Assembly: GCA_038727135.1 (NCBI GenBank)
Contig: JAVYWL010000004.1
Span: 92,644-156,643 of the forward strand
Direction of reading: 5' to 3'
DNA from: Candidatus Bathyarchaeia archaeon
GTDB taxonomy: Archaea > Thermoproteota > Bathyarchaeia > Bathyarchaeales > Bathycorpusculaceae
Length of the DNA: 64,000 nt
The notes beneath the pieces were generated by a model. The model was given only the letters and a program-made list of their open reading frames with translations. It did no database searches and was not told the DNA's origin. Shown here one piece after another: positions 1 to 64,000 of the stretch. The position numbers were made by a program, and so were the translations under genes. The stretch's first letter is position 1. Each line of letters opens with the position of its first letter.

Positions 1-122
1 TCCATAGCTCTTAGCTTTAGGGCTTCCGGCGTTATCTGAAATGTGGCCTCGTCAACGAGGATGGATATGGCTGTCGCCATGTCCCTTAAAAGTTTAGCAT
101 CTGAAACCTTGAGTCTGAACAT
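1..122 (-). CDS. pcn: DNA polymerase sliding clamp PCNA (5' part; runs off window edge)
   Basis: Manual translation from ATG at 122: MFRLKVSDAKLLRDMATAISILVDEATFQITPEALKLRAMD, a typical PCNA N-terminus; follows TFS. Confidence 0.9.
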   Translation of the reverse strand, partial: MFRLKVSDAKLLRDMATAISILVDEATFQITPEALKLRAM

Positions 123-195
123 GTCTCTCCCTTTTAAAGGGTAATGTTTAAGGTTATAAAACTTTTATACACTTAAGCGTAATGCTGAATGGCTT

Positions 196-549
196 TTATG
201 AGTATTCTCTGAATGTGTAGCCGCATTTTGTGCAGCGGAGGAACTGGGTTGAGGATTCGTCTGCTCCGCGGGTTTGCACTTGCCATACGTAAGCCGTGTT
301 GTTTCCACATTTTGGACACTCAATTCTGACTGTTGGGAGGGTTCGGAGTTTTTGTTCTTCCTTGCCTATCACTGCAACTTGTTGCTGAGGGTTGTGCTGG
401 ATTATTTTTGCAACTTTTGGTGCAGCTTTTTCGCTTACTATGCGTTTCTTGTAGCCGCATTTTGGACAAGTAAGCGTGAGGGATTCCTTTTTCTCAGATT
501 TTGCCTTTTTTGGCACGAGACGTGTTCCGCATTTTGGGCAAAATTCCAT
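196..549 (-). CDS. tfs: Transcription factor S (TFS/RpoM family)
   Basis: N-terminal CPKC zinc ribbon; C-terminal CPKC...QTRGADESSTQFLRCTKC TFIIS-type motif. Confidence 0.93.
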   Translation of the reverse strand: MEFCPKCGTRLVPKKAKSEKKESLTLTCPKCGYKKRIVSEKAAPKVAKIIQHNPQQQVAVIGKEEQKLRTLPTVRIECPKCGNNTAYVWQVQTRGADESSTQFLRCTKCGYTFREYS

Positions 550-629
550 TGTTTTAAACTCCGGTTTCCGTTTGTTTTCCCATGACTTGGTGTCTTTTAA
601 ACTTTTTCTTTCGACAATTAGGATTCAAA

Positions 630-1223
630 CTATATTGTGCTAAGCCCGGATGCAATTAAATGTGCAACACGGAGTGCCTCGGGAATGTAGCTCCGCGTCG
701 ATGTCAACTGCAGAATTTTTTTGGCATCCTCTTCTGAGATTCCAGACATCTGCATGTAAATTTTGCCTCTCCCACCTCGTATGGGCACTTCGTAAAGTTC
801 TCCGGCATTAAGTATGGCTTTCCATCGTTCCTCACTTTTTGGAAGCTTTTTTAGGGCTTCACGGATTTCGTCAAAGTTTGGTTTATCACGTGTCACAGCG
901 ATCACTGGGAGTCCCGTGTTTGCGTTGAGCTTTTTTATGTCCACCACGTTAAAGCCAGCAATAGTCACGCCATTAAGCATCACAACCCTCAACTGCTTAT
1001 AGTGTGGAGAATTCTTTATCATGGATGAAATTTTTCTTGTGGCTTCAAATCCGTCAACCTTAACCTTTGTGTGCATGACCCCATCAAGCCAGTATCCGCC
1101 GCGGAAAACAACGCCTACAACGGGCACTAAACTTTTTGTGTGGGGTTTAAATACTCCGTCATCAACTCCCAAAACGCGGATTTCAGGCTTTATTACACGA
1201 AACTTTCTTGTGGTGGTGGGCAA
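630..1223 (-). CDS. DUF99/UPF0215 endonuclease V-like protein
   Basis: RVLGVDDG, VDGFEAT, GVTIAGFNVVD and IPEALRVAHLIA motifs. Confidence 0.85.
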   Translation of the reverse strand: MPTTTRKFRVIKPEIRVLGVDDGVFKPHTKSLVPVVGVVFRGGYWLDGVMHTKVKVDGFEATRKISSMIKNSPHYKQLRVVMLNGVTIAGFNVVDIKKLNANTGLPVIAVTRDKPNFDEIREALKKLPKSEERWKAILNAGELYEVPIRGGRGKIYMQMSGISEEDAKKILQLTSTRSYIPEALRVAHLIASGLSTI

Positions 1224-1373
1224 AATCTTCCCTCAAATTGTCCAGCAGAAATAGAGGCTTGTACACATTATAAGTTTAGCGAAAACATTTTGAGACATGA
1301 TAGCAGAATACAAGAAAGCTTAAAAGTTTTTGGAAGTGCAACTAAAAGCGTCAGGGCTGGCACGTGAAGAGTT

Positions 1374-1568
1374 ATGGATAAAACGGAAACCATAGGCGCG
1401 TTTTTAATAGTCATCGGGCTCTTGCTAATTATTCATCATATGATTTTTTGGCAGAGACCTTTTGACCTTGCCGACATGCTGCATCACGAGTTTTTTGAGG
1501 CAATATTTTTCACGGCTGGGGTAACCCTCCTAATAGTGACATGGTCAAATAAGCGGAGAGGAAGTTAA
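1374..1568 (+). CDS. Small two-TM membrane protein
   Basis: Two hydrophobic helices flanking HHEFFE; 2 bp before next gene. Confidence 0.65.
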   Translation: MDKTETIGAFLIVIGLLLIIHHMIFWQRPFDLADMLHHEFFEAIFFTAGVTLLIVTWSNKRRGS

Positions 1569-1570
1569 CA

Positions 1571-2923
1571 TTGAACCTTCTGCTTTATGGCGGAACCATA
1601 GTAACAATGCGTGGGAACGAAATAATCCGTGATGGAGCCATAGTAATAGAAGACGAGACTATAATTGATGTTGGAAAGGCCGAGCAAATATTAAGAGAGT
1701 ATGCAAGCGGCTATGAGAAGATAAACGCCAAAGGAAGGGTGGTGATTCCGGGGCTTATAAACACTCATCAACATGCAGCCATGAGCCTTTTGAGGGGTTA
1801 CGCTGACGACTTACCCTTGCAAGAGTGGCTTGAAAAGTGGATTTGGCCTATAGAAGGGTTGATGACGGCTGAAGACATCTATGTTGGCAGTTTGCTAACA
1901 GCCGTGGAATCCATAATGGGTGGCACAACAACCGTTAACACAATGTATCATTACATGCCCGAGGGAAATGAGGCGAAAGCCTTTGCGGATGCTGGTATTA
2001 GGGGTGTTGTTGGACATGTTTGCTTTTCATGGAGGAAAGATGAGGACAGGAGGGCGTTGGAGGATTTAGCCAAAAACTGGCATAATAAAGCTGGAGGGCT
2101 TATCCGCGTCAGCGTTGACCCTCACGCGCCTTACACTGTCGACCCAGAATACATGAAGGAACTTAAAGCTTTACGTGACGAATTCGACAAGAAGTATGGC
2201 TCTGAAAGGGCGCCAATTATATGGCATATCCACGTGGCTGAAACATTTGATGAGGCTGAAAAAGTTCGGAGAGTCTTCAGTGTTGATATGAAAGGCGGTG
2301 TGGTGGAGTATTTGGACTCTTTAGGAGTTTTAGACGAGCGTGTTGTTGCAGCCCACTGTGTGGCACTGACGGATAGGGATATGGCGTTAATGAAAGCCAG
2401 AGGCGTTAAGGTTTCCCATAACCCAATTTCGAATCTTAAGCTTGCTTCCGGCATAAGTCCCGTTCCAAGAATGTTGGAACATGGCATAACAGTCTCGCTT
2501 GGCACAGACAGTCCATGCTCTAACAATGCGGCGGACATGTTTGAGGTCATGAAGGTGGCAGCCCTGCTCCATAAGGGGGTTAGTCGAAATCCCACGGTGA
2601 CGTCTGCGCAGCAAGTCCTAAAGATGGCAACTTTGGATGGCGCTAGGGCTTTATGCTGGGAAAACGAGATAGGCTCAATAGAGGCTGGGAAAAAGGCGGA
2701 TTTAGTCATCATAAATTTTGAGAAGCCACACCTATGCCCACTATATAACGAATTTAGCCATCTGGTTTACGCCACAAAATCGGCGGATGTTGAAACTGTC
2801 ATAATAAATGGTAAAATTGTTATGGAAAACAGGCGTCCAACAACCTTGAATGTTGAGAAGATTATGAAAATGGTTGAGAAAGCTAAAAACCGCCTTTTAG
2901 AAAAGCTTCAAGCGCAACATTAA
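1571..2923 (+). CDS. mtaD: MTA/SAH deaminase family amidohydrolase (MtaD/DadD-like)
   Basis: PGLINTHQH, HAPYT, HVAET, AAHCV, SNLKLASG, LGTDS motifs; next to ahcY. Confidence 0.8.
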   Translation: MNLLLYGGTIVTMRGNEIIRDGAIVIEDETIIDVGKAEQILREYASGYEKINAKGRVVIPGLINTHQHAAMSLLRGYADDLPLQEWLEKWIWPIEGLMTAEDIYVGSLLTAVESIMGGTTTVNTMYHYMPEGNEAKAFADAGIRGVVGHVCFSWRKDEDRRALEDLAKNWHNKAGGLIRVSVDPHAPYTVDPEYMKELKALRDEFDKKYGSERAPIIWHIHVAETFDEAEKVRRVFSVDMKGGVVEYLDSLGVLDERVVAAHCVALTDRDMALMKARGVKVSHNPISNLKLASGISPVPRMLEHGITVSLGTDSPCSNNAADMFEVMKVAALLHKGVSRNPTVTSAQQVLKMATLDGARALCWENEIGSIEAGKKADLVIINFEKPHLCPLYNEFSHLVYATKSADVETVIINGKIVMENRRPTTLNVEKIMKMVEKAKNRLLEKLQAQH

Positions 2924-2962
2924 ATAATTGTGGGTGAAAATGGCATAGCGGAAGGCGATTTA

Positions 2963-4219
2963 ATGGCAAGCTTTAAAGTTAAAGATGAAAGCCTAGCTCC
3001 AAAGGGGGCGCTACAAATAGAATGGGCTTCAAGACATATGCCCGTTCTAAACCAAATCAAGAAAAGATTCAGCCAAGAAAAACCTTTAAAGGATGTTGTG
3101 CTCGGCGCATGCCTCCACGTCACAAAGGAGACAGCCGTGCTGGTTGACGTTTTCCTCGCTGGCGGTGCAAAAGTAGCCCTTTGCGGCTCCAATCCGCTTT
3201 CAACGCAGGATGAGGTGGCGGCTGCGCTGGCAGAGAAAGGCGTCCATGTTTACGCTTGGCGTGGTCAAACAAAAGACGAATACTACTGGTGCATTGAAAG
3301 GGTCGTAGACTATAAGCCCTTGATAACGTTGGACGACGGAGCAGACCTAGTCAGCACAATTCACAGCAAAAGAACAGATGTACTGCCAAGCGTTAAGGGA
3401 GGCACCGAGGAGACAACAACGGGCGTCTTAAGGCTTAGAGCCATGGAAAGGTCTGGAACCCTAAAATACGCGATAATAGCCGTTAATGACGCCTACACAA
3501 AATATTTGTTTGACAACCGTTATGGAACTGGGCAAAGCACAATAGACGGCATTTTAAGAACCACAAACATCCTTCTAGCCGGGAAAAACTTTGTTGTCTG
3601 CGGTTATGGATGGTGCGGCAGGGGAGTTGCAATGCGGGCGAGAGGAATGGGAGCCAACGTAATAGTTACGGAAGTTAATCCTTTAAGGGCTCTAGAAGCA
3701 GTCATGGACGGCTTCCGCGTAATGCCCATAAGCGATGCAGCCGAAATAGGCGACATCTTCCTAACAACCACGGGCAACATAAACGTCATCAAAAAGGAGC
3801 ATATGGAGAAAATGCGGGACGGAGCCATCCTCGCCAACAGCGGCCACTTCAACGTTGAAATAAGCCTAAAAGGCCTTGAAGAACTGGCAATCTCAAAAAG
3901 AACCGTTAGACCAAACCTTGAAGAATACACCTTAAAGGATGGTAGGAGGCTGTACTTGCTGGCTGAGGGAAGACTTGTAAACTTGGCGGCTGCCGAGGGA
4001 CACCCGTCAGAAGTTATGGACATGTCCTTTGCAAACCAAGCCCTAAGCGTCGAACACCTGGTCAAAAACGAGAAAATGCCGCCGAAAGTGTACCCTGTTC
4101 CAAGAGAGATAGACGAAATAGTGGCGAAATTGAAGCTTGAGGCAATCGGCGTAAAAATAGACGAGTTGACAGAGGAGCAGAAAAGGTATTTGGCTGCATG
4201 GGAAATGGGAACAACATAG
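2963..4219 (+). CDS. ahcY: Adenosylhomocysteinase
   Basis: [50 protein letters not shown]; start taken at ATG 2963. Confidence 0.97.
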
Positions 4220-4289
4220 CATCCCGCTTTCATGGTAAACTTTAAAAGGAGAACAAACAATAAACATGGCTTTGTGTGGTGAAACGTAA

Positions 4290-4655
4290 ATGGTAAGCAA
4301 AGATCAATCAATAGGAGGCGCAATATTCATCATATGCCTCATAATAGCAATATTCTATGTGGTAACACTATTCTATCCAGACTGGATTGTGAATTTAGGC
4401 TGGGCAAGTAGCAGGAACGCTGTTCAGTTTTGGCTCATTGCGATACCAGTTTTCATAGCTTTTATAGCCATAATGGGTATTGGTGCTTGGATAGGCTGGA
4501 CTATGGCCACGACACCACCACCAAAGCCTATAGAAGAGATAACAAGCGAGATCGAAGAGGAAGAGAAAAAGGAAGAGGCGGCTAAGGAGCCTACAGAAGC
4601 TGCTGAAACAGAAGAGAAGGCAGAGGAGAAGGGAAAGGGTAAAACCAAAAAGTAG
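4290..4655 (+). CDS. Two-TM membrane protein with acidic/charged tail
   Basis: Two TM helices, then WIGWTMATTPPPKPIEE and a Glu/Lys-rich tail. Confidence 0.8.
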   Translation: MVSKDQSIGGAIFIICLIIAIFYVVTLFYPDWIVNLGWASSRNAVQFWLIAIPVFIAFIAIMGIGAWIGWTMATTPPPKPIEEITSEIEEEEKKEEAAKEPTEAAETEEKAEEKGKGKTKK

Positions 4656-4666
4656 TGCGTAATGCT

Positions 4667-5038
4667 TTATAATCCCAACATTTTAAATGCGAAGTGTAAA
4701 GCGACGTTTATTGCTGCGGCTATACCAAAAACCAACAGTATTATTTTTGGCGAGAAAGATGTGAGAGAACCCTCCTCGCCTTTCGGCTGAATCTCATACG
4801 CTGTTATTTCTTGGGTTTCAGCGTCCACGTGAATTATGGCTGTGAGCTTCTTCATCTCCACTTCAACCGTGTAGATTCCCTCTTCTAGAGAGACCCTCTT
4901 AGGTTTTATTCCTCCTTTGTGCCCTATCCTCTTAAGAAAGCCGGTGGCAATGGCTGTTACTGATTCAGCGTTCAGTCTCTTCATCTGCGCCGTGGGAGTG
5001 ACGACACCTGGAGCTTTTTTCTGCAGAACCGCCGACAA
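4667..5038 (-). CDS. Hypothetical protein, PepSY-like domain with C-terminal TM anchor
   Basis: YTVEVE...IHVDAETQEI pattern; C-terminal hydrophobic helix; start uncertain. Confidence 0.55.
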   Translation of the reverse strand: MSAVLQKKAPGVVTPTAQMKRLNAESVTAIATGFLKRIGHKGGIKPKRVSLEEGIYTVEVEMKKLTAIIHVDAETQEITAYEIQPKGEEGSLTSFSPKIILLVFGIAAAINVALHFAFKMLGL

Positions 5039-5112
5039 TTATGGTGTCTCCTACCCATTTTGGAGGCGTGCTGGATGCTTAAAAGAAGGTGTGTGTATCA
5101 TTGGCAACCAAC

Positions 5113-5502
5113 CTACTCTGTTATAGTTTTAAGCATGCACTGCACTATCTTTTCGCATACAATACACTCTTCTGGGACACCTTCTTTTGATGAGCGCTTG
5201 CTTAAATATCCAAAATAATGTTTACATTCGGTTTTCTCTGGAATTGCTTGAATTTCACGCTTTTCTTCGGTTAATGGTTTTCCTCCAACTTTGTTTTCTT
5301 CTGCTGGAATTTTCGGTTCCGAGGCAGATATGAGAACCTCTTTTTCAACAGTTATCTCCGTTAGGCAGTAGGGACATGCCTCATAAACGGCACCGCTTCC
5401 CACATTTTCAACCTTTATCGGGTTTGTGAAGTTTTTCCCACAGAGGGGGTTTGGGCACGTGTGGCTTTTATTTTCTTCGGGGTCTTCCCTCTTCTTTTTC
5501 GT
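5113..5502 (-). CDS. Zinc-finger protein (CPNPLC/CPYC ribbon plus C-terminal CxHYFGYL...CxxC...C); probable ACG start
   Basis: Frame is open upstream of the listed GTG (5403) and contains the first CPNPLC pair; AAGGAGG lies 8 nt before ACG at 5502. Confidence 0.7.
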   Translation of the reverse strand, partial: TKKKREDPEENKSHTCPNPLCGKNFTNPIKVENVGSGAVYEACPYCLTEITVEKEVLISASEPKIPAEENKVGGKPLTEEKREIQAIPEKTECKHYFGYLSKRSSKEGVPEECIVCEKIVQCMLKTITE

Positions 5503-5591
5503 GGATTGTTCCTCCTTAAATTAGAATTGGACTCCGAGTTTATAGTGTTGATGAATCCAAAATACTTATCCTAACTAATCTTCGCGCAGTG

Positions 5592-6170
5592 TTATGGGGA
5601 TGCAAGTTTTTCTAGGTCTTTTTCGCCTTCAGCGTAGCCTGAAGCAATTAGGATGTCGCCAACTTGTATCCGCGTGTCTGGTTTTGGGCGTATGCATTTG
5701 TCCCCTCTTTTTATGGCTAGAACCCACATGCCCGTCTCCTCGGGGATTTTTGCCTCCCGCAAAGTTTTGTTTACCAAGGGCGATTTTTCCGTCACCTTTG
5801 TGTACGTGATTGTTTCTTCAGCTTCTTCTATGGCGAGAGCCAACACTGGGTGGGGTTCTATGCCCCTTAAAACAACTTCAGCTATTTGTGCGGCAGCGTC
5901 GGCAATTTTCTCTGTTACAACGCCAAGCCTTATCAGCCCTAAAAAGCCTTTAGCCTCTTCCCTTTTGAATTTGCTTGATAGGACTAGTAGTTCAAATTCT
6001 GTGTGCAGCTTATCCATGTATTCTTCGAGTTTTTGGACTTCTTCGGCTAGCTCTTTGCTATTTAGGAGCAGCGATGAATAAGCAAGGTCAATCATTAGTT
6101 CTGATGTGTCTTTAAGCTCTACGAAGCGTTCGACGATTTCTTCAAATTTTTTCTGGCTTTTTCCCGCCAC
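5592..6170 (-). CDS. PhoU-domain + TrkA-C (RCK_C) protein
   Basis: LKDTSELMIDLAYS helical bundle; GMWVLAIKRG...PKPDTRIQVGDILIASG RCK_C. Confidence 0.85.
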   Translation of the reverse strand: MAGKSQKKFEEIVERFVELKDTSELMIDLAYSSLLLNSKELAEEVQKLEEYMDKLHTEFELLVLSSKFKREEAKGFLGLIRLGVVTEKIADAAAQIAEVVLRGIEPHPVLALAIEEAEETITYTKVTEKSPLVNKTLREAKIPEETGMWVLAIKRGDKCIRPKPDTRIQVGDILIASGYAEGEKDLEKLASP

Positions 6171-6172
6171 AA

Positions 6173-6781
6173 CTAGTCCTCCAGTTTGTCAAGTTTTCCC
6201 TCGCAGAGTTCCTTTAGCTCTCTTAATCCTTCATGGGTGCCGCGGGCAATGAGAATGTCGCCAGCCTTAACCTTCTCTTTTCCTTTCGGGTTTATTACCC
6301 AGTCGTTTTCTCTGAATATGGCGATTATGTCTATGCCCATTCTCGGGGCTAGTTCAAGCTCGCCTATCTCCTTCCCAACAAGAACCGATTTTTCGTTTAC
6401 CTTGGCTTTTGCCAGACGTTCTTCAACCCTTTCGAATATTTCGCTTACGATAGGGTGAACGCCTATATTTTGAGTTACTATTGCTGCTATGTCTGCGGCA
6501 GCGTCTGAAATTTTGTCCGCGGCAGCGGCTACTTTCGAAACTCCGACAAGTACTTCTGCGTCTTTTGCGTCTCTTGCAGCCACCATGGTGGCCATTTCCA
6601 AGTGGTAAGCCAGTGTGTCTATGCGTTTTTCCAGTTCCAAAACGTCTTCAGCCAAGTCTTTGTCGTTAAAGAGGGCTGCTGAATAAGCCAAGTCTATCAT
6701 TAGTTCGGAGAGGTTTTTCATTTCGCGGAGAACTTCCCTCACTGTTACTGGTTTATACTCGATTTTTTCAAATTGAGGCAT
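6173..6781 (-). CDS. PhoU-domain + TrkA-C (RCK_C) protein, paralogue of adjacent gene
   Basis: MKNLSELMIDLAYS; GIDIIAIFR...GDILIARG. Confidence 0.85.
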   Translation of the reverse strand: MPQFEKIEYKPVTVREVLREMKNLSELMIDLAYSAALFNDKDLAEDVLELEKRIDTLAYHLEMATMVAARDAKDAEVLVGVSKVAAAADKISDAAADIAAIVTQNIGVHPIVSEIFERVEERLAKAKVNEKSVLVGKEIGELELAPRMGIDIIAIFRENDWVINPKGKEKVKAGDILIARGTHEGLRELKELCEGKLDKLED

Positions 6782-6863
6782 AGCGTTTTGGGCTCTCCAA
6801 CCAGATATTTTAGCAGTAGGGGATATTTTAACCCTTATCCCAAGGACTGGCTTTCGAAACGGT

Positions 6864-8063
6864 TCAAGCTAGTATGCCAGCCCATAAGACAAGCGCCACG
6901 AGAAGCGAAATTGTTGTTATGCTGTCGGCAAGGGAACTCTCTATTGGAATTTCAAAATTGTCCGGGTCTAAACCCCTCTGGTAAGTTAGGATGGCAACGG
7001 AATAGGAAACCAAGATTATTAAAGAAGCAGCGAAAATGTTGACTGTGAAAAGGAAAAACGTAAAAGCTACAAGGCTTATTGGGGCAAATGTTCCAGTTAT
7101 TAACAAGCCTAGAATAGAGTAAGCAAAATACATTATTAGCGACGCTGCCCACGCGCCTGAAATCTCCATCCAATGGCTTTTCAGAGAAGAAAGTGACGCC
7201 TTAAGAGTTCCAAGGGCAAGTTTTGTTGTGGCTGTTGAGCCTACAACAGCGCCCACATCACCTATAGTGTCAATTAAAGCTGGATAAACAACATAAACTT
7301 GGCTAAGCTCTTTCCCACGTATGAGTTCTTCCACTCTGCCCAGCGTGGCTCCGGCAACGTTAACAATGAAAGAGACTAAGACAAGCGTTAATAGAGACTC
7401 TTTTAATGTTCTGATGAACTCTGGCTCTTTTGCATTTTTAACCAAAAAGAATATAGAGGTTAACATCAGTGCCAAACTTATAAAAGTGAAAATGTAGCCC
7501 CAAAGAAGGCTGTTGGCAAGGAAGAGACCAAGCACCATGACATAAATTGAGGTTATTAGGAGATCTGCTACCGTGGACTCTATCGGGTATAAGATTATGT
7601 CTGGGTCAAGCCCATGCTTGAAGGAGATGAAAGAAACTGTCAACGTCAGCGGGGAAATAACAACCAATGCCAAAGCCATTGTAGCCATAAAAACATTTAT
7701 CAAACCCAAAAACTCTCCAAAGCCCCCAATAAAGGCTGCAATTAGGCTCATCATGAGGCTTGCTTCAAAAGTCATAATCACGATTGCTTGGAAGAGCAAA
7801 TAGAAGCTTTTGGTGTTTCCAAAAAGGCGAGGTTGAACTGTTCCAAGGTGCAAGGCGGTGCTTAAACGTCCACAAAATAAGCCGCCTATAACCCCACGGG
7901 CACTGAGGATCGGTGGATAAATTACAACTGCCCATGGTGCTTTTGCAAAAAGACCGGAGTTATAGGCTATTATTGTTCCCGCAGCTATCCCGAAAATGTT
8001 AAAGGCATAAGCCATCACTGACTGCTTCAAGGTTTCAGCGAATCGCGGTTTAATCAAAGCCAT
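6864..8063 (-). CDS. MgtE/SLC41-type divalent cation transporter (two membrane repeats, no CBS domains)
   Basis: Two GLDPD motifs followed by PIESTVAD / PIESSLAD; many TMs; GGAGGAGG ribosome-binding site. Confidence 0.85.
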   Translation of the reverse strand: MALIKPRFAETLKQSVMAYAFNIFGIAAGTIIAYNSGLFAKAPWAVVIYPPILSARGVIGGLFCGRLSTALHLGTVQPRLFGNTKSFYLLFQAIVIMTFEASLMMSLIAAFIGGFGEFLGLINVFMATMALALVVISPLTLTVSFISFKHGLDPDIILYPIESTVADLLITSIYVMVLGLFLANSLLWGYIFTFISLALMLTSIFFLVKNAKEPEFIRTLKESLLTLVLVSFIVNVAGATLGRVEELIRGKELSQVYVVYPALIDTIGDVGAVVGSTATTKLALGTLKASLSSLKSHWMEISGAWAASLIMYFAYSILGLLITGTFAPISLVAFTFFLFTVNIFAASLIILVSYSVAILTYQRGLDPDNFEIPIESSLADSITTISLLVALVLWAGILA

Positions 8064-8456
8064 AAATTAACCTCCTCCAAAGTCTCGCCGGACCTTTGGT
8101 AGAAAACTGTGGAACAAGGCAAGGGAGGCTGTGGGTGAAAATACTTTTTTACATAGAATTTTTCATGGGCACGGCTGGGCATTTGATGGTTCCTGTTTCT
8201 TTCTTTTGGCGTGCCGTTGGCTAGCTTCATCATTTTCGCCTTCTTGGCTTTCCCCGTTTTTCTCCATCCATAGGCACTCCTTCAAAGCAGCTTTTTCCAG
8301 CGTGCCCTCAAACTCCACCTTTTATATCGCTCCCAAACCTCTTACAATTGGTGAGCAACTCCCTTAATTATTTTTCCGGCAAATCCAAAATCCATATCTA
8401 AAATTCATAACTGTTTTAATTAGCCAGTCTCCAAATTTACAGTACACTGGTGAAAA

Positions 8457-8642
8457 GTGTTGTATGCTATATGGGTAAAGATTGATGAAACAATGCCATG
8501 GATTGAGCTTAGCGGAACATATCAGACAAGAGAAGAGGCTAGGAAAGTGGCTAATGAACTTTTAAGCAAAATGAGGATAAAAATCGTTAAGGTTGAGGAA
8601 AAGCGAAGACAAATGAAGGCTATAGTGATGGTAAAGCGGTGA
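8457..8642 (+). CDS. Small hypothetical protein
   Basis: GTG start after GGTGA; globular-looking 61 aa filling the intergenic gap. Confidence 0.6.
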   Translation: MLYAIWVKIDETMPWIELSGTYQTREEARKVANELLSKMRIKIVKVEEKRRQMKAIVMVKR

Positions 8643-8676
8643 AACTAACTTAAACCTCAAACTTTCCTTTCCAGTT

Positions 8677-9072
8677 TTAAGTTTTTGATAAAGGATGGCA
8701 TGTGGCGCACTTGCACTCCTTGAGGGTTGGCAGGTCTTCTTGATGAAGTTTGCAGATAACCTTTTCATACCTTATGGTGGCGCATATTTCGCAAAGCCTT
8801 TCTATGATGCTTTCTGGTGTTGCGCCTTCTTTGGCGAGGGTTTCAGCAAGCTTTGATATCATTTTCATGACGTCTTCGGATTGGGCTATTTCGTTTGCGA
8901 GTGTTGCTCCTCTTTCACCTTTGAAATATTGGGTTATGGCGGCTGGGGTTAGCTCCATTTTTTCAGAAGCCTCAATTTTCCGCATGTTATGTTTTTCTAT
9001 AAGCTCTTTGGTTACCAGCACTCTTATTGCTGGGAGGAGATATTTTACTACAATTACGCATGGTGGTTTCAA
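8677..9072 (-). CDS. Archaeal HTH transcriptional regulator (COG2522-like) with Cys-rich C-terminus
   Basis: PPC...LPAIR...ELTPAAITQY.KG.RG; C-terminal CEIC...CKLH...CKCATC. Confidence 0.85.
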   Translation of the reverse strand: MKPPCVIVVKYLLPAIRVLVTKELIEKHNMRKIEASEKMELTPAAITQYFKGERGATLANEIAQSEDVMKMISKLAETLAKEGATPESIIERLCEICATIRYEKVICKLHQEDLPTLKECKCATCHPLSKT

Positions 9073-9102
9073 GGTTTTTCCCTAGTTATTTTTGGCGGTA
9101 GG

Positions 9103-9148
9103 TTTATATATTTTTAACGGCGTTAAATAAGTTTTAACGGTGTTAAAA
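9103..9148 (+). promoter_or_regulatory. TATA box plus two tandem palindromic operator-like sites
   Basis: TTTATATA at 9103-9110; TTTAACG-G-CGTTAAA (9113-9127) and TTTTAAC-GGT-GTTAAAA (9132-9148), 20 bp apart. Confidence 0.75.
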
Positions 9149-10872
9149 TGGCTGAAATTCACCTAATCAAACTAGAAGAACTCAACGAGCACGAAGAAAC
9201 AGACCCAGAACACTTAAAAGAACTAATACGACAAATAGCCGCAGATAAAATCCTAAAGCACCCAATAGTTGTCGACGAAAAAACAAACACGATACTGGAT
9301 GGAGAACACCGCTTCAATGCCCTCAAAAGCCTTGGATGCAAAAGAATCCCGGTGATTTACGTGGATTATAGCTCTCCAAACATAGTGGTTCAAACATGGA
9401 GAAATGATTACAACCTAACGAAGAGGGACGTAATAGAAGCAGCCCTATCTAGGAAGCGTTTTCCACCTAAAACAACATGCCACATGATAAAGAACAGCGA
9501 AACCCTATCGCATATATCGTCAATTGAAAAAAGGGTTGACGTCCCCTTAGAAGTGCTGAAAAGCGAACTCACACTTACACCCATAAAGCGCATAAAAGCC
9601 GCCATGAATGTTGAACTCGCAGATGTTCTACCAACATATACTAGATTCCTTAAAACAGAAGTCGTCGATGTCCCCCTAATAATGGATAAAAGAACAGGCG
9701 TTTTAATACATGGCTATGAAGCCTTTCAAGCACTCGACCTACTTTCGGTAGAGAAAGCACCCACCTTTAGAGTGAACTTGAAGGAAGTGGAAATCAAAGC
9801 ATCAAACATGGAAAACTTTTCTAAGGAGAGAATTATTAAGGCTGGGATTAAGGGGCCAAAACTTCCACCAAAAAGTTTCACTCTTCTATCAGAACCAGTC
9901 AAAATTAACGTTCCACTGAAAAAGTTGATGACCAAAAGGAGGCAAAGCCGCAGGGTGCTAAAAGTTTACAATAGCACTTTAGAACTGCTTTACGAGGGTT
10001 GGCCGACCCCGCTCGTAAAGTTAAATTCCCTTTCTTCCGCTTCCCGGAGTGTTTGGGCTAAGCTTGAATGCTACAATCCCTTCAGTAACAGCGTAAAAGA
10101 CAGAATAGGCTGGGCCATGATTAAAGAGGCGGTGGAAAACGGAAAACTTAAAACAGCTTTGTATGAGGCAACATCCACAAACACTGGAATAGCCCTAACC
10201 TCCATAGCCAACATCCTCGGCGTGAAGACAAGGCTTTACATACCAAAAACCATACAGAGGGCAAGCGACACTTACCTAAAAGTTCTAGGAGCAGAAGTTG
10301 TAAGGCTTCCGGTAGGCCTAACCGTCGAGGCAATAAGCCAAGTAGAAAAGGAGGCAAAAACCGATAAGGCCGCCCACTTAAACCAGTTCGAAAACGACGC
10401 CAACTTCAAAGTCCACCTAAAATACACAGCCAGAGAAATAGATGAACAGCTAAACAGTCGAGGCTTAAAGCCCACATGCATAATCGGAGGACTTGGAACA
10501 TCAGGACACATGAGCGCCATATCCCACTACTTCAAAACCAAATACGGAGACAGCGTAAAAATTGTGGGCGTCCAACCAGCCCAAAACGAGGTTATCCCGG
10601 GCATAAGGCGAATAGAAACCGGCATGAAATGGTTTCATAACGCAACTTTCGACGAAATAGTAGACGTGAAACAGACAGAAGCCATAGAAGCCGCAATAGA
10701 ATTAGCGCGAAAAGAGGGTCTCATAATAGGGTTAAGCTCCGGAGCTGTTGCCCACGCCTTTCAAAAAACCGCCGGGGAAAAAGGCGTATACGTTCTAATT
10801 TTCCCAGACAGCGGATACAAATACGTGGAACAGTTCGAAAAATACTTGGCAAGTGTTCCGCCGAAAAACTAG
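9148..10872 (+). CDS. Fusion: ParB/Srx (SerK-like) domain x2 + PLP-dependent cysteine synthase
   Basis: HEE...PIVVD...ILDGEHR domain, a degenerate second copy, then PTPLV, SNSVKDR (PLP Lys), EATSTNTG, GLGTSGH, GLSSGA. Confidence 0.85.
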   Translation: MAEIHLIKLEELNEHEETDPEHLKELIRQIAADKILKHPIVVDEKTNTILDGEHRFNALKSLGCKRIPVIYVDYSSPNIVVQTWRNDYNLTKRDVIEAALSRKRFPPKTTCHMIKNSETLSHISSIEKRVDVPLEVLKSELTLTPIKRIKAAMNVELADVLPTYTRFLKTEVVDVPLIMDKRTGVLIHGYEAFQALDLLSVEKAPTFRVNLKEVEIKASNMENFSKERIIKAGIKGPKLPPKSFTLLSEPVKINVPLKKLMTKRRQSRRVLKVYNSTLELLYEGWPTPLVKLNSLSSASRSVWAKLECYNPFSNSVKDRIGWAMIKEAVENGKLKTALYEATSTNTGIALTSIANILGVKTRLYIPKTIQRASDTYLKVLGAEVVRLPVGLTVEAISQVEKEAKTDKAAHLNQFENDANFKVHLKYTAREIDEQLNSRGLKPTCIIGGLGTSGHMSAISHYFKTKYGDSVKIVGVQPAQNEVIPGIRRIETGMKWFHNATFDEIVDVKQTEAIEAAIELARKEGLIIGLSSGAVAHAFQKTAGEKGVYVLIFPDSGYKYVEQFEKYLASVPPKN

Positions 10873-10915
10873 AGGGGGTATCCAATTTAACAATTTTCAG
10901 ACCGCTAAAATTGAC
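10863..10915. repeat. Dispersed ~55-bp element, copy 1
   Basis: AAAACTAGAGGGGG..TATCCAATTTA...TAAAATTGAC, similar to 58224-58276. Confidence 0.6.
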
Positions 10916-11005
10916 GTTTGAAAGACGGAACGAGAAATTTGCTTTTAGCCTTCAGTGGCATGAATAAGTTTTTAAGCACCCTTTGTCCTTCTAAATGGGT
11001 TCAGA

Positions 11006-11419
11006 TTGTTAATGAAAGATTTAGCCACACTTAAAGTGAAAGTCAGCAGAATTATGACAAGAAACTTAATCACGGTTTCGGTGGGCAGCACAGTGGAAGA
11101 AGCCGTGAAAAGGATGATTGACAGTGATGTGGAATGTCTACCGGTTATAGACTCAAAAGGAATTTTACGTGGCTTACTAACCTTCAGAGACATAATCACA
11201 AAGGCCGTTTATTCACAAGCCGATGTAAGAAAGCTAAAAGTTGAAGACATAATGACAAAAGACCTTGTAACATGCAAACGCAACGACACTGTTCTTGATG
11301 TTGTCAAAACGATGAAGAATAAGCATCTTAGAAGAATCCCAGTTGTAAACACCAAAAACAAACTTGTAGGCCTAATAACAGACTTTGACCTGGCACTGTT
11401 CGGATGGAACTTCAAATAA
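11006..11419 (+). CDS. CBS domain pair protein
   Basis: Two CBS repeats (IMT...LPVID...G; IMT...RRIPVV...LVGLIT.FD). Confidence 0.92.
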   Translation: MLMKDLATLKVKVSRIMTRNLITVSVGSTVEEAVKRMIDSDVECLPVIDSKGILRGLLTFRDIITKAVYSQADVRKLKVEDIMTKDLVTCKRNDTVLDVVKTMKNKHLRRIPVVNTKNKLVGLITDFDLALFGWNFK

Positions 11420-11431
11420 GTTCTAAGGTTA

Positions 11432-11851
11432 CTAGCATCGGAACAAGCGTCCACCATAAATTTCTTCCAAAAGCCGCATGAGAATTTTTGCCTTACGCTT
11501 AAACTCTACATCGGAAACCGTGTGCCTCATGGGGCACAAATCATCCAACACTACGCCTTTGCCATCCACATAAACAACCGGGTAAAGGCGACACCCCAAA
11601 GGCCTTATCTTATAAACCCGACACCTCTTATCGGCGAGACTATAAAAATAGCACCAACCATTAACATTCTTAAGACGTGGCACCCCATCACAAACAACTA
11701 TAAAATCTTCTGGACGATAGCCAGCACTCGCCAACCTCTTCACATCATGATTTGAAAGCTCCATCTCAGTTTCATGGCAGCATTCCCCACAACCCGAACA
11801 ACGCATAAGAGACCCCCTAACGGCATGTTTTAACGGGGTAAATTCGAACAT
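11432..11851 (-). CDS. YkgJ-family cysteine-cluster (CxxCxxCC) protein
   Basis: CSGCGECC...CYFY...CRVYKIRPLGCRLYP. Confidence 0.9.
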   Translation of the reverse strand: MFEFTPLKHAVRGSLMRCSGCGECCHETEMELSNHDVKRLASAGYRPEDFIVVCDGVPRLKNVNGWCYFYSLADKRCRVYKIRPLGCRLYPVVYVDGKGVVLDDLCPMRHTVSDVEFKRKAKILMRLLEEIYGGRLFRC

Positions 11852-12028
11852 GCAATAGTGTGAATTTTCCGAACCATCCCTCCGCTAAGTCCTTATGAAA
11901 TTCTGATATTACCTAGGTTTCTTGGATTTTCATTGTTTTGCCCAGCATTTTTCCTTTTTATTCATCGCGTTACAGAGCGTTTCCTCGCTATATTTATCTA
12001 AATAACCTTTTATTCATGCGGTTCCCAT

Positions 12029-13453
12029 TCACTTCCCTTGATATTTGGCATAGGTGTCAAGTATAACCACGTAGGATTTTTCGCAGCCGGCTAGGCCTTG
12101 GACTTTTTGGTTTCCTTCAATGACGAAGTATTCATCTGGTGAATGTGCTCTTCCACCGTGTCCGAGTCCCGCGTCTATGAATGGTAGATATAATGGTCCA
12201 CGGTTAAAGAGGTAATATGGAACACTTGAAGCGGTCATCGGCCAGATTTCGGGTTCATACCCCATTTTTTGATATGCTTGGATTGTGGCTTGCACGATTG
12301 GTTCTTTGACGCTTGTTTTGGCCCATTCATATGGGTCTAAAGATCTAACAGTTATGTCCGTATATCCGTGCTTGTCAAGGTGTCTTCGAATTTTTCTTAC
12401 AATTTCTTCTGATTTCTGGTCTGGAACTAGCCTGGCATCCATTTTCACTATGATTTTATGTGGAAGCACTGTTTTTGAGCCTGGTCCAACGTATCCTGCA
12501 TATATCCCATCGATGTTTAGTGTTGTAGAGTAAAGGTATTGCAGGAGAAGCTCTTTGCCGTGTAAATCGTTTATGAATCTGTCAACTTTTATTTCATGTT
12601 TTATTGCTTCTTCATCGAATGTTTCTGCGAGTTTATCGATTAATTCGAGGTCTTCTTTTGTTGGTGGTTTTACATTTTCGTACCAGTCTTCAATTAGGAT
12701 TTTGTTTCCGTCTTCCGATGTCATGGTGGCTAAGGCGTGAATCATCCGCCATACTGGGCTATCAACCCAAGATTTATCGCTGCTATGAATATCAAATTCC
12801 TTGGGTCCTCTTCCCCAAAGTTTACCGCTGCATTCAAGTTCAACGTATTCTATGCCCTTGTAGCCTAGTGCCATGATCACTTTTCCTTTTTCATCTTGAC
12901 ATGCGTCCGGCCCGAAAAGCGCATCGGCCTTTAACATTTCCTTATGCTCTTTTACAAACTCTGCAAATGCGGTGCTTCCTAATTCTTCATCTCCCTGTGC
13001 TACAAACTTGAGGTTTACGGGAATCTCTTCTCCAACAGCCAAAATTGATTGAAGGGCGTTTAGAAATGCTATTAGGGGTCCTTTAGAGTTTATGGCTCCA
13101 CGTGCAACGACGCATTTCCCGAAGGGTTCAATGTCGACTAATCTTGCTTCCAATGGGGGGCTTGACCATTTCTCGCCTGTAAATGGTTGCGTGTCATACA
13201 TCATGTAGACAAGCAAGGTTTTTTCTGCATTTGCATCATATTCGCCATAAACTACAGGAAAGCTTCTAGTTTTAATGAGTCTCGTGTTTTTGCATCCAAG
13301 TTCATCAAGGTAACCTTTTAAAAGTTCAGCGCACTCTACCACACCATAGTTTTCAGCGGAGACGCTCGGCTGACGTAAAAACTCTTGTAGCCTTCTGATG
13401 TGTTCTTTAATATGGCCATCTATATATTTGCTAACTTTTTTAAAATTGACCAT
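12029..13453 (-). CDS. M20/M25/M40 metallopeptidase or deacylase
   Basis: YDTQP, ARGAINSKG, GDEELGS, DIHSS, AHSPDE. Confidence 0.9.
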   Translation of the reverse strand: MVNFKKVSKYIDGHIKEHIRRLQEFLRQPSVSAENYGVVECAELLKGYLDELGCKNTRLIKTRSFPVVYGEYDANAEKTLLVYMMYDTQPFTGEKWSSPPLEARLVDIEPFGKCVVARGAINSKGPLIAFLNALQSILAVGEEIPVNLKFVAQGDEELGSTAFAEFVKEHKEMLKADALFGPDACQDEKGKVIMALGYKGIEYVELECSGKLWGRGPKEFDIHSSDKSWVDSPVWRMIHALATMTSEDGNKILIEDWYENVKPPTKEDLELIDKLAETFDEEAIKHEIKVDRFINDLHGKELLLQYLYSTTLNIDGIYAGYVGPGSKTVLPHKIIVKMDARLVPDQKSEEIVRKIRRHLDKHGYTDITVRSLDPYEWAKTSVKEPIVQATIQAYQKMGYEPEIWPMTASSVPYYLFNRGPLYLPFIDAGLGHGGRAHSPDEYFVIEGNQKVQGLAGCEKSYVVILDTYAKYQGK

Positions 13454-13536
13454 GTTTCATCCCTTGAATAACGTGCATAATATAAGAAATATTTAAGACT
13501 TAAAAACACATGAGACAGATAGCGCATGGTGGCTTC

Positions 13537-15186
13537 ATGATGTTTGATCTGCTTATTAAAAATGGTCTTCTAATTGATGGTGCCGGTAACCCTTGGTTTA
13601 ATGCGGATTTAGGAATATCAAATGGGAAAATAGTCGAAATTAGCAGGCGGATTAACGCTAAAGCGGAGAGAATTATAGACGCGAAGGGGCTTATAGTTTC
13701 ACCGGGCTTCATAGATATTCACTCCCACTCTGATCTTACCCTTTTGATTAACCCGAGCGCAGATAGCAAAGTTAGACAAGGTGTCACCACAGAAGTTGTT
13801 GGAAATTGCGGCATGAGCGCCGCACCGGTAAGAAGAGAGAATCTGAGCTTGCTTAAAGATGAGTGGGGTTCTGGGGCCAATTACGTCGCATGGGATTGGA
13901 CCACGTTTGACGAGTACCTAAATCGACTGGAGGAGCGCAAAATATCGGTTAATGTGGCGTCTTTTGTTGGGCATGGTACAGTTAGGACAGCAGTCATCGG
14001 GGTTGATGACAGAGAACCTACTCGGAAGGAACTAGATGACATGAAAAGTTTGGTTGCAGAAGCCATGGAAGCAGGTGCATTTGGTTTATCAAGTGGACTG
14101 GTTTACCTTCCAGGATGTTTTGCCAAGACTCAAGAATTAATTGAACTTTGCAAGGTGGTGGCTGAATACGGAGGCATTTATACATCACATATACGTGGTG
14201 AAAGGGAAACCATCGTGGATGCATTGAAAGAGGCAATAGAGATAGGCGAGAAATCACATGTGCCAGTTCAAGTATCGCATAACTGTCCAAAATATGGCGG
14301 TCAAGGGAAGCTAATGGAAATGTTTAAAATTTACGAAGAAGCGAGGGCGCGGGGGGTTGAAGTAACATTTGATAATGATGCACACACAGACTTTAATGCA
14401 AAATTAAGCCAGGTGCTACCCCAGTGGGCGCAGGTGGGCGGAAGCGAAAAAATTGTTAAAAGATTGAAGAATCCACAAATTCGTGAAAGGATCAAAAGAG
14501 AAATAATTGAGGATAAACATCCCGGTCCGGGGTATGTAGGACTTGTAAAACATGGCCGCTGGGATAGAATCTTCCTATTCCATTGCAGAAAAAATAAGGA
14601 CTTAATTGGGAAAAGTATAGAAGAAATCGCAAAAGTTAGAAGTAAAGACCCATTTGATGTTTTTCTTGATTTAATAGTGGAAGAGAGAGGCGACGTAAGC
14701 GCTCTTTTTAATTACATGGAAGAAGATGATATACGCACATTGATGAAACATCCGCTGATGATGTTTTGCAGCGATGGTGTTGCATCCTCTAATCGGGGAA
14801 TTTTAAGAAGGATTACGGGATATTCGCCGTGCAGTTTTGGCGAGTATCCCTATATTTTACAGCGATTCGTTAGAGAGGAAAAAGTTTTGCCGCTTCAAGA
14901 GGCGATTAGGAAAATGACGTCATTTCCAGCTCAAAAATTGGGGTTAAGGGACCGCGGCCTACTTAGAGAGGGTATGTGGGCTGACATCGTTATTTTTAAT
15001 GCTGACACAATTAAAGATAGGGCAACAAACCGGTTTCCCTACAAATTTCCACTAGAAAATTATCCGCACAAATATCCGGAGGGCATAGAATATGTAATTG
15101 TGAACGGTGAGATCGTGGTTGAAAAAGGAAAACACAAAAATTGTTTTCCAGGGAAAGTTCTCCGTCATAAAAGTCTAATTAGTTAA
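13537..15186 (+). CDS. N-acyl-D-amino-acid deacylase (D-aminoacylase family)
   Basis: PGFIDIHSHSD, QGVTTEVVGNCG, SHIRGE, CSDG, AIRKMTS.PA. Confidence 0.9.
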   Translation: MMFDLLIKNGLLIDGAGNPWFNADLGISNGKIVEISRRINAKAERIIDAKGLIVSPGFIDIHSHSDLTLLINPSADSKVRQGVTTEVVGNCGMSAAPVRRENLSLLKDEWGSGANYVAWDWTTFDEYLNRLEERKISVNVASFVGHGTVRTAVIGVDDREPTRKELDDMKSLVAEAMEAGAFGLSSGLVYLPGCFAKTQELIELCKVVAEYGGIYTSHIRGERETIVDALKEAIEIGEKSHVPVQVSHNCPKYGGQGKLMEMFKIYEEARARGVEVTFDNDAHTDFNAKLSQVLPQWAQVGGSEKIVKRLKNPQIRERIKREIIEDKHPGPGYVGLVKHGRWDRIFLFHCRKNKDLIGKSIEEIAKVRSKDPFDVFLDLIVEERGDVSALFNYMEEDDIRTLMKHPLMMFCSDGVASSNRGILRRITGYSPCSFGEYPYILQRFVREEKVLPLQEAIRKMTSFPAQKLGLRDRGLLREGMWADIVIFNADTIKDRATNRFPYKFPLENYPHKYPEGIEYVIVNGEIVVEKGKHKNCFPGKVLRHKSLIS

Positions 15187-15220
15187 GCGTTCTGTTCCTG
15201 GAAAATTCCTTGAATTTCAT

Positions 15221-16648
15221 TCAACTTTTCAAGTCTTTAACCGCTGCTTTTAGTATTTCTTCAAGCCGCTTGCATAAGTCCTTATCTAATTGGGGAGGCT
15301 CATGTTCCGCTAAAATCTTTTTAGCCTTTTCTCGTGCAACTTCAACTATGCTTTTACAGCCCATTTTCTCCCATTGAGACCTTGAAGATCTATCTACAAG
15401 TTTTGGGATAAAATATTCCTCACGATAATGCTTTAGAGTATGTCTCTGTTGGAGAAAATTCGACGATTCATTCACAACTTTCGTTATGACATCTACTGCA
15501 AGTTTTTCTTCATCAAACGCTATGCCTCTAACCGCCCTAAATATCATCCCAAATATTTCATCATCAATAACCAATTGTTCATAGCTTACCGTGATACCGC
15601 TTTCGATGCATCCGGCGCCGGATAATGCATCGGCACCGGCTAATGCGGGCAAAATGCCGTTAAAAGCTCTTTCAAAGGCAGCTTGTTCGTCTAGCACTTT
15701 TGAGTCTGTGTCAAGACCATACACGTCGCAGGGAAGCCCGTAAAATTTGGCGAGTTGCACGCATCCAACAGACATTAATGCCGCTTCAATTCCATCACAT
15801 GCTTGGCCCGTGGACATGCTGAACGGTATGCATCTCGGAGAGTATTCCACGGGGTTGCCGGGGTTAAGAAGCTGTACCATCACTATTCCGGCTAGCATCT
15901 CAACATTTTGTTGGAGTATTGTTCCGGCCAATGTAACCGGGCTGGTTGCTCCGGAGAGGGGGCAGGGCAATACTGCAATGGGGATGTTATGGTTTGCTGC
16001 TCTAACCATTATTTTTGTGACATCCTTCGAAAATTGGAGGGGACTTGTTGGTGAAATACTCGTGGTTGCTATTGGGCGTTTCATCAGTTCCTCGTGTCCC
16101 ACAACCGTTTCAAGCATTCTAATTATGTATTGGTAGTTGGTGTCGTTATATGGAGTGGCATCAAAATTTTTACCGGTGTTTCTGATAATTGCCTCCACGG
16201 CATAGATGTCCCTTAAATGTTCTGGTACATCCGTTGGATAAACGATCATTGTTTGGCTGTGGATATTTGGGAGAAAATCCACAATTCTCGTTAGTTTTTC
16301 CACATCTTCCCTAGTGGAGGGCCGCATTTTACCCGAATCGAGGTCAATCACATTGGCTGCTCCGCCCACTGGATGAGTGTAAATTTTCCCGTCTCCAAGT
16401 GTGATATTATATTTTGGCTCTCTAGCATACAACGTTACCTGTTTAGGCGCCTTTTTTATGCACTCTTTAGCCAGACTAGCCGGAATTTTAGCTCTCTTAG
16501 TATTAAAGTCAACGTTTATTCCGTTATCGTTCAAAAATTTTAAAAAATCGTCATCATGGATCAGAACACCTACTTCTTCTAAGATTTTCAGGCTTGAAGA
16601 ATGTATTTTCTCGATTTGGTCTGAAGTAAGGAACTTTAACATCTTCAT
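15221..16648 (-). CDS. Trimethylamine methyltransferase MttB superfamily, non-pyrrolysine
   Basis: SPTSPLQF, LSGATSPVTLAG, TDSKVLDEQAAFER, LAGAD...GAG.IESG.TVSYEQLVIDDEI; no in-frame TAG. Confidence 0.9.
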   Translation of the reverse strand: MKMLKFLTSDQIEKIHSSSLKILEEVGVLIHDDDFLKFLNDNGINVDFNTKRAKIPASLAKECIKKAPKQVTLYAREPKYNITLGDGKIYTHPVGGAANVIDLDSGKMRPSTREDVEKLTRIVDFLPNIHSQTMIVYPTDVPEHLRDIYAVEAIIRNTGKNFDATPYNDTNYQYIIRMLETVVGHEELMKRPIATTSISPTSPLQFSKDVTKIMVRAANHNIPIAVLPCPLSGATSPVTLAGTILQQNVEMLAGIVMVQLLNPGNPVEYSPRCIPFSMSTGQACDGIEAALMSVGCVQLAKFYGLPCDVYGLDTDSKVLDEQAAFERAFNGILPALAGADALSGAGCIESGITVSYEQLVIDDEIFGMIFRAVRGIAFDEEKLAVDVITKVVNESSNFLQQRHTLKHYREEYFIPKLVDRSSRSQWEKMGCKSIVEVAREKAKKILAEHEPPQLDKDLCKRLEEILKAAVKDLKS

Positions 16649-16725
16649 TCCTTCTGTTATTGGAGTGCGTAAAATTTGCTATAAGATTCTTTGGAAATAT
16701 AAAGTTTAGTGTAAAAGACGAAATG

Positions 16726-17718
16726 TTATTTTATTTTATGACAAGCTACGTAATGTTCTTTTCCAACGTTAATAAGTTTTGGCTCCTCTTTTTTACAAAT
16801 TTCTTCCACAACCGGACATCGTGTGCAAAATCTACAACCGGGGGGTGGATCTATCGGGCTTGGAATTTCCCCTTTAATTGTTAACTTTGTGCGCCGCGAT
16901 TTTGGATCAGGCACCGGCACAGCAGATATAAGTGCGGTGGTGTATGGATGCATGGACTCATAAACGATGTCCTCAGCGCTTCCCATCTCCATTATTTTAC
17001 CAAGATACATTACTGCAATTCTGTTACACATGTGGCGAGCTATAGCCAGGTCATGTGTAATAAATAAGATTGAAACATTGAATTTTTCTATTAACTCCAC
17101 AATAAGATTGAGTATTTCTGCTCTTATTGACACGTCAAGCATTGAAACAGGCTCGTCTAAAACCACAAATTCTGGATTAACCACGAATGTTCTCGCTATG
17201 GCAACCCTCTGTCTCTGTCCTCCACTGAGTTCATGGGGATACCTGAACAAAAATTCTTCCGGAGGGACAAGCTTAACATCCTCTAAGGCTTTTATTACTC
17301 TTTCTTCAACTTCTTTTTCGCTGCCTACAATTTTTTGGATGCGCAGCCCCTCTGCAACAATATCCATCACTGTTTTTCTCGGATTTAGGGATTCGTAGGG
17401 ATCTTGGAAAACCATCTGCAATTTTCGTCGAATTTGTTTCATCTGGTTTCCGGAAAGATTCGTTATATCTCGGCCTTTAAAGAAAATTTTTCCGCTTGTC
17501 GGTTCGATCATTTTGACAGCTAATCTTCCGGTGGTTGTCTTTCCGCTTCCGCTTTCTCCAACAAGACCAAAAATTTCCTTCTTTTTAACATTAAAGTTTA
17601 TACCATCTACGGCTTTAACAAATGACTCTTTTTTCGAAAGTAAGGTTTTCAGAAAGCCCTTTCTAACATGGAACCATTTCCTTAAATCTGTCACTTCTAT
17701 TACTTTATCTTGAGACAT
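16726..17718 (-). CDS. Oligopeptide ABC transporter ATPase (OppF/DppF)
   Basis: GESGSGKT, LSGGQRQR, LDEP, C-terminal Cys-rich HPY domain. Confidence 0.95.
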   Translation of the reverse strand: MSQDKVIEVTDLRKWFHVRKGFLKTLLSKKESFVKAVDGINFNVKKKEIFGLVGESGSGKTTTGRLAVKMIEPTSGKIFFKGRDITNLSGNQMKQIRRKLQMVFQDPYESLNPRKTVMDIVAEGLRIQKIVGSEKEVEERVIKALEDVKLVPPEEFLFRYPHELSGGQRQRVAIARTFVVNPEFVVLDEPVSMLDVSIRAEILNLIVELIEKFNVSILFITHDLAIARHMCNRIAVMYLGKIMEMGSAEDIVYESMHPYTTALISAVPVPDPKSRRTKLTIKGEIPSPIDPPPGCRFCTRCPVVEEICKKEEPKLINVGKEHYVACHKIK

Positions 17719-17732
17719 TTTGTTCTCTCCGG

Positions 17733-18698
17733 TTAAAGATTTTCATATAAATGGCATGCCACAAAGTGATCTTCTCCCTTTATCTTCCTTAATGGCGGTT
17801 CTTGTTCACGGCAAAGGCTTTTTGCATACATGCATCTTGGATGAAATCTGCAACCTTTTGGGGGATTTAAGAGGTTTGGCGGAGAACCTGGAACTGCGCT
17901 GATTCTTGTTTTAGCAGATTTTATGTTTGGGAACGCATGAATTAAGCCTTTAGTGTAAGGATGAAGAGGTTCTTCAAATAAGTCTATAACATCTGCATAC
18001 TCAACTATCTTGCCGGCATACATTATGGCGGCTTTATCGCAAGTGTCGGCTATTATAGATAGATCGTGTGTTATAAGCATCACGGATAGGTTAAGTTTCT
18101 TCCTCAGCTCTTCCATGACGCTGAGCACTTGAGCTTGAACAATTACATCGAGGGCTGTTCCGGGTTCGTCAGCTATTAAAAGTTCTGGGTTACATGCCAA
18201 TGCCATTGCTATAAGTCCACGTTGTCTCATGCCACCGCTTAACTCGTGGGGATAACTTTTAACCCTCCCCCTTTCCATTCCAACCAGTTCTAATAACTCT
18301 TCTGCCCTGTGTAAAGCTTCCTTTTTGTCAAGTTTTGGCTCATGCGCCAGAATAGCTTCCACAATCTGATCCCCGAGTCTATAAAGTGGATCAAGTGCAT
18401 TCATGGCTCCTTGAAAAACTAATGCTATTTTTTTCCACCGAATTTGTTTCATTTGTTTTTCAGGAATTTTGACGATGTCAACACCGTTTAAAAGGATTTT
18501 ACCATCAACTATTCTGCCACTTGAAGGCAGAATTTTCATTATTGATAAGGCTACTGTAGTTTTACCGCAGCCAGATTCTCCAGCTAATCCTAAGGCTTGT
18601 CCTCGTTTAATTTCAAAACTAACACCATCTACAGCTTTTACTTGGCCTCTTCTTGTGGAGTAATATACCTTTAGGTTTTCGACGTTTAAGAGGGACGT
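17733..18698 (-). CDS. Oligopeptide ABC transporter ATPase (OppD/DppD); probable ACG start
   Basis: Listed ORF (18539) lacks Walker A; the frame extends upstream through GESGCGKT to (ACG)SLLNVENLKVYY at 18698. Confidence 0.9.
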   Translation of the reverse strand, partial: TSLLNVENLKVYYSTRRGQVKAVDGVSFEIKRGQALGLAGESGCGKTTVALSIMKILPSSGRIVDGKILLNGVDIVKIPEKQMKQIRWKKIALVFQGAMNALDPLYRLGDQIVEAILAHEPKLDKKEALHRAEELLELVGMERGRVKSYPHELSGGMRQRGLIAMALACNPELLIADEPGTALDVIVQAQVLSVMEELRKKLNLSVMLITHDLSIIADTCDKAAIMYAGKIVEYADVIDLFEEPLHPYTKGLIHAFPNIKSAKTRISAVPGSPPNLLNPPKGCRFHPRCMYAKSLCREQEPPLRKIKGEDHFVACHLYENL

Positions 18699-18699
18699 T

Positions 18700-20235
18700 T
18701 TAATACCTCTCCCTAAGTTTTGGGTTGAATATTTCGTCTAGAGCGTATCCAATGAAGATGAATGATATTGAAATTGCTGCTATACATAAGCCAGGCGGGA
18801 GGACCCACCACCATTTTTGAACACCTCCGGGAGCCAGCAAAGCATCGTGAAGCATCCTTCCCCACGTCATCACTTCTGTTGGGTATAGCCCGAGGAAGCT
18901 AAGATATGCCTCTGAATAAATGGCTGCAGGGGCTGAAGTCGCCAGCGTGACATAAACCAGATTCATAACGTTTGGAGTTAAGACTTTAAAAATTATGTAA
19001 AGGTTGTCTCCTCCTAGAATTTTTGATGCTTCAACGAAAGGTCTTTCTTTGAGACTGAGAATTTGGGATCTGACTATTCTGGCAAAACTCATCCACCCGA
19101 GGAGGGATATCGCTATAATTATAATCCATAACGACGGACCGAGAACGGCTACCAACACTAAAAGTAATGGGAGTTCAGGTATTACCAAAAATGCGTCTGT
19201 TATTCTCATTAAGACCTCGTCTACGAACCCCCCGAAATATCCAGAGAGCAACCCTATAATCAGCCCTATGCCTGTGGAGAAGAGCGCTCCGAGAAATCCG
19301 ACCAGAAGGGATATTCTTGTTCCATAGATTAGTTGAGAGAATATGTCTCGTCCGAACCTGTCGGTTCCAAGTAAACCGAAGGCTTCCCCAAATAATTTTA
19401 GGTTAAGGTCATCTATGTAAACTGTAACGTTCATCAGTTCTTTACTGAAAAGGATTTCAACGCCGAAGGTATAGTTTGTTTGTTTTGAGAATACTTTTCT
19501 GTCTGGATCTAAGATGTCAGAATCTATGAGTTTAGGATATGGCTTAAGTCCAGTTATGCTTGGTTTAATCCATGTTCCGATTTCATAGATTCCCCCCTGC
19601 CTTCTAAGGCCTTCTTGTGGAGACCACAAAACTGTTTTGCTTCCATCATGTTGTTCAATGAAAACTGTAATGTTGAGGTTATACATCGTTACAGTAGTGT
19701 TTTCAGGAGCATCAACTTTAAGAGAAATTGTTCCAGTCCATTTAACCGGCGGGTTTCCGTAGGGATAAACAAACTCTTTAGATAAAACGGCCTTTATTCC
19801 CCCTATCAGTGGAGTTTCAGAGCGGTTTAAGTTTATAGCTATGCAGCCTGGGCCGCTTTGTGGACTTCCCTCGTTATATAAGTATTTCAGGGAAATGCAT
19901 TGAATTGTTGCGTTTGTAATAAACCTCCATTGTTGTAGTGATGTGCTCGTAGAAAACCCCGGATCTTCAATGGGGTTTAGGTTTTCGCTGACGCTTCCGT
20001 AACCTGGTATGTATCTTATCCAAGAAGGCTTGGCGAGAGGACTGGCAATGATTTCTTTTGGTATTTCTATGGGGTCATAGGGGGCAATTATAGGCGCCGC
20101 TAGAGCTATAAAAACAAACAAAGTTAGTATAGCTATACCTAAAACCCCTCTTTTGTTCTGCATGATAATTTTTAATACGTTAATGAATCCTTTCAGGCGC
20201 AGCGCCAATTTTGTCTTGTGAAGTTTTGGCATCAA
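18700..20235 (-). CDS. Oligopeptide ABC permease (OppC/DppC) with large extracellular insertion
   Basis: LGTDRFGRD, EAA loop (FVEASKILGG), WGRML; ~230-aa beta-rich insert after TM1. Confidence 0.93.
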   Translation of the reverse strand: MMPKLHKTKLALRLKGFINVLKIIMQNKRGVLGIAILTLFVFIALAAPIIAPYDPIEIPKEIIASPLAKPSWIRYIPGYGSVSENLNPIEDPGFSTSTSLQQWRFITNATIQCISLKYLYNEGSPQSGPGCIAINLNRSETPLIGGIKAVLSKEFVYPYGNPPVKWTGTISLKVDAPENTTVTMYNLNITVFIEQHDGSKTVLWSPQEGLRRQGGIYEIGTWIKPSITGLKPYPKLIDSDILDPDRKVFSKQTNYTFGVEILFSKELMNVTVYIDDLNLKLFGEAFGLLGTDRFGRDIFSQLIYGTRISLLVGFLGALFSTGIGLIIGLLSGYFGGFVDEVLMRITDAFLVIPELPLLLVLVAVLGPSLWIIIIAISLLGWMSFARIVRSQILSLKERPFVEASKILGGDNLYIIFKVLTPNVMNLVYVTLATSAPAAIYSEAYLSFLGLYPTEVMTWGRMLHDALLAPGGVQKWWWVLPPGLCIAAISISFIFIGYALDEIFNPKLRERY

Positions 20236-20238
20236 ATT

Positions 20239-21219
20239 TCACCCGTATCTTATTCGCGGGTCGATAACTCCGTAAACGATGTCGACTATGAAGTTAGCAG
20301 CGATCACGCATAGACTTACAAGGTAAAATATTGTTTGGAGCGCTGGATAATCCCAGCTTTCAATGGACTGCCAGATCCACATTCCTAATCCTGGATATTG
20401 GAAAACCGTTTCTGTTAGCATAGCCCCAGATAAGGTGAGGCCGAAGGCTATTCCAACCTGCGTTATTATTGGTAATGAAGCATTTTTCAATGCGTGTTTA
20501 AAGAGTATTTTTGTGTCACTGATTCCTTTCGCTTTTAAAGTGACCAAATAATCCTCGCTTAAAACTTCCAGCATTGAGGCCCTTGTTAAAAGAACGTATC
20601 CTCCTCCGCTTAGTAATACCAGTGCTAAGGCGGGCAAGAATAAATGGTGAAGGCGAACTGCAAGTTCCACTAAAAAATTTTCGGGTTTTCCATAAATAGC
20701 CCACTCTGGTGGAAACGAAAAACCGGGAGGAAACCAGTGTAAAGTATATGAAAAGATTAGAAGCAAAAGCATTCCTACCCAAAATACAGGTAATCCCTGT
20801 GTGACTACTGCAAGGCCGGAGATCAATGTGTCTATGATTCCTCCTCTTTTACTGGCTGCTATTACTCCGAGGGCTAGTCCAACTATGACTGCTAATATTT
20901 CTGCAGTGATGCACAATGTAAGAGTGTTCTGGAGACGTGAAGAAATTTCAAGGGATACGGCTTGCCCTGTGCGGTAGGAGTAGCCAAATTGAAAAGTTAG
21001 GAGGTTTTGAATGTACTTTAAGTATCTAACATGAAGGGGGTCGAGCAGTCCGAAGCGTTCGTATAACTCTTGAATCTGTTCTTGCCGCAGTTTTTTCCCG
21101 CCAGCCAAAATTTGTACGGGGTTTCTAACCATAAATATGAAGAAGTTGATGGTGATTACCACAAAAATTAAGATGATGGAGTAAATGGCCTTTTTAGCGA
21201 TGTATGTCCGAAGCCCCAT
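20239..21219 (-). CDS. Oligopeptide ABC permease (OppB/DppB)
   Basis: EDYLVTLKAKG, HALKNA, ETVF..PGLG, DIVYGVIDPRIRY. Confidence 0.95.
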   Translation of the reverse strand: MGLRTYIAKKAIYSIILIFVVITINFFIFMVRNPVQILAGGKKLRQEQIQELYERFGLLDPLHVRYLKYIQNLLTFQFGYSYRTGQAVSLEISSRLQNTLTLCITAEILAVIVGLALGVIAASKRGGIIDTLISGLAVVTQGLPVFWVGMLLLLIFSYTLHWFPPGFSFPPEWAIYGKPENFLVELAVRLHHLFLPALALVLLSGGGYVLLTRASMLEVLSEDYLVTLKAKGISDTKILFKHALKNASLPIITQVGIAFGLTLSGAMLTETVFQYPGLGMWIWQSIESWDYPALQTIFYLVSLCVIAANFIVDIVYGVIDPRIRYG

Positions 21220-21323
21220 TTCTTGCCTCCAATGAATTTCTATAATTGTAATTTTTAATCGCGGTTTTTATTAAACTTTAGTTCAATGAAAAAGCATGGA
21301 TGAAATAAAAAATAAATGGGGTG

Positions 21324-23231
21324 TTAAGTCACTTTGCTTCTCTTTCTAAGGATTAGAACTGCAGTGGCTACCACGATTACAACGACTATTACCGCCGCAA
21401 CTACGTAGGGCGTGATGTCTGGTTTTTGCGCAGGCGTCACAACTTCTTCGCTTGGAACGTATCTGAAGAAGTATGGGTTTGCTCTTAGAAGCCACCACTC
21501 GTTTGGTTGGTGTCCTGCGATTACGTAGGGTCCCGAGCATGTGAGATTGCCCGTTGTTACATATTCTCCTTGTTCTTCAACTTGTTCTGGTGGTATGTTT
21601 TCCCACACATGTTTTGGTATTATTGGGACGAATCCGACCATGTCGAGGAACCATATGGATTCGACGCTAAAGTAGATGATTACGGTATGTGGGTCTGGGG
21701 TCTCTATGTGTGGTGTGTCTGTATCTATGTCATCAATCATTTCAACGTATGGATAAAATGTGCTTCCCGCAGCGTCATACATGTATTTCATGGTAAACGC
21801 CACATCTTCCGAAGTTAACGGTATGCCATCGGACCATGTGAGGTTTTCAAAGAGATGGAATGTTATTTTTGTCGCGTTTTTTCCCTCATTGTCCCATTTT
21901 TCTATAGTCCAGTCTTTTGCAAAGTATGGAATGTGTTCTCCCGTGAATGGATCTCTTAAAACTAATGTGCCATAGAGCGCGCTTGCAAGGAACATGTCCC
22001 ATGTAGAGTATTGCGTCACCGGGTTTACGTGGTCAAGTTCCGAAAGCATTCCAAATCTTAAAACACCGCCCCTTAAAACGTCATCTGGATGTGCGTTCAA
22101 GAAGGTCCACCAATCAGAGACGCCTGCCGTGACGACGGCAAATTTCACATTGGGGAAGCCTTTCCACGGCATGTCCCAGTAAGCTTCTTCGCCTGACCAG
22201 TGTCCATATTTGGCTCTGTAGGCTGTTGCTCCAGCTGAGTGGTACACTGGGATTAGGGGCACTTGGTCCATCATTATTGCTAGGGCTTGTTTAAATGCGT
22301 ATTTTGCCGTTTCGATGTCTGGTGCGTACTTAAATTGTGTAATCCAGTAATCGTATGTTTCATTCATGAAGAATACGTTGTTCCAAGCCCAGTCTATGTT
22401 GGGATCTGCAAATTGGCTGTGCCAGTAGTCATAGAAGAACAGTAGGTTGTTGTAGGGTCCCAACCCCTCTGTGTATATGTGGTAATCATAGGGCATGCAA
22501 TAAGCGTGATCCCAGCATACTTCCTTGTCAACCACAAACATGTGTACGGGAATTCCTACTTTTTCTAATTCAGCTGCATGCATCATCCCCAAAGCCGCCC
22601 TAAGTGGGTCATCCTCTCTCGCATAATATTTTAGCTCCGGCAAATCGAAGATGGTCCCATTTGGAGCTTTCCACTCTAACCAATCGTCAGAAGGATCCCA
22701 ATTGTCGTAGCCAGCATCCTTAAGTATTTGAACAGCAGCATCTGGATTATACCAGTATTTCGGAGCATCTGGATTATACCAGTCAGACCATTCTGGCTCG
22801 GACCATACCATGCTGTCCATCAACTCGCCAGCAAAAGCACGCAACACATTCGTGTAAAAGTCTTCGTATGGAACAAGGTAGGCTATGGCTTTCCTAAAGC
22901 GGTAATCACTGGTCGGCCATCTCAGACAGTTTAAGTCGAGGGGGTAGCTGTCCCACATAGTTAACGGTTCTATAACAAAGTTGGGATCATTTTTCAATTC
23001 TTGCCAACTTTCATAGGTCAAAGGCCAATCCATAACATCGATCTGACCTTGTTTAAACGCTTGATACTCTTGGTCATACCCTTGATAAATTATTAATTGA
23101 AGATGATTGACTCTCGGCCCCCGTATTTCAACGGTTTCTTCCTCGGCTTGAGTTGAAATCGGAGTTAAGCTTAAGAGCAAAACTGCCAGCATCAAAATTA
23201 AAGCCATTTGCCTATAACAATCTTTATACAT
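21324..23231 (-). CDS. Peptide ABC transporter substrate-binding protein (family 5), signal peptide and C-terminal TM anchor
   Basis: Start moved to ATG 23231 (signal peptide follows; avoids overlap with the KH gene); FRKAIAY, WSDGIPLTSEDVAFT, SGPY, ANPYFF. Confidence 0.9.
   Translation of the reverse strand: MYKDCYRQMALILMLAVLLLSLTPISTQAEEETVEIRGPRVNHLQLIIYQGYDQEYQAFKQGQIDVMDWPLTYESWQELKNDPNFVIEPLTMWDSYPLDLNCLRWPTSDYRFRKAIAYLVPYEDFYTNVLRAFAGELMDSMVWSEPEWSDWYNPDAPKYWYNPDAAVQILKDAGYDNWDPSDDWLEWKAPNGTIFDLPELKYYAREDDPLRAALGMMHAAELEKVGIPVHMFVVDKEVCWDHAYCMPYDYHIYTEGLGPYNNLLFFYDYWHSQFADPNIDWAWNNVFFMNETYDYWITQFKYAPDIETAKYAFKQALAIMMDQVPLIPVYHSAGATAYRAKYGHWSGEEAYWDMPWKGFPNVKFAVVTAGVSDWWTFLNAHPDDVLRGGVLRFGMLSELDHVNPVTQYSTWDMFLASALYGTLVLRDPFTGEHIPYFAKDWTIEKWDNEGKNATKITFHLFENLTWSDGIPLTSEDVAFTMKYMYDAAGSTFYPYVEMIDDIDTDTPHIETPDPHTVIIYFSVESIWFLDMVGFVPIIPKHVWENIPPEQVEEQGEYVTTGNLTCSGPYVIAGHQPNEWWLLRANPYFFRYVPSEEVVTPAQKPDITPYVVAAVIVVVIVVATAVLILRKRSKVT
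22737..22783. repeat. Perfect 20-bp direct repeat (27-nt period) inside the SBP gene
   Basis: AGCATCTGGATTATACCAGT at 22737 and 22764; encodes WYNPDA twice. Confidence 0.85.
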
Positions 23232-23337
23232 TTTCCTTCCTCTTCGACGGAATTGTTTGTTTTTTAAGTTAAAAGTTAATTTAAGTTTTATGGAAACTAA
23301 AAGGAAATAGGCGCCATGTTGTATACTCTCTCCGAAT

Positions 23338-23910
23338 TTATTCTGGTTTCTCCCAGAGTTCCAGCATTCCTTTTTTAAGTTCTCTGCGTTTTCTGTGGAG
23401 GAATTTGTAGACTGTTGCGTGCTGTCGTCCTTCAATCAGCATTTGGATGGCTTCTCTAGCCACTTGGGCATTTTCGATTTTTCCGATGATGCTTACGGTG
23501 TGTCCGTAAACAGCTATGTTTGTATCCGTTAACTCTTCTATTATTCTTCTTGTTTTGCCGTCCATGCCAATTATTCGACCTTTTACACGTCTTATGTCTG
23601 ATTCTGATCTTCCGAAGATTATTCGTAAATCTATAATGTCTAGGACGGCTTCTTCGTCTTGAATTAGTTTGAAGGCGTGTTCTGGTGAGAAGCCTCTACC
23701 TATGGCGGTTACGACATCTTTGGCTCTCAGAAGGACAGATGGATCTTCGGCGTTTTCAGCCAGCGTTATTGTTACGCCGCCGGTGTCGCTTTCTATTTGA
23801 AGTTCAACTGAAAGCGTTTTTTCAATAGCCCTTTTAGTCTCTCCTTTAGGGCCTATCAGCACGCCGACGCGTTCCTTAGGGATTCTCACAAAAGTGCTAG
23901 GCTGGGCCAA
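23338..23910 (-). CDS. KH-domain pre-rRNA processing protein (Dim2/Pno1)
   Basis: RVGVLIGPKG, AIGRGFSPE, GRIIG.DGKTR; start likely TTG 23910. Confidence 0.93.
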   Translation of the reverse strand: MAQPSTFVRIPKERVGVLIGPKGETKRAIEKTLSVELQIESDTGGVTITLAENAEDPSVLLRAKDVVTAIGRGFSPEHAFKLIQDEEAVLDIIDLRIIFGRSESDIRRVKGRIIGMDGKTRRIIEELTDTNIAVYGHTVSIIGKIENAQVAREAIQMLIEGRQHATVYKFLHRKRRELKKGMLELWEKPE

Positions 23911-24694
23911 TTCCAGTAACCATCCTATAAAACTCGTTTGGCGGGAGAACTTCAATGCCTAAGCGGCTGAAAAATCTGTTAATGTTGGCTATGTCTCTGT
24001 TTAGGAGGAAGTCAGCCATCGGGTGGGATAATGGGACAGCTTGCGACATGTCGAAGAGCACTGGTCGTCCTTTCCAAATCATAATGTTGTATTCACTTAA
24101 GTCGCCATGGACAAGTTCTGCCTTTTGGTAGAGACGCTTAAGATAAGTTATAAGCATTTTATAAATTCGCTCTGGGTTTTCTGGAGGCTGCTCCTTCATA
24201 GATGGTGCGCTTATGCCGTTTTTTCCAATAAACTCCATTATGAGGACGTTGTTTCTCACGGCTATGGGTTTTGGCACCCTAACCTTTGCGGCTAACGCTT
24301 GCTCAAGGTTTTTAAACTCTTTCTGAGCCCATGCGAAGATTAACGAGCGAGTGTCACGTTTCACATTTTTAAACCTTGGATCGCCCTCTATGTATTTTAG
24401 CATTCCCTTTCTGAATTCAGCTGAAACCGTTAGGTAGATTTTTATTGCCAGCTCATTTCCAGCCTTGTCCTTTCCCCAGTAGACGCGGGACTCTTTTCCA
24501 GCCTTTACAACGCCATAGATTCTGTCTATGATACCGCTGTTCATGAAGTCGTATATGACCATGAGGGTTGAGCGGTCAAAAACTTCCTCTAAAACTTCGT
24601 ATTCTTCGCTTCTCTTCTCCTTCATCAGCTGTTCAATTTCGTATTCCTTCTCCTCTTCATGGAGCTTTTTCTCAACACGTTCTCGAAAAGCCAA
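23897..24694 (-). CDS. rio1: RIO1 serine kinase
   Basis: GKESRVY, AIKIY, WAQKEFKNL, LVHGDLSEYNI, DMSQAV. Confidence 0.95.
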   Translation of the reverse strand: MAFRERVEKKLHEEEKEYEIEQLMKEKRSEEYEVLEEVFDRSTLMVIYDFMNSGIIDRIYGVVKAGKESRVYWGKDKAGNELAIKIYLTVSAEFRKGMLKYIEGDPRFKNVKRDTRSLIFAWAQKEFKNLEQALAAKVRVPKPIAVRNNVLIMEFIGKNGISAPSMKEQPPENPERIYKMLITYLKRLYQKAELVHGDLSEYNIMIWKGRPVLFDMSQAVPLSHPMADFLLNRDIANINRFFSRLGIEVLPPNEFYRMVTGIGPA

Positions 24695-24710
24695 ACCTAC
24701 GCTTCACATC

Positions 24711-25016
24711 CTAAATTGTCAAATAACCCTTCTTGCGGAGCCATTCCGCTTGTGCATGGGTATAACGCCAAATCACATCTCCACGGATGTTAGACTGGAA
24801 ATCCCATGGGGAGACTAGGACAACGTCTCCTTCGCGAATCCAAACCCGTCTCTTCATCTTACCCCTTATCCGGCATAACCGCTCATTTCCATCCTGACAC
24901 TTAACAAGTACACGATCAAAGCCGAGAAGTTTAACGGCTACGCCTAAAACATCGTTCCCGGATGGTAGCACCATCTCGCTTAATTCTTCCTCGCTTATGA
25001 CCTTCTTCTTTCCCAA
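24711..25016 (-). CDS. eif1a: Translation initiation factor aIF-1A
   Basis: RLCRIRGKMKRRVWIREGDVVLVSPWDFQ. Confidence 0.96.
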   Translation of the reverse strand: MGKKKVISEEELSEMVLPSGNDVLGVAVKLLGFDRVLVKCQDGNERLCRIRGKMKRRVWIREGDVVLVSPWDFQSNIRGDVIWRYTHAQAEWLRKKGYLTI

Positions 25017-25112
25017 TCAGGCACCTCAAAGCATTAGCCTTAAACGCTTCTCTTATAAAGAGACACTCTTCTCCCTTAAAAGCATGTATGCTTAATGTAA
25101 AGCCTAGAAAAT

Positions 25113-25409
25113 CTAAAGCTTCACTATCTGCGCGTGCGGCACTCCCTCTATATTTAGGATAGCCTCTGGGTGGACGTAGCCCTTTTCAACAGCCTTCTGC
25201 ACAATGTTTTTTCCAACCATGTTAACAATAGTTGAGTTTTCTATCATGGCTATGGCTTCTTCAAGCTCCACCTCTGCACCCTTGTAAAACTCTTCTGTTA
25301 CATGAAAGACCATTTTCCCTTCGCGCAGTGTTTTTCCGAGAATTTCGGCATCGCAGATGGACAACAATACGTTGTTGCCGATTTTTCGGATTTTCATGTA
25401 GCACTTCAA
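25113..25409 (-). CDS. DUF424 family protein
   Basis: ICD.EILGK...EEFYKG...NMVG...GVPHAQ; usual neighbour of aIF-2beta. Confidence 0.9.
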   Translation of the reverse strand: MKCYMKIRKIGNNVLLSICDAEILGKTLREGKMVFHVTEEFYKGAEVELEEAIAMIENSTIVNMVGKNIVQKAVEKGYVHPEAILNIEGVPHAQIVKL

Positions 25410-25423
25410 CTTTCAGACGCTCT

Positions 25424-25849
25424 TTATAAGTGTCTGACGGAGGACTTTGCGCCGCAAGCTTCGCAAACGAGGAAGGATAGGCGCTTTTCCTTCACAATTT
25501 TTGTGTCTGGACGCTTGCAAACTGGACACGTAACAAAGGTTTCCATGTATCGCTGTAGGAGCCTCTCTATGGTTTCTCTTGGAAACTTGCCTTGAAAAAT
25601 AACCCGTGACTCTTGCGTTATCGCCGCCGTCGCCAACTCTCCCGTCAGAAACTTTAAAATGTGCTGGGGGTCTCGGTTCAACGTTTCAGCAATCTCTTTA
25701 AAATTGTGCACTATTGTACGCATGCCCACAACCGTGTAATGGAGACTTGGAATTTCCAGCCTCTCCCGTTTTGAAGTCACTTCCGGAAGTTGGGAACGCG
25801 CCCTTTTAAGCAGCGCTTCATAGTCATATTTCATTGGCGGATGCTCCAA
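25424..25849 (-). CDS. eif2b: Translation initiation factor aIF-2 beta
   Basis: YEALLKRA, NF.EIA..LNRDP.H, CPVCKRPDT...CEACGA. Confidence 0.96.
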   Translation of the reverse strand: MEHPPMKYDYEALLKRARSQLPEVTSKRERLEIPSLHYTVVGMRTIVHNFKEIAETLNRDPQHILKFLTGELATAAITQESRVIFQGKFPRETIERLLQRYMETFVTCPVCKRPDTKIVKEKRLSFLVCEACGAKSSVRHL

Positions 25850-25922
25850 GAAACATGAAAGGAATCATTCTATTTAAAACTTAATACGCCAAAACAATGA
25901 AACATAATGGAAGGGAAATTGT

Positions 25923-26435
25923 TTGGGCTACATCTACCTTTACACCGGAACCGGTGCCGGAAAGACAACAAACGCTTTAGGTTTAGCCTTACGTTCCATC
26001 GGTCATAAGCATAGGGTGGTTATAATTCAGTTCTTGAAATGGTGGAAAAACACTGGAGAATACAAGATTAGGAAGATGCTTGCACCTTATTATGAGATTT
26101 ACCAGTTTGGCCGCAAGGGGTGGCATGGGCTAAGCAATCTAGGTGAAGAAGACAAGAAACTGGCTAAGAAAGCGTTAAAATTTGCAGAAAAAATTGTTAA
26201 GGAGAAAAAGCCCCACTTGCTTGTCTTGGACGAGATTAATTTGGCACTGCACTGCAAACTTCTAGACGTAAAAGAGGTTTTGGAATTTTTGGACAAAATT
26301 CCAAAGAGAACAGATGTTGTGCTGACAGGGCGGTATGCCCCAAAAGAGTTGATTGATAGAGCCGAGTTTGTAAACGAGATTGTTGACATTAAGCATCCAG
26401 CCGAAATGGTTACAACAAAGGGCATACAATACTGA
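25923..26435 (+). CDS. cobO: Cob(I)yrinic acid a,c-diamide adenosyltransferase (CobO/BtuR)
   Basis: YTGTGAGKTT.ALGLALR, QFLK, LDEIN, VLTGR, KGI.Y. Confidence 0.9.
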   Translation: MGYIYLYTGTGAGKTTNALGLALRSIGHKHRVVIIQFLKWWKNTGEYKIRKMLAPYYEIYQFGRKGWHGLSNLGEEDKKLAKKALKFAEKIVKEKKPHLLVLDEINLALHCKLLDVKEVLEFLDKIPKRTDVVLTGRYAPKELIDRAEFVNEIVDIKHPAEMVTTKGIQY

Positions 26436-26449
26436 AATTGGCGTGAGGC

Positions 26450-27226
26450 TTGAGATTGGTCAGAGAAGATGAGCCAATTTTTACACCGCAAGATTTTATC
26501 CGCTATGTAGCGGAGGTTAAAAAGCTTCCCATAAGCGTAATAAAAGTCCCGGAACGCCTTTTAATCACGTACCAGAGAAGCGCATACGAATATGCAAAGT
26601 CCCTTATCAACGGCAAACCCCTCGAATGGTGGATTTATGGAGAAAACCAGCCCTTCTCTGTGGGAAAATTTAACAATGTGGAAGTTGGGTTGGGACGTTT
26701 CTGGATTGGCGCACCAGCCGCCGCAACAACATTAGAAGAGGTGATTGCTTGTGGTGCAAAGGAAATATTCGAGGTTGGGTTATCTGGGGGCTTGCAGCAG
26801 TTCCTAAAACCAGGAGACATTATTGTAGTGACCGAGGCAATACGGGATGAAGGGACATCACATCACTATTTTCCGCCTGAAGTGAAAGTTGAGTCCTCTG
26901 AAGATTTGAGGAATAGGCTGCTCAAGCAGCTAAACGCGGATGGTGTCAAATACTATTGTGGCACAGTTTGGTCAACGGACGGTGTTTATAGGGAGACCCG
27001 CAGAAAATTCCTCAAATTTAAGAGGACCGGTGTTTTGGCCGTAAACATGGAAACGTCAGCCATCTTTGCAGTTTCAAAATACCGAGGCGTTAAGGCAGCC
27101 TCTGTGCAGGTCATATCGGATGTTTTATCTGAAACCGGCTGGCTTCCAGCCTTCGAGCATGAAACGGTTAAAGATAGTGTAAAAATTGCAATTAACGCTG
27201 TTTTGAAGACGCTTTCAAAAAGTTGA
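26450..27226 (+). CDS. Nucleoside phosphorylase (uridine/PNP family)
   Basis: IGAP, AIRDEGTS.HY, WSTDG.YRET, VNMETSA. Confidence 0.9.
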   Translation: MRLVREDEPIFTPQDFIRYVAEVKKLPISVIKVPERLLITYQRSAYEYAKSLINGKPLEWWIYGENQPFSVGKFNNVEVGLGRFWIGAPAAATTLEEVIACGAKEIFEVGLSGGLQQFLKPGDIIVVTEAIRDEGTSHHYFPPEVKVESSEDLRNRLLKQLNADGVKYYCGTVWSTDGVYRETRRKFLKFKRTGVLAVNMETSAIFAVSKYRGVKAASVQVISDVLSETGWLPAFEHETVKDSVKIAINAVLKTLSKS

Positions 27227-27285
27227 TTGAAAAGCTTAAAGAGTGCTCAGTAGGTTAGTGTTTAATTCTCAATGGTGGAAAACGC

Positions 27286-28683
27286 TTGAAGAGGAAAGGT
27301 CACCCGTATATTCCAAACTCTAACCCGGAAATCAAGAAAGAGCTAATGAAGGAAATAGGCATAAAAAACATCGAGGAACTTTATGCAGACATCCCAGAAA
27401 AATATCTTCTCAAAAAACCGCTAAACCTTCCTGAAGCCCTATCGGAATATGAGGTTAGAAGGCATGTCGAAACTTTGCTATCAAAGAACAAGACATGCGA
27501 AGATATGCCAGTTTTCCTCGGTGCTGGATGCTGGCCTCATTATGTGCCAGCCGCGGTAAAAGAAATAGTTCAAAGAAGCGAGTTCCTAACTTCTTACACG
27601 CCTTATCAGCCTGAAATTTCGCAGGGCATGCTTCAAGCCCTTTTTGAGTATCAGAGTATGATTTGCGAATTAACAGCCATGGATGTTGCCAACTGCTCTA
27701 TGTATGATTGGGCTTCAGCCCTAGGCGAAGCAGCCCGCATGGCTTCAAGAGTAACTAGGCGAAACGAGATACTGGTTCCAAGGATTATCCATCCAGAAAG
27801 GAGGGTGACCCTTCAGACCTATACTGAACCAGCCGACATAAGCATAAGGGAGATAGCCTACAACCCCGAAACTGGACAACTAGACCTGAAAGATTTGGAA
27901 AACAAAATCTCCAGTAAAACAGCCGCCATTTACATAGAAAACCCATCTTATTTTGGATTTATTGAAGAGCATGTTGACGAGATAGGCAGTATAGCTCACA
28001 AGCATGGCGCCCTCTTCATTGTTGGTGTTGACCCAACATCCCTAGGAATCTTTAAGCCTCCAGGCGAGTATGGCGCAGACATGGTGGTCGGCGAGGCTCA
28101 GCCCCTCGGAAACCCAATGAATTTCGGCGGCCCCCTTTTGGGCATTTTTGCATGTCGTGATGACTTGAACCTTGTTAGGCAAATGCCCGGGCGCATCATA
28201 GGCCTAACAACAACCACAGATGGGGGCAAGCATGGGTTCTGTATGGTTTTGCAAACTCGTGAACAGCATATCAGAAGAGAGAAGGCCACCTCAAACATAT
28301 GCTCTAATGAAGCCTTGTGTGCTTTGGCTTCAGCTGTTTATATGGCTCTGCTGGGACCTCAAGGCTTGAGGGAGCTTGGCGAAACGATAATGTATAGAGC
28401 CAATTATGCCATACGCCTCCTTTCAAGTATAAAGGGCATAAGAGCCCCACTCTTCAAATCCCTGCACTTCAAGGAGTTCACCGTAAACTTTGATGATGCT
28501 GGCTTAAGCGTTAAAGACGTCAATCAGAAGCTTCTGAGCATTGGGGTCCACGGGGGCAAGGACATTTCAAAAGAGTTTCCAGAACTTGGCCAAACAGCCC
28601 TGTACTGCGTGACCGAAATTCATTCCAAAGAGGATATAGACCTTCTTGCAAAATCGCTTGAGAAAATCATCAAAAAGAGGTGA
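27286..28683 (+). CDS. gcvPA: Glycine dehydrogenase (decarboxylating) subunit 1
   Basis: SEFLTSYTPYQPEISQG, REQHIRREKATSNICSN. Confidence 0.96.
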   Translation: MKRKGHPYIPNSNPEIKKELMKEIGIKNIEELYADIPEKYLLKKPLNLPEALSEYEVRRHVETLLSKNKTCEDMPVFLGAGCWPHYVPAAVKEIVQRSEFLTSYTPYQPEISQGMLQALFEYQSMICELTAMDVANCSMYDWASALGEAARMASRVTRRNEILVPRIIHPERRVTLQTYTEPADISIREIAYNPETGQLDLKDLENKISSKTAAIYIENPSYFGFIEEHVDEIGSIAHKHGALFIVGVDPTSLGIFKPPGEYGADMVVGEAQPLGNPMNFGGPLLGIFACRDDLNLVRQMPGRIIGLTTTTDGGKHGFCMVLQTREQHIRREKATSNICSNEALCALASAVYMALLGPQGLRELGETIMYRANYAIRLLSSIKGIRAPLFKSLHFKEFTVNFDDAGLSVKDVNQKLLSIGVHGGKDISKEFPELGQTALYCVTEIHSKEDIDLLAKSLEKIIKKR

Positions 28684-28689
28684 AAATAG

Positions 28690-30222
28690 ATGTTTAGGCA
28701 AGCTCGATGGGATGAACCAATAATTTTTAATCTTAGAAAAGCTGGACGAGTAGGCTACACTTTGCCAAGGGTTGAGGAGGATGTTAAAAGGGCTGTCGGC
28801 GACTTGTACACGTTGATTCCCGAAAACTTACAAAGGAAAGATGCGCCTAGGCTTCCGGAGCTTTCGGAGCCTGAGGTTGTTCGCCATTTTATTCGGCTTT
28901 CGGAGATGAATTATGGTGTTGATTCTGGGCTTTATCCTCTTGGAAGCTGTACAATGAAGTATAACCCGAAAATAAACGAGTTTTTGGCTGATTTGCCAAA
29001 ATTGGGCATGCTCCATCCATATCAGGATGAGAGCACAGTGCAGGGCATCTTGGAAATCCTTTATAGGCTTGAGCGTTGGCTTGCTGAAATAACGGGAACA
29101 GCTGAAGTCTGTTTGCAGCCGTCCGCCGGCGCGCATGGAGAGTTTTTAGGAGTTTGCATAATGCGTGCCTATCATAAGCTGAATGGCGAACTTGAAAGAC
29201 GGAAAGACGTACTTGTTCCTGATTCTGCTCATGGAACTAATCCGGCAAGTGCGGCTATGGCGGGCTTCAATGTTGTTGTAATTCCATCTGACGCGGATGG
29301 TTGCGTGGACATAGAAGCCTTGAAAGCGGCTGTTTCTGATAGGACTGCGGGTTTAATGCTGACGAACCCGAACACCCTTGGAATATTTGAGAAGAACATT
29401 GAGGAGATAGCCAAAATTGTCCACGAGGCTGGCGGCCTCCTCTACTATGATGGGGCAAACCTAAACCCCATACTTTGCAAGGTTAGGCCTGGCGACATGG
29501 GTTTCGACATAGTCCACATAAACATCCACAAGACTTTTGGCACGCCTCATGGTGGTGGAGGCCCAGGCGCCGGACCAGTAGGCGTTACTGAAGAGTTAGC
29601 CAAGTTCCTGCCGGTTCCAAGAATCGTTTTTGATGGTGAACGCTACTGCCTAGACTATGATAGGCCCTACAGCATTGGTAAGATTAGGTGCTTTTATGGA
29701 AATGTTGCTGTACTGTTGAAGGCTTACGCCTACATTCTCAGTCTTGGACGAGAAGGCTTAGAGGAGGTTGCAGAAGTCTCTGTTTTGAATGCAAATTATG
29801 TTTTGCGAAAGCTTAAGGAAATTGAGGGCTTGGTCCTTCCCTACAACAGCGAGAAGCCTAGAAAGCATGAGTGTGTTTTTAGTGCCAAGCCGTTGAAGAA
29901 CAAGACTGGAGTTTCAGCTCTGAACATTGCGAAACGACTATTAGATTATGGGCTTCATGCGCCCACGATTTATTTTCCATTAATTGTTGAGGAGGCTCTA
30001 ATGATTGAACCGACGGAGACCGCTGAAAAGGAGGAGTTAGACCGTTTCATAGAGGCTATGCGGGAAATCTGCAAGGAAGCCTATGAAAAAACAGAAGAAG
30101 TCTTGAAAGCGCCACACAACACTGCCGTTCAAAGGCTTGACGAGGTTAAGGCTTCCCACCCCCAAACGATGGCTTTAAGCTGGCGGATGTACCAGAAGAA
30201 ACCGGCTGCCAAAAACCCATAA
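28690..30222 (+). CDS. gcvPB: Glycine dehydrogenase (decarboxylating) subunit 2
   Basis: PLGSCTMKYNP, HGTNPASA, NIHKTFGTPHGGGGPG. Confidence 0.96.
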   Translation: MFRQARWDEPIIFNLRKAGRVGYTLPRVEEDVKRAVGDLYTLIPENLQRKDAPRLPELSEPEVVRHFIRLSEMNYGVDSGLYPLGSCTMKYNPKINEFLADLPKLGMLHPYQDESTVQGILEILYRLERWLAEITGTAEVCLQPSAGAHGEFLGVCIMRAYHKLNGELERRKDVLVPDSAHGTNPASAAMAGFNVVVIPSDADGCVDIEALKAAVSDRTAGLMLTNPNTLGIFEKNIEEIAKIVHEAGGLLYYDGANLNPILCKVRPGDMGFDIVHINIHKTFGTPHGGGGPGAGPVGVTEELAKFLPVPRIVFDGERYCLDYDRPYSIGKIRCFYGNVAVLLKAYAYILSLGREGLEEVAEVSVLNANYVLRKLKEIEGLVLPYNSEKPRKHECVFSAKPLKNKTGVSALNIAKRLLDYGLHAPTIYFPLIVEEALMIEPTETAEKEELDRFIEAMREICKEAYEKTEEVLKAPHNTAVQRLDEVKASHPQTMALSWRMYQKKPAAKNP

Positions 30223-30261
30223 CCTTTTATACAGTGTCTTCACCTTTATTTCCGAGAAAAT

Positions 30262-30564
30262 TTGGATGTGTCAAGTTTGAATGAGTTAGAAAGCAAGGTG
30301 TATGAAGCTGTTGGCAGGGTTATCGACCCAGAAACTGGCTTAAGCTTTGCTGAGATGCACATGATTAAAAGCGTTAGGGAAGAGGAGCCTGGCGTTGTTA
30401 AGGTCGAGTTTATCCCTTCAAGTCCCTTCTGCCCAATAGCCTTCAAACTAGCCATGGACATTAAACGTGAAGCCCTAAAAGTTCCTGGTGTTAAAAAGGC
30501 GCTGGTTTATTGCCGCGGGCACATGATGGAACAGCAGATTAACGAGGCAACAAACAAGGAATAA
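30262..30564 (+). CDS. DUF59/SufT-like Fe-S assembly protein
   Basis: VIDPETG...SPFCPIA motif. Confidence 0.85.
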   Translation: MDVSSLNELESKVYEAVGRVIDPETGLSFAEMHMIKSVREEEPGVVKVEFIPSSPFCPIAFKLAMDIKREALKVPGVKKALVYCRGHMMEQQINEATNKE

Positions 30565-30607
30565 GCGAACGTTTACCCTATTCTATTGTCCAGCGAGCGT
30601 TAGCATC

Positions 30608-31480
30608 ATGCGTGTTAAAGGCGAGCATGAAATATACTGCTGCGGCGCCCGCGTACGCATTTCAGATAAAGGCATAGAAGTTTTAAGCGAACCAATGATT
30701 GATTATTGTCCTCTCCACGAGGCACTTTATGGTACAAAAAAGATTGATGTTGAGGCTGTGAGGAAAAGTGTTGAAATGAAGATTGCCGGCTTTGGCTTCT
30801 GTTGCGGAAACCGCGTCTTCAATGACGAGCCGATTGTGGCTTATGGGGCTTCTGAAATGATGCGTGTCTGGCTGGAAAAGGGACTTATTGACTGCGCGGT
30901 TATCGTATGCGAGGGCGCTGGAACAGTCATAATTTTCAATGGGAGGCTTGTGCAAGCCATTGGCGCCCGCCTAACCGGAATAGTGAAGACCTCGCCAATA
31001 CCCGAAATAATCCGGAAAATCAAAAGTGAAGGCGGGGTGGTTCTTGACGAGGCAACCGCCTCCATCGACCAAGCGAATGGGGTGAAAAGGGCTTTAGATT
31101 TGGGGTTTAGGCGCGTAGCTGTGAGCGTGGCTGGTTTTCAATCGAAGGCGATAAGTGACATTAGGAAACTTGAGGCTGAGGCGAAAGCTGACGTTTTAAT
31201 TTTTTCAGTCTGCAACACATGTGTTAGCAAGGCAGATGTGGAGTACATAGCTAGAGCTGATGTTGTCTGTGCAAGCGCTTCGAAAATACTTCGAGAGGAA
31301 ATTGGCAAAAAAGCACTGTTACAGCTGGGTGTGACAATACCTGTTTACGCCTTAACTGACAAGGGGAAACGCCTTGTTCTGGCTTACTTGGCAGAGTTCA
31401 AAGATAGACTCGTCATTTTTAGAACTGGCATGCTTCCCTATGAAGTGGAAGGCAAGGGACCGCGACTTAAAGACTCTTAA
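30608..31480 (+). CDS. Methanogenesis marker protein 8 (DUF2099) family
   Basis: EP.IDYCPL, FGFC, YGASEM, VCEGAGTV, IDQ..GV..A, CASASK. Confidence 0.8.
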   Translation: MRVKGEHEIYCCGARVRISDKGIEVLSEPMIDYCPLHEALYGTKKIDVEAVRKSVEMKIAGFGFCCGNRVFNDEPIVAYGASEMMRVWLEKGLIDCAVIVCEGAGTVIIFNGRLVQAIGARLTGIVKTSPIPEIIRKIKSEGGVVLDEATASIDQANGVKRALDLGFRRVAVSVAGFQSKAISDIRKLEAEAKADVLIFSVCNTCVSKADVEYIARADVVCASASKILREEIGKKALLQLGVTIPVYALTDKGKRLVLAYLAEFKDRLVIFRTGMLPYEVEGKGPRLKDS

Positions 31481-31550
31481 TTAACCAAAATGCTTAAGTG
31501 AAGAGTCGTCGATATGTTCTTGCAACAGATGTAAAGGTGTTGATTTAGGT

Positions 31551-32027
31551 TTGGCAGTTGAAGGTTTTTCGGGAGGCAGAAAACCAGTAGACGTGAAAGT
31601 AGGCGAATTAACCCCCGCCTCAAGGGCTGTAAACGTGAAGGCAAAAGTCGTCTCAAAAAGCGAAGTTAGAAATGTGGCTTCTGGAAGGGACGGAGCACCC
31701 CACAAGGTCTGCGACGCCCTAGTAGGCGACGAGACGGGATGCATTTACCTAACCCTATGGGACGACAATATAGCCAAAGTCAAAGAAGGCGAAACAATAA
31801 GTATAGGAAACGGCTACGTAACCCTATTCAAGGGGAGCATGCGCTTAAACGTAGGCAGATATGGCACACTTGAGGTTGCAAAAGAAGCATTAACTGTTGA
31901 GGTGAACACACAAAACAATCTTTCATCGAAGGTTTACGAGCAGCAAAGACGACCATTCAGGGGAAGAGGCGGAAGAGACTTCGGCGGACGGGAAAGAAGA
32001 GGCGGGTTCCGCCAAAGAAGATACTAA
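31551..32027 (+). CDS. ssb: Single-stranded DNA-binding protein (single OB fold, crenarchaeal type)
   Basis: LVGDETG.I.LTLW, NGYV..FKG..RLNVGRYG; Gly/Arg-rich tail. Confidence 0.9.
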   Translation: MAVEGFSGGRKPVDVKVGELTPASRAVNVKAKVVSKSEVRNVASGRDGAPHKVCDALVGDETGCIYLTLWDDNIAKVKEGETISIGNGYVTLFKGSMRLNVGRYGTLEVAKEALTVEVNTQNNLSSKVYEQQRRPFRGRGGRDFGGRERRGGFRQRRY

Positions 32028-32075
32028 CAATCGTAGTCCATCCCGTAATTATCGTAAACCCCTTTTATTAGCCTC

Positions 32076-32855
32076 CTATTTTCTCTGCAATACAGTAATT
32101 GGTCTGTTAAATCTTTCAGCCTTTTCAAGGGGCTGTTTTAAATCAAAATTGTTGAACCAGCCAATAAACTCAAATTTGCCATTCCTTTCAAGGAGTTCAA
32201 GAAACTCTTGTGGAAAAATCAGCTTGCCAACTTTTTCGGTCACAAAAACCTTCGTTTTTTCTTCTTCGATAACTTCAAGTGTTATCTTCTCAATTATTTT
32301 CTGCTCCACATAATTTAGCGGTGCAACACTCCAAGCTACATTTATGATAAGCCCGTCTTTTATCACAGTCCAGCTTTCTCCTCCAAGCCTCGTCCAGTCG
32401 AATCGGATGCAGCTATCTAAAAGGTATAAGCCGCCCTTTTCGAGGCATTCAGCCACAGAATCTAAATGTGTGAGAAGTTCCTTGTTGGTTTCAACGGTCA
32501 GGGAGCCGAGCATACAGAAGGCGAAATCAAAGCTTCCTTTAACCTTAAAGTTGCGCATGTCTGCATGGATAACCTCTATTTCAACGCCAGCCTTCTTCGC
32601 CTTCCCCAAGGAATAGTCTAGCATAGGCTTGCTTATGTCCAAACCGGCAAAGGAGTAGCCACGCTTAACAAGCTCTAACATGTAGGGGCTTGGGCCACAT
32701 CCCACGTCGAGGACTCGTTTAACCTTAATTTTTGAAAATCTTCTAATGCACTCTTCGAAAAAGTTAACCTCCCCGGCTATGTCCCGAAAGCCGAAGGCAA
32801 CATCATAATAAAACGGATTTTCGTATACCTCTGGATAAGTTTCTCGCTTCGCCAT
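32076..32855 (-). CDS. Class I SAM-dependent methyltransferase
   Basis: RVLDVGCG, GLDIS..ML, ADMRNF, LEKGGLYL. Confidence 0.92.
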   Translation of the reverse strand: MAKRETYPEVYENPFYYDVAFGFRDIAGEVNFFEECIRRFSKIKVKRVLDVGCGPSPYMLELVKRGYSFAGLDISKPMLDYSLGKAKKAGVEIEVIHADMRNFKVKGSFDFAFCMLGSLTVETNKELLTHLDSVAECLEKGGLYLLDSCIRFDWTRLGGESWTVIKDGLIINVAWSVAPLNYVEQKIIEKITLEVIEEEKTKVFVTEKVGKLIFPQEFLELLERNGKFEFIGWFNNFDLKQPLEKAERFNRPITVLQRK

Positions 32856-32900
32856 GAACTCTCAAAGAGGATAATTAGTCAGAACGCAGATTTAAAGACT

Positions 32901-33236
32901 TCAATTAGCCTTCTCCTCAAAGGCTTTTCTAGCTTCATTCAAGCATTCCAAAAAGCCAAAATCTTTCTTGACATGGAACTCCAATCCAAGCTTACTGTAT
33001 AGGCTTTTAATAATGGCTTTCTCAATAACCTCTGCACCGGAACCAAAAATGCTTCTCAAACATTCGACAAAAATTTCTGGATAGCCCGGAATATCTTCCT
33101 TTTTTAGGGCGTAAGACTGTTTTAGGCGAAAATATATGACTTCCCTTCCATTTTCCCCCAGCATGAGTAACCCTTCATCGATAGCCTCCACTAAAGCTTT
33201 TTTGAAGACTTCTGTCCTCTGGGTCATCATGCCCAC
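32901..33236 (-). CDS. NitrOD5/DUF3227-like small alpha-helical protein
   Basis: EAIDEGL..LGE...IYF.L...IP..PE.F...L..IFGSGA.VIEK.I...LY pattern. Confidence 0.7.
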   Translation of the reverse strand: MGMMTQRTEVFKKALVEAIDEGLLMLGENGREVIYFRLKQSYALKKEDIPGYPEIFVECLRSIFGSGAEVIEKAIIKSLYSKLGLEFHVKKDFGFLECLNEARKAFEEKAN

Positions 33237-33237
33237 C

Positions 33238-33993
33238 TCAAAACTCTTTGGCGTGAACGTAGAAGGCCATCAAAAAGAATAGGTATGCGAGGTCGAAAAG
33301 GACGTCAAGCATATGTCCACTATAATAAGTGCCTTGCGCGGTTGTCCAGCTGAACAATATGTCGGCGCAAGCATTCAAGGATATGGCTACTTTAATTAAA
33401 AGCCACGACTTTCCTAGTTTCCCCTTCCAGAAAATTATGAGACCTAAAAGTGCCACAGAAAACAGCGTGAGGTCGAGGATTGGATAGGCAAAGTCTATGA
33501 CTACTGCTGTTGGGTTCTCTTCAGCCGTTAAAACCGGTGTTAGCAGCACGCTTGTGACTAGAATTGTTAGGACAGCTGTTATGATCATGGATAATGCGAA
33601 CGTTTTCTTTGTTAGTGCGCTGCCAAACAACTTAACGTAAAGATACAAAGCGATGAAGAAGGGAATGTATCCGCTTATCCAAAAAACGTCGGCGATGGAC
33701 GGATAGGGCAGCTCAACGCCAAGCACCAGCGTGTATCCAGCCCAAATTGCCTCTCCGACAAACCAGAGGAAAAGGCCGCACGTAAAATGGAGCCAAATAA
33801 CGGAAAATTGTCCTTTTGCCTTTCTCCAATACCTCTCCAGAGACAGACCAGATACAACAACCGCTGCACCAGCTATAACGGGCGGAAAAGCGTTGGAAAA
33901 AACGCCGATAAAATCCGGATAAAACCCTTGAAGGGCATAAATTAGTATCAGACCAACGGTTATTAACAGACCAGCCTTGTAAATCCTCAGCAT
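33238..33993 (-). CDS. Multi-TM membrane protein resembling a stand-alone sensor input domain
   Basis: 7-8 TMs; LW..GE.IW..Y, PYPSIADVFWISGY, YPILD motifs. Confidence 0.75.
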   Translation of the reverse strand: MLRIYKAGLLITVGLILIYALQGFYPDFIGVFSNAFPPVIAGAAVVVSGLSLERYWRKAKGQFSVIWLHFTCGLFLWFVGEAIWAGYTLVLGVELPYPSIADVFWISGYIPFFIALYLYVKLFGSALTKKTFALSMIITAVLTILVTSVLLTPVLTAEENPTAVVIDFAYPILDLTLFSVALLGLIIFWKGKLGKSWLLIKVAISLNACADILFSWTTAQGTYYSGHMLDVLFDLAYLFFLMAFYVHAKEF

Positions 33994-34245
33994 TCATGTG
34001 TCCTCCTTGAAGGGTGCGTGATGCGTGGCTACGTTTGCACGCGGATTTCTCGGAAGTGCGATGCTTGTCTTTGAGGAATGATAAATACGGGGGTCCCCGC
34101 CCAGATATATAAGTTGTGAACAGCAAATCTGAATTGTAAAAGCTCACAATCTGAAGTTTAGGGCTTGTGGGTTTTTACCGCAACCCTTAAAGCTCTAGTG
34201 CACGAAACAAAACATCTCCATCGAAGAAAAGGAGAAGATTATAGT

Positions 34246-35628
34246 ATGTGCTCAGCTGGAAAGGAGGAGAGAAAACCAACAGTTGAAGAACTTCTTGCAA
34301 AGGCGAAAAAGCCGTCACAGCTTGCACCATCCATGCACAAGTTTTATGAAGGAAAGGTTCAAGTTATGCCAAAATGCGCCATAACAAGCCCAGACGATTT
34401 CGCAATATGGTATACTCCTGGCGTTGCAGCTCCATGCAAAGAAATTCAGGCAAACCCAGAAAAAGTTTTTGAACTAACAAACCGTTGGAACTATGTGGCT
34501 GTTGTCTCCGACGGCACCCGTGTTTTAGGTTTGGGCGACATAGGTCCAGAGGCAGCCATGCCAGTTATGGAGGGAAAAGCCCTACTCTTCAAGTATCTGG
34601 GTGGTGTTGACGCTTTCCCCATATGCCTAAAAACCAAAGACCCTGAAGAAATTGTCCGCGCCTGCGAGCTTATAGAACCCTCATTTGGCGGAATAAACCT
34701 AGAAGACATTGAAAAGCCCAAATGCTTCTACGTCCTGGAAGAAGCCCGAAAAAGACTGCAAATCCCAGTTTGGCACGACGACCAGCAGGGAACAGCCACA
34801 GTCATATTGGCGGGTTTAATAAACGCCTTCAAAATAGTCGGCAAAAAACCAAAAGAAAGCCTAATAACCCTCGTAGGCGCCGGAGCAGCCAACATCAGAA
34901 CAGCCTACGTTCTAATAAGGTGGGGAGTAAAGCCTGGAAACATAATAATGGTGGACACGAAGGGCATAATCCACGCCGGAAGAAAAGACTTGTCAAAAGA
35001 GGAAGACCCATGGAAGTACGAGCTTGCCCAAATAACAAACGCTGAAGGCAGAACAGGCGACATAGCAGAAGCCTTCAAAGGCGTAGACGCCGTTGTGGCA
35101 GCATCAAAACCGGGACCAGGAACAATAAAGAAGGAATGGGTTGCCACAATGGCAGATAACGCCATAGTCTTTGCATGTGCAAACCCAATACCGGAAATAT
35201 GGCCTTGGGAAGCAAAAGAGGCTGGGGCACGCATTGTGGCAACTGGAAGAAGCGACTTTCCAAATCAAGTAAACAACAGTTTGGGCTTCCCGGCAATTTT
35301 CCGTGGGGTCTTGGACGTGAAGGCTAAAACGGTTACTGATGACATGTGCATTGCGGCTGCAGAGGAGCTTGCCAAGTTCGCAGAGGAAAGAGGAATACAT
35401 GAAGACGACATACTGCCAAGAATGGAGGAGTGGGAGGTCTTCCCACGCGAGGCAGTGGCATGCGCCCTAAAATCCATAGAGCAAGGTGTAGCCAGAGTAA
35501 AACTCAGCAGGCAAGAACTCTACGAAAGGGCAGTCTCAATAATAAAGAATGCCAGAGAAAGCCTAAAAGTGCTAATGAGGGAAGGATTGATAAAGAAGCC
35601 GCCTCCAGAAGAAAAATTGCTAAAGTAA
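34246..35628 (+). CDS. NAD(P)-dependent malic enzyme
   Basis: YTPGVA, DGTRVLGLGDIG, INLEDI, HDDQQGT, GAGAA, TGRSDFPNQVNN. Confidence 0.95.
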   Translation: MCSAGKEERKPTVEELLAKAKKPSQLAPSMHKFYEGKVQVMPKCAITSPDDFAIWYTPGVAAPCKEIQANPEKVFELTNRWNYVAVVSDGTRVLGLGDIGPEAAMPVMEGKALLFKYLGGVDAFPICLKTKDPEEIVRACELIEPSFGGINLEDIEKPKCFYVLEEARKRLQIPVWHDDQQGTATVILAGLINAFKIVGKKPKESLITLVGAGAANIRTAYVLIRWGVKPGNIIMVDTKGIIHAGRKDLSKEEDPWKYELAQITNAEGRTGDIAEAFKGVDAVVAASKPGPGTIKKEWVATMADNAIVFACANPIPEIWPWEAKEAGARIVATGRSDFPNQVNNSLGFPAIFRGVLDVKAKTVTDDMCIAAAEELAKFAEERGIHEDDILPRMEEWEVFPREAVACALKSIEQGVARVKLSRQELYERAVSIIKNARESLKVLMREGLIKKPPPEEKLLK

Positions 35629-35726
35629 ACGGTTAAAACGCCCAAAAATCTACTTTCTTTTTGGATTCTGTAGAAAATTATTTAAACGATTCTATGAAAC
35701 ATAGAATGGCTAGGGAGAAAGAAGAA

Positions 35727-36215
35727 ATGCGCTCAGATTACGCCTTATACACAGTAGCCATAATATTCTTCATAATAACCGGAATTGTGTTCGCCGTCCA
35801 AATAGACCAAACATACAAATCTCTTGGAATTATCGCAACCTCAGTGCTGGGGATTTTCTTCATCGGGCTAGGTTACACTCAAAGACCAAAAGCAAAAGTG
35901 CAAATGGTGGCTACACCACCGCCTCCGCCCCCGCCTCCAACTCAACCTATTCAACCCGCACAGCCACCTCCTGTTCCAACACCAACAGTAGTGGTTGAGG
36001 AAAAAGCTGTGGAGGTAGCCCCTACTGGGACGCCATTAACTAAGGTTAAGGGTATAGGCAAAAAAAGGTCGGAGCAGCTTAAAGCCTTGGGCATAAACAC
36101 TGTTGAAGAACTTGCCAAAGCATCAGCAAAAGAGCTAGCCTCAAAACTTAAGATTTCACCGAAAATAACGCAGAGATGGATTGAAAACGCCAAAAGGCTG
36201 ACAGAAAAATCCTAA
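35727..36215 (+). CDS. Two-TM protein with polyproline linker and C-terminal helix-hairpin-helix domain
   Basis: TM-TM-PPPPPPPP...-LTKVKGIG.KR...L..LGI.TV.ELA; start uncertain. Confidence 0.8.
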   Translation: MRSDYALYTVAIIFFIITGIVFAVQIDQTYKSLGIIATSVLGIFFIGLGYTQRPKAKVQMVATPPPPPPPPTQPIQPAQPPPVPTPTVVVEEKAVEVAPTGTPLTKVKGIGKKRSEQLKALGINTVEELAKASAKELASKLKISPKITQRWIENAKRLTEKS

Positions 36216-36238
36216 AAGGACAAGCCTCAAAGCAGTGT

Positions 36239-36514
36239 TTACATTCTCAAGATTTTTACTATATTCCTTCTCTCCAGCCTCTTTATAGCGTCTAAAAACT
36301 CGTTACGCTTCTTCCCAGACAACTTGAAGCATTGAAGCATATCCGCCAAAGGCGTCCCAGGCTTTCCAAGCCCAGCTTTTTCTTTGTGGAGATGCTTAAC
36401 TATTAGCCTCTCAAGTTTTCCACATCGCCAAGTGGTGTTACGGATAAGCACAACAATTGCTCTTCTAAACCTTCCCCTATCCTTCTTCTGCTCTTCCTTC
36501 AAGTCCATCCTCAC
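36239..36514 (-). CDS. Small basic hypothetical protein (winged-helix-like C-terminus)
   Basis: Fills gap; ends FLDAIKRLERRNIVKI. Confidence 0.6.
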   Translation of the reverse strand: MRMDLKEEQKKDRGRFRRAIVVLIRNTTWRCGKLERLIVKHLHKEKAGLGKPGTPLADMLQCFKLSGKKRNEFLDAIKRLERRNIVKILRM

Positions 36515-36615
36515 CTTAAATTTAGGCGTTGATACTTTTAGAGTTTACGTTGCCGCCAGAAACCCATATATCTTTAAGTGTTCAACGATGTTAGCCTAAA
36601 CCGAGGCTGAATGCT

Positions 36616-37041
36616 ATGCTGGAAGGAAAAATAGGAAGGATAATTTTCTCACGAATATTCGAAGGCGAAGATTTGGCAGAAGCCATCAAACAAAGGGCTG
36701 AAAAAAGCGGAGTGAAGGCTGGTCTAATAGTTGCTATTGGAAGCCTAAAAACGGCTGTGCTCGGCTATTATAAAGAGGGCGAATACAAATATATTCGGTT
36801 AGGCGGCCCTTTGGAGATTGCCTCATGCATTGGAAACATTGCCATAGATGAAAAGGGCGAAACAATAATTCATGCACATATTGTTGTCACAGATGAGGGG
36901 GGCAAAGCTTTCGGCGGCCACTTAATGCAAGGCTCAATTGTGGGCGCCACAGCAGAGTTAGCCATAACTGAAGGTTTAGGCTTAAACTTGCAGAGAGCTT
37001 TCGACGAGAAGACGAAGCTTAAGCTTTTAAGGCTGGACTAA
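36616..37041 (+). CDS. PPC/DUF296 domain protein
   Basis: GEDL, AIGSL, LEIAS..GN, HAHI, GGHL. Confidence 0.92.
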   Translation: MLEGKIGRIIFSRIFEGEDLAEAIKQRAEKSGVKAGLIVAIGSLKTAVLGYYKEGEYKYIRLGGPLEIASCIGNIAIDEKGETIIHAHIVVTDEGGKAFGGHLMQGSIVGATAELAITEGLGLNLQRAFDEKTKLKLLRLD

Positions 37042-37491
37042 CGCCTTTTCCAAGAGTATTCCGTGGGCATCTCCATAATAGTGGCGGAGCTTTCCAACTT
37101 TTTTATAACCGAGCTTTTGGTAAAGGCTTAATGCCGCGATATTATCCTCCCTAACCTCCAAACGGGAAACCTTCACTTGTTTATCCTTGAAAATTTTCTC
37201 CAATTCTTGTAGTAGTTTAATTCCTACACCTTTGCGGCGGTGGCTTTGGGAAACATCTATGGTCAATATGTGCCCGGTTAAGATGTTGTCTTCAACATAG
37301 ACCATTCCGATGATAAAGCCTATTATTTTGTCGTTCTCTTTCGCGATTAGACTTATGCAGTTCTGGTTTTGGAGTAGTTGAGCTATCTGCTGTTTTGTGA
37401 AGGCTTCGCTTTTAAAACATTCCATTTCAATTTCAAAAAGTCTATCCAAATGCGCTATTGAGGCGTCTTCAATCTTTACCGTCGTCGACAC
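37027..37491 (-). CDS. RimI/Ard1-type GNAT N-acetyltransferase
   Basis: HILTIDV...RRKGVG..LL, LEVR.DN..A..LY.KLGY, YYGD. Confidence 0.9.
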   Translation of the reverse strand: MSTTVKIEDASIAHLDRLFEIEMECFKSEAFTKQQIAQLLQNQNCISLIAKENDKIIGFIIGMVYVEDNILTGHILTIDVSQSHRRKGVGIKLLQELEKIFKDKQVKVSRLEVREDNIAALSLYQKLGYKKVGKLRHYYGDAHGILLEKALVQP

Positions 37492-37518
37492 CTTAATTTA
37501 ACAGAGGAGAGGCGAAAT

Positions 37519-38604
37519 TTAGCCTTTATCAGTTTTATTCGTCTTAAGTGACACCCTTATTGCTGATATTTCAATCCATTGTTGGATGGCAAATCCAACG
37601 AAGAACTTTAGCCAAAGCGACAAAATCCTAGTGAGGATTGTTGCTGTTGCGCTTATATCAAAAGGTATGCCCAAAACCACGTAAAGTGTCGTCATGGTTA
37701 TTTCTGGCAGTCCAACCTCAAAAGGCACACCTATGGGAATAGATTTTATAGCCATCGTTATAGACTGTGTCACGAAAATTATGCCAATCATTTTTAAGAA
37801 TAAGTTTTCAAAACCTAATGATAGAAAAACTAGGTAGCAGATAGCCAAATAAGAGAGCCACGAAAGCGTGGTCAATAATATGGAGGTTAGAACAACTTTT
37901 GGTGCGTGGGCATATTCCTTCATTGAATCATGGAAAGTTCCAACAATTTTGAAGGCGTCTTCTCTAGCCTTCGCCAACTTTGGTTTCCATTGACCTTTGC
38001 CAACGAATTCAAAAATTCTGATTAGGCGGTCTATGATTTTCAAGGTCCAATTTATTTTGACGCATAAAATGATAAGTAAAATGATGAAGAAGACGGTTGC
38101 CGCAGTGACGAAGACGCTTAAATTAAAAATCAGTGGGCTGATAGGCGCCATTAGAAGCATGATTGTTCCAATTCCGATTGTTGCGGCGCCAACCCCCATG
38201 CCTATTAGCCTATGAGTTACTAGGGATGCCGCAACCTTGCCGCTCACGTCGTTTCCCTGCTCGCGAATGATTAGGTATGCCCTAGAAATTTCCCCGCTTA
38301 TGGATTCCGCTGGTATGATGATGTCCATAAAGTTTCCATACCAAACATAAAGGTAGGATTTCAGAATTGAAATTTTCAATGAAAGAAATTTTAGCAGAGT
38401 GTGCCAAGCTGTTGAGTAAAGAAACATTTCGACGAAGATAAGTGAGGCAGCCAGCAAATAAAGGGGCATGTTTGCCCTCTGAATCTTTGCGATGATTTCT
38501 GGTATGTCCACACGGAAGATGAAGAGGTATAGGATGAAGGCTATTATGCCAATAAAAAGCATGACTAGGGTCTTCCATGTAATCTTTGGTTTGGCGGAAG
38601 CCAT
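37519..38604 (-). CDS. UPF0104 / lysylphosphatidylglycerol-synthase TM (flippase-like) protein
   Basis: IIP..SISGE..RAY, P..VG..E, TILTR; many TMs. Confidence 0.85.
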   Translation of the reverse strand: MASAKPKITWKTLVMLFIGIIAFILYLFIFRVDIPEIIAKIQRANMPLYLLAASLIFVEMFLYSTAWHTLLKFLSLKISILKSYLYVWYGNFMDIIIPAESISGEISRAYLIIREQGNDVSGKVAASLVTHRLIGMGVGAATIGIGTIMLLMAPISPLIFNLSVFVTAATVFFIILLIILCVKINWTLKIIDRLIRIFEFVGKGQWKPKLAKAREDAFKIVGTFHDSMKEYAHAPKVVLTSILLTTLSWLSYLAICYLVFLSLGFENLFLKMIGIIFVTQSITMAIKSIPIGVPFEVGLPEITMTTLYVVLGIPFDISATATILTRILSLWLKFFVGFAIQQWIEISAIRVSLKTNKTDKG

Positions 38605-38732
38605 CTGCCTTTACATCTCAATGACGCAGAAAAGCCTCTAGCCACATTATATATTTTACCCAACTTCGTGTTTGACAGGCTTCAGCAACTCAAAATAGAT
38701 CTTAAACCATAACGTATACTGTTGGTGTTTGT

Positions 38733-39644
38733 ATGAATTTGAAGGGTGTTCACCTTCTCCTTACATATCGGTGCGATGTTGAATGTGACCACTGCTTTGT
38801 TTGGGGAAGCCCAAACGCTAAGGGAACATTCACCTTCAAACAGATTAGCAAAATATTGGAAGAGGCCAGAAAAATCAGCTCGGTGAGCTATATCTCAATA
38901 GAGGGGGGCGAACCGTTCCTATACTATCCAATAATGGTTAAAACTGTTAAAAGAGGTGTTGAGCTGGGCTTTCATGTTGAGGTCCTTTCTAACTGTTATT
39001 GGGCTACATGCGTTGAAGACGCTGTTGAGTGGCTTCTACCAATTGCAGAGTCAAAGGATGTAGAGTTAAGCCTGAGCAGCGACCCATACCATGGCGAGGG
39101 ATGGATAACAGGAGAAGTTAAGAATGCTGTTAATGCCGCAAAAGCCCTAAACATGAAGGTTGGAATAATGGTTATTAAATGCCCATATGCAGAGGCCCCA
39201 TGCCCCACGGAGGTTGATGGGGTAAAAGTTGGCTTGTACGAGCTTATGTATCGTGGTAGGGCATGTTCTAAATTGGCGGGTAAGGCTGATAAGCGTTGTT
39301 GGCGTGAATTTACAAAATGTCCCTATGAGGATTTTGTGAATCAGGAAAGGGTTCACATAGACCCCTTTGGATATGTGCATGTTTGTCAGGGAATATCCAT
39401 AGGGAATGCTTGGCAAAAACCGTTATCAAAGATAGTTGAGGAGTACGACCCTTACGCTAATCCTATACTTGAGCCGCTGATTCGTGGTGGTCCAGTGCGC
39501 TTGTTGAAAAGTACAACTTGCCCCATGACGAGTTTTATGCGGATGCGTGCCATTTATGCTACACTGCGCGGCAAATGTTACGGGGACACGCTTCCAGATG
39601 TGCTCGCTCCAGACCAGATGTACGGGGAAGGCTTAAATGGCTAA
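38733..39644 (+). CDS. Radical SAM protein (compensating frameshifts near the C-terminus)
   Basis: CDVECDHC, EGGEPFL, SN.YWA; DACHLC motif lies in another frame at 39498-39585. Confidence 0.85.
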   Translation: MNLKGVHLLLTYRCDVECDHCFVWGSPNAKGTFTFKQISKILEEARKISSVSYISIEGGEPFLYYPIMVKTVKRGVELGFHVEVLSNCYWATCVEDAVEWLLPIAESKDVELSLSSDPYHGEGWITGEVKNAVNAAKALNMKVGIMVIKCPYAEAPCPTEVDGVKVGLYELMYRGRACSKLAGKADKRCWREFTKCPYEDFVNQERVHIDPFGYVHVCQGISIGNAWQKPLSKIVEEYDPYANPILEPLIRGGPVRLLKSTTCPMTSFMRMRAIYATLRGKCYGDTLPDVLAPDQMYGEGLNG

Positions 39645-39675
39645 AGCCTAAAATGCCTAGCCTAGTGATGCCCAA

Positions 39676-40230
39676 ATGCTTAGGCGCGAGGAAGCCCTAA
39701 ACCTCGTTAAACAACACGTTTCCAAAAAGAATATTATTTATCACATGCTTGCTGTTGAAGCCATAATGCGAAGTTTGGCGAGACATTTTGGAGAAGACGA
39801 GGAAAAGTGGGGTTTGGTCGGCTTAATCCACGACATTGACTATGAAAAAACCGAAGCCACGCCAGAAAAGCACAGCCTAATTGCTGAGCAACTGCTTAAA
39901 GACTTTTTGCCCGAAGAACTTTTGAGGGCGATAAAAGCCCACAACTTTAGGTATACCGGCGTAAAACCTGAAAGCCGAATGGAGAAAGCCCTAATCGCCA
40001 GCGATGCCATTTCAGGCTTGCTGGTGGCTTGCGCCCTTGTAATGCCTTCCAAAAAGTTGGCAGAAGTGAAGGTGGAAACCGTCGCCAGAAAGTTTAAGGA
40101 TAAAGACTTTGCCCGGGGCGCTGAAAGGGAAAGAATCTTGCTCTGCGAGGAAATTGGGCTTCAGAGGGAGCAGTTCTTTGAAATAGCCTTAAACGGGTTA
40201 AAGGAAATAGCCAAAGAAATAGGTCTCTAA
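39676..40230 (+). CDS. HDIG/HD domain metal-dependent hydrolase
   Basis: HMLAVEAIM, GLIHDIDY, AH, ASDA, KDKDFARG. Confidence 0.9.
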   Translation: MLRREEALNLVKQHVSKKNIIYHMLAVEAIMRSLARHFGEDEEKWGLVGLIHDIDYEKTEATPEKHSLIAEQLLKDFLPEELLRAIKAHNFRYTGVKPESRMEKALIASDAISGLLVACALVMPSKKLAEVKVETVARKFKDKDFARGAERERILLCEEIGLQREQFFEIALNGLKEIAKEIGL

Positions 40231-40233
40231 AGC

Positions 40234-41859
40234 CTAAAATCCGGGTTTGGTTTTTCCAAGCTTCTTGTCCAGGCAAGCCTTAACAAAGCCATAATATTCT
40301 GGGTCTGGCTTTCCCGGGCGGCTTTTGAATTCTCCATGGAATTGAGAGGCAAAAAAGAAGAAGTGGTTTGGCAGTTCTAGGATTTCCATCCTTCTTCCGT
40401 CCGGGCTTTTTCCAGAAAAAACTAAGCCATGCTTTTCCAGCTTCTCCGCATAATCCATGTTAACTTCGAATCTATGGCGGTGGCGTTCATAAATCTCTAC
40501 GCTTTTGTAGAGCGCATGCGCTATGGTGTTTGGTTTTATGACTATTTTGTGGGCGCCTAGACGCATTGTTGCACCTTTGTACTCTATGCCTCTTTGTTCT
40601 GGCATTAGGTCTATCACTGGATGGGGCGTGTTAGGGTCTATTTCTGTGCTGTTTGCTTTTTCTAATCCGCAGACGTTTCTGGCGAACTCAACAACTGCTA
40701 ACTGGAAGCCGTAACATATGCCTAGAAATGGAATGTCATTTTCTCTTGCAAATTTTATTGCCATGATTTTTCCTTCAGTTCCCCTTGGACCAAAACCGTA
40801 AGGAACAAAGATTCCATCATAATCCTTTAACATTTGAACCTTGTTAGGATTTTTCTCGAAGGTTTCAGCCTCGATATAATGGATGTCCACTTTTGTTTTA
40901 CATGCTGCACCGCCATGACGCAGCGCCTCACTCATGCTTACATAGCTGTCAGCTAATCCGGCATATTTGCCAACCAAGGCTATTTTAACTTCATGTTCCG
41001 GGTTTAGCACAGCGTCAACAAATTCTTTCCAGTCTTCAAAGTTTGGTTTGCGTTCTGGGAGCCCAAGCCTCTTGCATATGAAGTTGCCCATTCCCTGCTC
41101 GTCGAGGATAAGCGGAACTTGATATATGGATTCAACGTTGTATGAGCAGAAAACGGCGTTTTCTGGAATTGTGCCGAACAAGGCTATTTTTCTTAAAGCT
41201 TCTGAATCTATCATTTTGGAGCATCTTGCAACTATTATGTCGGGTTGTATGCCGATGCGCCGCAGCTCGTTGACGCTGTGCTGTAATGGTTTCGTCTTCA
41301 TTTCCTTAGTAACGTCTAATATTGGGACTAGGGCGACATGCACATACAAAGTGTTTTCATAGCCCTCTTCAAGGCGCATCTGCCTTATAGCCTCAAGGAA
41401 GGGTAAGCCTTCAATGTCGCCAACTGTTCCGCCAACCTCTGTCAAAGCCACGTCAACCTTAGCATTCAAAGCCACACTTCTTATGCGGCTTTTTATCTCA
41501 TTAGTCACGTGGGGCACTATTTGGACGCATCTTCCAAGGAAGTCGCCCCGCCGCTCCTTTTCAATAACAGCCTTGTAAACAATGCCAGTAGTGATATTAT
41601 TCTCCCTTTTTAGGTCTAAGTCTAGGAAACGTTCATACCAGCCCAAGTCTAGGTCTGTTTCCCCACCGTCGTCCGTCACGTAGACCTCGCCGTGCATGTA
41701 AGGATTCATGGTTCCAGCATCAACATTCACGTAAGGGTCAATTTTTATGGCTGTGACCTTAAACCCTCTGGCTTGAAGCATTTTTCCAATGGAGGATGTT
41801 ACAATGCCCTTACCAACAGAGCTTAAGACGCCGCCTGTCACAAAAATGTATTTAACCAT
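40234..41859 (-). CDS. pyrG: CTP synthase
   Basis: [46 protein letters not shown]. Confidence 0.98.
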
Positions 41860-41980
41860 GCACTTTGCCCCTTGCAATAACAAAACCATAAGCCTCGCAT
41901 CTGCTTTTAAATTTATTCTCGCATGTTCCGCCTAACCTTTTATTTCGTAAAAGTCATTAGTTAAGTGGAGAAAACGGGCG

Positions 41981-42610
41981 ATGGTGGCTAAAAAGCGCCC
42001 CAGCGTTGTCTATTGGCTTGGAGAGAACCTATACCTAAACATAACGAACAAGTGCTCCAACAAATGTTACTTCTGCTTGAGAAATTTCCGCAACGGCGTG
42101 GGAGGCTTCAACCTAAAACTTGAAAAAGAGCCAGCTGTCAGCGAAATAATCGCAGAGCTTGAAAATGTTATAAATTGGCGGAATTGGCGTGAAATTGTTT
42201 TCTGCGGTTTCGGGGAGCCCCTAATGAGGCTTGACTGCGTTTTGGAAGTTAGCCGATGGATAAGGAGGCATTATGGAAAAATTGTGACATTAAGGGTTGA
42301 CACGAACGGTCAAGCCCTTCTGCTTAATGAGGGGCGAGAGGTTGTTGAAGAGCTGAAGATGGCTGGCGTTGACAAGATAAGCGTTAGCCTAAACGCCCAC
42401 GACAAGGAAACCTACAACCAAGTCTGCAAACCAACATTTGAAAATGCATTTGAAAGCGTCATAGAATTTGTTAAGAAGGCAAGAGAGCTTCTAGATGTGG
42501 AAATAACAGCCGTTAGGATACCGGAAGTTGATATCCAAAAAGTGGAGGAAATCGCGAGGCAGATGGGTGTAAAATTTAGGGTTAGGGAATACATCCAACC
42601 TTTCTGGTAG
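41981..42610 (+). CDS. TatD-associated-type radical SAM protein
   Basis: LYLNITNKCSNKCYFC.R, EIVFCGFGEP, DTNG, SLNA. Confidence 0.88.
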   Translation: MVAKKRPSVVYWLGENLYLNITNKCSNKCYFCLRNFRNGVGGFNLKLEKEPAVSEIIAELENVINWRNWREIVFCGFGEPLMRLDCVLEVSRWIRRHYGKIVTLRVDTNGQALLLNEGREVVEELKMAGVDKISVSLNAHDKETYNQVCKPTFENAFESVIEFVKKARELLDVEITAVRIPEVDIQKVEEIARQMGVKFRVREYIQPFW

Positions 42611-42612
42611 CT

Positions 42613-43023
42613 TCACCCTTCAGCTTGTCTTATAATGGTTTTTATCTGTTCCGTCTTAAGTGGCAGACTGTGAAGGATTTTACCGCTAAGCCTCAAGTCT
42701 TTTATGAAAGTCTCTCTAACGGGTAATGGTCTTTCAAATTTTACAATGTATTTGAATTCGAGGGCTTTACGCCACCCGTATGTTTCACATTCCCTCCGCT
42801 CTTCTTCTGAAAGCTCCTCTTTCTCGTAAACGTTTTCAATTACGCCATAGCCAATAAAGGAGTCACCGAACTCCGTTCTCCCAATAAACAGTATTGTCTG
42901 TCCAGCCTTCCATTTTCTCCGCGCTCCAGTGTAGTACATGGCTGAGTCAAAAACCCTTTCAATCCACTCTTTTTTAGCTATCCTTAAAATGTAACCTTCA
43001 GCCTCAACCATGCCCAAGGTCAC
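42613..43023 (-). CDS. EVE/PUA-like domain protein
   Basis: W..GQTILF...FIGYGVI...F..P.P pattern. Confidence 0.55.
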   Translation of the reverse strand: MTLGMVEAEGYILRIAKKEWIERVFDSAMYYTGARRKWKAGQTILFIGRTEFGDSFIGYGVIENVYEKEELSEEERRECETYGWRKALEFKYIVKFERPLPVRETFIKDLRLSGKILHSLPLKTEQIKTIIRQAEG

Positions 43024-43036
43024 TGTTTGCAGTGCT

Positions 43037-44074
43037 TTATGGCTGTATGGCTATTTTTATTTCGTTTTTCGAAGTGGCCAGTATTTGGAAGGCTTCCACT
43101 ATCTTTTCTAGGGGCATTCTCCGCGTTATGAGGGGTGCCACATTGATGGATTTTGAGGCTATAAGGTTTAAGGCTTTCCTAAAGTGCATAGGCGTCGCAT
43201 GAAAAGCGCCCAGAACCGTGACTTCCCCATAATGAAGCTTTTCAGCGTTAAACCGCACTTCTGTTCCGGGTGGACATCCGCCAAATTCTAGGACTGTTCC
43301 GCCCTTCCTTACAAGCCTCAGGGCTTGCTCCCATGTGGCTGGTTGTCCGATAGCCTCAATAACGGCGTCTGCTCCATAGCCGCCTGTTGCCTTGCGAACA
43401 GCCTCTTCAACATTTTCCTTTCCAGCGTTTATGATTTCGTCTGCTCCAAGCTTTTTGGCGAATTCTAGCCTCTCATCAACAAGGTCTATCATTATGACTT
43501 TTTCAGCTCCCATCTTCTTAACGGTTAGAAGGTGCAGCAGTCCAATGGGTCCAGCGCCGATGATTGCCACAGAGTCGCCGAGCTTAACTCTGGCTTCTTC
43601 CACCCCATGAAGCACGCATGCTAGCGGCTCTGTTATAGCAGCCTCTTCATAAGAAATGTGCGGTGGGATTTCTTGCATGTTAACGCGAACCATGTGAGCT
43701 GGAACCTTAATGTATTCAGCGTAGGCTCCCCAAAGCCAAATCATGTTCTCACAAAGATTGAACTTGCCTTTACCGCACATGAAACAGCGAAGGCACGGGG
43801 CACTATTGCCAGCGCGAACCCTCATGCCCTTCCTAGGCCATTCCAACCCTTCGCCAACTTCAACGACTTCGCCAGCCCATTCATGCCCAAAAACTGTTGG
43901 AAGCTTTATCACCTTTTCAACGTAGCCCCGCTGGAAAATTTTTAGATCTGTGCCGCATGTTGTCGCCGCCCTAACCCGCACAAGGACTTCGCCAATGCCT
44001 ACCTTTGGAGTTTCCACATCCTCGACTCTTAGGTCTTTAACGCCGTAAAGCATGGCTGCCTTCATAATCTTCAC
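43037..44074 (-). CDS. Zn-dependent MDR alcohol dehydrogenase (sorbitol/threonine DH-like)
   Basis: CGTD, GHE, C..C..C...C, EPLAC, GAGPIG. Confidence 0.93.
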   Translation of the reverse strand: MKIMKAAMLYGVKDLRVEDVETPKVGIGEVLVRVRAATTCGTDLKIFQRGYVEKVIKLPTVFGHEWAGEVVEVGEGLEWPRKGMRVRAGNSAPCLRCFMCGKGKFNLCENMIWLWGAYAEYIKVPAHMVRVNMQEIPPHISYEEAAITEPLACVLHGVEEARVKLGDSVAIIGAGPIGLLHLLTVKKMGAEKVIMIDLVDERLEFAKKLGADEIINAGKENVEEAVRKATGGYGADAVIEAIGQPATWEQALRLVRKGGTVLEFGGCPPGTEVRFNAEKLHYGEVTVLGAFHATPMHFRKALNLIASKSINVAPLITRRMPLEKIVEAFQILATSKNEIKIAIQP

Positions 44075-45096
44075 TTGCCCAGCACGATGACCTTTAGGCT
44101 CTCTTTATCCTCCAAAGCTGTTTTAAAGGCTTTGGCAGTTTCCTCAAGCGGGAAGCGATGAGTTATCAAATCCCTAACACGTATCTTTCCAGACTTAATC
44201 AGCTCTAGGGCTTCCCTAGTTTCCACATGGGAAGTCGAATAGGAGGGAATTATCCGCAATTCGTTGAAGAAAAGCTGTTTTGGACTTACCTCCAAAATTT
44301 TCCCAGGGTCTGTTGGGGCAAAAACGCAGAGTTTTCCGCCCTTTCTACATACGCTAAGACCAGCCTTGTAGGCTTCTAAACTTGGGGCTGTGACAATTGC
44401 TAGGTCAACGCCCTTGCCATCGGTTTCTTTTCTCATAACCGTAGCTAAGTCCTCATTTGATGGATTAACAACAACGTCAGCCCCAAACCTTTCGGCAATT
44501 TTCAAGCGGAAGTCAACCAAGTCGCTTACAATGACTTTTCCAGCACCATAAATCTTGGCTAAAGCTGTGTGGATTATGCCTGTGGTCCCCGCACCTATCA
44601 CAGCGATGGTGTCGTCCTTCTGAATTCCACATTTTTTAATGGCTCTTACGCAACAGCCCACAGGTTCAATAAGGGTGGCTTCTTCAAAGGACAGGCTTTC
44701 GGGGATTTTAAGCGTATCCAATTGGAGGTTTGGGGCTGGAACTTTGAAGTATTCGGCGAAGCCTCCGGGAACAATGTTTGTTTTGTGAAACTGCTCGCAT
44801 AGGGTATAGTCTCCATGCTGGCAGTAGTGGCATTTTAAACATGCAACGTGATGGTGAACAAAAACTCTGTCGCCTACATCAAAATTTTTAACATTTTTGC
44901 CCTTCTCAACAATAACGCCAGACGGTTCGTGTCCAAGAACCAATGGGGCGCGATTTTTCAGATACCAATCCATCAAATCTGAACCGCAGATTCCACAAGC
45001 CCTCATTTCAACCAGAGCTTCATCATCGCCGATTTGGGGAATGGGTATTTCCTCGATTCTAATGTCTGATTGGCTATAATAAACGGCGGCTTTCAT
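44071..45096 (-). CDS. Zn-dependent MDR alcohol dehydrogenase, tandem paralogue
   Basis: CGSD, GHE, CLKCHYC...C, EPVGC, GAGTTG. Confidence 0.93.
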   Translation of the reverse strand: MKAAVYYSQSDIRIEEIPIPQIGDDEALVEMRACGICGSDLMDWYLKNRAPLVLGHEPSGVIVEKGKNVKNFDVGDRVFVHHHVACLKCHYCQHGDYTLCEQFHKTNIVPGGFAEYFKVPAPNLQLDTLKIPESLSFEEATLIEPVGCCVRAIKKCGIQKDDTIAVIGAGTTGIIHTALAKIYGAGKVIVSDLVDFRLKIAERFGADVVVNPSNEDLATVMRKETDGKGVDLAIVTAPSLEAYKAGLSVCRKGGKLCVFAPTDPGKILEVSPKQLFFNELRIIPSYSTSHVETREALELIKSGKIRVRDLITHRFPLEETAKAFKTALEDKESLKVIVLGK

Positions 45097-45223
45097 TTTG
45101 GCTCAATGGTTTTCACGGCTTCCAGAACACTTAAGACTTTTGCAAATCATTAGTAAGGCATATTGCTTTTATACCAGTATTGAGAGTAGAATAGCCTTAA
45201 AGCGGATAAGTGGTGTATGAGAA

Positions 45224-45592
45224 ATGAAAATTGAAAAGGCAGAGCTTGTGGCATACATCCTCATAGCTGTAGGCTTGCTTTTACTTATCATAACCTTCAT
45301 AATGGCTTATCTGAAACTTGAATCCGTTGTAAGCATAATAACATCTGGAAACATTTCAGAAGCCCTTGGACAGATTTTCGGACCAATAGTTGAGGCAGTG
45401 ATCAAAATCATGTTTCTAGGCATAATGGGCTGGGTGGGCTCGATAGCAACAATGAGGGGCGTACAACTCTATAAAGAGGCAAAAACGAAGATTGTTTCTC
45501 CAGCTCCTCCAAAACCTCAGCTACCACCCCAACAACCAGCACCGCCACCCGCCCCTCAGCCAACCCAACAAGCTCAACCGGCTAAAGCCTAA
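45224..45592 (+). CDS. Two-TM membrane protein with Pro/Gln-rich tail
   Basis: Two hydrophobic helices; PAPPKPQLPPQQPAPPPAPQP tail. Confidence 0.8.
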   Translation: MKIEKAELVAYILIAVGLLLLIITFIMAYLKLESVVSIITSGNISEALGQIFGPIVEAVIKIMFLGIMGWVGSIATMRGVQLYKEAKTKIVSPAPPKPQLPPQQPAPPPAPQPTQQAQPAKA

Positions 45593-45622
45593 GAAAGTCT
45601 AAGTAAGCAGAGGAGTCCAAGA

Positions 45623-46378
45623 TTGCGGCATACGGTTAAAGCCCTAAGATTAATAATTGTAGTTCTGTGGATAGCCGTTTTACTTCTGCCAGTCACCGTG
45701 GCTCTTTCATTATGGAAAATTTTTGAAGTAAGGGATAACGTGCGCATAGGAGAGCCTAGCCTCTCCATGTCAAATGGAAACTTTTCCATTTCATTGCCCT
45801 TCCACATGAATAATGTGGGCTTTTATGATATTTCAGAATTATGTGTAAACATACGCATATACGATGGGAGCAAGGAAATTTTAGAATTTTCAACATCACC
45901 GCTGAATATTCCAGCTGGAAGAATGCTGGAGTCTAATTTGAGCGCTTCCGCCAACTTAACGGACATGCTTTCAAGGGATAGGGAACTCCTAACAAATAGT
46001 AAAGACTTGGATGTTGCCATTGCCTTACACTTCCGAGTGGCTTACGTACTAGCCTTCAACGTAGCCAGAAACTTTACTTACAAATGGGGTGCACCCTTCA
46101 GCAACTTAAACATATCCAATTTTAGTTTTGACGGAACGCGTGCATCTTTTCAGTTAAGCTTCTCTAACAATGCCTCCTTTCCGTTAAGTGGACCACTACG
46201 ATTAGAGCTTTATAATCTTTCAAATAATCTGCTCAACTGGACAGTGCAGGATCTCATCGTACCCTCTAATGGACTTTATGAAAAACTGTTTGAGATACAG
46301 TCCTCAGAATTACCCAGCACAATTCGCCTATACTTTGCGGATGTGCTAATCTGTGAAATGCCTTGGGGGTCTTCATGA
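45623..46378 (+). CDS. Membrane-anchored extracellular beta-rich protein
   Basis: N-terminal TM; many N-x-S/T sequons; two Ig/LEA-like segments. Confidence 0.7.
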   Translation: MRHTVKALRLIIVVLWIAVLLLPVTVALSLWKIFEVRDNVRIGEPSLSMSNGNFSISLPFHMNNVGFYDISELCVNIRIYDGSKEILEFSTSPLNIPAGRMLESNLSASANLTDMLSRDRELLTNSKDLDVAIALHFRVAYVLAFNVARNFTYKWGAPFSNLNISNFSFDGTRASFQLSFSNNASFPLSGPLRLELYNLSNNLLNWTVQDLIVPSNGLYEKLFEIQSSELPSTIRLYFADVLICEMPWGSS

Positions 46379-46818
46379 ACGAAGTTGAAGCCGAAGCCAA
46401 ACCTGCCCGTCGGAAAACCCTTGTCAAAATTGTTAAAGCAGCGGTTATAACAGCCATTTACGGGGTAATCTGGCTTATTATTTGGCTTTTACTTTCACAT
46501 TTCTTGGGATTGGTTTTCCAGCAGTTTTCAACATTGTATTGGATTTTGGCTTATGTTTCACTTTTCTTCTCCTTCGCTATACGAGTAAGCGAAGGCACCA
46601 TTTGCAAATACATTCTTATTATCTTAAGGTCCTTCTTCATAATAGTCTATATTGCATATTCAACAAACTTTGGCGTCTTTAGCGTAAATCTTGAAGGCTT
46701 CACTTTCACCATAGAGTTTATTCTTTTGCTGGCAATAATGGTTGCAATAAACCTTTTATCGATTGCTAGTGGAGTTATCCAAGCCATAGAATTTGTAGCC
46801 CAAACCCCAGAAGATTAG
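46363..46818 (+). CDS. Four-TM membrane protein
   Basis: Four hydrophobic segments; overlaps the upstream stop. Confidence 0.75.
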   Translation: MGVFMNEVEAEAKPARRKTLVKIVKAAVITAIYGVIWLIIWLLLSHFLGLVFQQFSTLYWILAYVSLFFSFAIRVSEGTICKYILIILRSFFIIVYIAYSTNFGVFSVNLEGFTFTIEFILLLAIMVAINLLSIASGVIQAIEFVAQTPED

Positions 46819-46885
46819 CGACTACGGACTCACATAATCTTATTTACTCACAATTGCTATTTTATCAGTTCTGTGCCTGTCAGCT

Positions 46886-48184
46886 ATGGCAGAAAACATT
46901 GAATTCGCTGTGACGGCACAAGATTTTAGCCCATTAAAATATGATGTGAAGGAGGTCTTCGTAGGCGAGCTTAAACATGTGATTAGAATCACAAACCCAA
47001 CGAATAGGAGGGCGGCTGGTGTAAATCTTTACGTTCCCGTTGTTAGGAATGAAACTGCACGCCACTATGCAATCTTATACAACGTTAAGCCGACAAGTGG
47101 ATACAATCTCTTGGCGGATGATTCTGGAAACATTTACATATGCTGGAAGAACTTTGTGATTCAACCAAGTCAAACTTTCACGGTGGAGCTTGATTATCGC
47201 GTTCTTTCTTTCAGCTTAACTTATACTGTTAACTCGAGTATGATAGGAAGCTATAACGAAAGTTCGGAGCTTTATATAAAATATACGCAACCAGAAGAAC
47301 TCATAGAATCGGACCGTGAGAAAATTGTTGGCAAGGCGCAGGAGATAACACAAGGTATAGAAGACCCTTTTGTGAAGGCTCGTTTAATCTATAATTTTGT
47401 GGTTGGTTATCTGCGGTATGAAATACAGAACGAAGAAAGAGGCGCCCTATGGGCTTTAGAAAATGGTATAGGAGACTGCTCTGAATACTCCTACCTGTTT
47501 GTCGCCTTATGTAGGGCCGCTGGAATTCCGGCAAGAATTCAGGCTGGTTTTGCCTTCCATTATGCTGGACAAGTTTTGGAAGATGGGCACATGTGGGCTG
47601 AATACTATCTTGAAAATTATGGTTGGATGCCCGTGGACGCCACATGGCAGCTCTTCAACACCATAGACAGCAAGCACTTTAGCTCTATTAGAAGCATACC
47701 AGAAGCCATACCATACGCTAATTACTTTATCAACGGCACAGACGCTTCGAGGCTTATTGATGGGCAAACGGTTCAATTAGTGGCTCTCCAGCTAAGCGCA
47801 TTCAGCGATTACACTTTTGCTCAGAACGTTGCAACAGCCGTTCAAAGGATTAAAGAGGCGGAAACAGCCATCTCCATTGGGAGGTTTTCCGGAGTATCCA
47901 TCATTTTCTCTTCTGAAATGCGAGAGGTTGAGCAAAGGCTTCTAAACGCGAAAATCCTTGTTCAAAACGCCATAGATGCATGGGAGACATCCACCCAAAT
48001 CGCAAACTCAAGCGCCTTCCTAGCGCTTGAAAGTGCTGGAAAAGCCCTGCAAGACGCTTGGATGCTCGTCTTCAAAACCTTCGCCTTATACATGGGTATC
48101 CTTATCTTGTTAATGCTTATTTTACTAGCATCTGTTAGACGCCCCAAAAAGGGCTTATCTGAAGGGCTGACGCAAGCCATATAG
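46886..48184 (+). CDS. Transglutaminase-like domain protein with C-terminal TM
   Basis: GDCSEYS.LFVALCRAAGIPAR, HMWAEYY, GW.PVDAT (Cys-His-Asp triad); true N-terminus probably upstream. Confidence 0.9.
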   Translation: MAENIEFAVTAQDFSPLKYDVKEVFVGELKHVIRITNPTNRRAAGVNLYVPVVRNETARHYAILYNVKPTSGYNLLADDSGNIYICWKNFVIQPSQTFTVELDYRVLSFSLTYTVNSSMIGSYNESSELYIKYTQPEELIESDREKIVGKAQEITQGIEDPFVKARLIYNFVVGYLRYEIQNEERGALWALENGIGDCSEYSYLFVALCRAAGIPARIQAGFAFHYAGQVLEDGHMWAEYYLENYGWMPVDATWQLFNTIDSKHFSSIRSIPEAIPYANYFINGTDASRLIDGQTVQLVALQLSAFSDYTFAQNVATAVQRIKEAETAISIGRFSGVSIIFSSEMREVEQRLLNAKILVQNAIDAWETSTQIANSSAFLALESAGKALQDAWMLVFKTFALYMGILILLMLILLASVRRPKKGLSEGLTQAI

Positions 48185-48221
48185 CCACAACAGCCAGTAA
48201 ACATTATGTAAGTGGGCTTGG

Positions 48222-49445
48222 ATGCAGAAGTCTTATTCAAGGTTGTTGGGGATTGTTGGAAAACCTAACACTGGAAAATCAACATTCTTCAGCGCCGCAA
48301 CCCTCGCACCGGCTGAAATTGCAAACTACCCCTTCACAACAATAAAGCCCAACAGGGGAGTGGGCTACGTGAGAACACCATGCGTCTGCAAAGAGTTTGG
48401 GGTTAAAGACACGCCTGTAAACTCCTTATGCCTTGATGGTATCCGCCTAATTCCAGTCGAATTCATTGACTGTGCTGGGCTCGTCCCGGGCGCATGGCAA
48501 GGGAGAGGCTTGGGAAACCAGTTCCTGGATGAGATAAGGAAGGCTGACGTGCTAATCCACATCGTGGACGCTTCTGGCGGAACAGACTCTGAGGGAAGAA
48601 TATGCAAACCCGGCGAACACGACCCCGTTGAGGATATCAAGTTTCTCGAGCATGAAATAACCATGTGGATGGCCAACATCTTAAAAAGGGATTGGCCAAA
48701 AATTGCCAGAACAGCCGAATCCGGTTCAACAGACCTAATCTCAATTTTGGAGGAGAGGCTTAGTGGCTTAGCTATTAGAAGAGCCCACATTTTCGAAGCC
48801 ATTAGAAGGACCGGTTTAAACGCCGATAAGCCAACAAGCTGGAGCGAGGAGGACTATCTAAGGTTTATAGCCACTTTGAGGCAAATTGCAAAGCCGATGT
48901 TGATAGCGGCAAACAAGATAGACGTGCCCACAGCCGAAGAAAACCTTGAAAGACTCAAAAAACTGAACTATATAGTTGTTCCATGCTGCGCCGAAGCCGA
49001 ACTAGCATTGCGGAGGGCCGCTGAGAAAAAACTCATAGATTATAGGCCAGGCGACTGCAGCTTTAAAATCAACAATCCAGAAAAGCTTACTGAAAGTCAG
49101 CTTAAAGCTCTAGAAACAATTAGGGAGAAGGTTTTGCTGAAATTCGGCTCAACAGGCGTTCAAGAAGCCATAAACATGGCATACTTCAAACTTCTAAACA
49201 TGATTACAGTTTATCCGGTGGAGGATTTGGAGCATTTGTCTGACCATCATGGTAGGGTTTTACCAGATGCCTACCTGGTGCCTTATGGAACGACAGCCCG
49301 TGAACTCGCCTACCTAATCCACACAGAACTCGGCGAAAGCTTCATCTACGCCGTAGAGGCTAGGGAAAGAAAACGTGTCGGAGAAGACTACATATTGAAG
49401 GATAGGGATGTCATCTCAATAGTAAGCGCCAAAAAAAGAGCATAA
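48222..49445 (+). CDS. ychF: Obg-family YchF ATPase/GTPase
   Basis: GKPNTGKST, NYPFTTI.PN, DCAG, NKID, C-terminal TGS domain. Confidence 0.93.
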   Translation: MQKSYSRLLGIVGKPNTGKSTFFSAATLAPAEIANYPFTTIKPNRGVGYVRTPCVCKEFGVKDTPVNSLCLDGIRLIPVEFIDCAGLVPGAWQGRGLGNQFLDEIRKADVLIHIVDASGGTDSEGRICKPGEHDPVEDIKFLEHEITMWMANILKRDWPKIARTAESGSTDLISILEERLSGLAIRRAHIFEAIRRTGLNADKPTSWSEEDYLRFIATLRQIAKPMLIAANKIDVPTAEENLERLKKLNYIVVPCCAEAELALRRAAEKKLIDYRPGDCSFKINNPEKLTESQLKALETIREKVLLKFGSTGVQEAINMAYFKLLNMITVYPVEDLEHLSDHHGRVLPDAYLVPYGTTARELAYLIHTELGESFIYAVEARERKRVGEDYILKDRDVISIVSAKKRA

Positions 49446-49452
49446 TCGCAAG

Positions 49453-50235
49453 CTAGGCGCCAAAACGCCTCTTCCGCTTCTGGAAAGTTCTAACAGCCCT
49501 TAAAAGGTCGATTAGGCGGAAGTCTGGCCAATAAACATCTAGAAAGCATAGCTCGCTGTAGGCGGACTGCCACAGCAGAAAACCGCTGAGTCTCTCTTCT
49601 CCAGACGTCCTTATAATAAGGTCTGGGTCTTGTTTCGGCAAGTGCGAAGTGTAAAGGTGCTGCTCAAAAAGTTTTTCATCGACTTCTTCCGGAACTAACT
49701 CTTTTTTCTGAACTTTTTCAGCGATTTTCTTTGCGGCATCCACTATTTCGGCTCTTCCGCCATAGGCGAAGGCTATGTTCAGAAAATGCTTATCATAATT
49801 TTGGGTGGCTTTCTCCACGTCGGCTATAATTTTCTGCAAATTCTCCGGAAGCAAATTCGTTCTGCCAATAACCTTAACCCGAACCTTGTTCTTGTGAATC
49901 CTTTCATCTGTCAAGATTTTTTGAAGCTTTTCAGAAGCGATGCGCATGATCTCCTCAACTTCTTTTCTCGGACGGCGGAAGTTTTCTGTTGAAAAAGCGT
50001 ACAATGTTATGGATTTAACATTAAGTTTTAAACACCATTCTAGGAGCTTCTCAACTTTTTCGGCTCCTTCCTTGTGACCATACCACGGGTCAAGATCCTT
50101 TTCTGAAGCCCACCGTCTATTCCCGTCCAAGATTACGGCGATGTGTTCCGGCTTAACGCCACTCTTAACTTGGTGCCAAAGCCACTTCTCATAAAGCTTG
50201 TAGGCGCCGATAGCCGAAAGTAACGACCTCAGCAT
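49453..50235 (-). CDS. uppS: cis-prenyltransferase (polyprenyl diphosphate synthase)
   Basis: HIAVILDGNRRWA, YAFSTENF.R, YGGR.EI, IRTSGE.RLSGFLLWQ. Confidence 0.96.
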   Translation of the reverse strand: MLRSLLSAIGAYKLYEKWLWHQVKSGVKPEHIAVILDGNRRWASEKDLDPWYGHKEGAEKVEKLLEWCLKLNVKSITLYAFSTENFRRPRKEVEEIMRIASEKLQKILTDERIHKNKVRVKVIGRTNLLPENLQKIIADVEKATQNYDKHFLNIAFAYGGRAEIVDAAKKIAEKVQKKELVPEEVDEKLFEQHLYTSHLPKQDPDLIIRTSGEERLSGFLLWQSAYSELCFLDVYWPDFRLIDLLRAVRTFQKRKRRFGA

Positions 50236-51033
50236 CTATTTGAGCCTCGCATTTTTAAGTGCGTCCACGCATGGGCAACTTTTCCGCTCAACTGGTAAAG
50301 CCTTAACTGTTTCAATTAAAAGTTGCTCTATTTTTGGCTGAACTTTCCGCGAGATGTCAAAAACCTCTTTTGGCGTTAAACGCTCCTGCAAGCCCGCAGC
50401 CATATTAGAAACAAAACAGACACACGCATAACAAATTTCAAGCTCCCGAGCAAGCACAGCTTCCGGCAAGCCAGTCATGCCAACAACGTCAAAGCCCAAG
50501 CGTCTAAACATCTCAATTTCAGCAGGAGTTTCAAAACGCGGTCCCTCAGTACAAACAAGAACCGCACTAGAACAAACAGTTAAACCAAGCTTTTCAGCAG
50601 TTTTAATAAGGGTCCCGCGAATTTCTGGACAGTAGGGTTGGGAGACATCAATGTGAGTGACTGGCGCTTCATCATAAAAAGTTGTTGGACGCGTCTTGGT
50701 AAAATCTGCAAAATCATGAGGAACAACGATGTCGCCAGGCTTTAAACTCTTGTTTATCGCGCCAACTGCGTTAACGGCTATTATCCTTTCCACGCCCACC
50801 TCATGTAGCGCATAAATGCTCGCTCTATAATTCACCTTATGCGGAGGAACCGAATGCTCAAGGCCATGCCTTGGAAGAAAAACTAGGTTTTTGCCGTCAA
50901 TTTCTCCAATAAATAACGGCGGAGGAACTCCATATGGAGTTCCAACAATAACCTTTTCAAAGTTTGCGAAAAGTTTCTCAAAACCTGTTCCGCCGATAAC
51001 CGCAATTTTAGCTTTCTTCTTTAAGCTCCTCAA
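50236..51033 (-). CDS. mtnP: Methylthioadenosine/methylthioinosine phosphorylase
   Basis: IGGTG, TPYG, LPRHG..H..PPH, EGPRFET.AE, VGMT..PE..LAREL, NMAAG. Confidence 0.9.
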   Translation of the reverse strand: MRSLKKKAKIAVIGGTGFEKLFANFEKVIVGTPYGVPPPLFIGEIDGKNLVFLPRHGLEHSVPPHKVNYRASIYALHEVGVERIIAVNAVGAINKSLKPGDIVVPHDFADFTKTRPTTFYDEAPVTHIDVSQPYCPEIRGTLIKTAEKLGLTVCSSAVLVCTEGPRFETPAEIEMFRRLGFDVVGMTGLPEAVLARELEICYACVCFVSNMAAGLQERLTPKEVFDISRKVQPKIEQLLIETVKALPVERKSCPCVDALKNARLK

Positions 51034-52195
51034 CTTTCTCTTCAGACTCCTTGAAAAATCCTTTTGCAGACCTGTGAATCACAACAATAATGAGCAGTGA
51101 GGCAACGCCTAATAAAATGCCAATAACAATTGTGAATATTAAAACTTCATAGCCAATTTTTGGGTTTATTAAAATGTTGGAGGCAGATTCAAGGATTTGC
51201 CTAGTCCACCCAACAAGGATTATTAGGGCTGCGTTGCGCAAAAGCCTCACGTCCCTTTCAAAGTACCAGCGGATAGCCCTTCCAGTTAATGCCACACAAA
51301 TTCCGATAATCACGAGGTCTTTTGAATCCATAATAAAGTAGCCCGCGATTTGCGGTGAAAAAATGTTCAACCAGTTGGACAAATCTATGCCAAGAGACGC
51401 TATTGCCTCAGAAGCCGAAGTATATCCTAGATAAAAGCCAATAGCCATACACAATATTCCTGCAAGCATGGCAAATGCGGAAATCTGCACTGGGAGAGGC
51501 GGCGGAGAATACTCCTTCACCCAAACATAGGCTTTCTTAAGCATCTTGTCAACTCCGAAGCCCTTAACGAACATGTATGTTCCCAGAACGATTATGAAAG
51601 CCACTAAGTAGTAGTGGACTAAACCGAATATGGCTAGGATGCCGAGGATTAGGAATAGGAGTCCTGGCAAACCCAGGGCTATGCGGGAGTACTTGGGGTT
51701 TTCCAAAATCATTTTGAAATATTTTGAGAATAGGGCTGCTGTTTCCTCTATGGATTCGCTGTGCTTAACAACTATTCTTCTCACGGACGAGACTGGCACC
51801 CTTGACTCTATTAGGGGTAATACTGCCTCGTCTGAATAGCCGTCCGTTACGAGAATGACCTCGTTTGCTGGGAAAACCTTCAGAACTTCACCTAATTCGG
51901 CAACGATTTTTCTGTCAGCGCTGACGCTTCCAAGCTCTGAACCAGACACTGTTGCGACTTCAAAGACTTCGTTTGGGTTGTTCTCGCTGAGGAGGCGGTC
52001 ATAAACGCGTATGGCTTCAAACATGGCGTTGGCGTCTGGCTCTTCAGGGTCTTTTAGAGCTAGGGAAACAGCGGCGTTGAGGGTTTTTTCCCTCCCAATT
52101 AGTGGTGTTTTTATTTCTGCTTTTGTCGTTAGGTCTCCGTCTCTATCAACACAAAGAATTAGAATTCTCTTTTGTGCCTGCTCCTGTTCAGTCAT
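51008..52195 (-). CDS. DUF373 family membrane protein
   Basis: LCVDRDGD, DPEE.DAN, VTDG.SDE, S.SIE.T; C-terminal TMs. Confidence 0.9.
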   Translation of the reverse strand: MTEQEQAQKRILILCVDRDGDLTTKAEIKTPLIGREKTLNAAVSLALKDPEEPDANAMFEAIRVYDRLLSENNPNEVFEVATVSGSELGSVSADRKIVAELGEVLKVFPANEVILVTDGYSDEAVLPLIESRVPVSSVRRIVVKHSESIEETAALFSKYFKMILENPKYSRIALGLPGLLFLILGILAIFGLVHYYLVAFIIVLGTYMFVKGFGVDKMLKKAYVWVKEYSPPPLPVQISAFAMLAGILCMAIGFYLGYTSASEAIASLGIDLSNWLNIFSPQIAGYFIMDSKDLVIIGICVALTGRAIRWYFERDVRLLRNAALIILVGWTRQILESASNILINPKIGYEVLIFTIVIGILLGVASLLIIVVIHRSAKGFFKESEEKVEELKEES

Positions 52196-52238
52196 CTGTT
52201 CTCTTCCAATTCAATATTCATGTGAAGTTACTTTAAGT

Positions 52239-53105
52239 TTATGCTAATCCTTTTTCGGCTAAAACTTTAAATTCTTCCCAAGTCAGCTTTTCGCCACGCC
52301 TCAGCTTTTCAAGGGCTTGCTTTTCTACGCTTTCTAAGAGCTTTTCTTCGGCTTCCTTTCGCTTTTTCTCCTCTTCAGCGGAAATTTCCTCTTTAAAACT
52401 CCTAATCTCATCCATGATTTTCGTTATTTCCGTTTGAAGGGCTTTCATCTTCTCCCTTGTTTGAAGGTAACACCTATGAAAATGGTCAGCCTCATCTTTG
52501 ATCTTCTTGGCTTCTTCAACTTTTTTCAACATTTCCGCGTGGATTTGTTGGCTTTTCTCTGCATTTTCCATAATGGTTTTGTGGCAAAGCTCAACTCTCG
52601 CTTGAAGTGCCTTAACTTCAGCCTTTAACTCAATTCTTTTCTGGTTTAGCTGCTCGATTTTCTTGTGGATGCTGATTTGGCTTTCCAACTCCTTAACCTG
52701 TTCAACTAATTTTTTCTCCTCTTTCAGGCTTAAGGGCGTGGTTTGAATTTTCCATTCGAGGCTTTCAACATCATTTTCTAAGGCTTTGAGGCTTCTTTTC
52801 GGCTTCTTTTTCGTGAGCGGCTCAAGTTCTCTCCTTAAACTTTTAAGCTCAGCGATTTTTTGGGCTATTTCCGCCTTGATTCGGCTTCTCTGCCTTTTTA
52901 ACTCCTTAACCTTCTCATTTATCTCGTCCCTTGTGTTTTTCAGTCTTAAAATTTCGCTGCGCAAGTTCTTTAACTCTTGGTTTAGCGTGTCTCTTTTTTC
53001 CGCATAATTCATGGCTTCGGCTTCTAGGGTGCTTCTCTGTCCTTTTAAAATGGAGAGTTTTTCGCTTAATTCCTTAATTTTTTGTGTTTTTTCGCCTTGT
53101 GGCAA
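52239..53105 (-). CDS. Archaeal coiled-coil protein (COG1340-like)
   Basis: Continuous heptads; LEWKIQT.PL...EEK; GEKLT.EE. Confidence 0.85.
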   Translation of the reverse strand: MPQGEKTQKIKELSEKLSILKGQRSTLEAEAMNYAEKRDTLNQELKNLRSEILRLKNTRDEINEKVKELKRQRSRIKAEIAQKIAELKSLRRELEPLTKKKPKRSLKALENDVESLEWKIQTTPLSLKEEKKLVEQVKELESQISIHKKIEQLNQKRIELKAEVKALQARVELCHKTIMENAEKSQQIHAEMLKKVEEAKKIKDEADHFHRCYLQTREKMKALQTEITKIMDEIRSFKEEISAEEEKKRKEAEEKLLESVEKQALEKLRRGEKLTWEEFKVLAEKGLA

Positions 53106-53880
53106 TAGGGTTTCTCCTTTTCTGCCTCATCCATTCGAGGATCTGTCGGATTAATTTTGTTCCCTCTTCTGAAGAGAATAGTGGTAAATTCCAGTTTTCA
53201 GTTATCTTCCAGCGGGTGACGCTCTGTTTTGCGGTTCTTTTTTGATAAGGCTTTTTGTGTATTAATATGCCTCTTCTCTGCCACTGGGGAGTTTTAGCCA
53301 AATTTATCCCATGCCTAAAGAGGAGTTCGTGGAGTTCCTCTGTTTTCATGCCCTTCAATTTTTTGGCTGTTTTTGATGGCTTGTAGCCCATTTTTCTTAA
53401 AAGCCAGTAGGCATAAGCATTATTGTGGTTTCTCCAAGCGTTTGTCTGCCTCCAAACCAAATACCCTAATATCTTTTCATCGTTGATGGTGACAATTATG
53501 CGGGAGTCGAAGGCTGCAACAACCCTTTTGCCGAAGAACTCTTGCAGTTGGTTGGAGAATGCCGCCGAAACAAGGCTTGGTATAACCGAGTCTATTTTTT
53601 CTATTCTGCCTTTGAATGGCGCCTCGCCATCAAAAAGTATGTTTAATTCGTCGCTGACAACATAAACCAGGGTTGGGCTAAACCCCTTTCCGAACAGGGC
53701 TTTGCCAGAATTAACAAGGCACTGTGCAAACCTTTCGTCGAAGGGTTTTTCTGCACCAATAGCCTCGGCGAGTTCTCGAAATTTCCATCCGTCAAGTCTT
53801 AGGAAAAAGGGTGTTTCCAGCGGAACGGTGGTTTTTGAGAAAATTTCGCTTTTAGACCAGCCTTTAAAACCTTCAGCCAT
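53074..53880 (-). CDS. tRNA(His) guanylyltransferase Thg1-like protein
   Basis: RLDG.KF, SDE, GRIEKIDS, FDSR, WRQ..AWRN, P.WQRRG. Confidence 0.92.
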   Translation of the reverse strand: MAEGFKGWSKSEIFSKTTVPLETPFFLRLDGWKFRELAEAIGAEKPFDERFAQCLVNSGKALFGKGFSPTLVYVVSDELNILFDGEAPFKGRIEKIDSVIPSLVSAAFSNQLQEFFGKRVVAAFDSRIIVTINDEKILGYLVWRQTNAWRNHNNAYAYWLLRKMGYKPSKTAKKLKGMKTEELHELLFRHGINLAKTPQWQRRGILIHKKPYQKRTAKQSVTRWKITENWNLPLFSSEEGTKLIRQILEWMRQKRRNPIATRRKNTKN

Positions 53881-53904
53881 CCCATTTAACCTTTGTAGGC
53901 GTTA

Positions 53905-54600
53905 TTATTCTAGGATTATTCTTGCATCCACTGTTTTTGCTCCTTTCTCATAAACCATTATTGGGTTTAAGTCTAGCTCCTTAATTTCTGGATGTTCTGA
54001 AACAAGCCTGGAAGTTTTTAGGAGAATCTGCACTATGGCGTTTATGTCTGCTGGTGGCATCCCCCTATAACCCTTCAATAGCGGATAAGCCTTAACCTCG
54101 CCAATCATTTCTCGGGCTTCTTCCTCTGTTATTGGCACAATTCTGAAAGTGACGTCTTTCAAAACTTCCACGAAGACTCCTCCAAGCCCAAACATCAAGG
54201 CGTGGCCAAACTGGGGGTCTTTTATAGCTCCAACAATGACTTCTGTTGATGGGGGCGCCATCTCCTGCACGAGCACGCCCAAAATTTTTGCATCTTTCTT
54301 GTGCGTTTTCACGTTTTCCATTATTTGTTTGTAGGCTTTTCGCACTTCCCCAGCATTTTTAAGGTTAAGCATAACCCCTCCAACGTCGGACTTATGAAGG
54401 ATGTCTGGCGAAACAATCTTTAAAACGACTGGATAACCTATTTCCTCTGCAAACTTGACGGCTTCAGCTTCGCTTTTTGCCAGTTTAAACTGGGTAACTG
54501 GAATGTCATACTCCACGCAGACGCTTTTGGCTTCCATCTCCAACAAGTGTTTCCTTCCAGCTTTGCGAACCTCTTCGAATATGCTTTTCACTTTGCTCAT
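53905..54600 (-). CDS. Acetate--CoA ligase (ADP-forming) beta subunit
   Basis: GYPVVLKIVSPDILHKSDVGGV, FGLGGVFVE...D, ELDLNP, VDAR. Confidence 0.93.
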   Translation of the reverse strand: MSKVKSIFEEVRKAGRKHLLEMEAKSVCVEYDIPVTQFKLAKSEAEAVKFAEEIGYPVVLKIVSPDILHKSDVGGVMLNLKNAGEVRKAYKQIMENVKTHKKDAKILGVLVQEMAPPSTEVIVGAIKDPQFGHALMFGLGGVFVEVLKDVTFRIVPITEEEAREMIGEVKAYPLLKGYRGMPPADINAIVQILLKTSRLVSEHPEIKELDLNPIMVYEKGAKTVDARIILE

Positions 54601-54659
54601 GCTGTCTCGCCCTTATGAATTGTACAGTTTAGTTGTTTTCCAAAATTAAATCCTTTGGT

Positions 54660-54791
54660 TCAACGTTTTCGCCATATGTTGTATGGACACTGGTTCCAAC
54701 AGTAACGGCTACCCTTATACTCACAGTTTTTACACTCCGGCATGTCAAAAAGTCTAGGCTTTCTGCTTCCGCCAGAATCACCTTCAGACAA
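54660..54791 (-). CDS. Unannotated 43-aa Cys-rich microprotein
   Basis: TTG start; MSEGDSGGSRKPRLFDMPECKNCEYKGSRYCWNQCPYNIWRKR; CxxC-x7-CxxxCP. Confidence 0.6.
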   Translation of the reverse strand: MSEGDSGGSRKPRLFDMPECKNCEYKGSRYCWNQCPYNIWRKR

Positions 54792-54833
54792 AGGTTTCTC
54801 CAAAAAACTATAGTTTTTGAAAGTTAAAAGTGT

Positions 54834-54911
54834 TGGTGGGGCTGCCCGGATTTGAACCGGGGTCCCGAGCGCCCGAGGCTCAGAGCCTAGACCAAGCTAG
54901 CCGACAGCCCC
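54834..54911 (-). tRNA. tRNA-Pro(CGG), no intron, CCA encoded
   Basis: GGGGCTG/CAGCCCC acceptor stem; anticodon arm TGAGC-CTCGGGC-GCTCG; T arm CCCGG-TTCAAAT-CCGGG; ends ACCA. Confidence 0.95.
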
Positions 54912-55019
54912 TTTGGTTTACGTTGCCACATTTTAGTTTTGTACAAGTTTAATAAAGGTGTTTTCTTAACCTTTAAACCCTTATCCGGGGCTATAACTAT
55001 CCAAGTGTTAGGGGGAGAT

Positions 55020-57224
55020 GTGAAAGGCTTGTCTAGTCAGCATCAGCGTCTGCGGGGAATCCGCGTTTTGAAGGCAGTTTCTTCAACTGTTAGGCTTAAC
55101 ATCCTAAGCGCTCTTTTTGACCGTGGTCCACTTTCCTATACTGAGCTTATGAGCCTTTTAAAAATGAATCCTAGCAGGGATGCTGGGCGCTTTGCCTATC
55201 ACCTCAAATTTTTGCTTAAGGCGGATTTGATTGAGGCTGATGTAGAGTCCAAAAAGTATCGCCTAACAGATTTGGGAAAGATGGTTATCGACGTGGCTGA
55301 GGAAATTGAGAAGCGAAGTTTAAGAGCCCAAAGAATCCTTGTGAGAACGTCCCGCTTCACCCTAGAAGAGTTCGATGCCACAAAAATTGCAAATTCTCTC
55401 ATTAAGGAGGCTGGAATGCCCCCAGAACTCGCCCAGAAAATAGCAAAAGAGGCTGAAAAACGCCTTTTAAAGGCTAGGACCCGCTATTTAACGGCTCCAC
55501 TGATAAGAGAGGTTGTTAACGGAATCCTCATTGAAAGGGGGCTGGAGGAGCACCGCCACAAACTCACCCGTCTTGGGCTTCCAGTGCATGACGTTTCAGC
55601 CTACCTTATGAGGAGCAAAGCCACCGTCGATGCGTCTTCTATCTGCGAAGATTTTGGGGGAAATGTCCTTGAAGAGTACACGCTTTTAAGTGTGCTACCA
55701 AGGGATATCGCGGACGCATATTTATCGGGTGAGCTTCACCTACACGGCTTAGGCTACTGGATATTAAAACCAAGCGAAATAATCCACGACCTAAGATTCT
55801 TTATGAAAAACGGCTTAAGCCCAAACCCCGCAAACATTTCTCAACCATCTATAAAGCCGCCGAAAAGTTTCGAATCCGCCCTAAGCCTAATCCTCAACGT
55901 TCTTCTGCAAGCATCAAAGGAGATCGAGGGAACACAAGTGCTTGAATACTTCAACATCTTTTTTGCTCCTTTTTTGAAAAGCTTGGAAAAAGCTGCAGTC
56001 AAAGAGGCTTTGAGGCTCTTCGTCATCAGCATCGCCCACCACGTTGACGCCTCCATAAATCTCGAGTTGACAATTCCAGAGTTTTTGGTGGATAAGCCCG
56101 CCATAGGCTCGGCAGATGGCTGTTATGGCGACTATATTAGCGAAAGCCAGCTTTTAGCCTCTCTGGTACTTGAAGTTTATGAGGAGGAAAGCGCTGAAAA
56201 GCCGCTTCTAAACCCAAAACTCATAGTTAAAATTCGCCCGGAAACTTTCAGTGACAGCGTGGCGGCTGACATTCTGTTAAGGGCACATCGCCTAGCCTCA
56301 GAGAGGGGCATCCCATACTTCGCAAACCTTTCCGGCAAAAATGGACAATACACGGTTTTCTCCCCTTCAGGAAGCGTTCTCAAAGCAGATTTCAAAGAAG
56401 ACTGGGAACTTGATACACTGCGCACAGGCGTTTTGGGAATCGCAACCGTTAACTTGCCCAGAATAGTCCTCGAATGCGGCAAAGACGAAAGAAAACTTTT
56501 CACGCTTTTAAGAGAGAGACTTGAAATGGCAGCACGAGCCCTAGAAATAAAGAACAGAGCCCTAAAACAGCGAGGAAGAAACTTTCTTCCCTTTTTGACA
56601 CAATCAGCCAACGGCGACCAATACTTCAGAGTCGAAAATGCTGCACGCTTAATAAATATGGTTGGACTGAAAGAGGCTTCAGAAACCCCAAGCGGAAAAA
56701 GCTTATACGAAGACGAGAAAGCCCAAAGGTTCGCATCCGAAATCATAAAAAACGTTTTAGAATTCATGCCAAAAAGTGGAAAACGCGAAAGAAGACTTCT
56801 TCCATCCGCTTTGCCGTGCGCCGACGCCTCAGAAAGGTTGGCAAAACAAGACATTGAAAGATTCGGCATTGCAAAGGTTCGCTTCCAAGGAACAAGGGAA
56901 AAACCCCACTACTCATCATACAGTCGAATAAACCTCCAAAACTGGGAGACGCAATCAAAAATTTTAGCTATTGAAAAAAGACTTTATGAGCCGCTCGTTG
57001 GCGGAAACCCAACAGTCATGGAGCTTGGAAACGCTGAATACACGCCAGAAATGCTTCTCTCATTCACGAAAAAGCTTATTGAAGACTACAGACTAGAGTT
57101 TTTCACGTACAACCGCGACCTAACCCACTGCAGCCAGTGCCGCAAAAGCTGGTTTGGAAAGCTTCAAAAATGTCCCATCTGTGGTTCTGTAGGCACGTTA
57201 GTTGTGTTCACACGTTACCAATAG
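55020..57224 (+). CDS. ArsR-type winged helix + ATP cone + catalytically degenerate class III ribonucleotide reductase (NrdD-like)
   Basis: wHTH (RLNILSAL...GRFAYHLKFL...YRLTDLG), ATP cone (FDATKIANSL...IREVV), NrdD core (DWELDTLRTG, VNLPRI) and Zn ribbon; start likely GTG 55020. Confidence 0.85.
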   Translation: MKGLSSQHQRLRGIRVLKAVSSTVRLNILSALFDRGPLSYTELMSLLKMNPSRDAGRFAYHLKFLLKADLIEADVESKKYRLTDLGKMVIDVAEEIEKRSLRAQRILVRTSRFTLEEFDATKIANSLIKEAGMPPELAQKIAKEAEKRLLKARTRYLTAPLIREVVNGILIERGLEEHRHKLTRLGLPVHDVSAYLMRSKATVDASSICEDFGGNVLEEYTLLSVLPRDIADAYLSGELHLHGLGYWILKPSEIIHDLRFFMKNGLSPNPANISQPSIKPPKSFESALSLILNVLLQASKEIEGTQVLEYFNIFFAPFLKSLEKAAVKEALRLFVISIAHHVDASINLELTIPEFLVDKPAIGSADGCYGDYISESQLLASLVLEVYEEESAEKPLLNPKLIVKIRPETFSDSVAADILLRAHRLASERGIPYFANLSGKNGQYTVFSPSGSVLKADFKEDWELDTLRTGVLGIATVNLPRIVLECGKDERKLFTLLRERLEMAARALEIKNRALKQRGRNFLPFLTQSANGDQYFRVENAARLINMVGLKEASETPSGKSLYEDEKAQRFASEIIKNVLEFMPKSGKRERRLLPSALPCADASERLAKQDIERFGIAKVRFQGTREKPHYSSYSRINLQNWETQSKILAIEKRLYEPLVGGNPTVMELGNAEYTPEMLLSFTKKLIEDYRLEFFTYNRDLTHCSQCRKSWFGKLQKCPICGSVGTLVVFTRYQ

Positions 57225-57235
57225 GTCCTACAGGC

Positions 57236-58168
<933 letters not shown>

Positions 58169-58223
58169 TTAGACAAGCAACGGGTTCTGCTTAAATAACT
58201 TTTTATTCACATTTCGCGAGGCA

Positions 58224-58276
58224 GAAAACTAGAGGGGGGCTATCAATTTAGCGGTTCACACGCTGTTAAAATTGAC
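58224..58276. repeat. Dispersed ~55-bp element, copy 2 (pyrB/pyrI divergent spacer)
   Basis: GAAAACTAGAGGGGGGCTATCAATTTAGCGG...CTGTTAAAATTGAC; imperfect hairpin. Confidence 0.6.
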
Positions 58277-58348
58277 CGAGAAACGCTAATCGATTAAAAC
58301 CTTTTATTCCTGCGCCGACAATACCGTTCTAAAAGGTGGATAAGCCTC

Positions 58349-58819
58349 ATGAGCGAAAGCGAAACAATGCTTTATGTCTCAAAAATTAAGGATGGAACCG
58401 TTATAGACCACATAACTGGCGGACACGCCTTAGACGTCATCAAGATTTTGGGGATAACTGGCAAGGAAAAGCGCATAATTACCATAGCCATCAACGTTCC
58501 AAGCAAACGGTTTAAGGTTAAAGACATCGTCAAAATTGAGGGTAGAGAACTAAAACCAGAAGAAGTTCATAAAATTGCCCTCTTGGCGCCCCATGCAACC
58601 ATAAACATCATAAGAAACTATAATGTTGTCGAAAAACAGCGAGTTAAGCTTCCAAGCGTTATTGAGGGCATTGTTAAATGTGCAAACCCCGCCTGTATAA
58701 GCAACAGCAACGAGCCAGTTCAATCCAAATTTTATGTTAAAAGTGAGGAACCCCTAATCTTGAAATGCCACTACTGCGGCTATATCATGGAGAAAAGCGA
58801 TGTCTTGAAGCAGTTTTAG
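58349..58819 (+). CDS. pyrI: Aspartate carbamoyltransferase regulatory subunit
   Basis: I.DGTVIDHI, KDIVKIE, APHATINII, CANPACISN, CHYC. Confidence 0.97.
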   Translation: MSESETMLYVSKIKDGTVIDHITGGHALDVIKILGITGKEKRIITIAINVPSKRFKVKDIVKIEGRELKPEEVHKIALLAPHATINIIRNYNVVEKQRVKLPSVIEGIVKCANPACISNSNEPVQSKFYVKSEEPLILKCHYCGYIMEKSDVLKQF

Positions 58820-58885
58820 CCTTCTAGACGATATTCGGTTTTTGAGATAATGCTTATATCGTAAGATGTGATATTTCGAAATTAG

Positions 58886-58907
58886 ATATGTCAATAAAAA
58901 GACATAT
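58886..58907. promoter_or_regulatory. Inverted repeat, candidate operator
   Basis: ATATGTC-AATAAAAA-GACATAT perfect 7-bp arms upstream of the 58946 gene. Confidence 0.4.
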
Positions 58908-58945
58908 TGAATATACGTCGAACACAAATACACATGGTGGAGAAA

Positions 58946-59254
58946 ATGATTGAAATATTAGCCATAACATTATGGATAAGCCTTGCATCATACGCAACAT
59001 GGTACTTCACATCAGCAAAACATTATGCACCACTAACACCAAGTGAGGCTAGGCTCCTTTGGAAAATCCACAAGCAAACAGCTAGATGCGACTCAAAGAG
59101 GTGGCGTGAAATCCGCCGCGGCAGAAAAATCGTGGGTTTTGCCTGTGAGTGTGGATTTAAGTATTTGCAAAAGCGCCCAATAGTAGCAAGTACGCCCCAA
59201 CCAGTTGTAACGCAGTCCACGACAGCAATTTATCAAAAACTACATAAGGCATAA
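58946..59254 (+). CDS. Small membrane-anchored protein with putative Zn site
   Basis: N-terminal TM; W..H....C...GF.CECG. Confidence 0.7.
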   Translation: MIEILAITLWISLASYATWYFTSAKHYAPLTPSEARLLWKIHKQTARCDSKRWREIRRGRKIVGFACECGFKYLQKRPIVASTPQPVVTQSTTAIYQKLHKA

Positions 59255-59385
59255 ATTAAAATAGAACCGCCGCTTCTGAACCCTTTTCTGGTGTGCTTTT
59301 CCATTTTCCTTGTAACCTTTTCAAAGTTTTGAATTTGTTAAAGCATTTATATATGGAAGCCTAACTTTCAAATTTAGGGCTGAAA

Positions 59386-59697
59386 ATGAAGGAAAAGTTT
59401 GAAAAATTTTGTTTAGACTTTTTGATGAGAAGGCTTCTGAGAAGCATCCCGTTTTCAAGTTGCAAAGATAGCTGAGGAAGTCGGAGAAGCGATAAACTTG
59501 GTTTTTAAGTTGGGGGCTTTAAAAGGGAAAGCTACGGTGTTGAAGAGGTTAGGAGGAGACTTGGCGATGAGTTGGCGGATGTTGTTGTAACCGTTTATGT
59601 TTGCGCCAGAACATGTGAAGTTGATTTGTGGGAGGCCTTAGAAAGAAAATTAGATATGAAAATAGAAAGATGGCAAGGATTCAAAGTCAGCACCTAA
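59386..59697 (+). pseudogene. MazG-like nucleotide pyrophosphohydrolase, three frameshifts (pseudogene or sequencing error)
   Basis: Joined frames give KIAEEVGEA...LGDELADVV...VDLWEALERKL; breaks fall in T and G homopolymer runs. Confidence 0.75.
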
Positions 59698-59828
59698 ATA
59701 ATATTTGTTTTTGTCTGGAAGCTGGCAATGTATTTTGTCTTTTGCCGCTGTTTAGCCTGTGTGTCTTTTTCTGTCTGCGCGGTTCTTTTTCCGTTTAAGC
59801 CTTAGGTGTTTTCGAATGGGTTGCCTCA

Positions 59829-60626
59829 TTGCAAATACCCAAGTATGTTGCCTTTGCTTTAGCATCAGCTGTGATTTTACTCTCCTTAACACATTGTTGT
59901 GGGCAAAGGCTGATGGGCGGCATCTCTAATAAAGTGGTTTTGAATGTTGATGGCGATTTAGAGTTTGATGCGGTCCGAGATGCTTGCTTTTGGCATCCCC
60001 ATAGTGCTGGTGGCAACATAGCCCAAAAGATGAGTGGCGAATGGAATATCACTTTTGGCGACTGCGCCACCATGGTTTTGAATGCTTATGAGGGGAAGCA
60101 TGGACATATTGCGGCTGGAGCATGGTGGCTTGATTGGGCTGGGGCTAACTTTTCGAAAGTTCCGCTGAACCAGACAATAATTGTTTCCGTGGACATCCGC
60201 GTCAGAGTCGCCAACCATACTGGTAGGGCTTGGCTTAGGATAGCCATCGCCTCAGCCTTCCAAGACCCAGAAAGCATAGGTGGATACCGTGTCAAATATA
60301 CAGAGCTTGACATTTATGATAACCAGCAAGCCCTAAGCCACTCGCAAGGAAATATCAAAAACGGAGGCAACAAAATTTTCCAAGGCGGAGACGTTGTAGA
60401 ATTCAAATACGATTTTATCCCGCTTGGAGAGTGGGAACATTACGAGTTTAACCTGACAAAATGGCATGAAAAAGCATGGGGCGACATAGCCAAAATTGGA
60501 CTTTTAGAATCCGTCTACATAGTTATAGAAGTGGACTGCAGAGAATCCACGGGCTATGCGGGAACAGCCTACGCAATTGTTGACGTGGATAACTTGTGGG
60601 TCTACAAGCTAAAAGCCGCCGCATAG
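59829..60626 (+). CDS. Secreted beta-sandwich hypothetical protein (lectin/glycoside-binding-like)
   Basis: Signal peptide; Trp-rich; GEWEHYEFNLT and VDVDNLWV endings typical of jelly-roll folds. Confidence 0.65.
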   Translation: MQIPKYVAFALASAVILLSLTHCCGQRLMGGISNKVVLNVDGDLEFDAVRDACFWHPHSAGGNIAQKMSGEWNITFGDCATMVLNAYEGKHGHIAAGAWWLDWAGANFSKVPLNQTIIVSVDIRVRVANHTGRAWLRIAIASAFQDPESIGGYRVKYTELDIYDNQQALSHSQGNIKNGGNKIFQGGDVVEFKYDFIPLGEWEHYEFNLTKWHEKAWGDIAKIGLLESVYIVIEVDCRESTGYAGTAYAIVDVDNLWVYKLKAAA

Positions 60627-60644
60627 CCTTTAGGTTCTGATTAA

Positions 60645-60668
60645 GTGCAGGGGGTGGGATTTGAACCC
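60645..60668 (-). repeat. tRNA 3'-end fragment (tRNA-Leu-like), candidate att site
   Basis: Minus strand GGGTTCAAATCCCACCCCCTGCAC = T loop plus acceptor 3' strand; no anticodon or D arm adjacent. Confidence 0.8.
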
Positions 60669-60776
60669 GCCACGGTGTGCAGATTTCTCCCGCAATTTCC
60701 CTTCTTTTTCTGTTTTGGGCCTTTATCTTGCTGTTTTGTTGTTTTTGGGCTGATTTTTCTTTTGAGGTAGCTTGCG

Positions 60777-61496
60777 GTGGGCGTGTTTGTTAGTTTGGAT
60801 TTTTTGCGTGGTAGGCTTCCCTCTTATTTGTTGGAGGAGTTGGCTTTGTTTTTGGGTTTTTGTTTTGAATGTGGAGGTTGCCTACGTAATGTTGATGGTG
60901 AGGTTGTTTGTGAGAAGTGTGGGCGGGTTTGGGGTTACGAGAACGTTGATAAAAGCGTTCCTTTCCCGGAGGACGAAAATGATGGAGCCCACGGTCATTT
61001 TGAGGGGCATTGGCAGCCTAGTAGCAGCCTATGCTTCCTGAAGGGCTTAGGCGATCCAACACTAGAAAACAACGGAGGTAGGGGTTTGATGCGGGTTTTG
61101 GCTTTGGCTCCAGCCCAAGGCGAGGACTTGGGGCTTAGGGCTCGCAGAATCAAAGTTATGGTGCAGGCTGAGGACCCGCCGCAGCTGAGAAAAATCCTAT
61201 CCAGAATTTCACAACTTCTAGATAAGCTTGGATATCGCGGAAACTATGAGATGGCGGCTTATACTGGAAATTTGGCTAGGAAAATTGTCGCCTTCGCCTT
61301 AGCTGCCCGGCTAAAAGTTCCTACAAGATGGGCGGACGCCATAGTGAAGCATGCCCTAAACAAGCTACAGCTCAATGTGGATTCACAGAATCAAGCTTTA
61401 AGCGTCAAAGACGAAGATTTGCAGTTCGTGGAATGGTTTGAAAACGTCATACAACAATTCAAGCTTAAAGAGGTTAAGCCTTATCCATCGGGGTAA
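60777..61496 (+). CDS. TFIIB/TFB-like zinc-ribbon protein (truncated TFB-like)
   Basis: CFECGG...DGEVVCEKCGRV ribbon; helical segment resembling the first cyclin repeat. Confidence 0.6.
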   Translation: MGVFVSLDFLRGRLPSYLLEELALFLGFCFECGGCLRNVDGEVVCEKCGRVWGYENVDKSVPFPEDENDGAHGHFEGHWQPSSSLCFLKGLGDPTLENNGGRGLMRVLALAPAQGEDLGLRARRIKVMVQAEDPPQLRKILSRISQLLDKLGYRGNYEMAAYTGNLARKIVAFALAARLKVPTRWADAIVKHALNKLQLNVDSQNQALSVKDEDLQFVEWFENVIQQFKLKEVKPYPSG

Positions 61497-62403
61497 GCCA
61501 AGGCTCAGCTAACGTGCGGTATGTTTCCCTCCAGCCCTCCCGGCTCTTGCTGACATAAACAATTTGCTGCTCTGGAACCTTGTGGCCCATCCAAAACTCT
61601 ATGTAAAGCGGATCAACTTTATGGTCGCTTAGTATGGTGCGGAAAGCCGCCCTTAGCGAATGAGGGCTATACGGGTTTCGTCCTTTGAATTTTCCGCCGA
61701 ACTTTCGGCCTATTTTTGCGAAGTATCTGTCCACAGCCCTCGCAGAAACCGTAAAGATAGGCGTGTCCTCCTCCAATTTTCTGCCTTCCAAATGCTGTTT
61801 CAGAAGCGGTAAAGCCCATCCGCCAAGAAACGTTAGGAAGGGAATGTTTGTTTTCTTCCTCGAAAGGTCTAGGCAGAGGGGTGATACACCTTTCTCGAAT
61901 TCGGTTTGGATGTCGGCGTATTTTAGGCTCAGCAGGTCTGACACGCTCAGTCCGCTTTGGACTATGCAGGCTGCAATGCACTTGTATTGAACGTTGTCCA
62001 TCAGCGATGTGAATTTGTCTATCTCATCAATAGTCCATGGATGCTTCTTATGGATAGCCTTAGCAGGCGGGCGGCTGATATAACGCATACTCAACGGGAT
62101 ATCGTAGTATTTGGCCAAGGATTGAACAGCTCCCACATAAGTGTTTATGGATTTGGGGGCAAAACCCTCAGCATGTAAATAGCCTATGAAACCGTTAAGG
62201 GTTTTACGGGCTATGCGAGTCTTCTCAAGTCTAGGCTTCTGCAAGTCTTCTTCAACAAGCTTCAGAAAAGCAGCAACGTCAAGTCCTTGGCTGGCTAAGA
62301 ATTCCTGGAATAAGACTAAGCCCCTACCATATATGTGACGTGTTCCAGCCTTGAGAGCTGAAAGAAACTCTTCAACTTCAGGCGATAAAGGCTGCGTCAT
62401 CAA
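61474..62403 (-). CDS. Tyrosine recombinase/integrase
   Basis: N-terminal binding domain (APKSINTY); SGLSVSDL, RKKT, PHSLR, WMGH, catalytic Tyr in IVYVS. Confidence 0.9.
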   Translation of the reverse strand: MMTQPLSPEVEEFLSALKAGTRHIYGRGLVLFQEFLASQGLDVAAFLKLVEEDLQKPRLEKTRIARKTLNGFIGYLHAEGFAPKSINTYVGAVQSLAKYYDIPLSMRYISRPPAKAIHKKHPWTIDEIDKFTSLMDNVQYKCIAACIVQSGLSVSDLLSLKYADIQTEFEKGVSPLCLDLSRKKTNIPFLTFLGGWALPLLKQHLEGRKLEEDTPIFTVSARAVDRYFAKIGRKFGGKFKGRNPYSPHSLRAAFRTILSDHKVDPLYIEFWMGHKVPEQQIVYVSKSREGWRETYRTLAEPWLTPMDKA

Positions 62404-62704
62404 CTGAAAAATCTAAAGGAATAGCGCTTGGCAAACCTCTATATTATGGCGTTTTTCAAGACTTTTTGAAAAATTTTATTGAGTTGGGCGTTTTGGATGT
62501 TCTGTTAAGAGGTGTTAACAGAACAATATTCTCCATGGTCAAAGACGTGGACCAAGGCTGTTTCTTAATAGGATTCGTTATTAAACAATTAATTTTGCAC
62601 GGGCAGAGAGAGTTATGATATACATCTTAATTTATGCTTCGAGTGGGCGGGAAGGAGTTTCAAAGTTAATTAGTTAATATTTTTCCTTTTGAGGGTTTGC
62701 CTCG

Positions 62705-63184
62705 TTGCCTAGGCCTCGGAAGTATGCTGATATGATTGTCAAGTCTTTCTGTGTTGAAAGGGCAGTTTACGAAAGCCTTAGGGCTTTTTTGTCTGCGCAG
62801 GGCAGATCAATAAGCGAGGAAGTAAACGAACTCCTAAAGAGGCGCCTGGCAGAGCTTAAAGGCGGGGAACAGCCTCCTAACGGAGCCCAAAATTATGAGG
62901 CTTTGAAGCGTGAGCACGTCCAGCTTATGGAAGAGTCCATACGCCTAACAAAGCTCCTACAGAAAACAGGCGAGTATGACGCCTTAATAGAAATGGCGGA
63001 AAATCTGGGCCTTAACACGGAAACGCTGGAAAACGCTGAAGAAGTGGCAGCCAAACTACTACAAACTTGGAATGGACCAAAAGCACCAGCCCACACCCTC
63101 ATAACCCTACTAGAAACAATCCAAAAAAGAAAACAAATAGAAAAACAACTCGAAAAAATAAGAACAAAAAGGGGCAATTGTTAA
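62705..63184 (+). CDS. Ribbon-helix-helix-like DNA-binding protein with coiled coil
   Basis: MPRPRKY...VKSFCVE..VYESLR.....GRSISEEVNELL; divergent from the integrase. Confidence 0.65.
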   Translation: MPRPRKYADMIVKSFCVERAVYESLRAFLSAQGRSISEEVNELLKRRLAELKGGEQPPNGAQNYEALKREHVQLMEESIRLTKLLQKTGEYDALIEMAENLGLNTETLENAEEVAAKLLQTWNGPKAPAHTLITLLETIQKRKQIEKQLEKIRTKRGNC

Positions 63185-63231
63185 ACGTTATTAAATGTAG
63201 ATTTGGATGGTAATGTTGGAGTGAATGTGAA

Positions 63232-63918
63232 GTGAAGGATGTTGTTTGCAGCTTAAGGGATAGATTGGTGCATGTTGGTAAACAATTGTATGATCAAGGT
63301 CTTGTGATTGGAACCGAGGGGAACATAAGTGCGCGCATTCCTGGAACTGACAGGATTTTGATTAAGCCTTCCGGCGTTTCTATGGGTTCTTTGAGGGCTG
63401 AGGATTTTATTGTTGTTGATTTGGATGGTAATAAGGTTGAGGGAAAGCTTTCTCCTTCAATAGAAACGCCCTTGCACACGGCGATTTACAATGTCAGAAG
63501 TGATGTTCATGGGGTTGTTCATACACATGCGCCTTTTGCAACGGCTTTCGGCATCGCTGGGATTGAGATTATTCCCTTGCAGGTAGAGATGTTTCTGTAC
63601 ATTCCAAATGGTGTTCCAATATTGCCTTTTGAGCTTCCTGGTTCTAGAGCGTTGGCTGAGGCTGTTCAAAAGCTGATTAGGGATTTTAACGCGGTCATTC
63701 TAGAGAATCACGGCGTTATAACTGTTGGCTCGACTATTGAGGAAGCTTGCCTTCTAAACCGGATGGTGGAGGAATGTGCAAAGGTTCAGTTTGTTGCCAC
63801 CATGCTTGCTGGAAAAGATGCTGTAAGCTGGGAAACCCTAAAGGGGAAGCTGTTGTCCAAAATTGGAAGCGCAAATTTGGAGACGCTTAAGAGCAAGTTT
63901 AAAGTTTTCAGAATTTAG
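63232..63918 (+). CDS. Class II aldolase/adducin family protein (FucA/AraD-like)
   Basis: GNISAR, KPSG, PSIE..LH..IY, VVHTH, LENHG. Confidence 0.93.
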   Translation: MKDVVCSLRDRLVHVGKQLYDQGLVIGTEGNISARIPGTDRILIKPSGVSMGSLRAEDFIVVDLDGNKVEGKLSPSIETPLHTAIYNVRSDVHGVVHTHAPFATAFGIAGIEIIPLQVEMFLYIPNGVPILPFELPGSRALAEAVQKLIRDFNAVILENHGVITVGSTIEEACLLNRMVEECAKVQFVATMLAGKDAVSWETLKGKLLSKIGSANLETLKSKFKVFRI

Positions 63919-64000
63919 CCCTTAGTGGACTTCGCTGTTTCCCTAAGCAACAGGCAAAGCATTAGAGCGATCACATCGAATATGAATATGGACATGACTG

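What the first reader, a model, noticed from the sequence alone, without database searches (positions are those of the whole stretch)
55020..57224. Winged-helix transcription factor built on a 'dead' class III ribonucleotide reductase
Seen: an uninterrupted ~734-aa ORF with an ArsR-like wHTH, an ATP cone and a full archaeal NrdD-like barrel with intact Zn ribbon. By-eye comparison with methanogen-type NrdD shows all three radical-chemistry sites gone. The thiyl-radical MGCR loop reads FSPSGS, the N-terminal active-site Cys position reads KPSEI, and the protein stops at ...VFTRYQ where RITGY (glycyl radical) should be. No NrdG activase is adjacent. Established: NrdD needs these residues, and ATP cones are allosteric (d)NTP sensors (also in NrdR). 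Inference: coordinated loss with an intact frame and a DNA-binding head suggests a pseudoenzyme repurposed as a nucleotide-pool-sensing regulator, or a regulatory partner of a real NrdD. It converges on pyrB, and pyrG is in the same window.
Basis: partly seen in the sequence, partly recalled or inferred. Interest (0 to 1): 0.85.

Follow-up and report, generated by a model that had tools for sequence, protein, structure and literature searches.

The report
Dead ribonucleotide reductase turned DNA-binding regulator
This archaeal gene encodes a whole anaerobic ribonucleotide reductase that has lost its catalytic residues and gained a DNA-binding head, and it belongs to a large, conserved and apparently undescribed family that probably regulates the genes for making DNA and RNA building blocks.

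Summary
Window 55020-57224 (+) encodes a 734-aa protein with an ArsR-like winged helix, a cone domain and an NrdD barrel with a four-Cys zinc ribbon. It lacks the strand-1 Cys, the thiyl Cys, the NxN substrate flap and the glycyl-radical domain.

It is not a decaying allele:
- dN/dS against the same-genus ortholog is 0.10.
- Sense-strand RNA reads exist.
- The architecture recurs across Bathyarchaeia and in 279 of 401 sampled genomes of the phylum. Three amoA-bearing genomes have no real NrdD or NrdG.
- None of 93 winged-helix-bearing homologues keeps the catalytic set.

The window's genome has a separate nrdR-nrdD-nrdG operon and a class II reductase.

The gene sits beside pyrB/pyrI in 49 of 70 loci, in several arrangements. 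It sits beside nrdD or class II reductase genes in 9 of 70.

Best reading (about 0.6): an enzyme-derived transcription regulator of nucleotide supply, working like NrdR. DNA binding, the ligand and the targets are all inferred, and no operator was found. The canonical substrate-site contacts are gone, so any sensing would have to use the cone or the dimer-interface effector site.

Nine literature searches found no description. I rate it a new variant of a known kind, interest 0.77.

The parts
55020..57224 (+). Gene for the winged-helix / cone / dead-NrdD protein (734 aa from GTG 55020; TTG 55029 is an alternative start; the ORF is open from TTG 54939).
55065..55292 (+). ArsR-like winged helix-turn-helix, residues 16-91. 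The model shows helices 4-19, 23-35, 40-46 and 55-67, a hairpin at 71-82 and a helix at 84-101. There is no Cys in residues 1-100.
   Evidence: Pfam DUF7347 and HTH_5 above their cut-offs; secondary structure of the AlphaFold2 model; sequence.
55341..55544 (+). Cone domain, residues 108-175, a variant with a 'V-R-T-S-R' hairpin in place of the usual 'V-x-K-R-D-G'. A conserved linker 'YRHKLTRLGLPV' follows.
   Evidence: Pfam ATP-cone 27.1 bits against cut-off 25.8. The same variant occurs in the closest active NrdDs. No PDB cone is found by sequence.
55638..57212 (+). NrdD-type alpha/beta barrel, residues 207-731, without catalytic residues.
   Evidence: Pfam NRDD 231 bits. The 26 best listed Foldseek PDB matches are class III reductases, target-normalised TM 0.57-0.75. 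Conservation table.
55776..55778 (+). Codon of E253, at the position of the strand-1 active-site Cys of NrdD.
   Evidence: Cys at this column in 14 of 14 active NrdDs and 0 of 93 family members.
56367..56375 (+). Codons of S450-G451-S452, the remnant of the M-G/C-C thiyl-radical loop. Residue 452 is the thiyl Cys position.
   Evidence: The position varies in the near family: F 39, C 26, Y 15, S 14, G 5, I 1, E 1, with 20 of 121 not matched by the pattern.
57129..57182 (+). Four-Cys zinc ribbon (C704, C707, C718, C721). The protein ends 13 residues later, with no glycyl-radical loop.
   Evidence: Invariant in alignments A1 and A2. Tails of 10-16 residues after the last CxxCG in 112 of 121 near relatives.
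54965..54978 (+). Promoter-like element CTTAACCTTTAAAC (putative BRE/TATA), 42 nt before GTG 55020. A G-rich ribosome-binding-like run lies at 55011-55017.
   Evidence: Sequence. A related (c)TAAc-TTTAAAC block sits at a similar distance in most of the 28 upstream regions extracted from same-family loci. The promoter role is inferred.
57236..58162 (-). pyrB (aspartate carbamoyltransferase catalytic chain), convergent with the gene, 11-nt gap.
   Evidence: The adjacency is conserved in 30 of 30 close loci and 11 of 20 distant Bathyarchaeia loci.
58349..58819 (+). pyrI (regulatory chain), divergent from pyrB.
54834..54911 (-). tRNA-Pro (CGG) directly upstream. It bounds the promoter region of the gene.
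   Evidence: tRNA-like sequence is also seen upstream in many same-family loci (printout).

Best explanation
The gene encodes a transcription regulator that evolved from a complete class III ribonucleotide reductase catalytic subunit.

Origin (inferred from the tree and gene order). An archaeal nrdD with its cone domain gave rise to a copy that gained an N-terminal ArsR-type winged helix. In five distant Bathyarchaeia loci an active-looking nrdD lies directly downstream of the gene, which would fit a tandem duplication (not tested). The copy lost the radical chemistry: both Cys residues, the glycyl-radical domain and the NxN flap.

Proposed mechanism (inferred, not shown). The dead barrel still dimerises as NrdD does and carries two winged helices. 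Binding of (d)NTP effectors to the cone and/or to the dimer-interface specificity site changes the geometry or oligomeric state. That switches DNA binding at promoters of nucleotide-supply genes: the ribonucleotide reductases nrdD and nrdJ, pyrB/pyrI, and probably its own gene. In function it would stand in for NrdR, which is rare in archaea. In design it resembles enzyme-derived sensors fused to a winged helix, such as Bacillus PurR (recalled, not from a call).
For: Shown by calls.
1. Architecture and fold.
2. Catalytic marks are absent in this protein and across the family. Zero of 93 winged-helix-bearing homologues of 600-850 aa have all three marks, against 14 of 35 without the head. Cys at the strand-1 position occurs in 0 of 93 against 14 of 14 active NrdDs. 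The two flap Asn residues are kept in 13% and 6% against 100%.
3. Purifying selection: dN/dS is 0.10 overall and 0.11 for the barrel, against the same-genus ortholog. The frame is intact in the 150 best places listed from 301 Bathyarchaeia genomes, at 36-81% identity.
4. Breadth: the 207-aa head-plus-cone module matches 279 of 401 sampled genomes of the phylum, including 56 of 56 in family f35. Three of 3 tested f35 genomes carry archaeal amoA and have no canonical NrdD and no NrdG above cut-off.
5. Single origin: in a FastTree of 82 barrels, all 14 active NrdDs fall in one clade (support 99) that holds none of the 47 winged-helix rows.
6. Neighbours. pyrB is convergent in 30 of 30 close loci and 11 of 20 distant Bathyarchaeia loci. 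pyrB/pyrI are adjacent in 8 of 20 loci from other families of the phylum, in three different arrangements. An active-looking nrdD lies directly downstream in 5 of 20 loci. A class II reductase lies directly downstream in L049, L066 and L069, and divergent in L067. The upstream neighbours of the window are conserved only within the genus.
7. Expression: 29 reads of one metatranscriptome, with strand consistent with sense transcripts of the gene and of pyrI.
8. The head and the cone-linker are the most conserved parts: dN/dS 0.06 and 0.08, and the invariant columns of A2.
Against: - No DNA binding, ligand binding or target has been tested.
- No shared operator emerged from upstream regions of the gene, pyrB-pyrI, nrdD or nrdJ. 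Only promoter-like BRE/TATA blocks are conserved.
- The contacts that hold the NTP substrate in active NrdD are lost: NxN flap, second His and Asp of HxHD, and the Glu of the P-A-E loop (roles from passages of PMC11226230; counts). The barrel therefore cannot sense NTPs in the canonical pocket.
- Whether the specificity site survives was not resolved.
- The cone hairpin has Thr-Ser where PcNrdD uses Lys7-Arg8 on the (d)ATP phosphates. The closest active NrdDs share this variant.
- Housekeeping genes (NAC, PUA-domain protein, PAN) also recur next to the gene in 8 of the 20 loci, and NAC once more in L058. Part of the synteny may therefore be passive. A convergent pyrB is not an operon partner.
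- The window's genome also has NrdR next to nrdD.
Confidence: 0.6

Rival explanations
1. A bifunctional protein: the barrel has acquired a new, non-radical catalytic or nucleotide-processing activity, and the winged helix only autoregulates or tethers it (as in BirA or PutA; recalled, not from a call).
For: A set of barrel residues stays highly conserved without the radical machinery: N478 95%, R606 87%, D611 89%, E552 85%, Y631 82%, G662 86%. The barrel is under purifying selection (dN/dS 0.11). A few distant members keep a Gly in a vestigial C-terminal loop (P0140, P0150).
Against: The conserved residues are a subset of those also conserved in active NrdD, so they may be structural. Thirty-two of the 92 listed positions conserved in active NrdDs are lost, among them the substrate-site contacts (NxN flap, HxHD, P-A-E loop). 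No new conserved motif specific to the family was seen in the pocket. There is no partner enzyme or activase in the neighbourhood.
Confidence: 0.12
2. A non-catalytic partner of a real reductase: it forms heterodimers or complexes with active NrdD (or the class II enzyme) and tunes its activity. The winged helix would serve protein contacts or localisation.
For: It keeps the NrdD fold and presumably the dimer surface. An active nrdD lies directly downstream in 5 of 20 distant loci. The window's genome has a canonical NrdD.
Against: It is the only NrdD homologue found in 5 of 5 tested Bathyarchaeia genomes that gave a single match; these have class II reductases. The same holds in 4 of 5 tested genomes of other families, 3 of them with amoA and none of the 4 with NrdG above cut-off. 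A class II partner is not excluded. The best-conserved part is a DNA-binding-type domain.
Confidence: 0.1
3. A general DNA-binding or chromatin-associated protein without a nucleotide-sensing role. The dead barrel would be only a bulky dimerisation scaffold.
For: The gene is near-universal in several archaeal classes and sits among housekeeping genes (NAC, PAN, TFE, Trm56) in 8 loci. No operator was found. There is a weak NCBIfam match to Sso10a-type chromatin proteins (E 0.0095, far below cut-off).
Against: A 630-aa cone-plus-barrel module conserved at dN/dS about 0.1 is costly for a mere scaffold. Adjacency to reductase and pyrB/pyrI genes recurs in different arrangements. The cone and linker are as conserved as in active NrdDs.
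Confidence: 0.1
4. A decaying or mis-sequenced nrdD allele (pseudogene).
For: Loss of the catalytic residues. Automatic annotation calls it 'anaerobic ribonucleoside-triphosphate reductase'.
Against: The frame is intact in this genome and in the 150 listed places. dN/dS is 0.10. The same losses occur in all 93 winged-helix homologues. The protein is transcribed. A separate canonical nrdD exists.
Confidence: 0.01

Closest known systems
NrdD, catalytic subunit of class III (anaerobic, glycyl-radical) ribonucleotide reductase
   Same: Cone domain, linker, ten-stranded barrel fold and C-terminal four-Cys zinc ribbon. The best sequence and structure matches are NrdDs. The cone is the same 'VRTS' variant as in the closest active archaeal NrdDs. 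The active-site Asn of the 'NLPR' motif is kept (N478, 95%).
   Different: No strand-1 Cys, no conserved thiyl Cys, no glycyl-radical loop, no NxN flap, a degenerate HxHD motif and a lost P-A-E loop. It has an extra N-terminal winged helix. It scores below the NCBIfam equivalog cut-off. It occurs in genomes without NrdG, three of them carrying amoA.
NrdR, the bacterial repressor of reductase genes (zinc ribbon plus ATP-cone)
   Same: A DNA-binding module joined to a cone domain, and genes often next to reductase genes. NrdR senses ATP/dATP through the cone and is rare in archaea (passages of PMC9110341). The proposed role here is the same.
   Different: The DNA-binding module is a winged helix, not a zinc ribbon. 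A whole 530-aa dead reductase barrel is attached. The cone lacks the Lys-Arg hairpin pair. There is no sequence relationship beyond the cone. The window's genome has a true NrdR as well.
ArsR/SmtB-family winged-helix regulators
   Same: The head matches HTH_5 and has helix-helix-helix-helix-hairpin-helix order. The best PDB sequence match is HlyU, but it is weak (E 0.35).
   Different: No metal-binding Cys in the head. The match is far below the NCBIfam metalloregulator cut-off (26.4 against 55). The putative sensor is a fused enzyme relic, not a metal site.
Enzyme-derived sensors fused to a winged helix, e.g. Bacillus subtilis PurR (winged helix plus inactive phosphoribosyltransferase fold binding PRPP). 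Recalled, not from a call.
   Same: The design principle: an inactive relative of a nucleotide-metabolism enzyme serves as the ligand-sensing domain of a regulator of nucleotide-metabolism genes.
   Different: An unrelated fold and ligand. Here the relic is a radical enzyme about five times larger, and the ligand is unknown.

Membership tests
NrdD (class III ribonucleotide reductase, catalytic subunit) | NrdD barrel fold and sequence family | tested here: met
   Pfam NRDD 231 bits. The 26 best listed Foldseek PDB matches are all class III reductases, E 3.5e-27 to 2.6e-19.
NrdD (class III ribonucleotide reductase, catalytic subunit) | Score above the curated equivalog cut-off (TIGR02487) | tested here: not met
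   248.7 bits against a cut-off of 326.35.
NrdD (class III ribonucleotide reductase, catalytic subunit) | Thiyl-radical Cys at the tip of the finger loop (Cys416 in PcNrdD, PMC11226230 passages) | tested here: not met
   Ser452 in this protein. The position varies in the family.
NrdD (class III ribonucleotide reductase, catalytic subunit) | Second active-site Cys on the first barrel strand (Cys171 in PcNrdD) | tested here: not met
   Glu253 here. Cys in 0 of 93 family rows and in 14 of 14 active NrdDs.
NrdD (class III ribonucleotide reductase, catalytic subunit) | C-terminal glycyl-radical loop (RxxGY type) | tested here: not met
   The protein ends 13 residues after the last zinc-ribbon Cys. 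Pfam profile positions 538-562 are unmatched.
NrdD (class III ribonucleotide reductase, catalytic subunit) | NxN flap and HxHD motif that hold the substrate (PMC11226230 passages) | tested here: not met
   The flap Asn residues are kept in 13% and 6% of family rows. This protein reads R198 and K200 there, and 'HLHG' for HxHD.
NrdD (class III ribonucleotide reductase, catalytic subunit) | Structural zinc ribbon | tested here: met
   C704, C707, C718 and C721 are invariant in A1 and A2.
NrdD (class III ribonucleotide reductase, catalytic subunit) | Partner activase NrdG | tested here: not met
   The only NrdG2 match above cut-off lies beside the canonical nrdD on contig C1. Four of 5 genomes of other families carry the protein without any NrdG above cut-off.
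ArsR/SmtB winged-helix regulators | Winged helix-turn-helix of the ArsR type | tested here: met
   HTH_5 26.7 bits (cut-off 22) and DUF7347 34.4 (cut-off 27.6). Matching order of helices and hairpin in the model.
ArsR/SmtB winged-helix regulators | Metal- or metalloid-sensing site; curated subfamily score | tested here: not met
   No Cys in residues 1-100. NF033788 scores 26.4 bits against cut-off 55.
ArsR/SmtB winged-helix regulators | Sequence-specific DNA binding as a dimer | not testable with these tools
   No operator was found. Needs EMSA or DAP-seq.
ATP-cone domain | Sequence family | tested here: met
   27.1 bits against cut-off 25.8, profile positions 3-72 of 88, so marginal. Aligns with the cones of active NrdDs.
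ATP-cone domain | Basic hairpin pair on the nucleotide phosphates (Lys7, Arg8 in PcNrdD, PMC11226230 passages) | tested here: not met
   Thr110-Ser111 here. The same holds in the closest active NrdDs.
ATP-cone domain | Binding of ATP/dATP | not testable with these tools
   Needs ITC or analysis of bound nucleotide.
NrdR | N-terminal zinc ribbon directly followed by an ATP-cone, about 150-170 aa | tested here: not met
   Different architecture. A true NrdR-like ORF of 165 aa lies on contig C1. It was named from its sequence and position and was not scanned against a family library.

The most novel reading that the evidence does not exclude
This is the missing archaeal master regulator of DNA-precursor supply. 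A whole ribonucleotide reductase subunit was fossilised into an allosteric sensor. It still reads dNTP balance through the old specificity and cone sites of an NrdD-type dimer, and passes that signal to two winged helices. In this way it would coordinate the reductase genes (of whichever class) with pyrimidine synthesis (pyrBI) across Bathyarchaeia, ammonia-oxidising archaea and some Asgard-related lineages. It would be a functional replacement for NrdR that arose independently.
Probability: 0.35. Interest if true: 0.88.

Novelty: new variant of a known kind. Interest (0 to 1): 0.77.

Why it matters
**What it could explain.** How archaea control ribonucleotide reductase and nucleotide-synthesis genes is largely unknown, and NrdR is rare in archaea (PMC9110341, passages). 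This family is close to universal in two abundant groups. It was found in 56 of 56 sampled genomes of family f35, where 3 of 3 tested genomes carry amoA, and in most sampled Bathyarchaeia families.

**What it would add.** If it is a nucleotide-sensing regulator, it gives a testable candidate for that control. It would also be a striking case of a radical enzyme recycled whole into a transcription factor.

**Annotation.** Public databases name these proteins 'anaerobic ribonucleoside-triphosphate reductase'. That wrongly implies class III reductase capacity, for example in metabolic reconstructions of aerobic ammonia oxidisers and of Bathyarchaeia that have only a class II enzyme.

Tried and rejected
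**Operator search.**
- Upstream regions of the gene in 28 same-family loci show only a conserved BRE/TATA-like block.
- pyrB-pyrI spacers of 19 loci show only two promoter-like blocks.
- The spacers between the gene and nrdD or nrdJ, and the genome's own nrdJ and nrdR upstream regions, share no motif that I could defend.
- A TTGTACAA palindrome sits upstream of the window gene, and similar palindromes sit before nrdD in L055 and L056. It is not conserved upstream in the other same-family loci: 1 further TGTACA among the 28 regions, inside coding sequence. Dropped.

**GATC inverted repeats.** Repeats of the form (C/T)GATC-N2-6-GATC(G/A) lie upstream of the gene in 3 of 4 f35-family loci. I chose the pattern after seeing the data, the spacing varies, and the window has none. 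It is a lead only.

**Homodimer of residues 1-205 (complex prediction).** No verdict (score 0.14, mark 0.42).

**Structure searches by sequence.** The cone alone finds no solved cone. The head alone finds only a weak HlyU match (E 0.35).

**RNA runs.** No listed holder is on record as RNA in the index. Three of the four raw RNA runs laid gave no reads.

**Literature.** Nine full-text searches found no description of a winged-helix/NrdD-like protein or an NrdD pseudoenzyme. Subscription journals are not covered, and supplementary files were not opened.

**Specificity site.** I could not map it onto this protein with confidence. E375 may correspond to the Mg-binding Glu290 of PcNrdD, but this rests only on counting from the end of an alignment. 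I do not claim it.
Full report
**1. The observation**

The ORF listing shows one uninterrupted frame, 54939-57224 (+). From GTG 55020 it gives the 734-aa protein P0001. TTG 55029 is an equally plausible start. The 99%-identical database protein has 731 aa, the Atlas record starts at residue 4, and a G-rich run lies at 55011-55017.

Pfam finds four domains:
- DUF7347, residues 16-91, and HTH_5 (ArsR), residues 24-72, both above cut-off.
- An ATP-cone, residues 108-175, just above cut-off (27.1 against 25.8).
- NRDD, residues 207-731, at 231 bits. Only profile positions 11-537 of 562 are matched.

The NCBIfam NrdD equivalog scores 248.7 against a cut-off of 326.35.

An AlphaFold2 model built on 57 homologues is confident (pLDDT 88.9, pTM 0.81). 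Its 26 best listed PDB matches are all class III reductases, with target-normalised TM of 0.57-0.75. Other glycyl-radical enzymes follow.

**2. The catalytic residues**

The genome (1.55 Mb, 7 contigs, 94.7% complete) has a canonical nrdD on contig C1 (663 bits over the whole Pfam profile). It is preceded by an NrdR-like ORF and followed by the only NrdG2 match above cut-off. A class II reductase with a cone lies about 50 kb upstream of the window on the same contig.

Aligned with that canonical NrdD (25% identity, E 1e-40):
- 'GPYCV' becomes 'KPSEI'.
- 'MCCR' becomes 'SGSV'.
- The four zinc-ribbon Cys residues are kept.
- The chain stops 13 residues after the last Cys, where the enzyme continues with 'YSRVVGY'.

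So are 'no adjacent NrdG', the convergent pyrB and pyrG in the window.

**3. A family, not an accident**

The word-index search lists 120 proteins of 60-99% identity and 675-756 aa. 118 of them carry DUF7347 as well as NRDD. They are named either 'anaerobic ribonucleoside-triphosphate reductase' or 'ArsR family transcriptional regulator', mostly from Bathyarchaeia.

In 301 sampled Bathyarchaeia genomes, 276 have a match at E <= 1e-20. The 150 best places span nearly the whole query at 36-81% identity without stops. One family (f19, 62 of 71 with a match) has only weak matches (1e-21 to 1e-53), the level of a canonical NrdD.

The exhaustive search of 50% representatives gives 1926 hits at E <= 1e-3 and 382 at E <= 1e-30.

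I aligned the 150 best representatives and the locus proteins to a family profile. I sorted those of 600-850 aa by three marks: a Cys in the strand-1 segment, a Cys-Cys or Cys-Arg pair in the thiyl loop, and a C-terminal RxxGY-type motif. The result:
- 0 of 93 rows with a full winged helix pass all three marks.
- 14 of 35 rows without it pass.
- 49 rows outside the length range were left out (fragments and intein-sized proteins).

**4. What was lost and what was kept**

Ninety-two positions from residue 100 onwards are at least 85% conserved in the 14 active NrdDs. In the 93 family rows, 35 of these are kept (at least 70%) and 32 are lost (under 30%).

Lost:
- The strand-1 Cys (0 of 93).
- The two Asn residues of the NxN flap (13% and 6%).
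- The second His of HxHD (3%).
- The P-A-E loop (29%, 2% and 19%).

Passages of the Prevotella copri NrdD paper (PMC11226230) give these elements their roles:
- Cys416 is the radical initiator.
- Cys171 lies on strand 1.
- Gly711 carries the radical.
- Asn114 and Asn116 of the flap bind the substrate.
- HxHD and the 577-581 loop hold its triphosphate.

Kept:
- The Asn of 'NLPR' (95%).
- The zinc Cys residues (85%).
- Nearly all conserved positions of the cone and linker.

The thiyl position itself is free to vary. In the near family (121 proteins) it is F 39, C 26, Y 15, S 14, G 5, I 1 and E 1, with 20 not matched by my pattern. The tail after the last CxxCG is 10-16 residues in 112 of 121.

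More distant members (35-45% identity, about 750-780 aa) keep a tail of about 35 residues that still resembles the glycyl-radical domain, usually with the Gly replaced. Examples are '...grssatyaplelw' and '...srlsskylp'. A few keep a Gly (P0140, P0150). This looks like stepwise decay of the domain, completed in the window's lineage.

The cone is a variant with 'V-R-T-S' where the genome's own NrdD has 'V-R-K-R'. The closest active archaeal NrdDs have the same variant, so it was inherited and is not a family novelty.

**5. Origin**

I built a FastTree of 82 barrel sequences, with the head and cone cut off and every second family row dropped. All 14 active NrdDs lie in one clade with support 99. 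That clade also holds 16 unclassified rows, several of which carry two cones. It holds none of the 47 winged-helix rows.

The few 'other' rows among the family are N-terminally incomplete records. FastTree joins long branches readily and the root is not inferred. I therefore read this only as compatible with a single origin.

In 5 of 20 distant Bathyarchaeia loci the gene is directly followed, on the same strand, by an active-looking nrdD with a cone, 'RPFCQxHD', 'QCCR' and 'wsritgyy'. In L064 a glutaredoxin-like ORF lies between them. This fits an origin by tandem duplication.

**6. Selection and expression**

Against the same-genus ortholog (81% identity), NG86 dN/dS is 0.10 overall. By part it is 0.06 for the head, 0.08 for cone and linker, 0.11 for the barrel and 0.07 for ribbon and tail. 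dS is about 1.07, close to saturation.

Four raw metatranscriptome runs were laid on 54500-58900. Three gave no reads. One gave 29 reads, 9 at 99% identity or more and 20 at 95-99%. Over the gene and over pyrI the first mates all lie on the minus strand. Over pyrB they lie on the plus strand. In the usual stranded libraries that is sense transcription of each gene. The numbers are small, and the reads at 95-99% may come from close relatives.

**7. Distribution beyond the class**

The head-plus-cone module (207 aa) matches 279 of 401 sampled genomes of the phylum at E <= 1e-8:

| Family code | Genomes with a match |
|---|---|
| f35 | 56 of 56 |
| f41 | 30 of 32 |
| f48 | 24 of 24 |
| f43 | 17 of 17 |
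| f39 | 15 of 17 |
| f42 | 8 of 8 |
| f44 | 0 of 23 |
| f50 | 0 of 15 |
| f45 | 0 of 12 |
| f49 | 0 of 5 |

Three of 3 tested f35 genomes encode archaeal AmoA. Their only NRDD match is this protein, much degraded at 37-56 bits, and none has NrdG above cut-off.

Source names on cluster members of the representatives P0190 and P0194 read Nitrososphaerales or Thaumarchaeota. A Ranarchaeia protein (P0283) has the same three domains. Atlas clusters add Promethearchaeota and, as leads only, Nanobdellota.

Five of 5 Bathyarchaeia genomes that gave a single match have class II reductases and no canonical NrdD. The protein therefore does not depend on a real NrdD.

**8. Gene neighbours**

- pyrB is the convergent downstream neighbour in 30 of 30 loci of the window's family. 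It lies within 3.5 kb, always convergent, in 11 of 20 loci of other Bathyarchaeia families (one is cut by a contig end). The window's upstream neighbours (ATP-grasp protein, Thg1) are shared only with the same genus.
- In 20 loci that I picked by family code from the rest of the phylum, before seeing their neighbours, pyrB and/or pyrI adjoin the gene in 8. There are three arrangements: as in the window (L079, L083, L084), pyrB divergent upstream (L073, L074), and pyrI convergent (L075, L077, L078).
- A class II reductase follows the gene directly in L049, L066 and L069, and is divergent in L067.
- Together, pyrB/pyrI adjoin the gene in 49 of 70 loci and a reductase gene in 9 of 70. Related genomes are not independent, so I make no statistical claim.
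- Housekeeping genes (NAC, a PUA-domain protein, PAN, TFE, Trm56) also recur beside the gene in 8 loci. Part of the pattern is therefore old gene order.

**9. Mechanism**

Shown:
- The architecture.
- The loss of chemistry.
- Selection and expression.
- Independence from NrdD/NrdG.
- The neighbourhood.

Inferred:
- The protein dimerises through the NrdD interface and the ArsR-type helices.
- It binds DNA.
- Nucleotides bound at the cone and/or the dimer-interface specificity site switch that binding.
- The targets include reductase and pyrBI promoters.

The canonical substrate pocket is an unlikely sensor, because its contacts are gone. I could not settle whether the specificity site survives. 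No operator was found. GATC-type inverted repeats upstream of the gene in 3 of 4 f35-family loci are a post-hoc lead.

**10. Comparison with what is known, and novelty**

It is a relative of NrdD but fails the defining catalytic features and the curated cut-off, so it should not be filed as NrdD. It would work like NrdR, but it is not a member of that family. Its head is ArsR-like without a metal site. The design (a dead nucleotide-metabolism enzyme as the sensor of a winged-helix regulator) is known from PurR-type regulators (recalled, not from a call).

Nine full-text searches found nothing on such a protein.

**Verdict.** It is a new variant of a known kind, interest 0.77.

Noticed in passing
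G000 contig C1, about 189300-192650 (locus L001: 639-1136, 1144-3279, 3224-3964): The genome has an NrdR-like ORF (165 aa, zinc ribbon plus ATP-cone) directly upstream of a canonical nrdD-nrdG pair. NrdR is described as rare in archaea (PMC9110341, passages). This NrdD has 'MCCR' and a C..H..C..C ribbon, unlike the archaeal NrdDs that sit next to the family gene elsewhere. It may be a transferred operon.
   Followed up: partly
Proteins P0124, P0128, P0131, P0140, P0150 and loci L045-L063: Distant family members keep a C-terminal tail of about 35 residues that resembles the glycyl-radical domain, mostly with the radical Gly replaced. A few keep a Gly (P0140 'srvngmyrp', P0150 'klmgpyrs'). These look like intermediate stages of decay.
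   Followed up: partly
Proteins P0185, P0186, P0189, P0211, P0229, P0233, P0250, P0251: A separate group has two ATP-cones plus an NrdD barrel and no winged helix. Several lack the strand-1 Cys or end before the zinc ribbon. They may be a second kind of inactive NrdD, or split or intein-interrupted genes.
   Followed up: partly
L062 4896-9899 (-); G185 and G067 places: In some genomes the family gene has an open frame of 1096-1681 aa, and several representatives of 1150-1700 aa match in two to five stretches. They probably carry inteins or other insertions.
   Followed up: no
L066 4678-4693 and 4710-4725; L067 7871-7886; L069 4728-4743 and 7096-7108: Perfect inverted repeats built on GATC lie upstream of the family gene in three amoA-type genomes, and one lies upstream of the class II reductase gene. 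In L066 the repeat TGCGATCTAGATCGCA occurs twice. The pattern was chosen after seeing the data and the spacing varies.
   Followed up: partly
window 54834-54911 (-): tRNA-Pro (CGG) lies directly upstream of the gene. The same tRNA-like sequence precedes the gene in many loci of the same family.
   Followed up: partly
window 57236-58819: pyrB and pyrI are transcribed divergently from a 186-bp spacer rather than as one operon. Two promoter-like blocks in the spacer are conserved across the family: CTTAAATAACTTTTTAT and AAAACCTTTTAT. A 10-bp palindrome, TAATCGATTA, lies just before the pyrI block in the window.
   Followed up: partly
window 51008-53105 (-): A DUF373 membrane protein and a DUF7121 coiled-coil protein of unknown function lie upstream, next to a Thg1-type tRNA-His guanylyltransferase.
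   Followed up: no
L061 6586-8466 (+): In one Bathyarchaeia locus the gene is followed by a 627-aa protein with bacterial TSP3 repeats and a weak match to the calcium-binding domain of binary-toxin B / protective-antigen proteins. This is a domain resemblance only.
   Followed up: no
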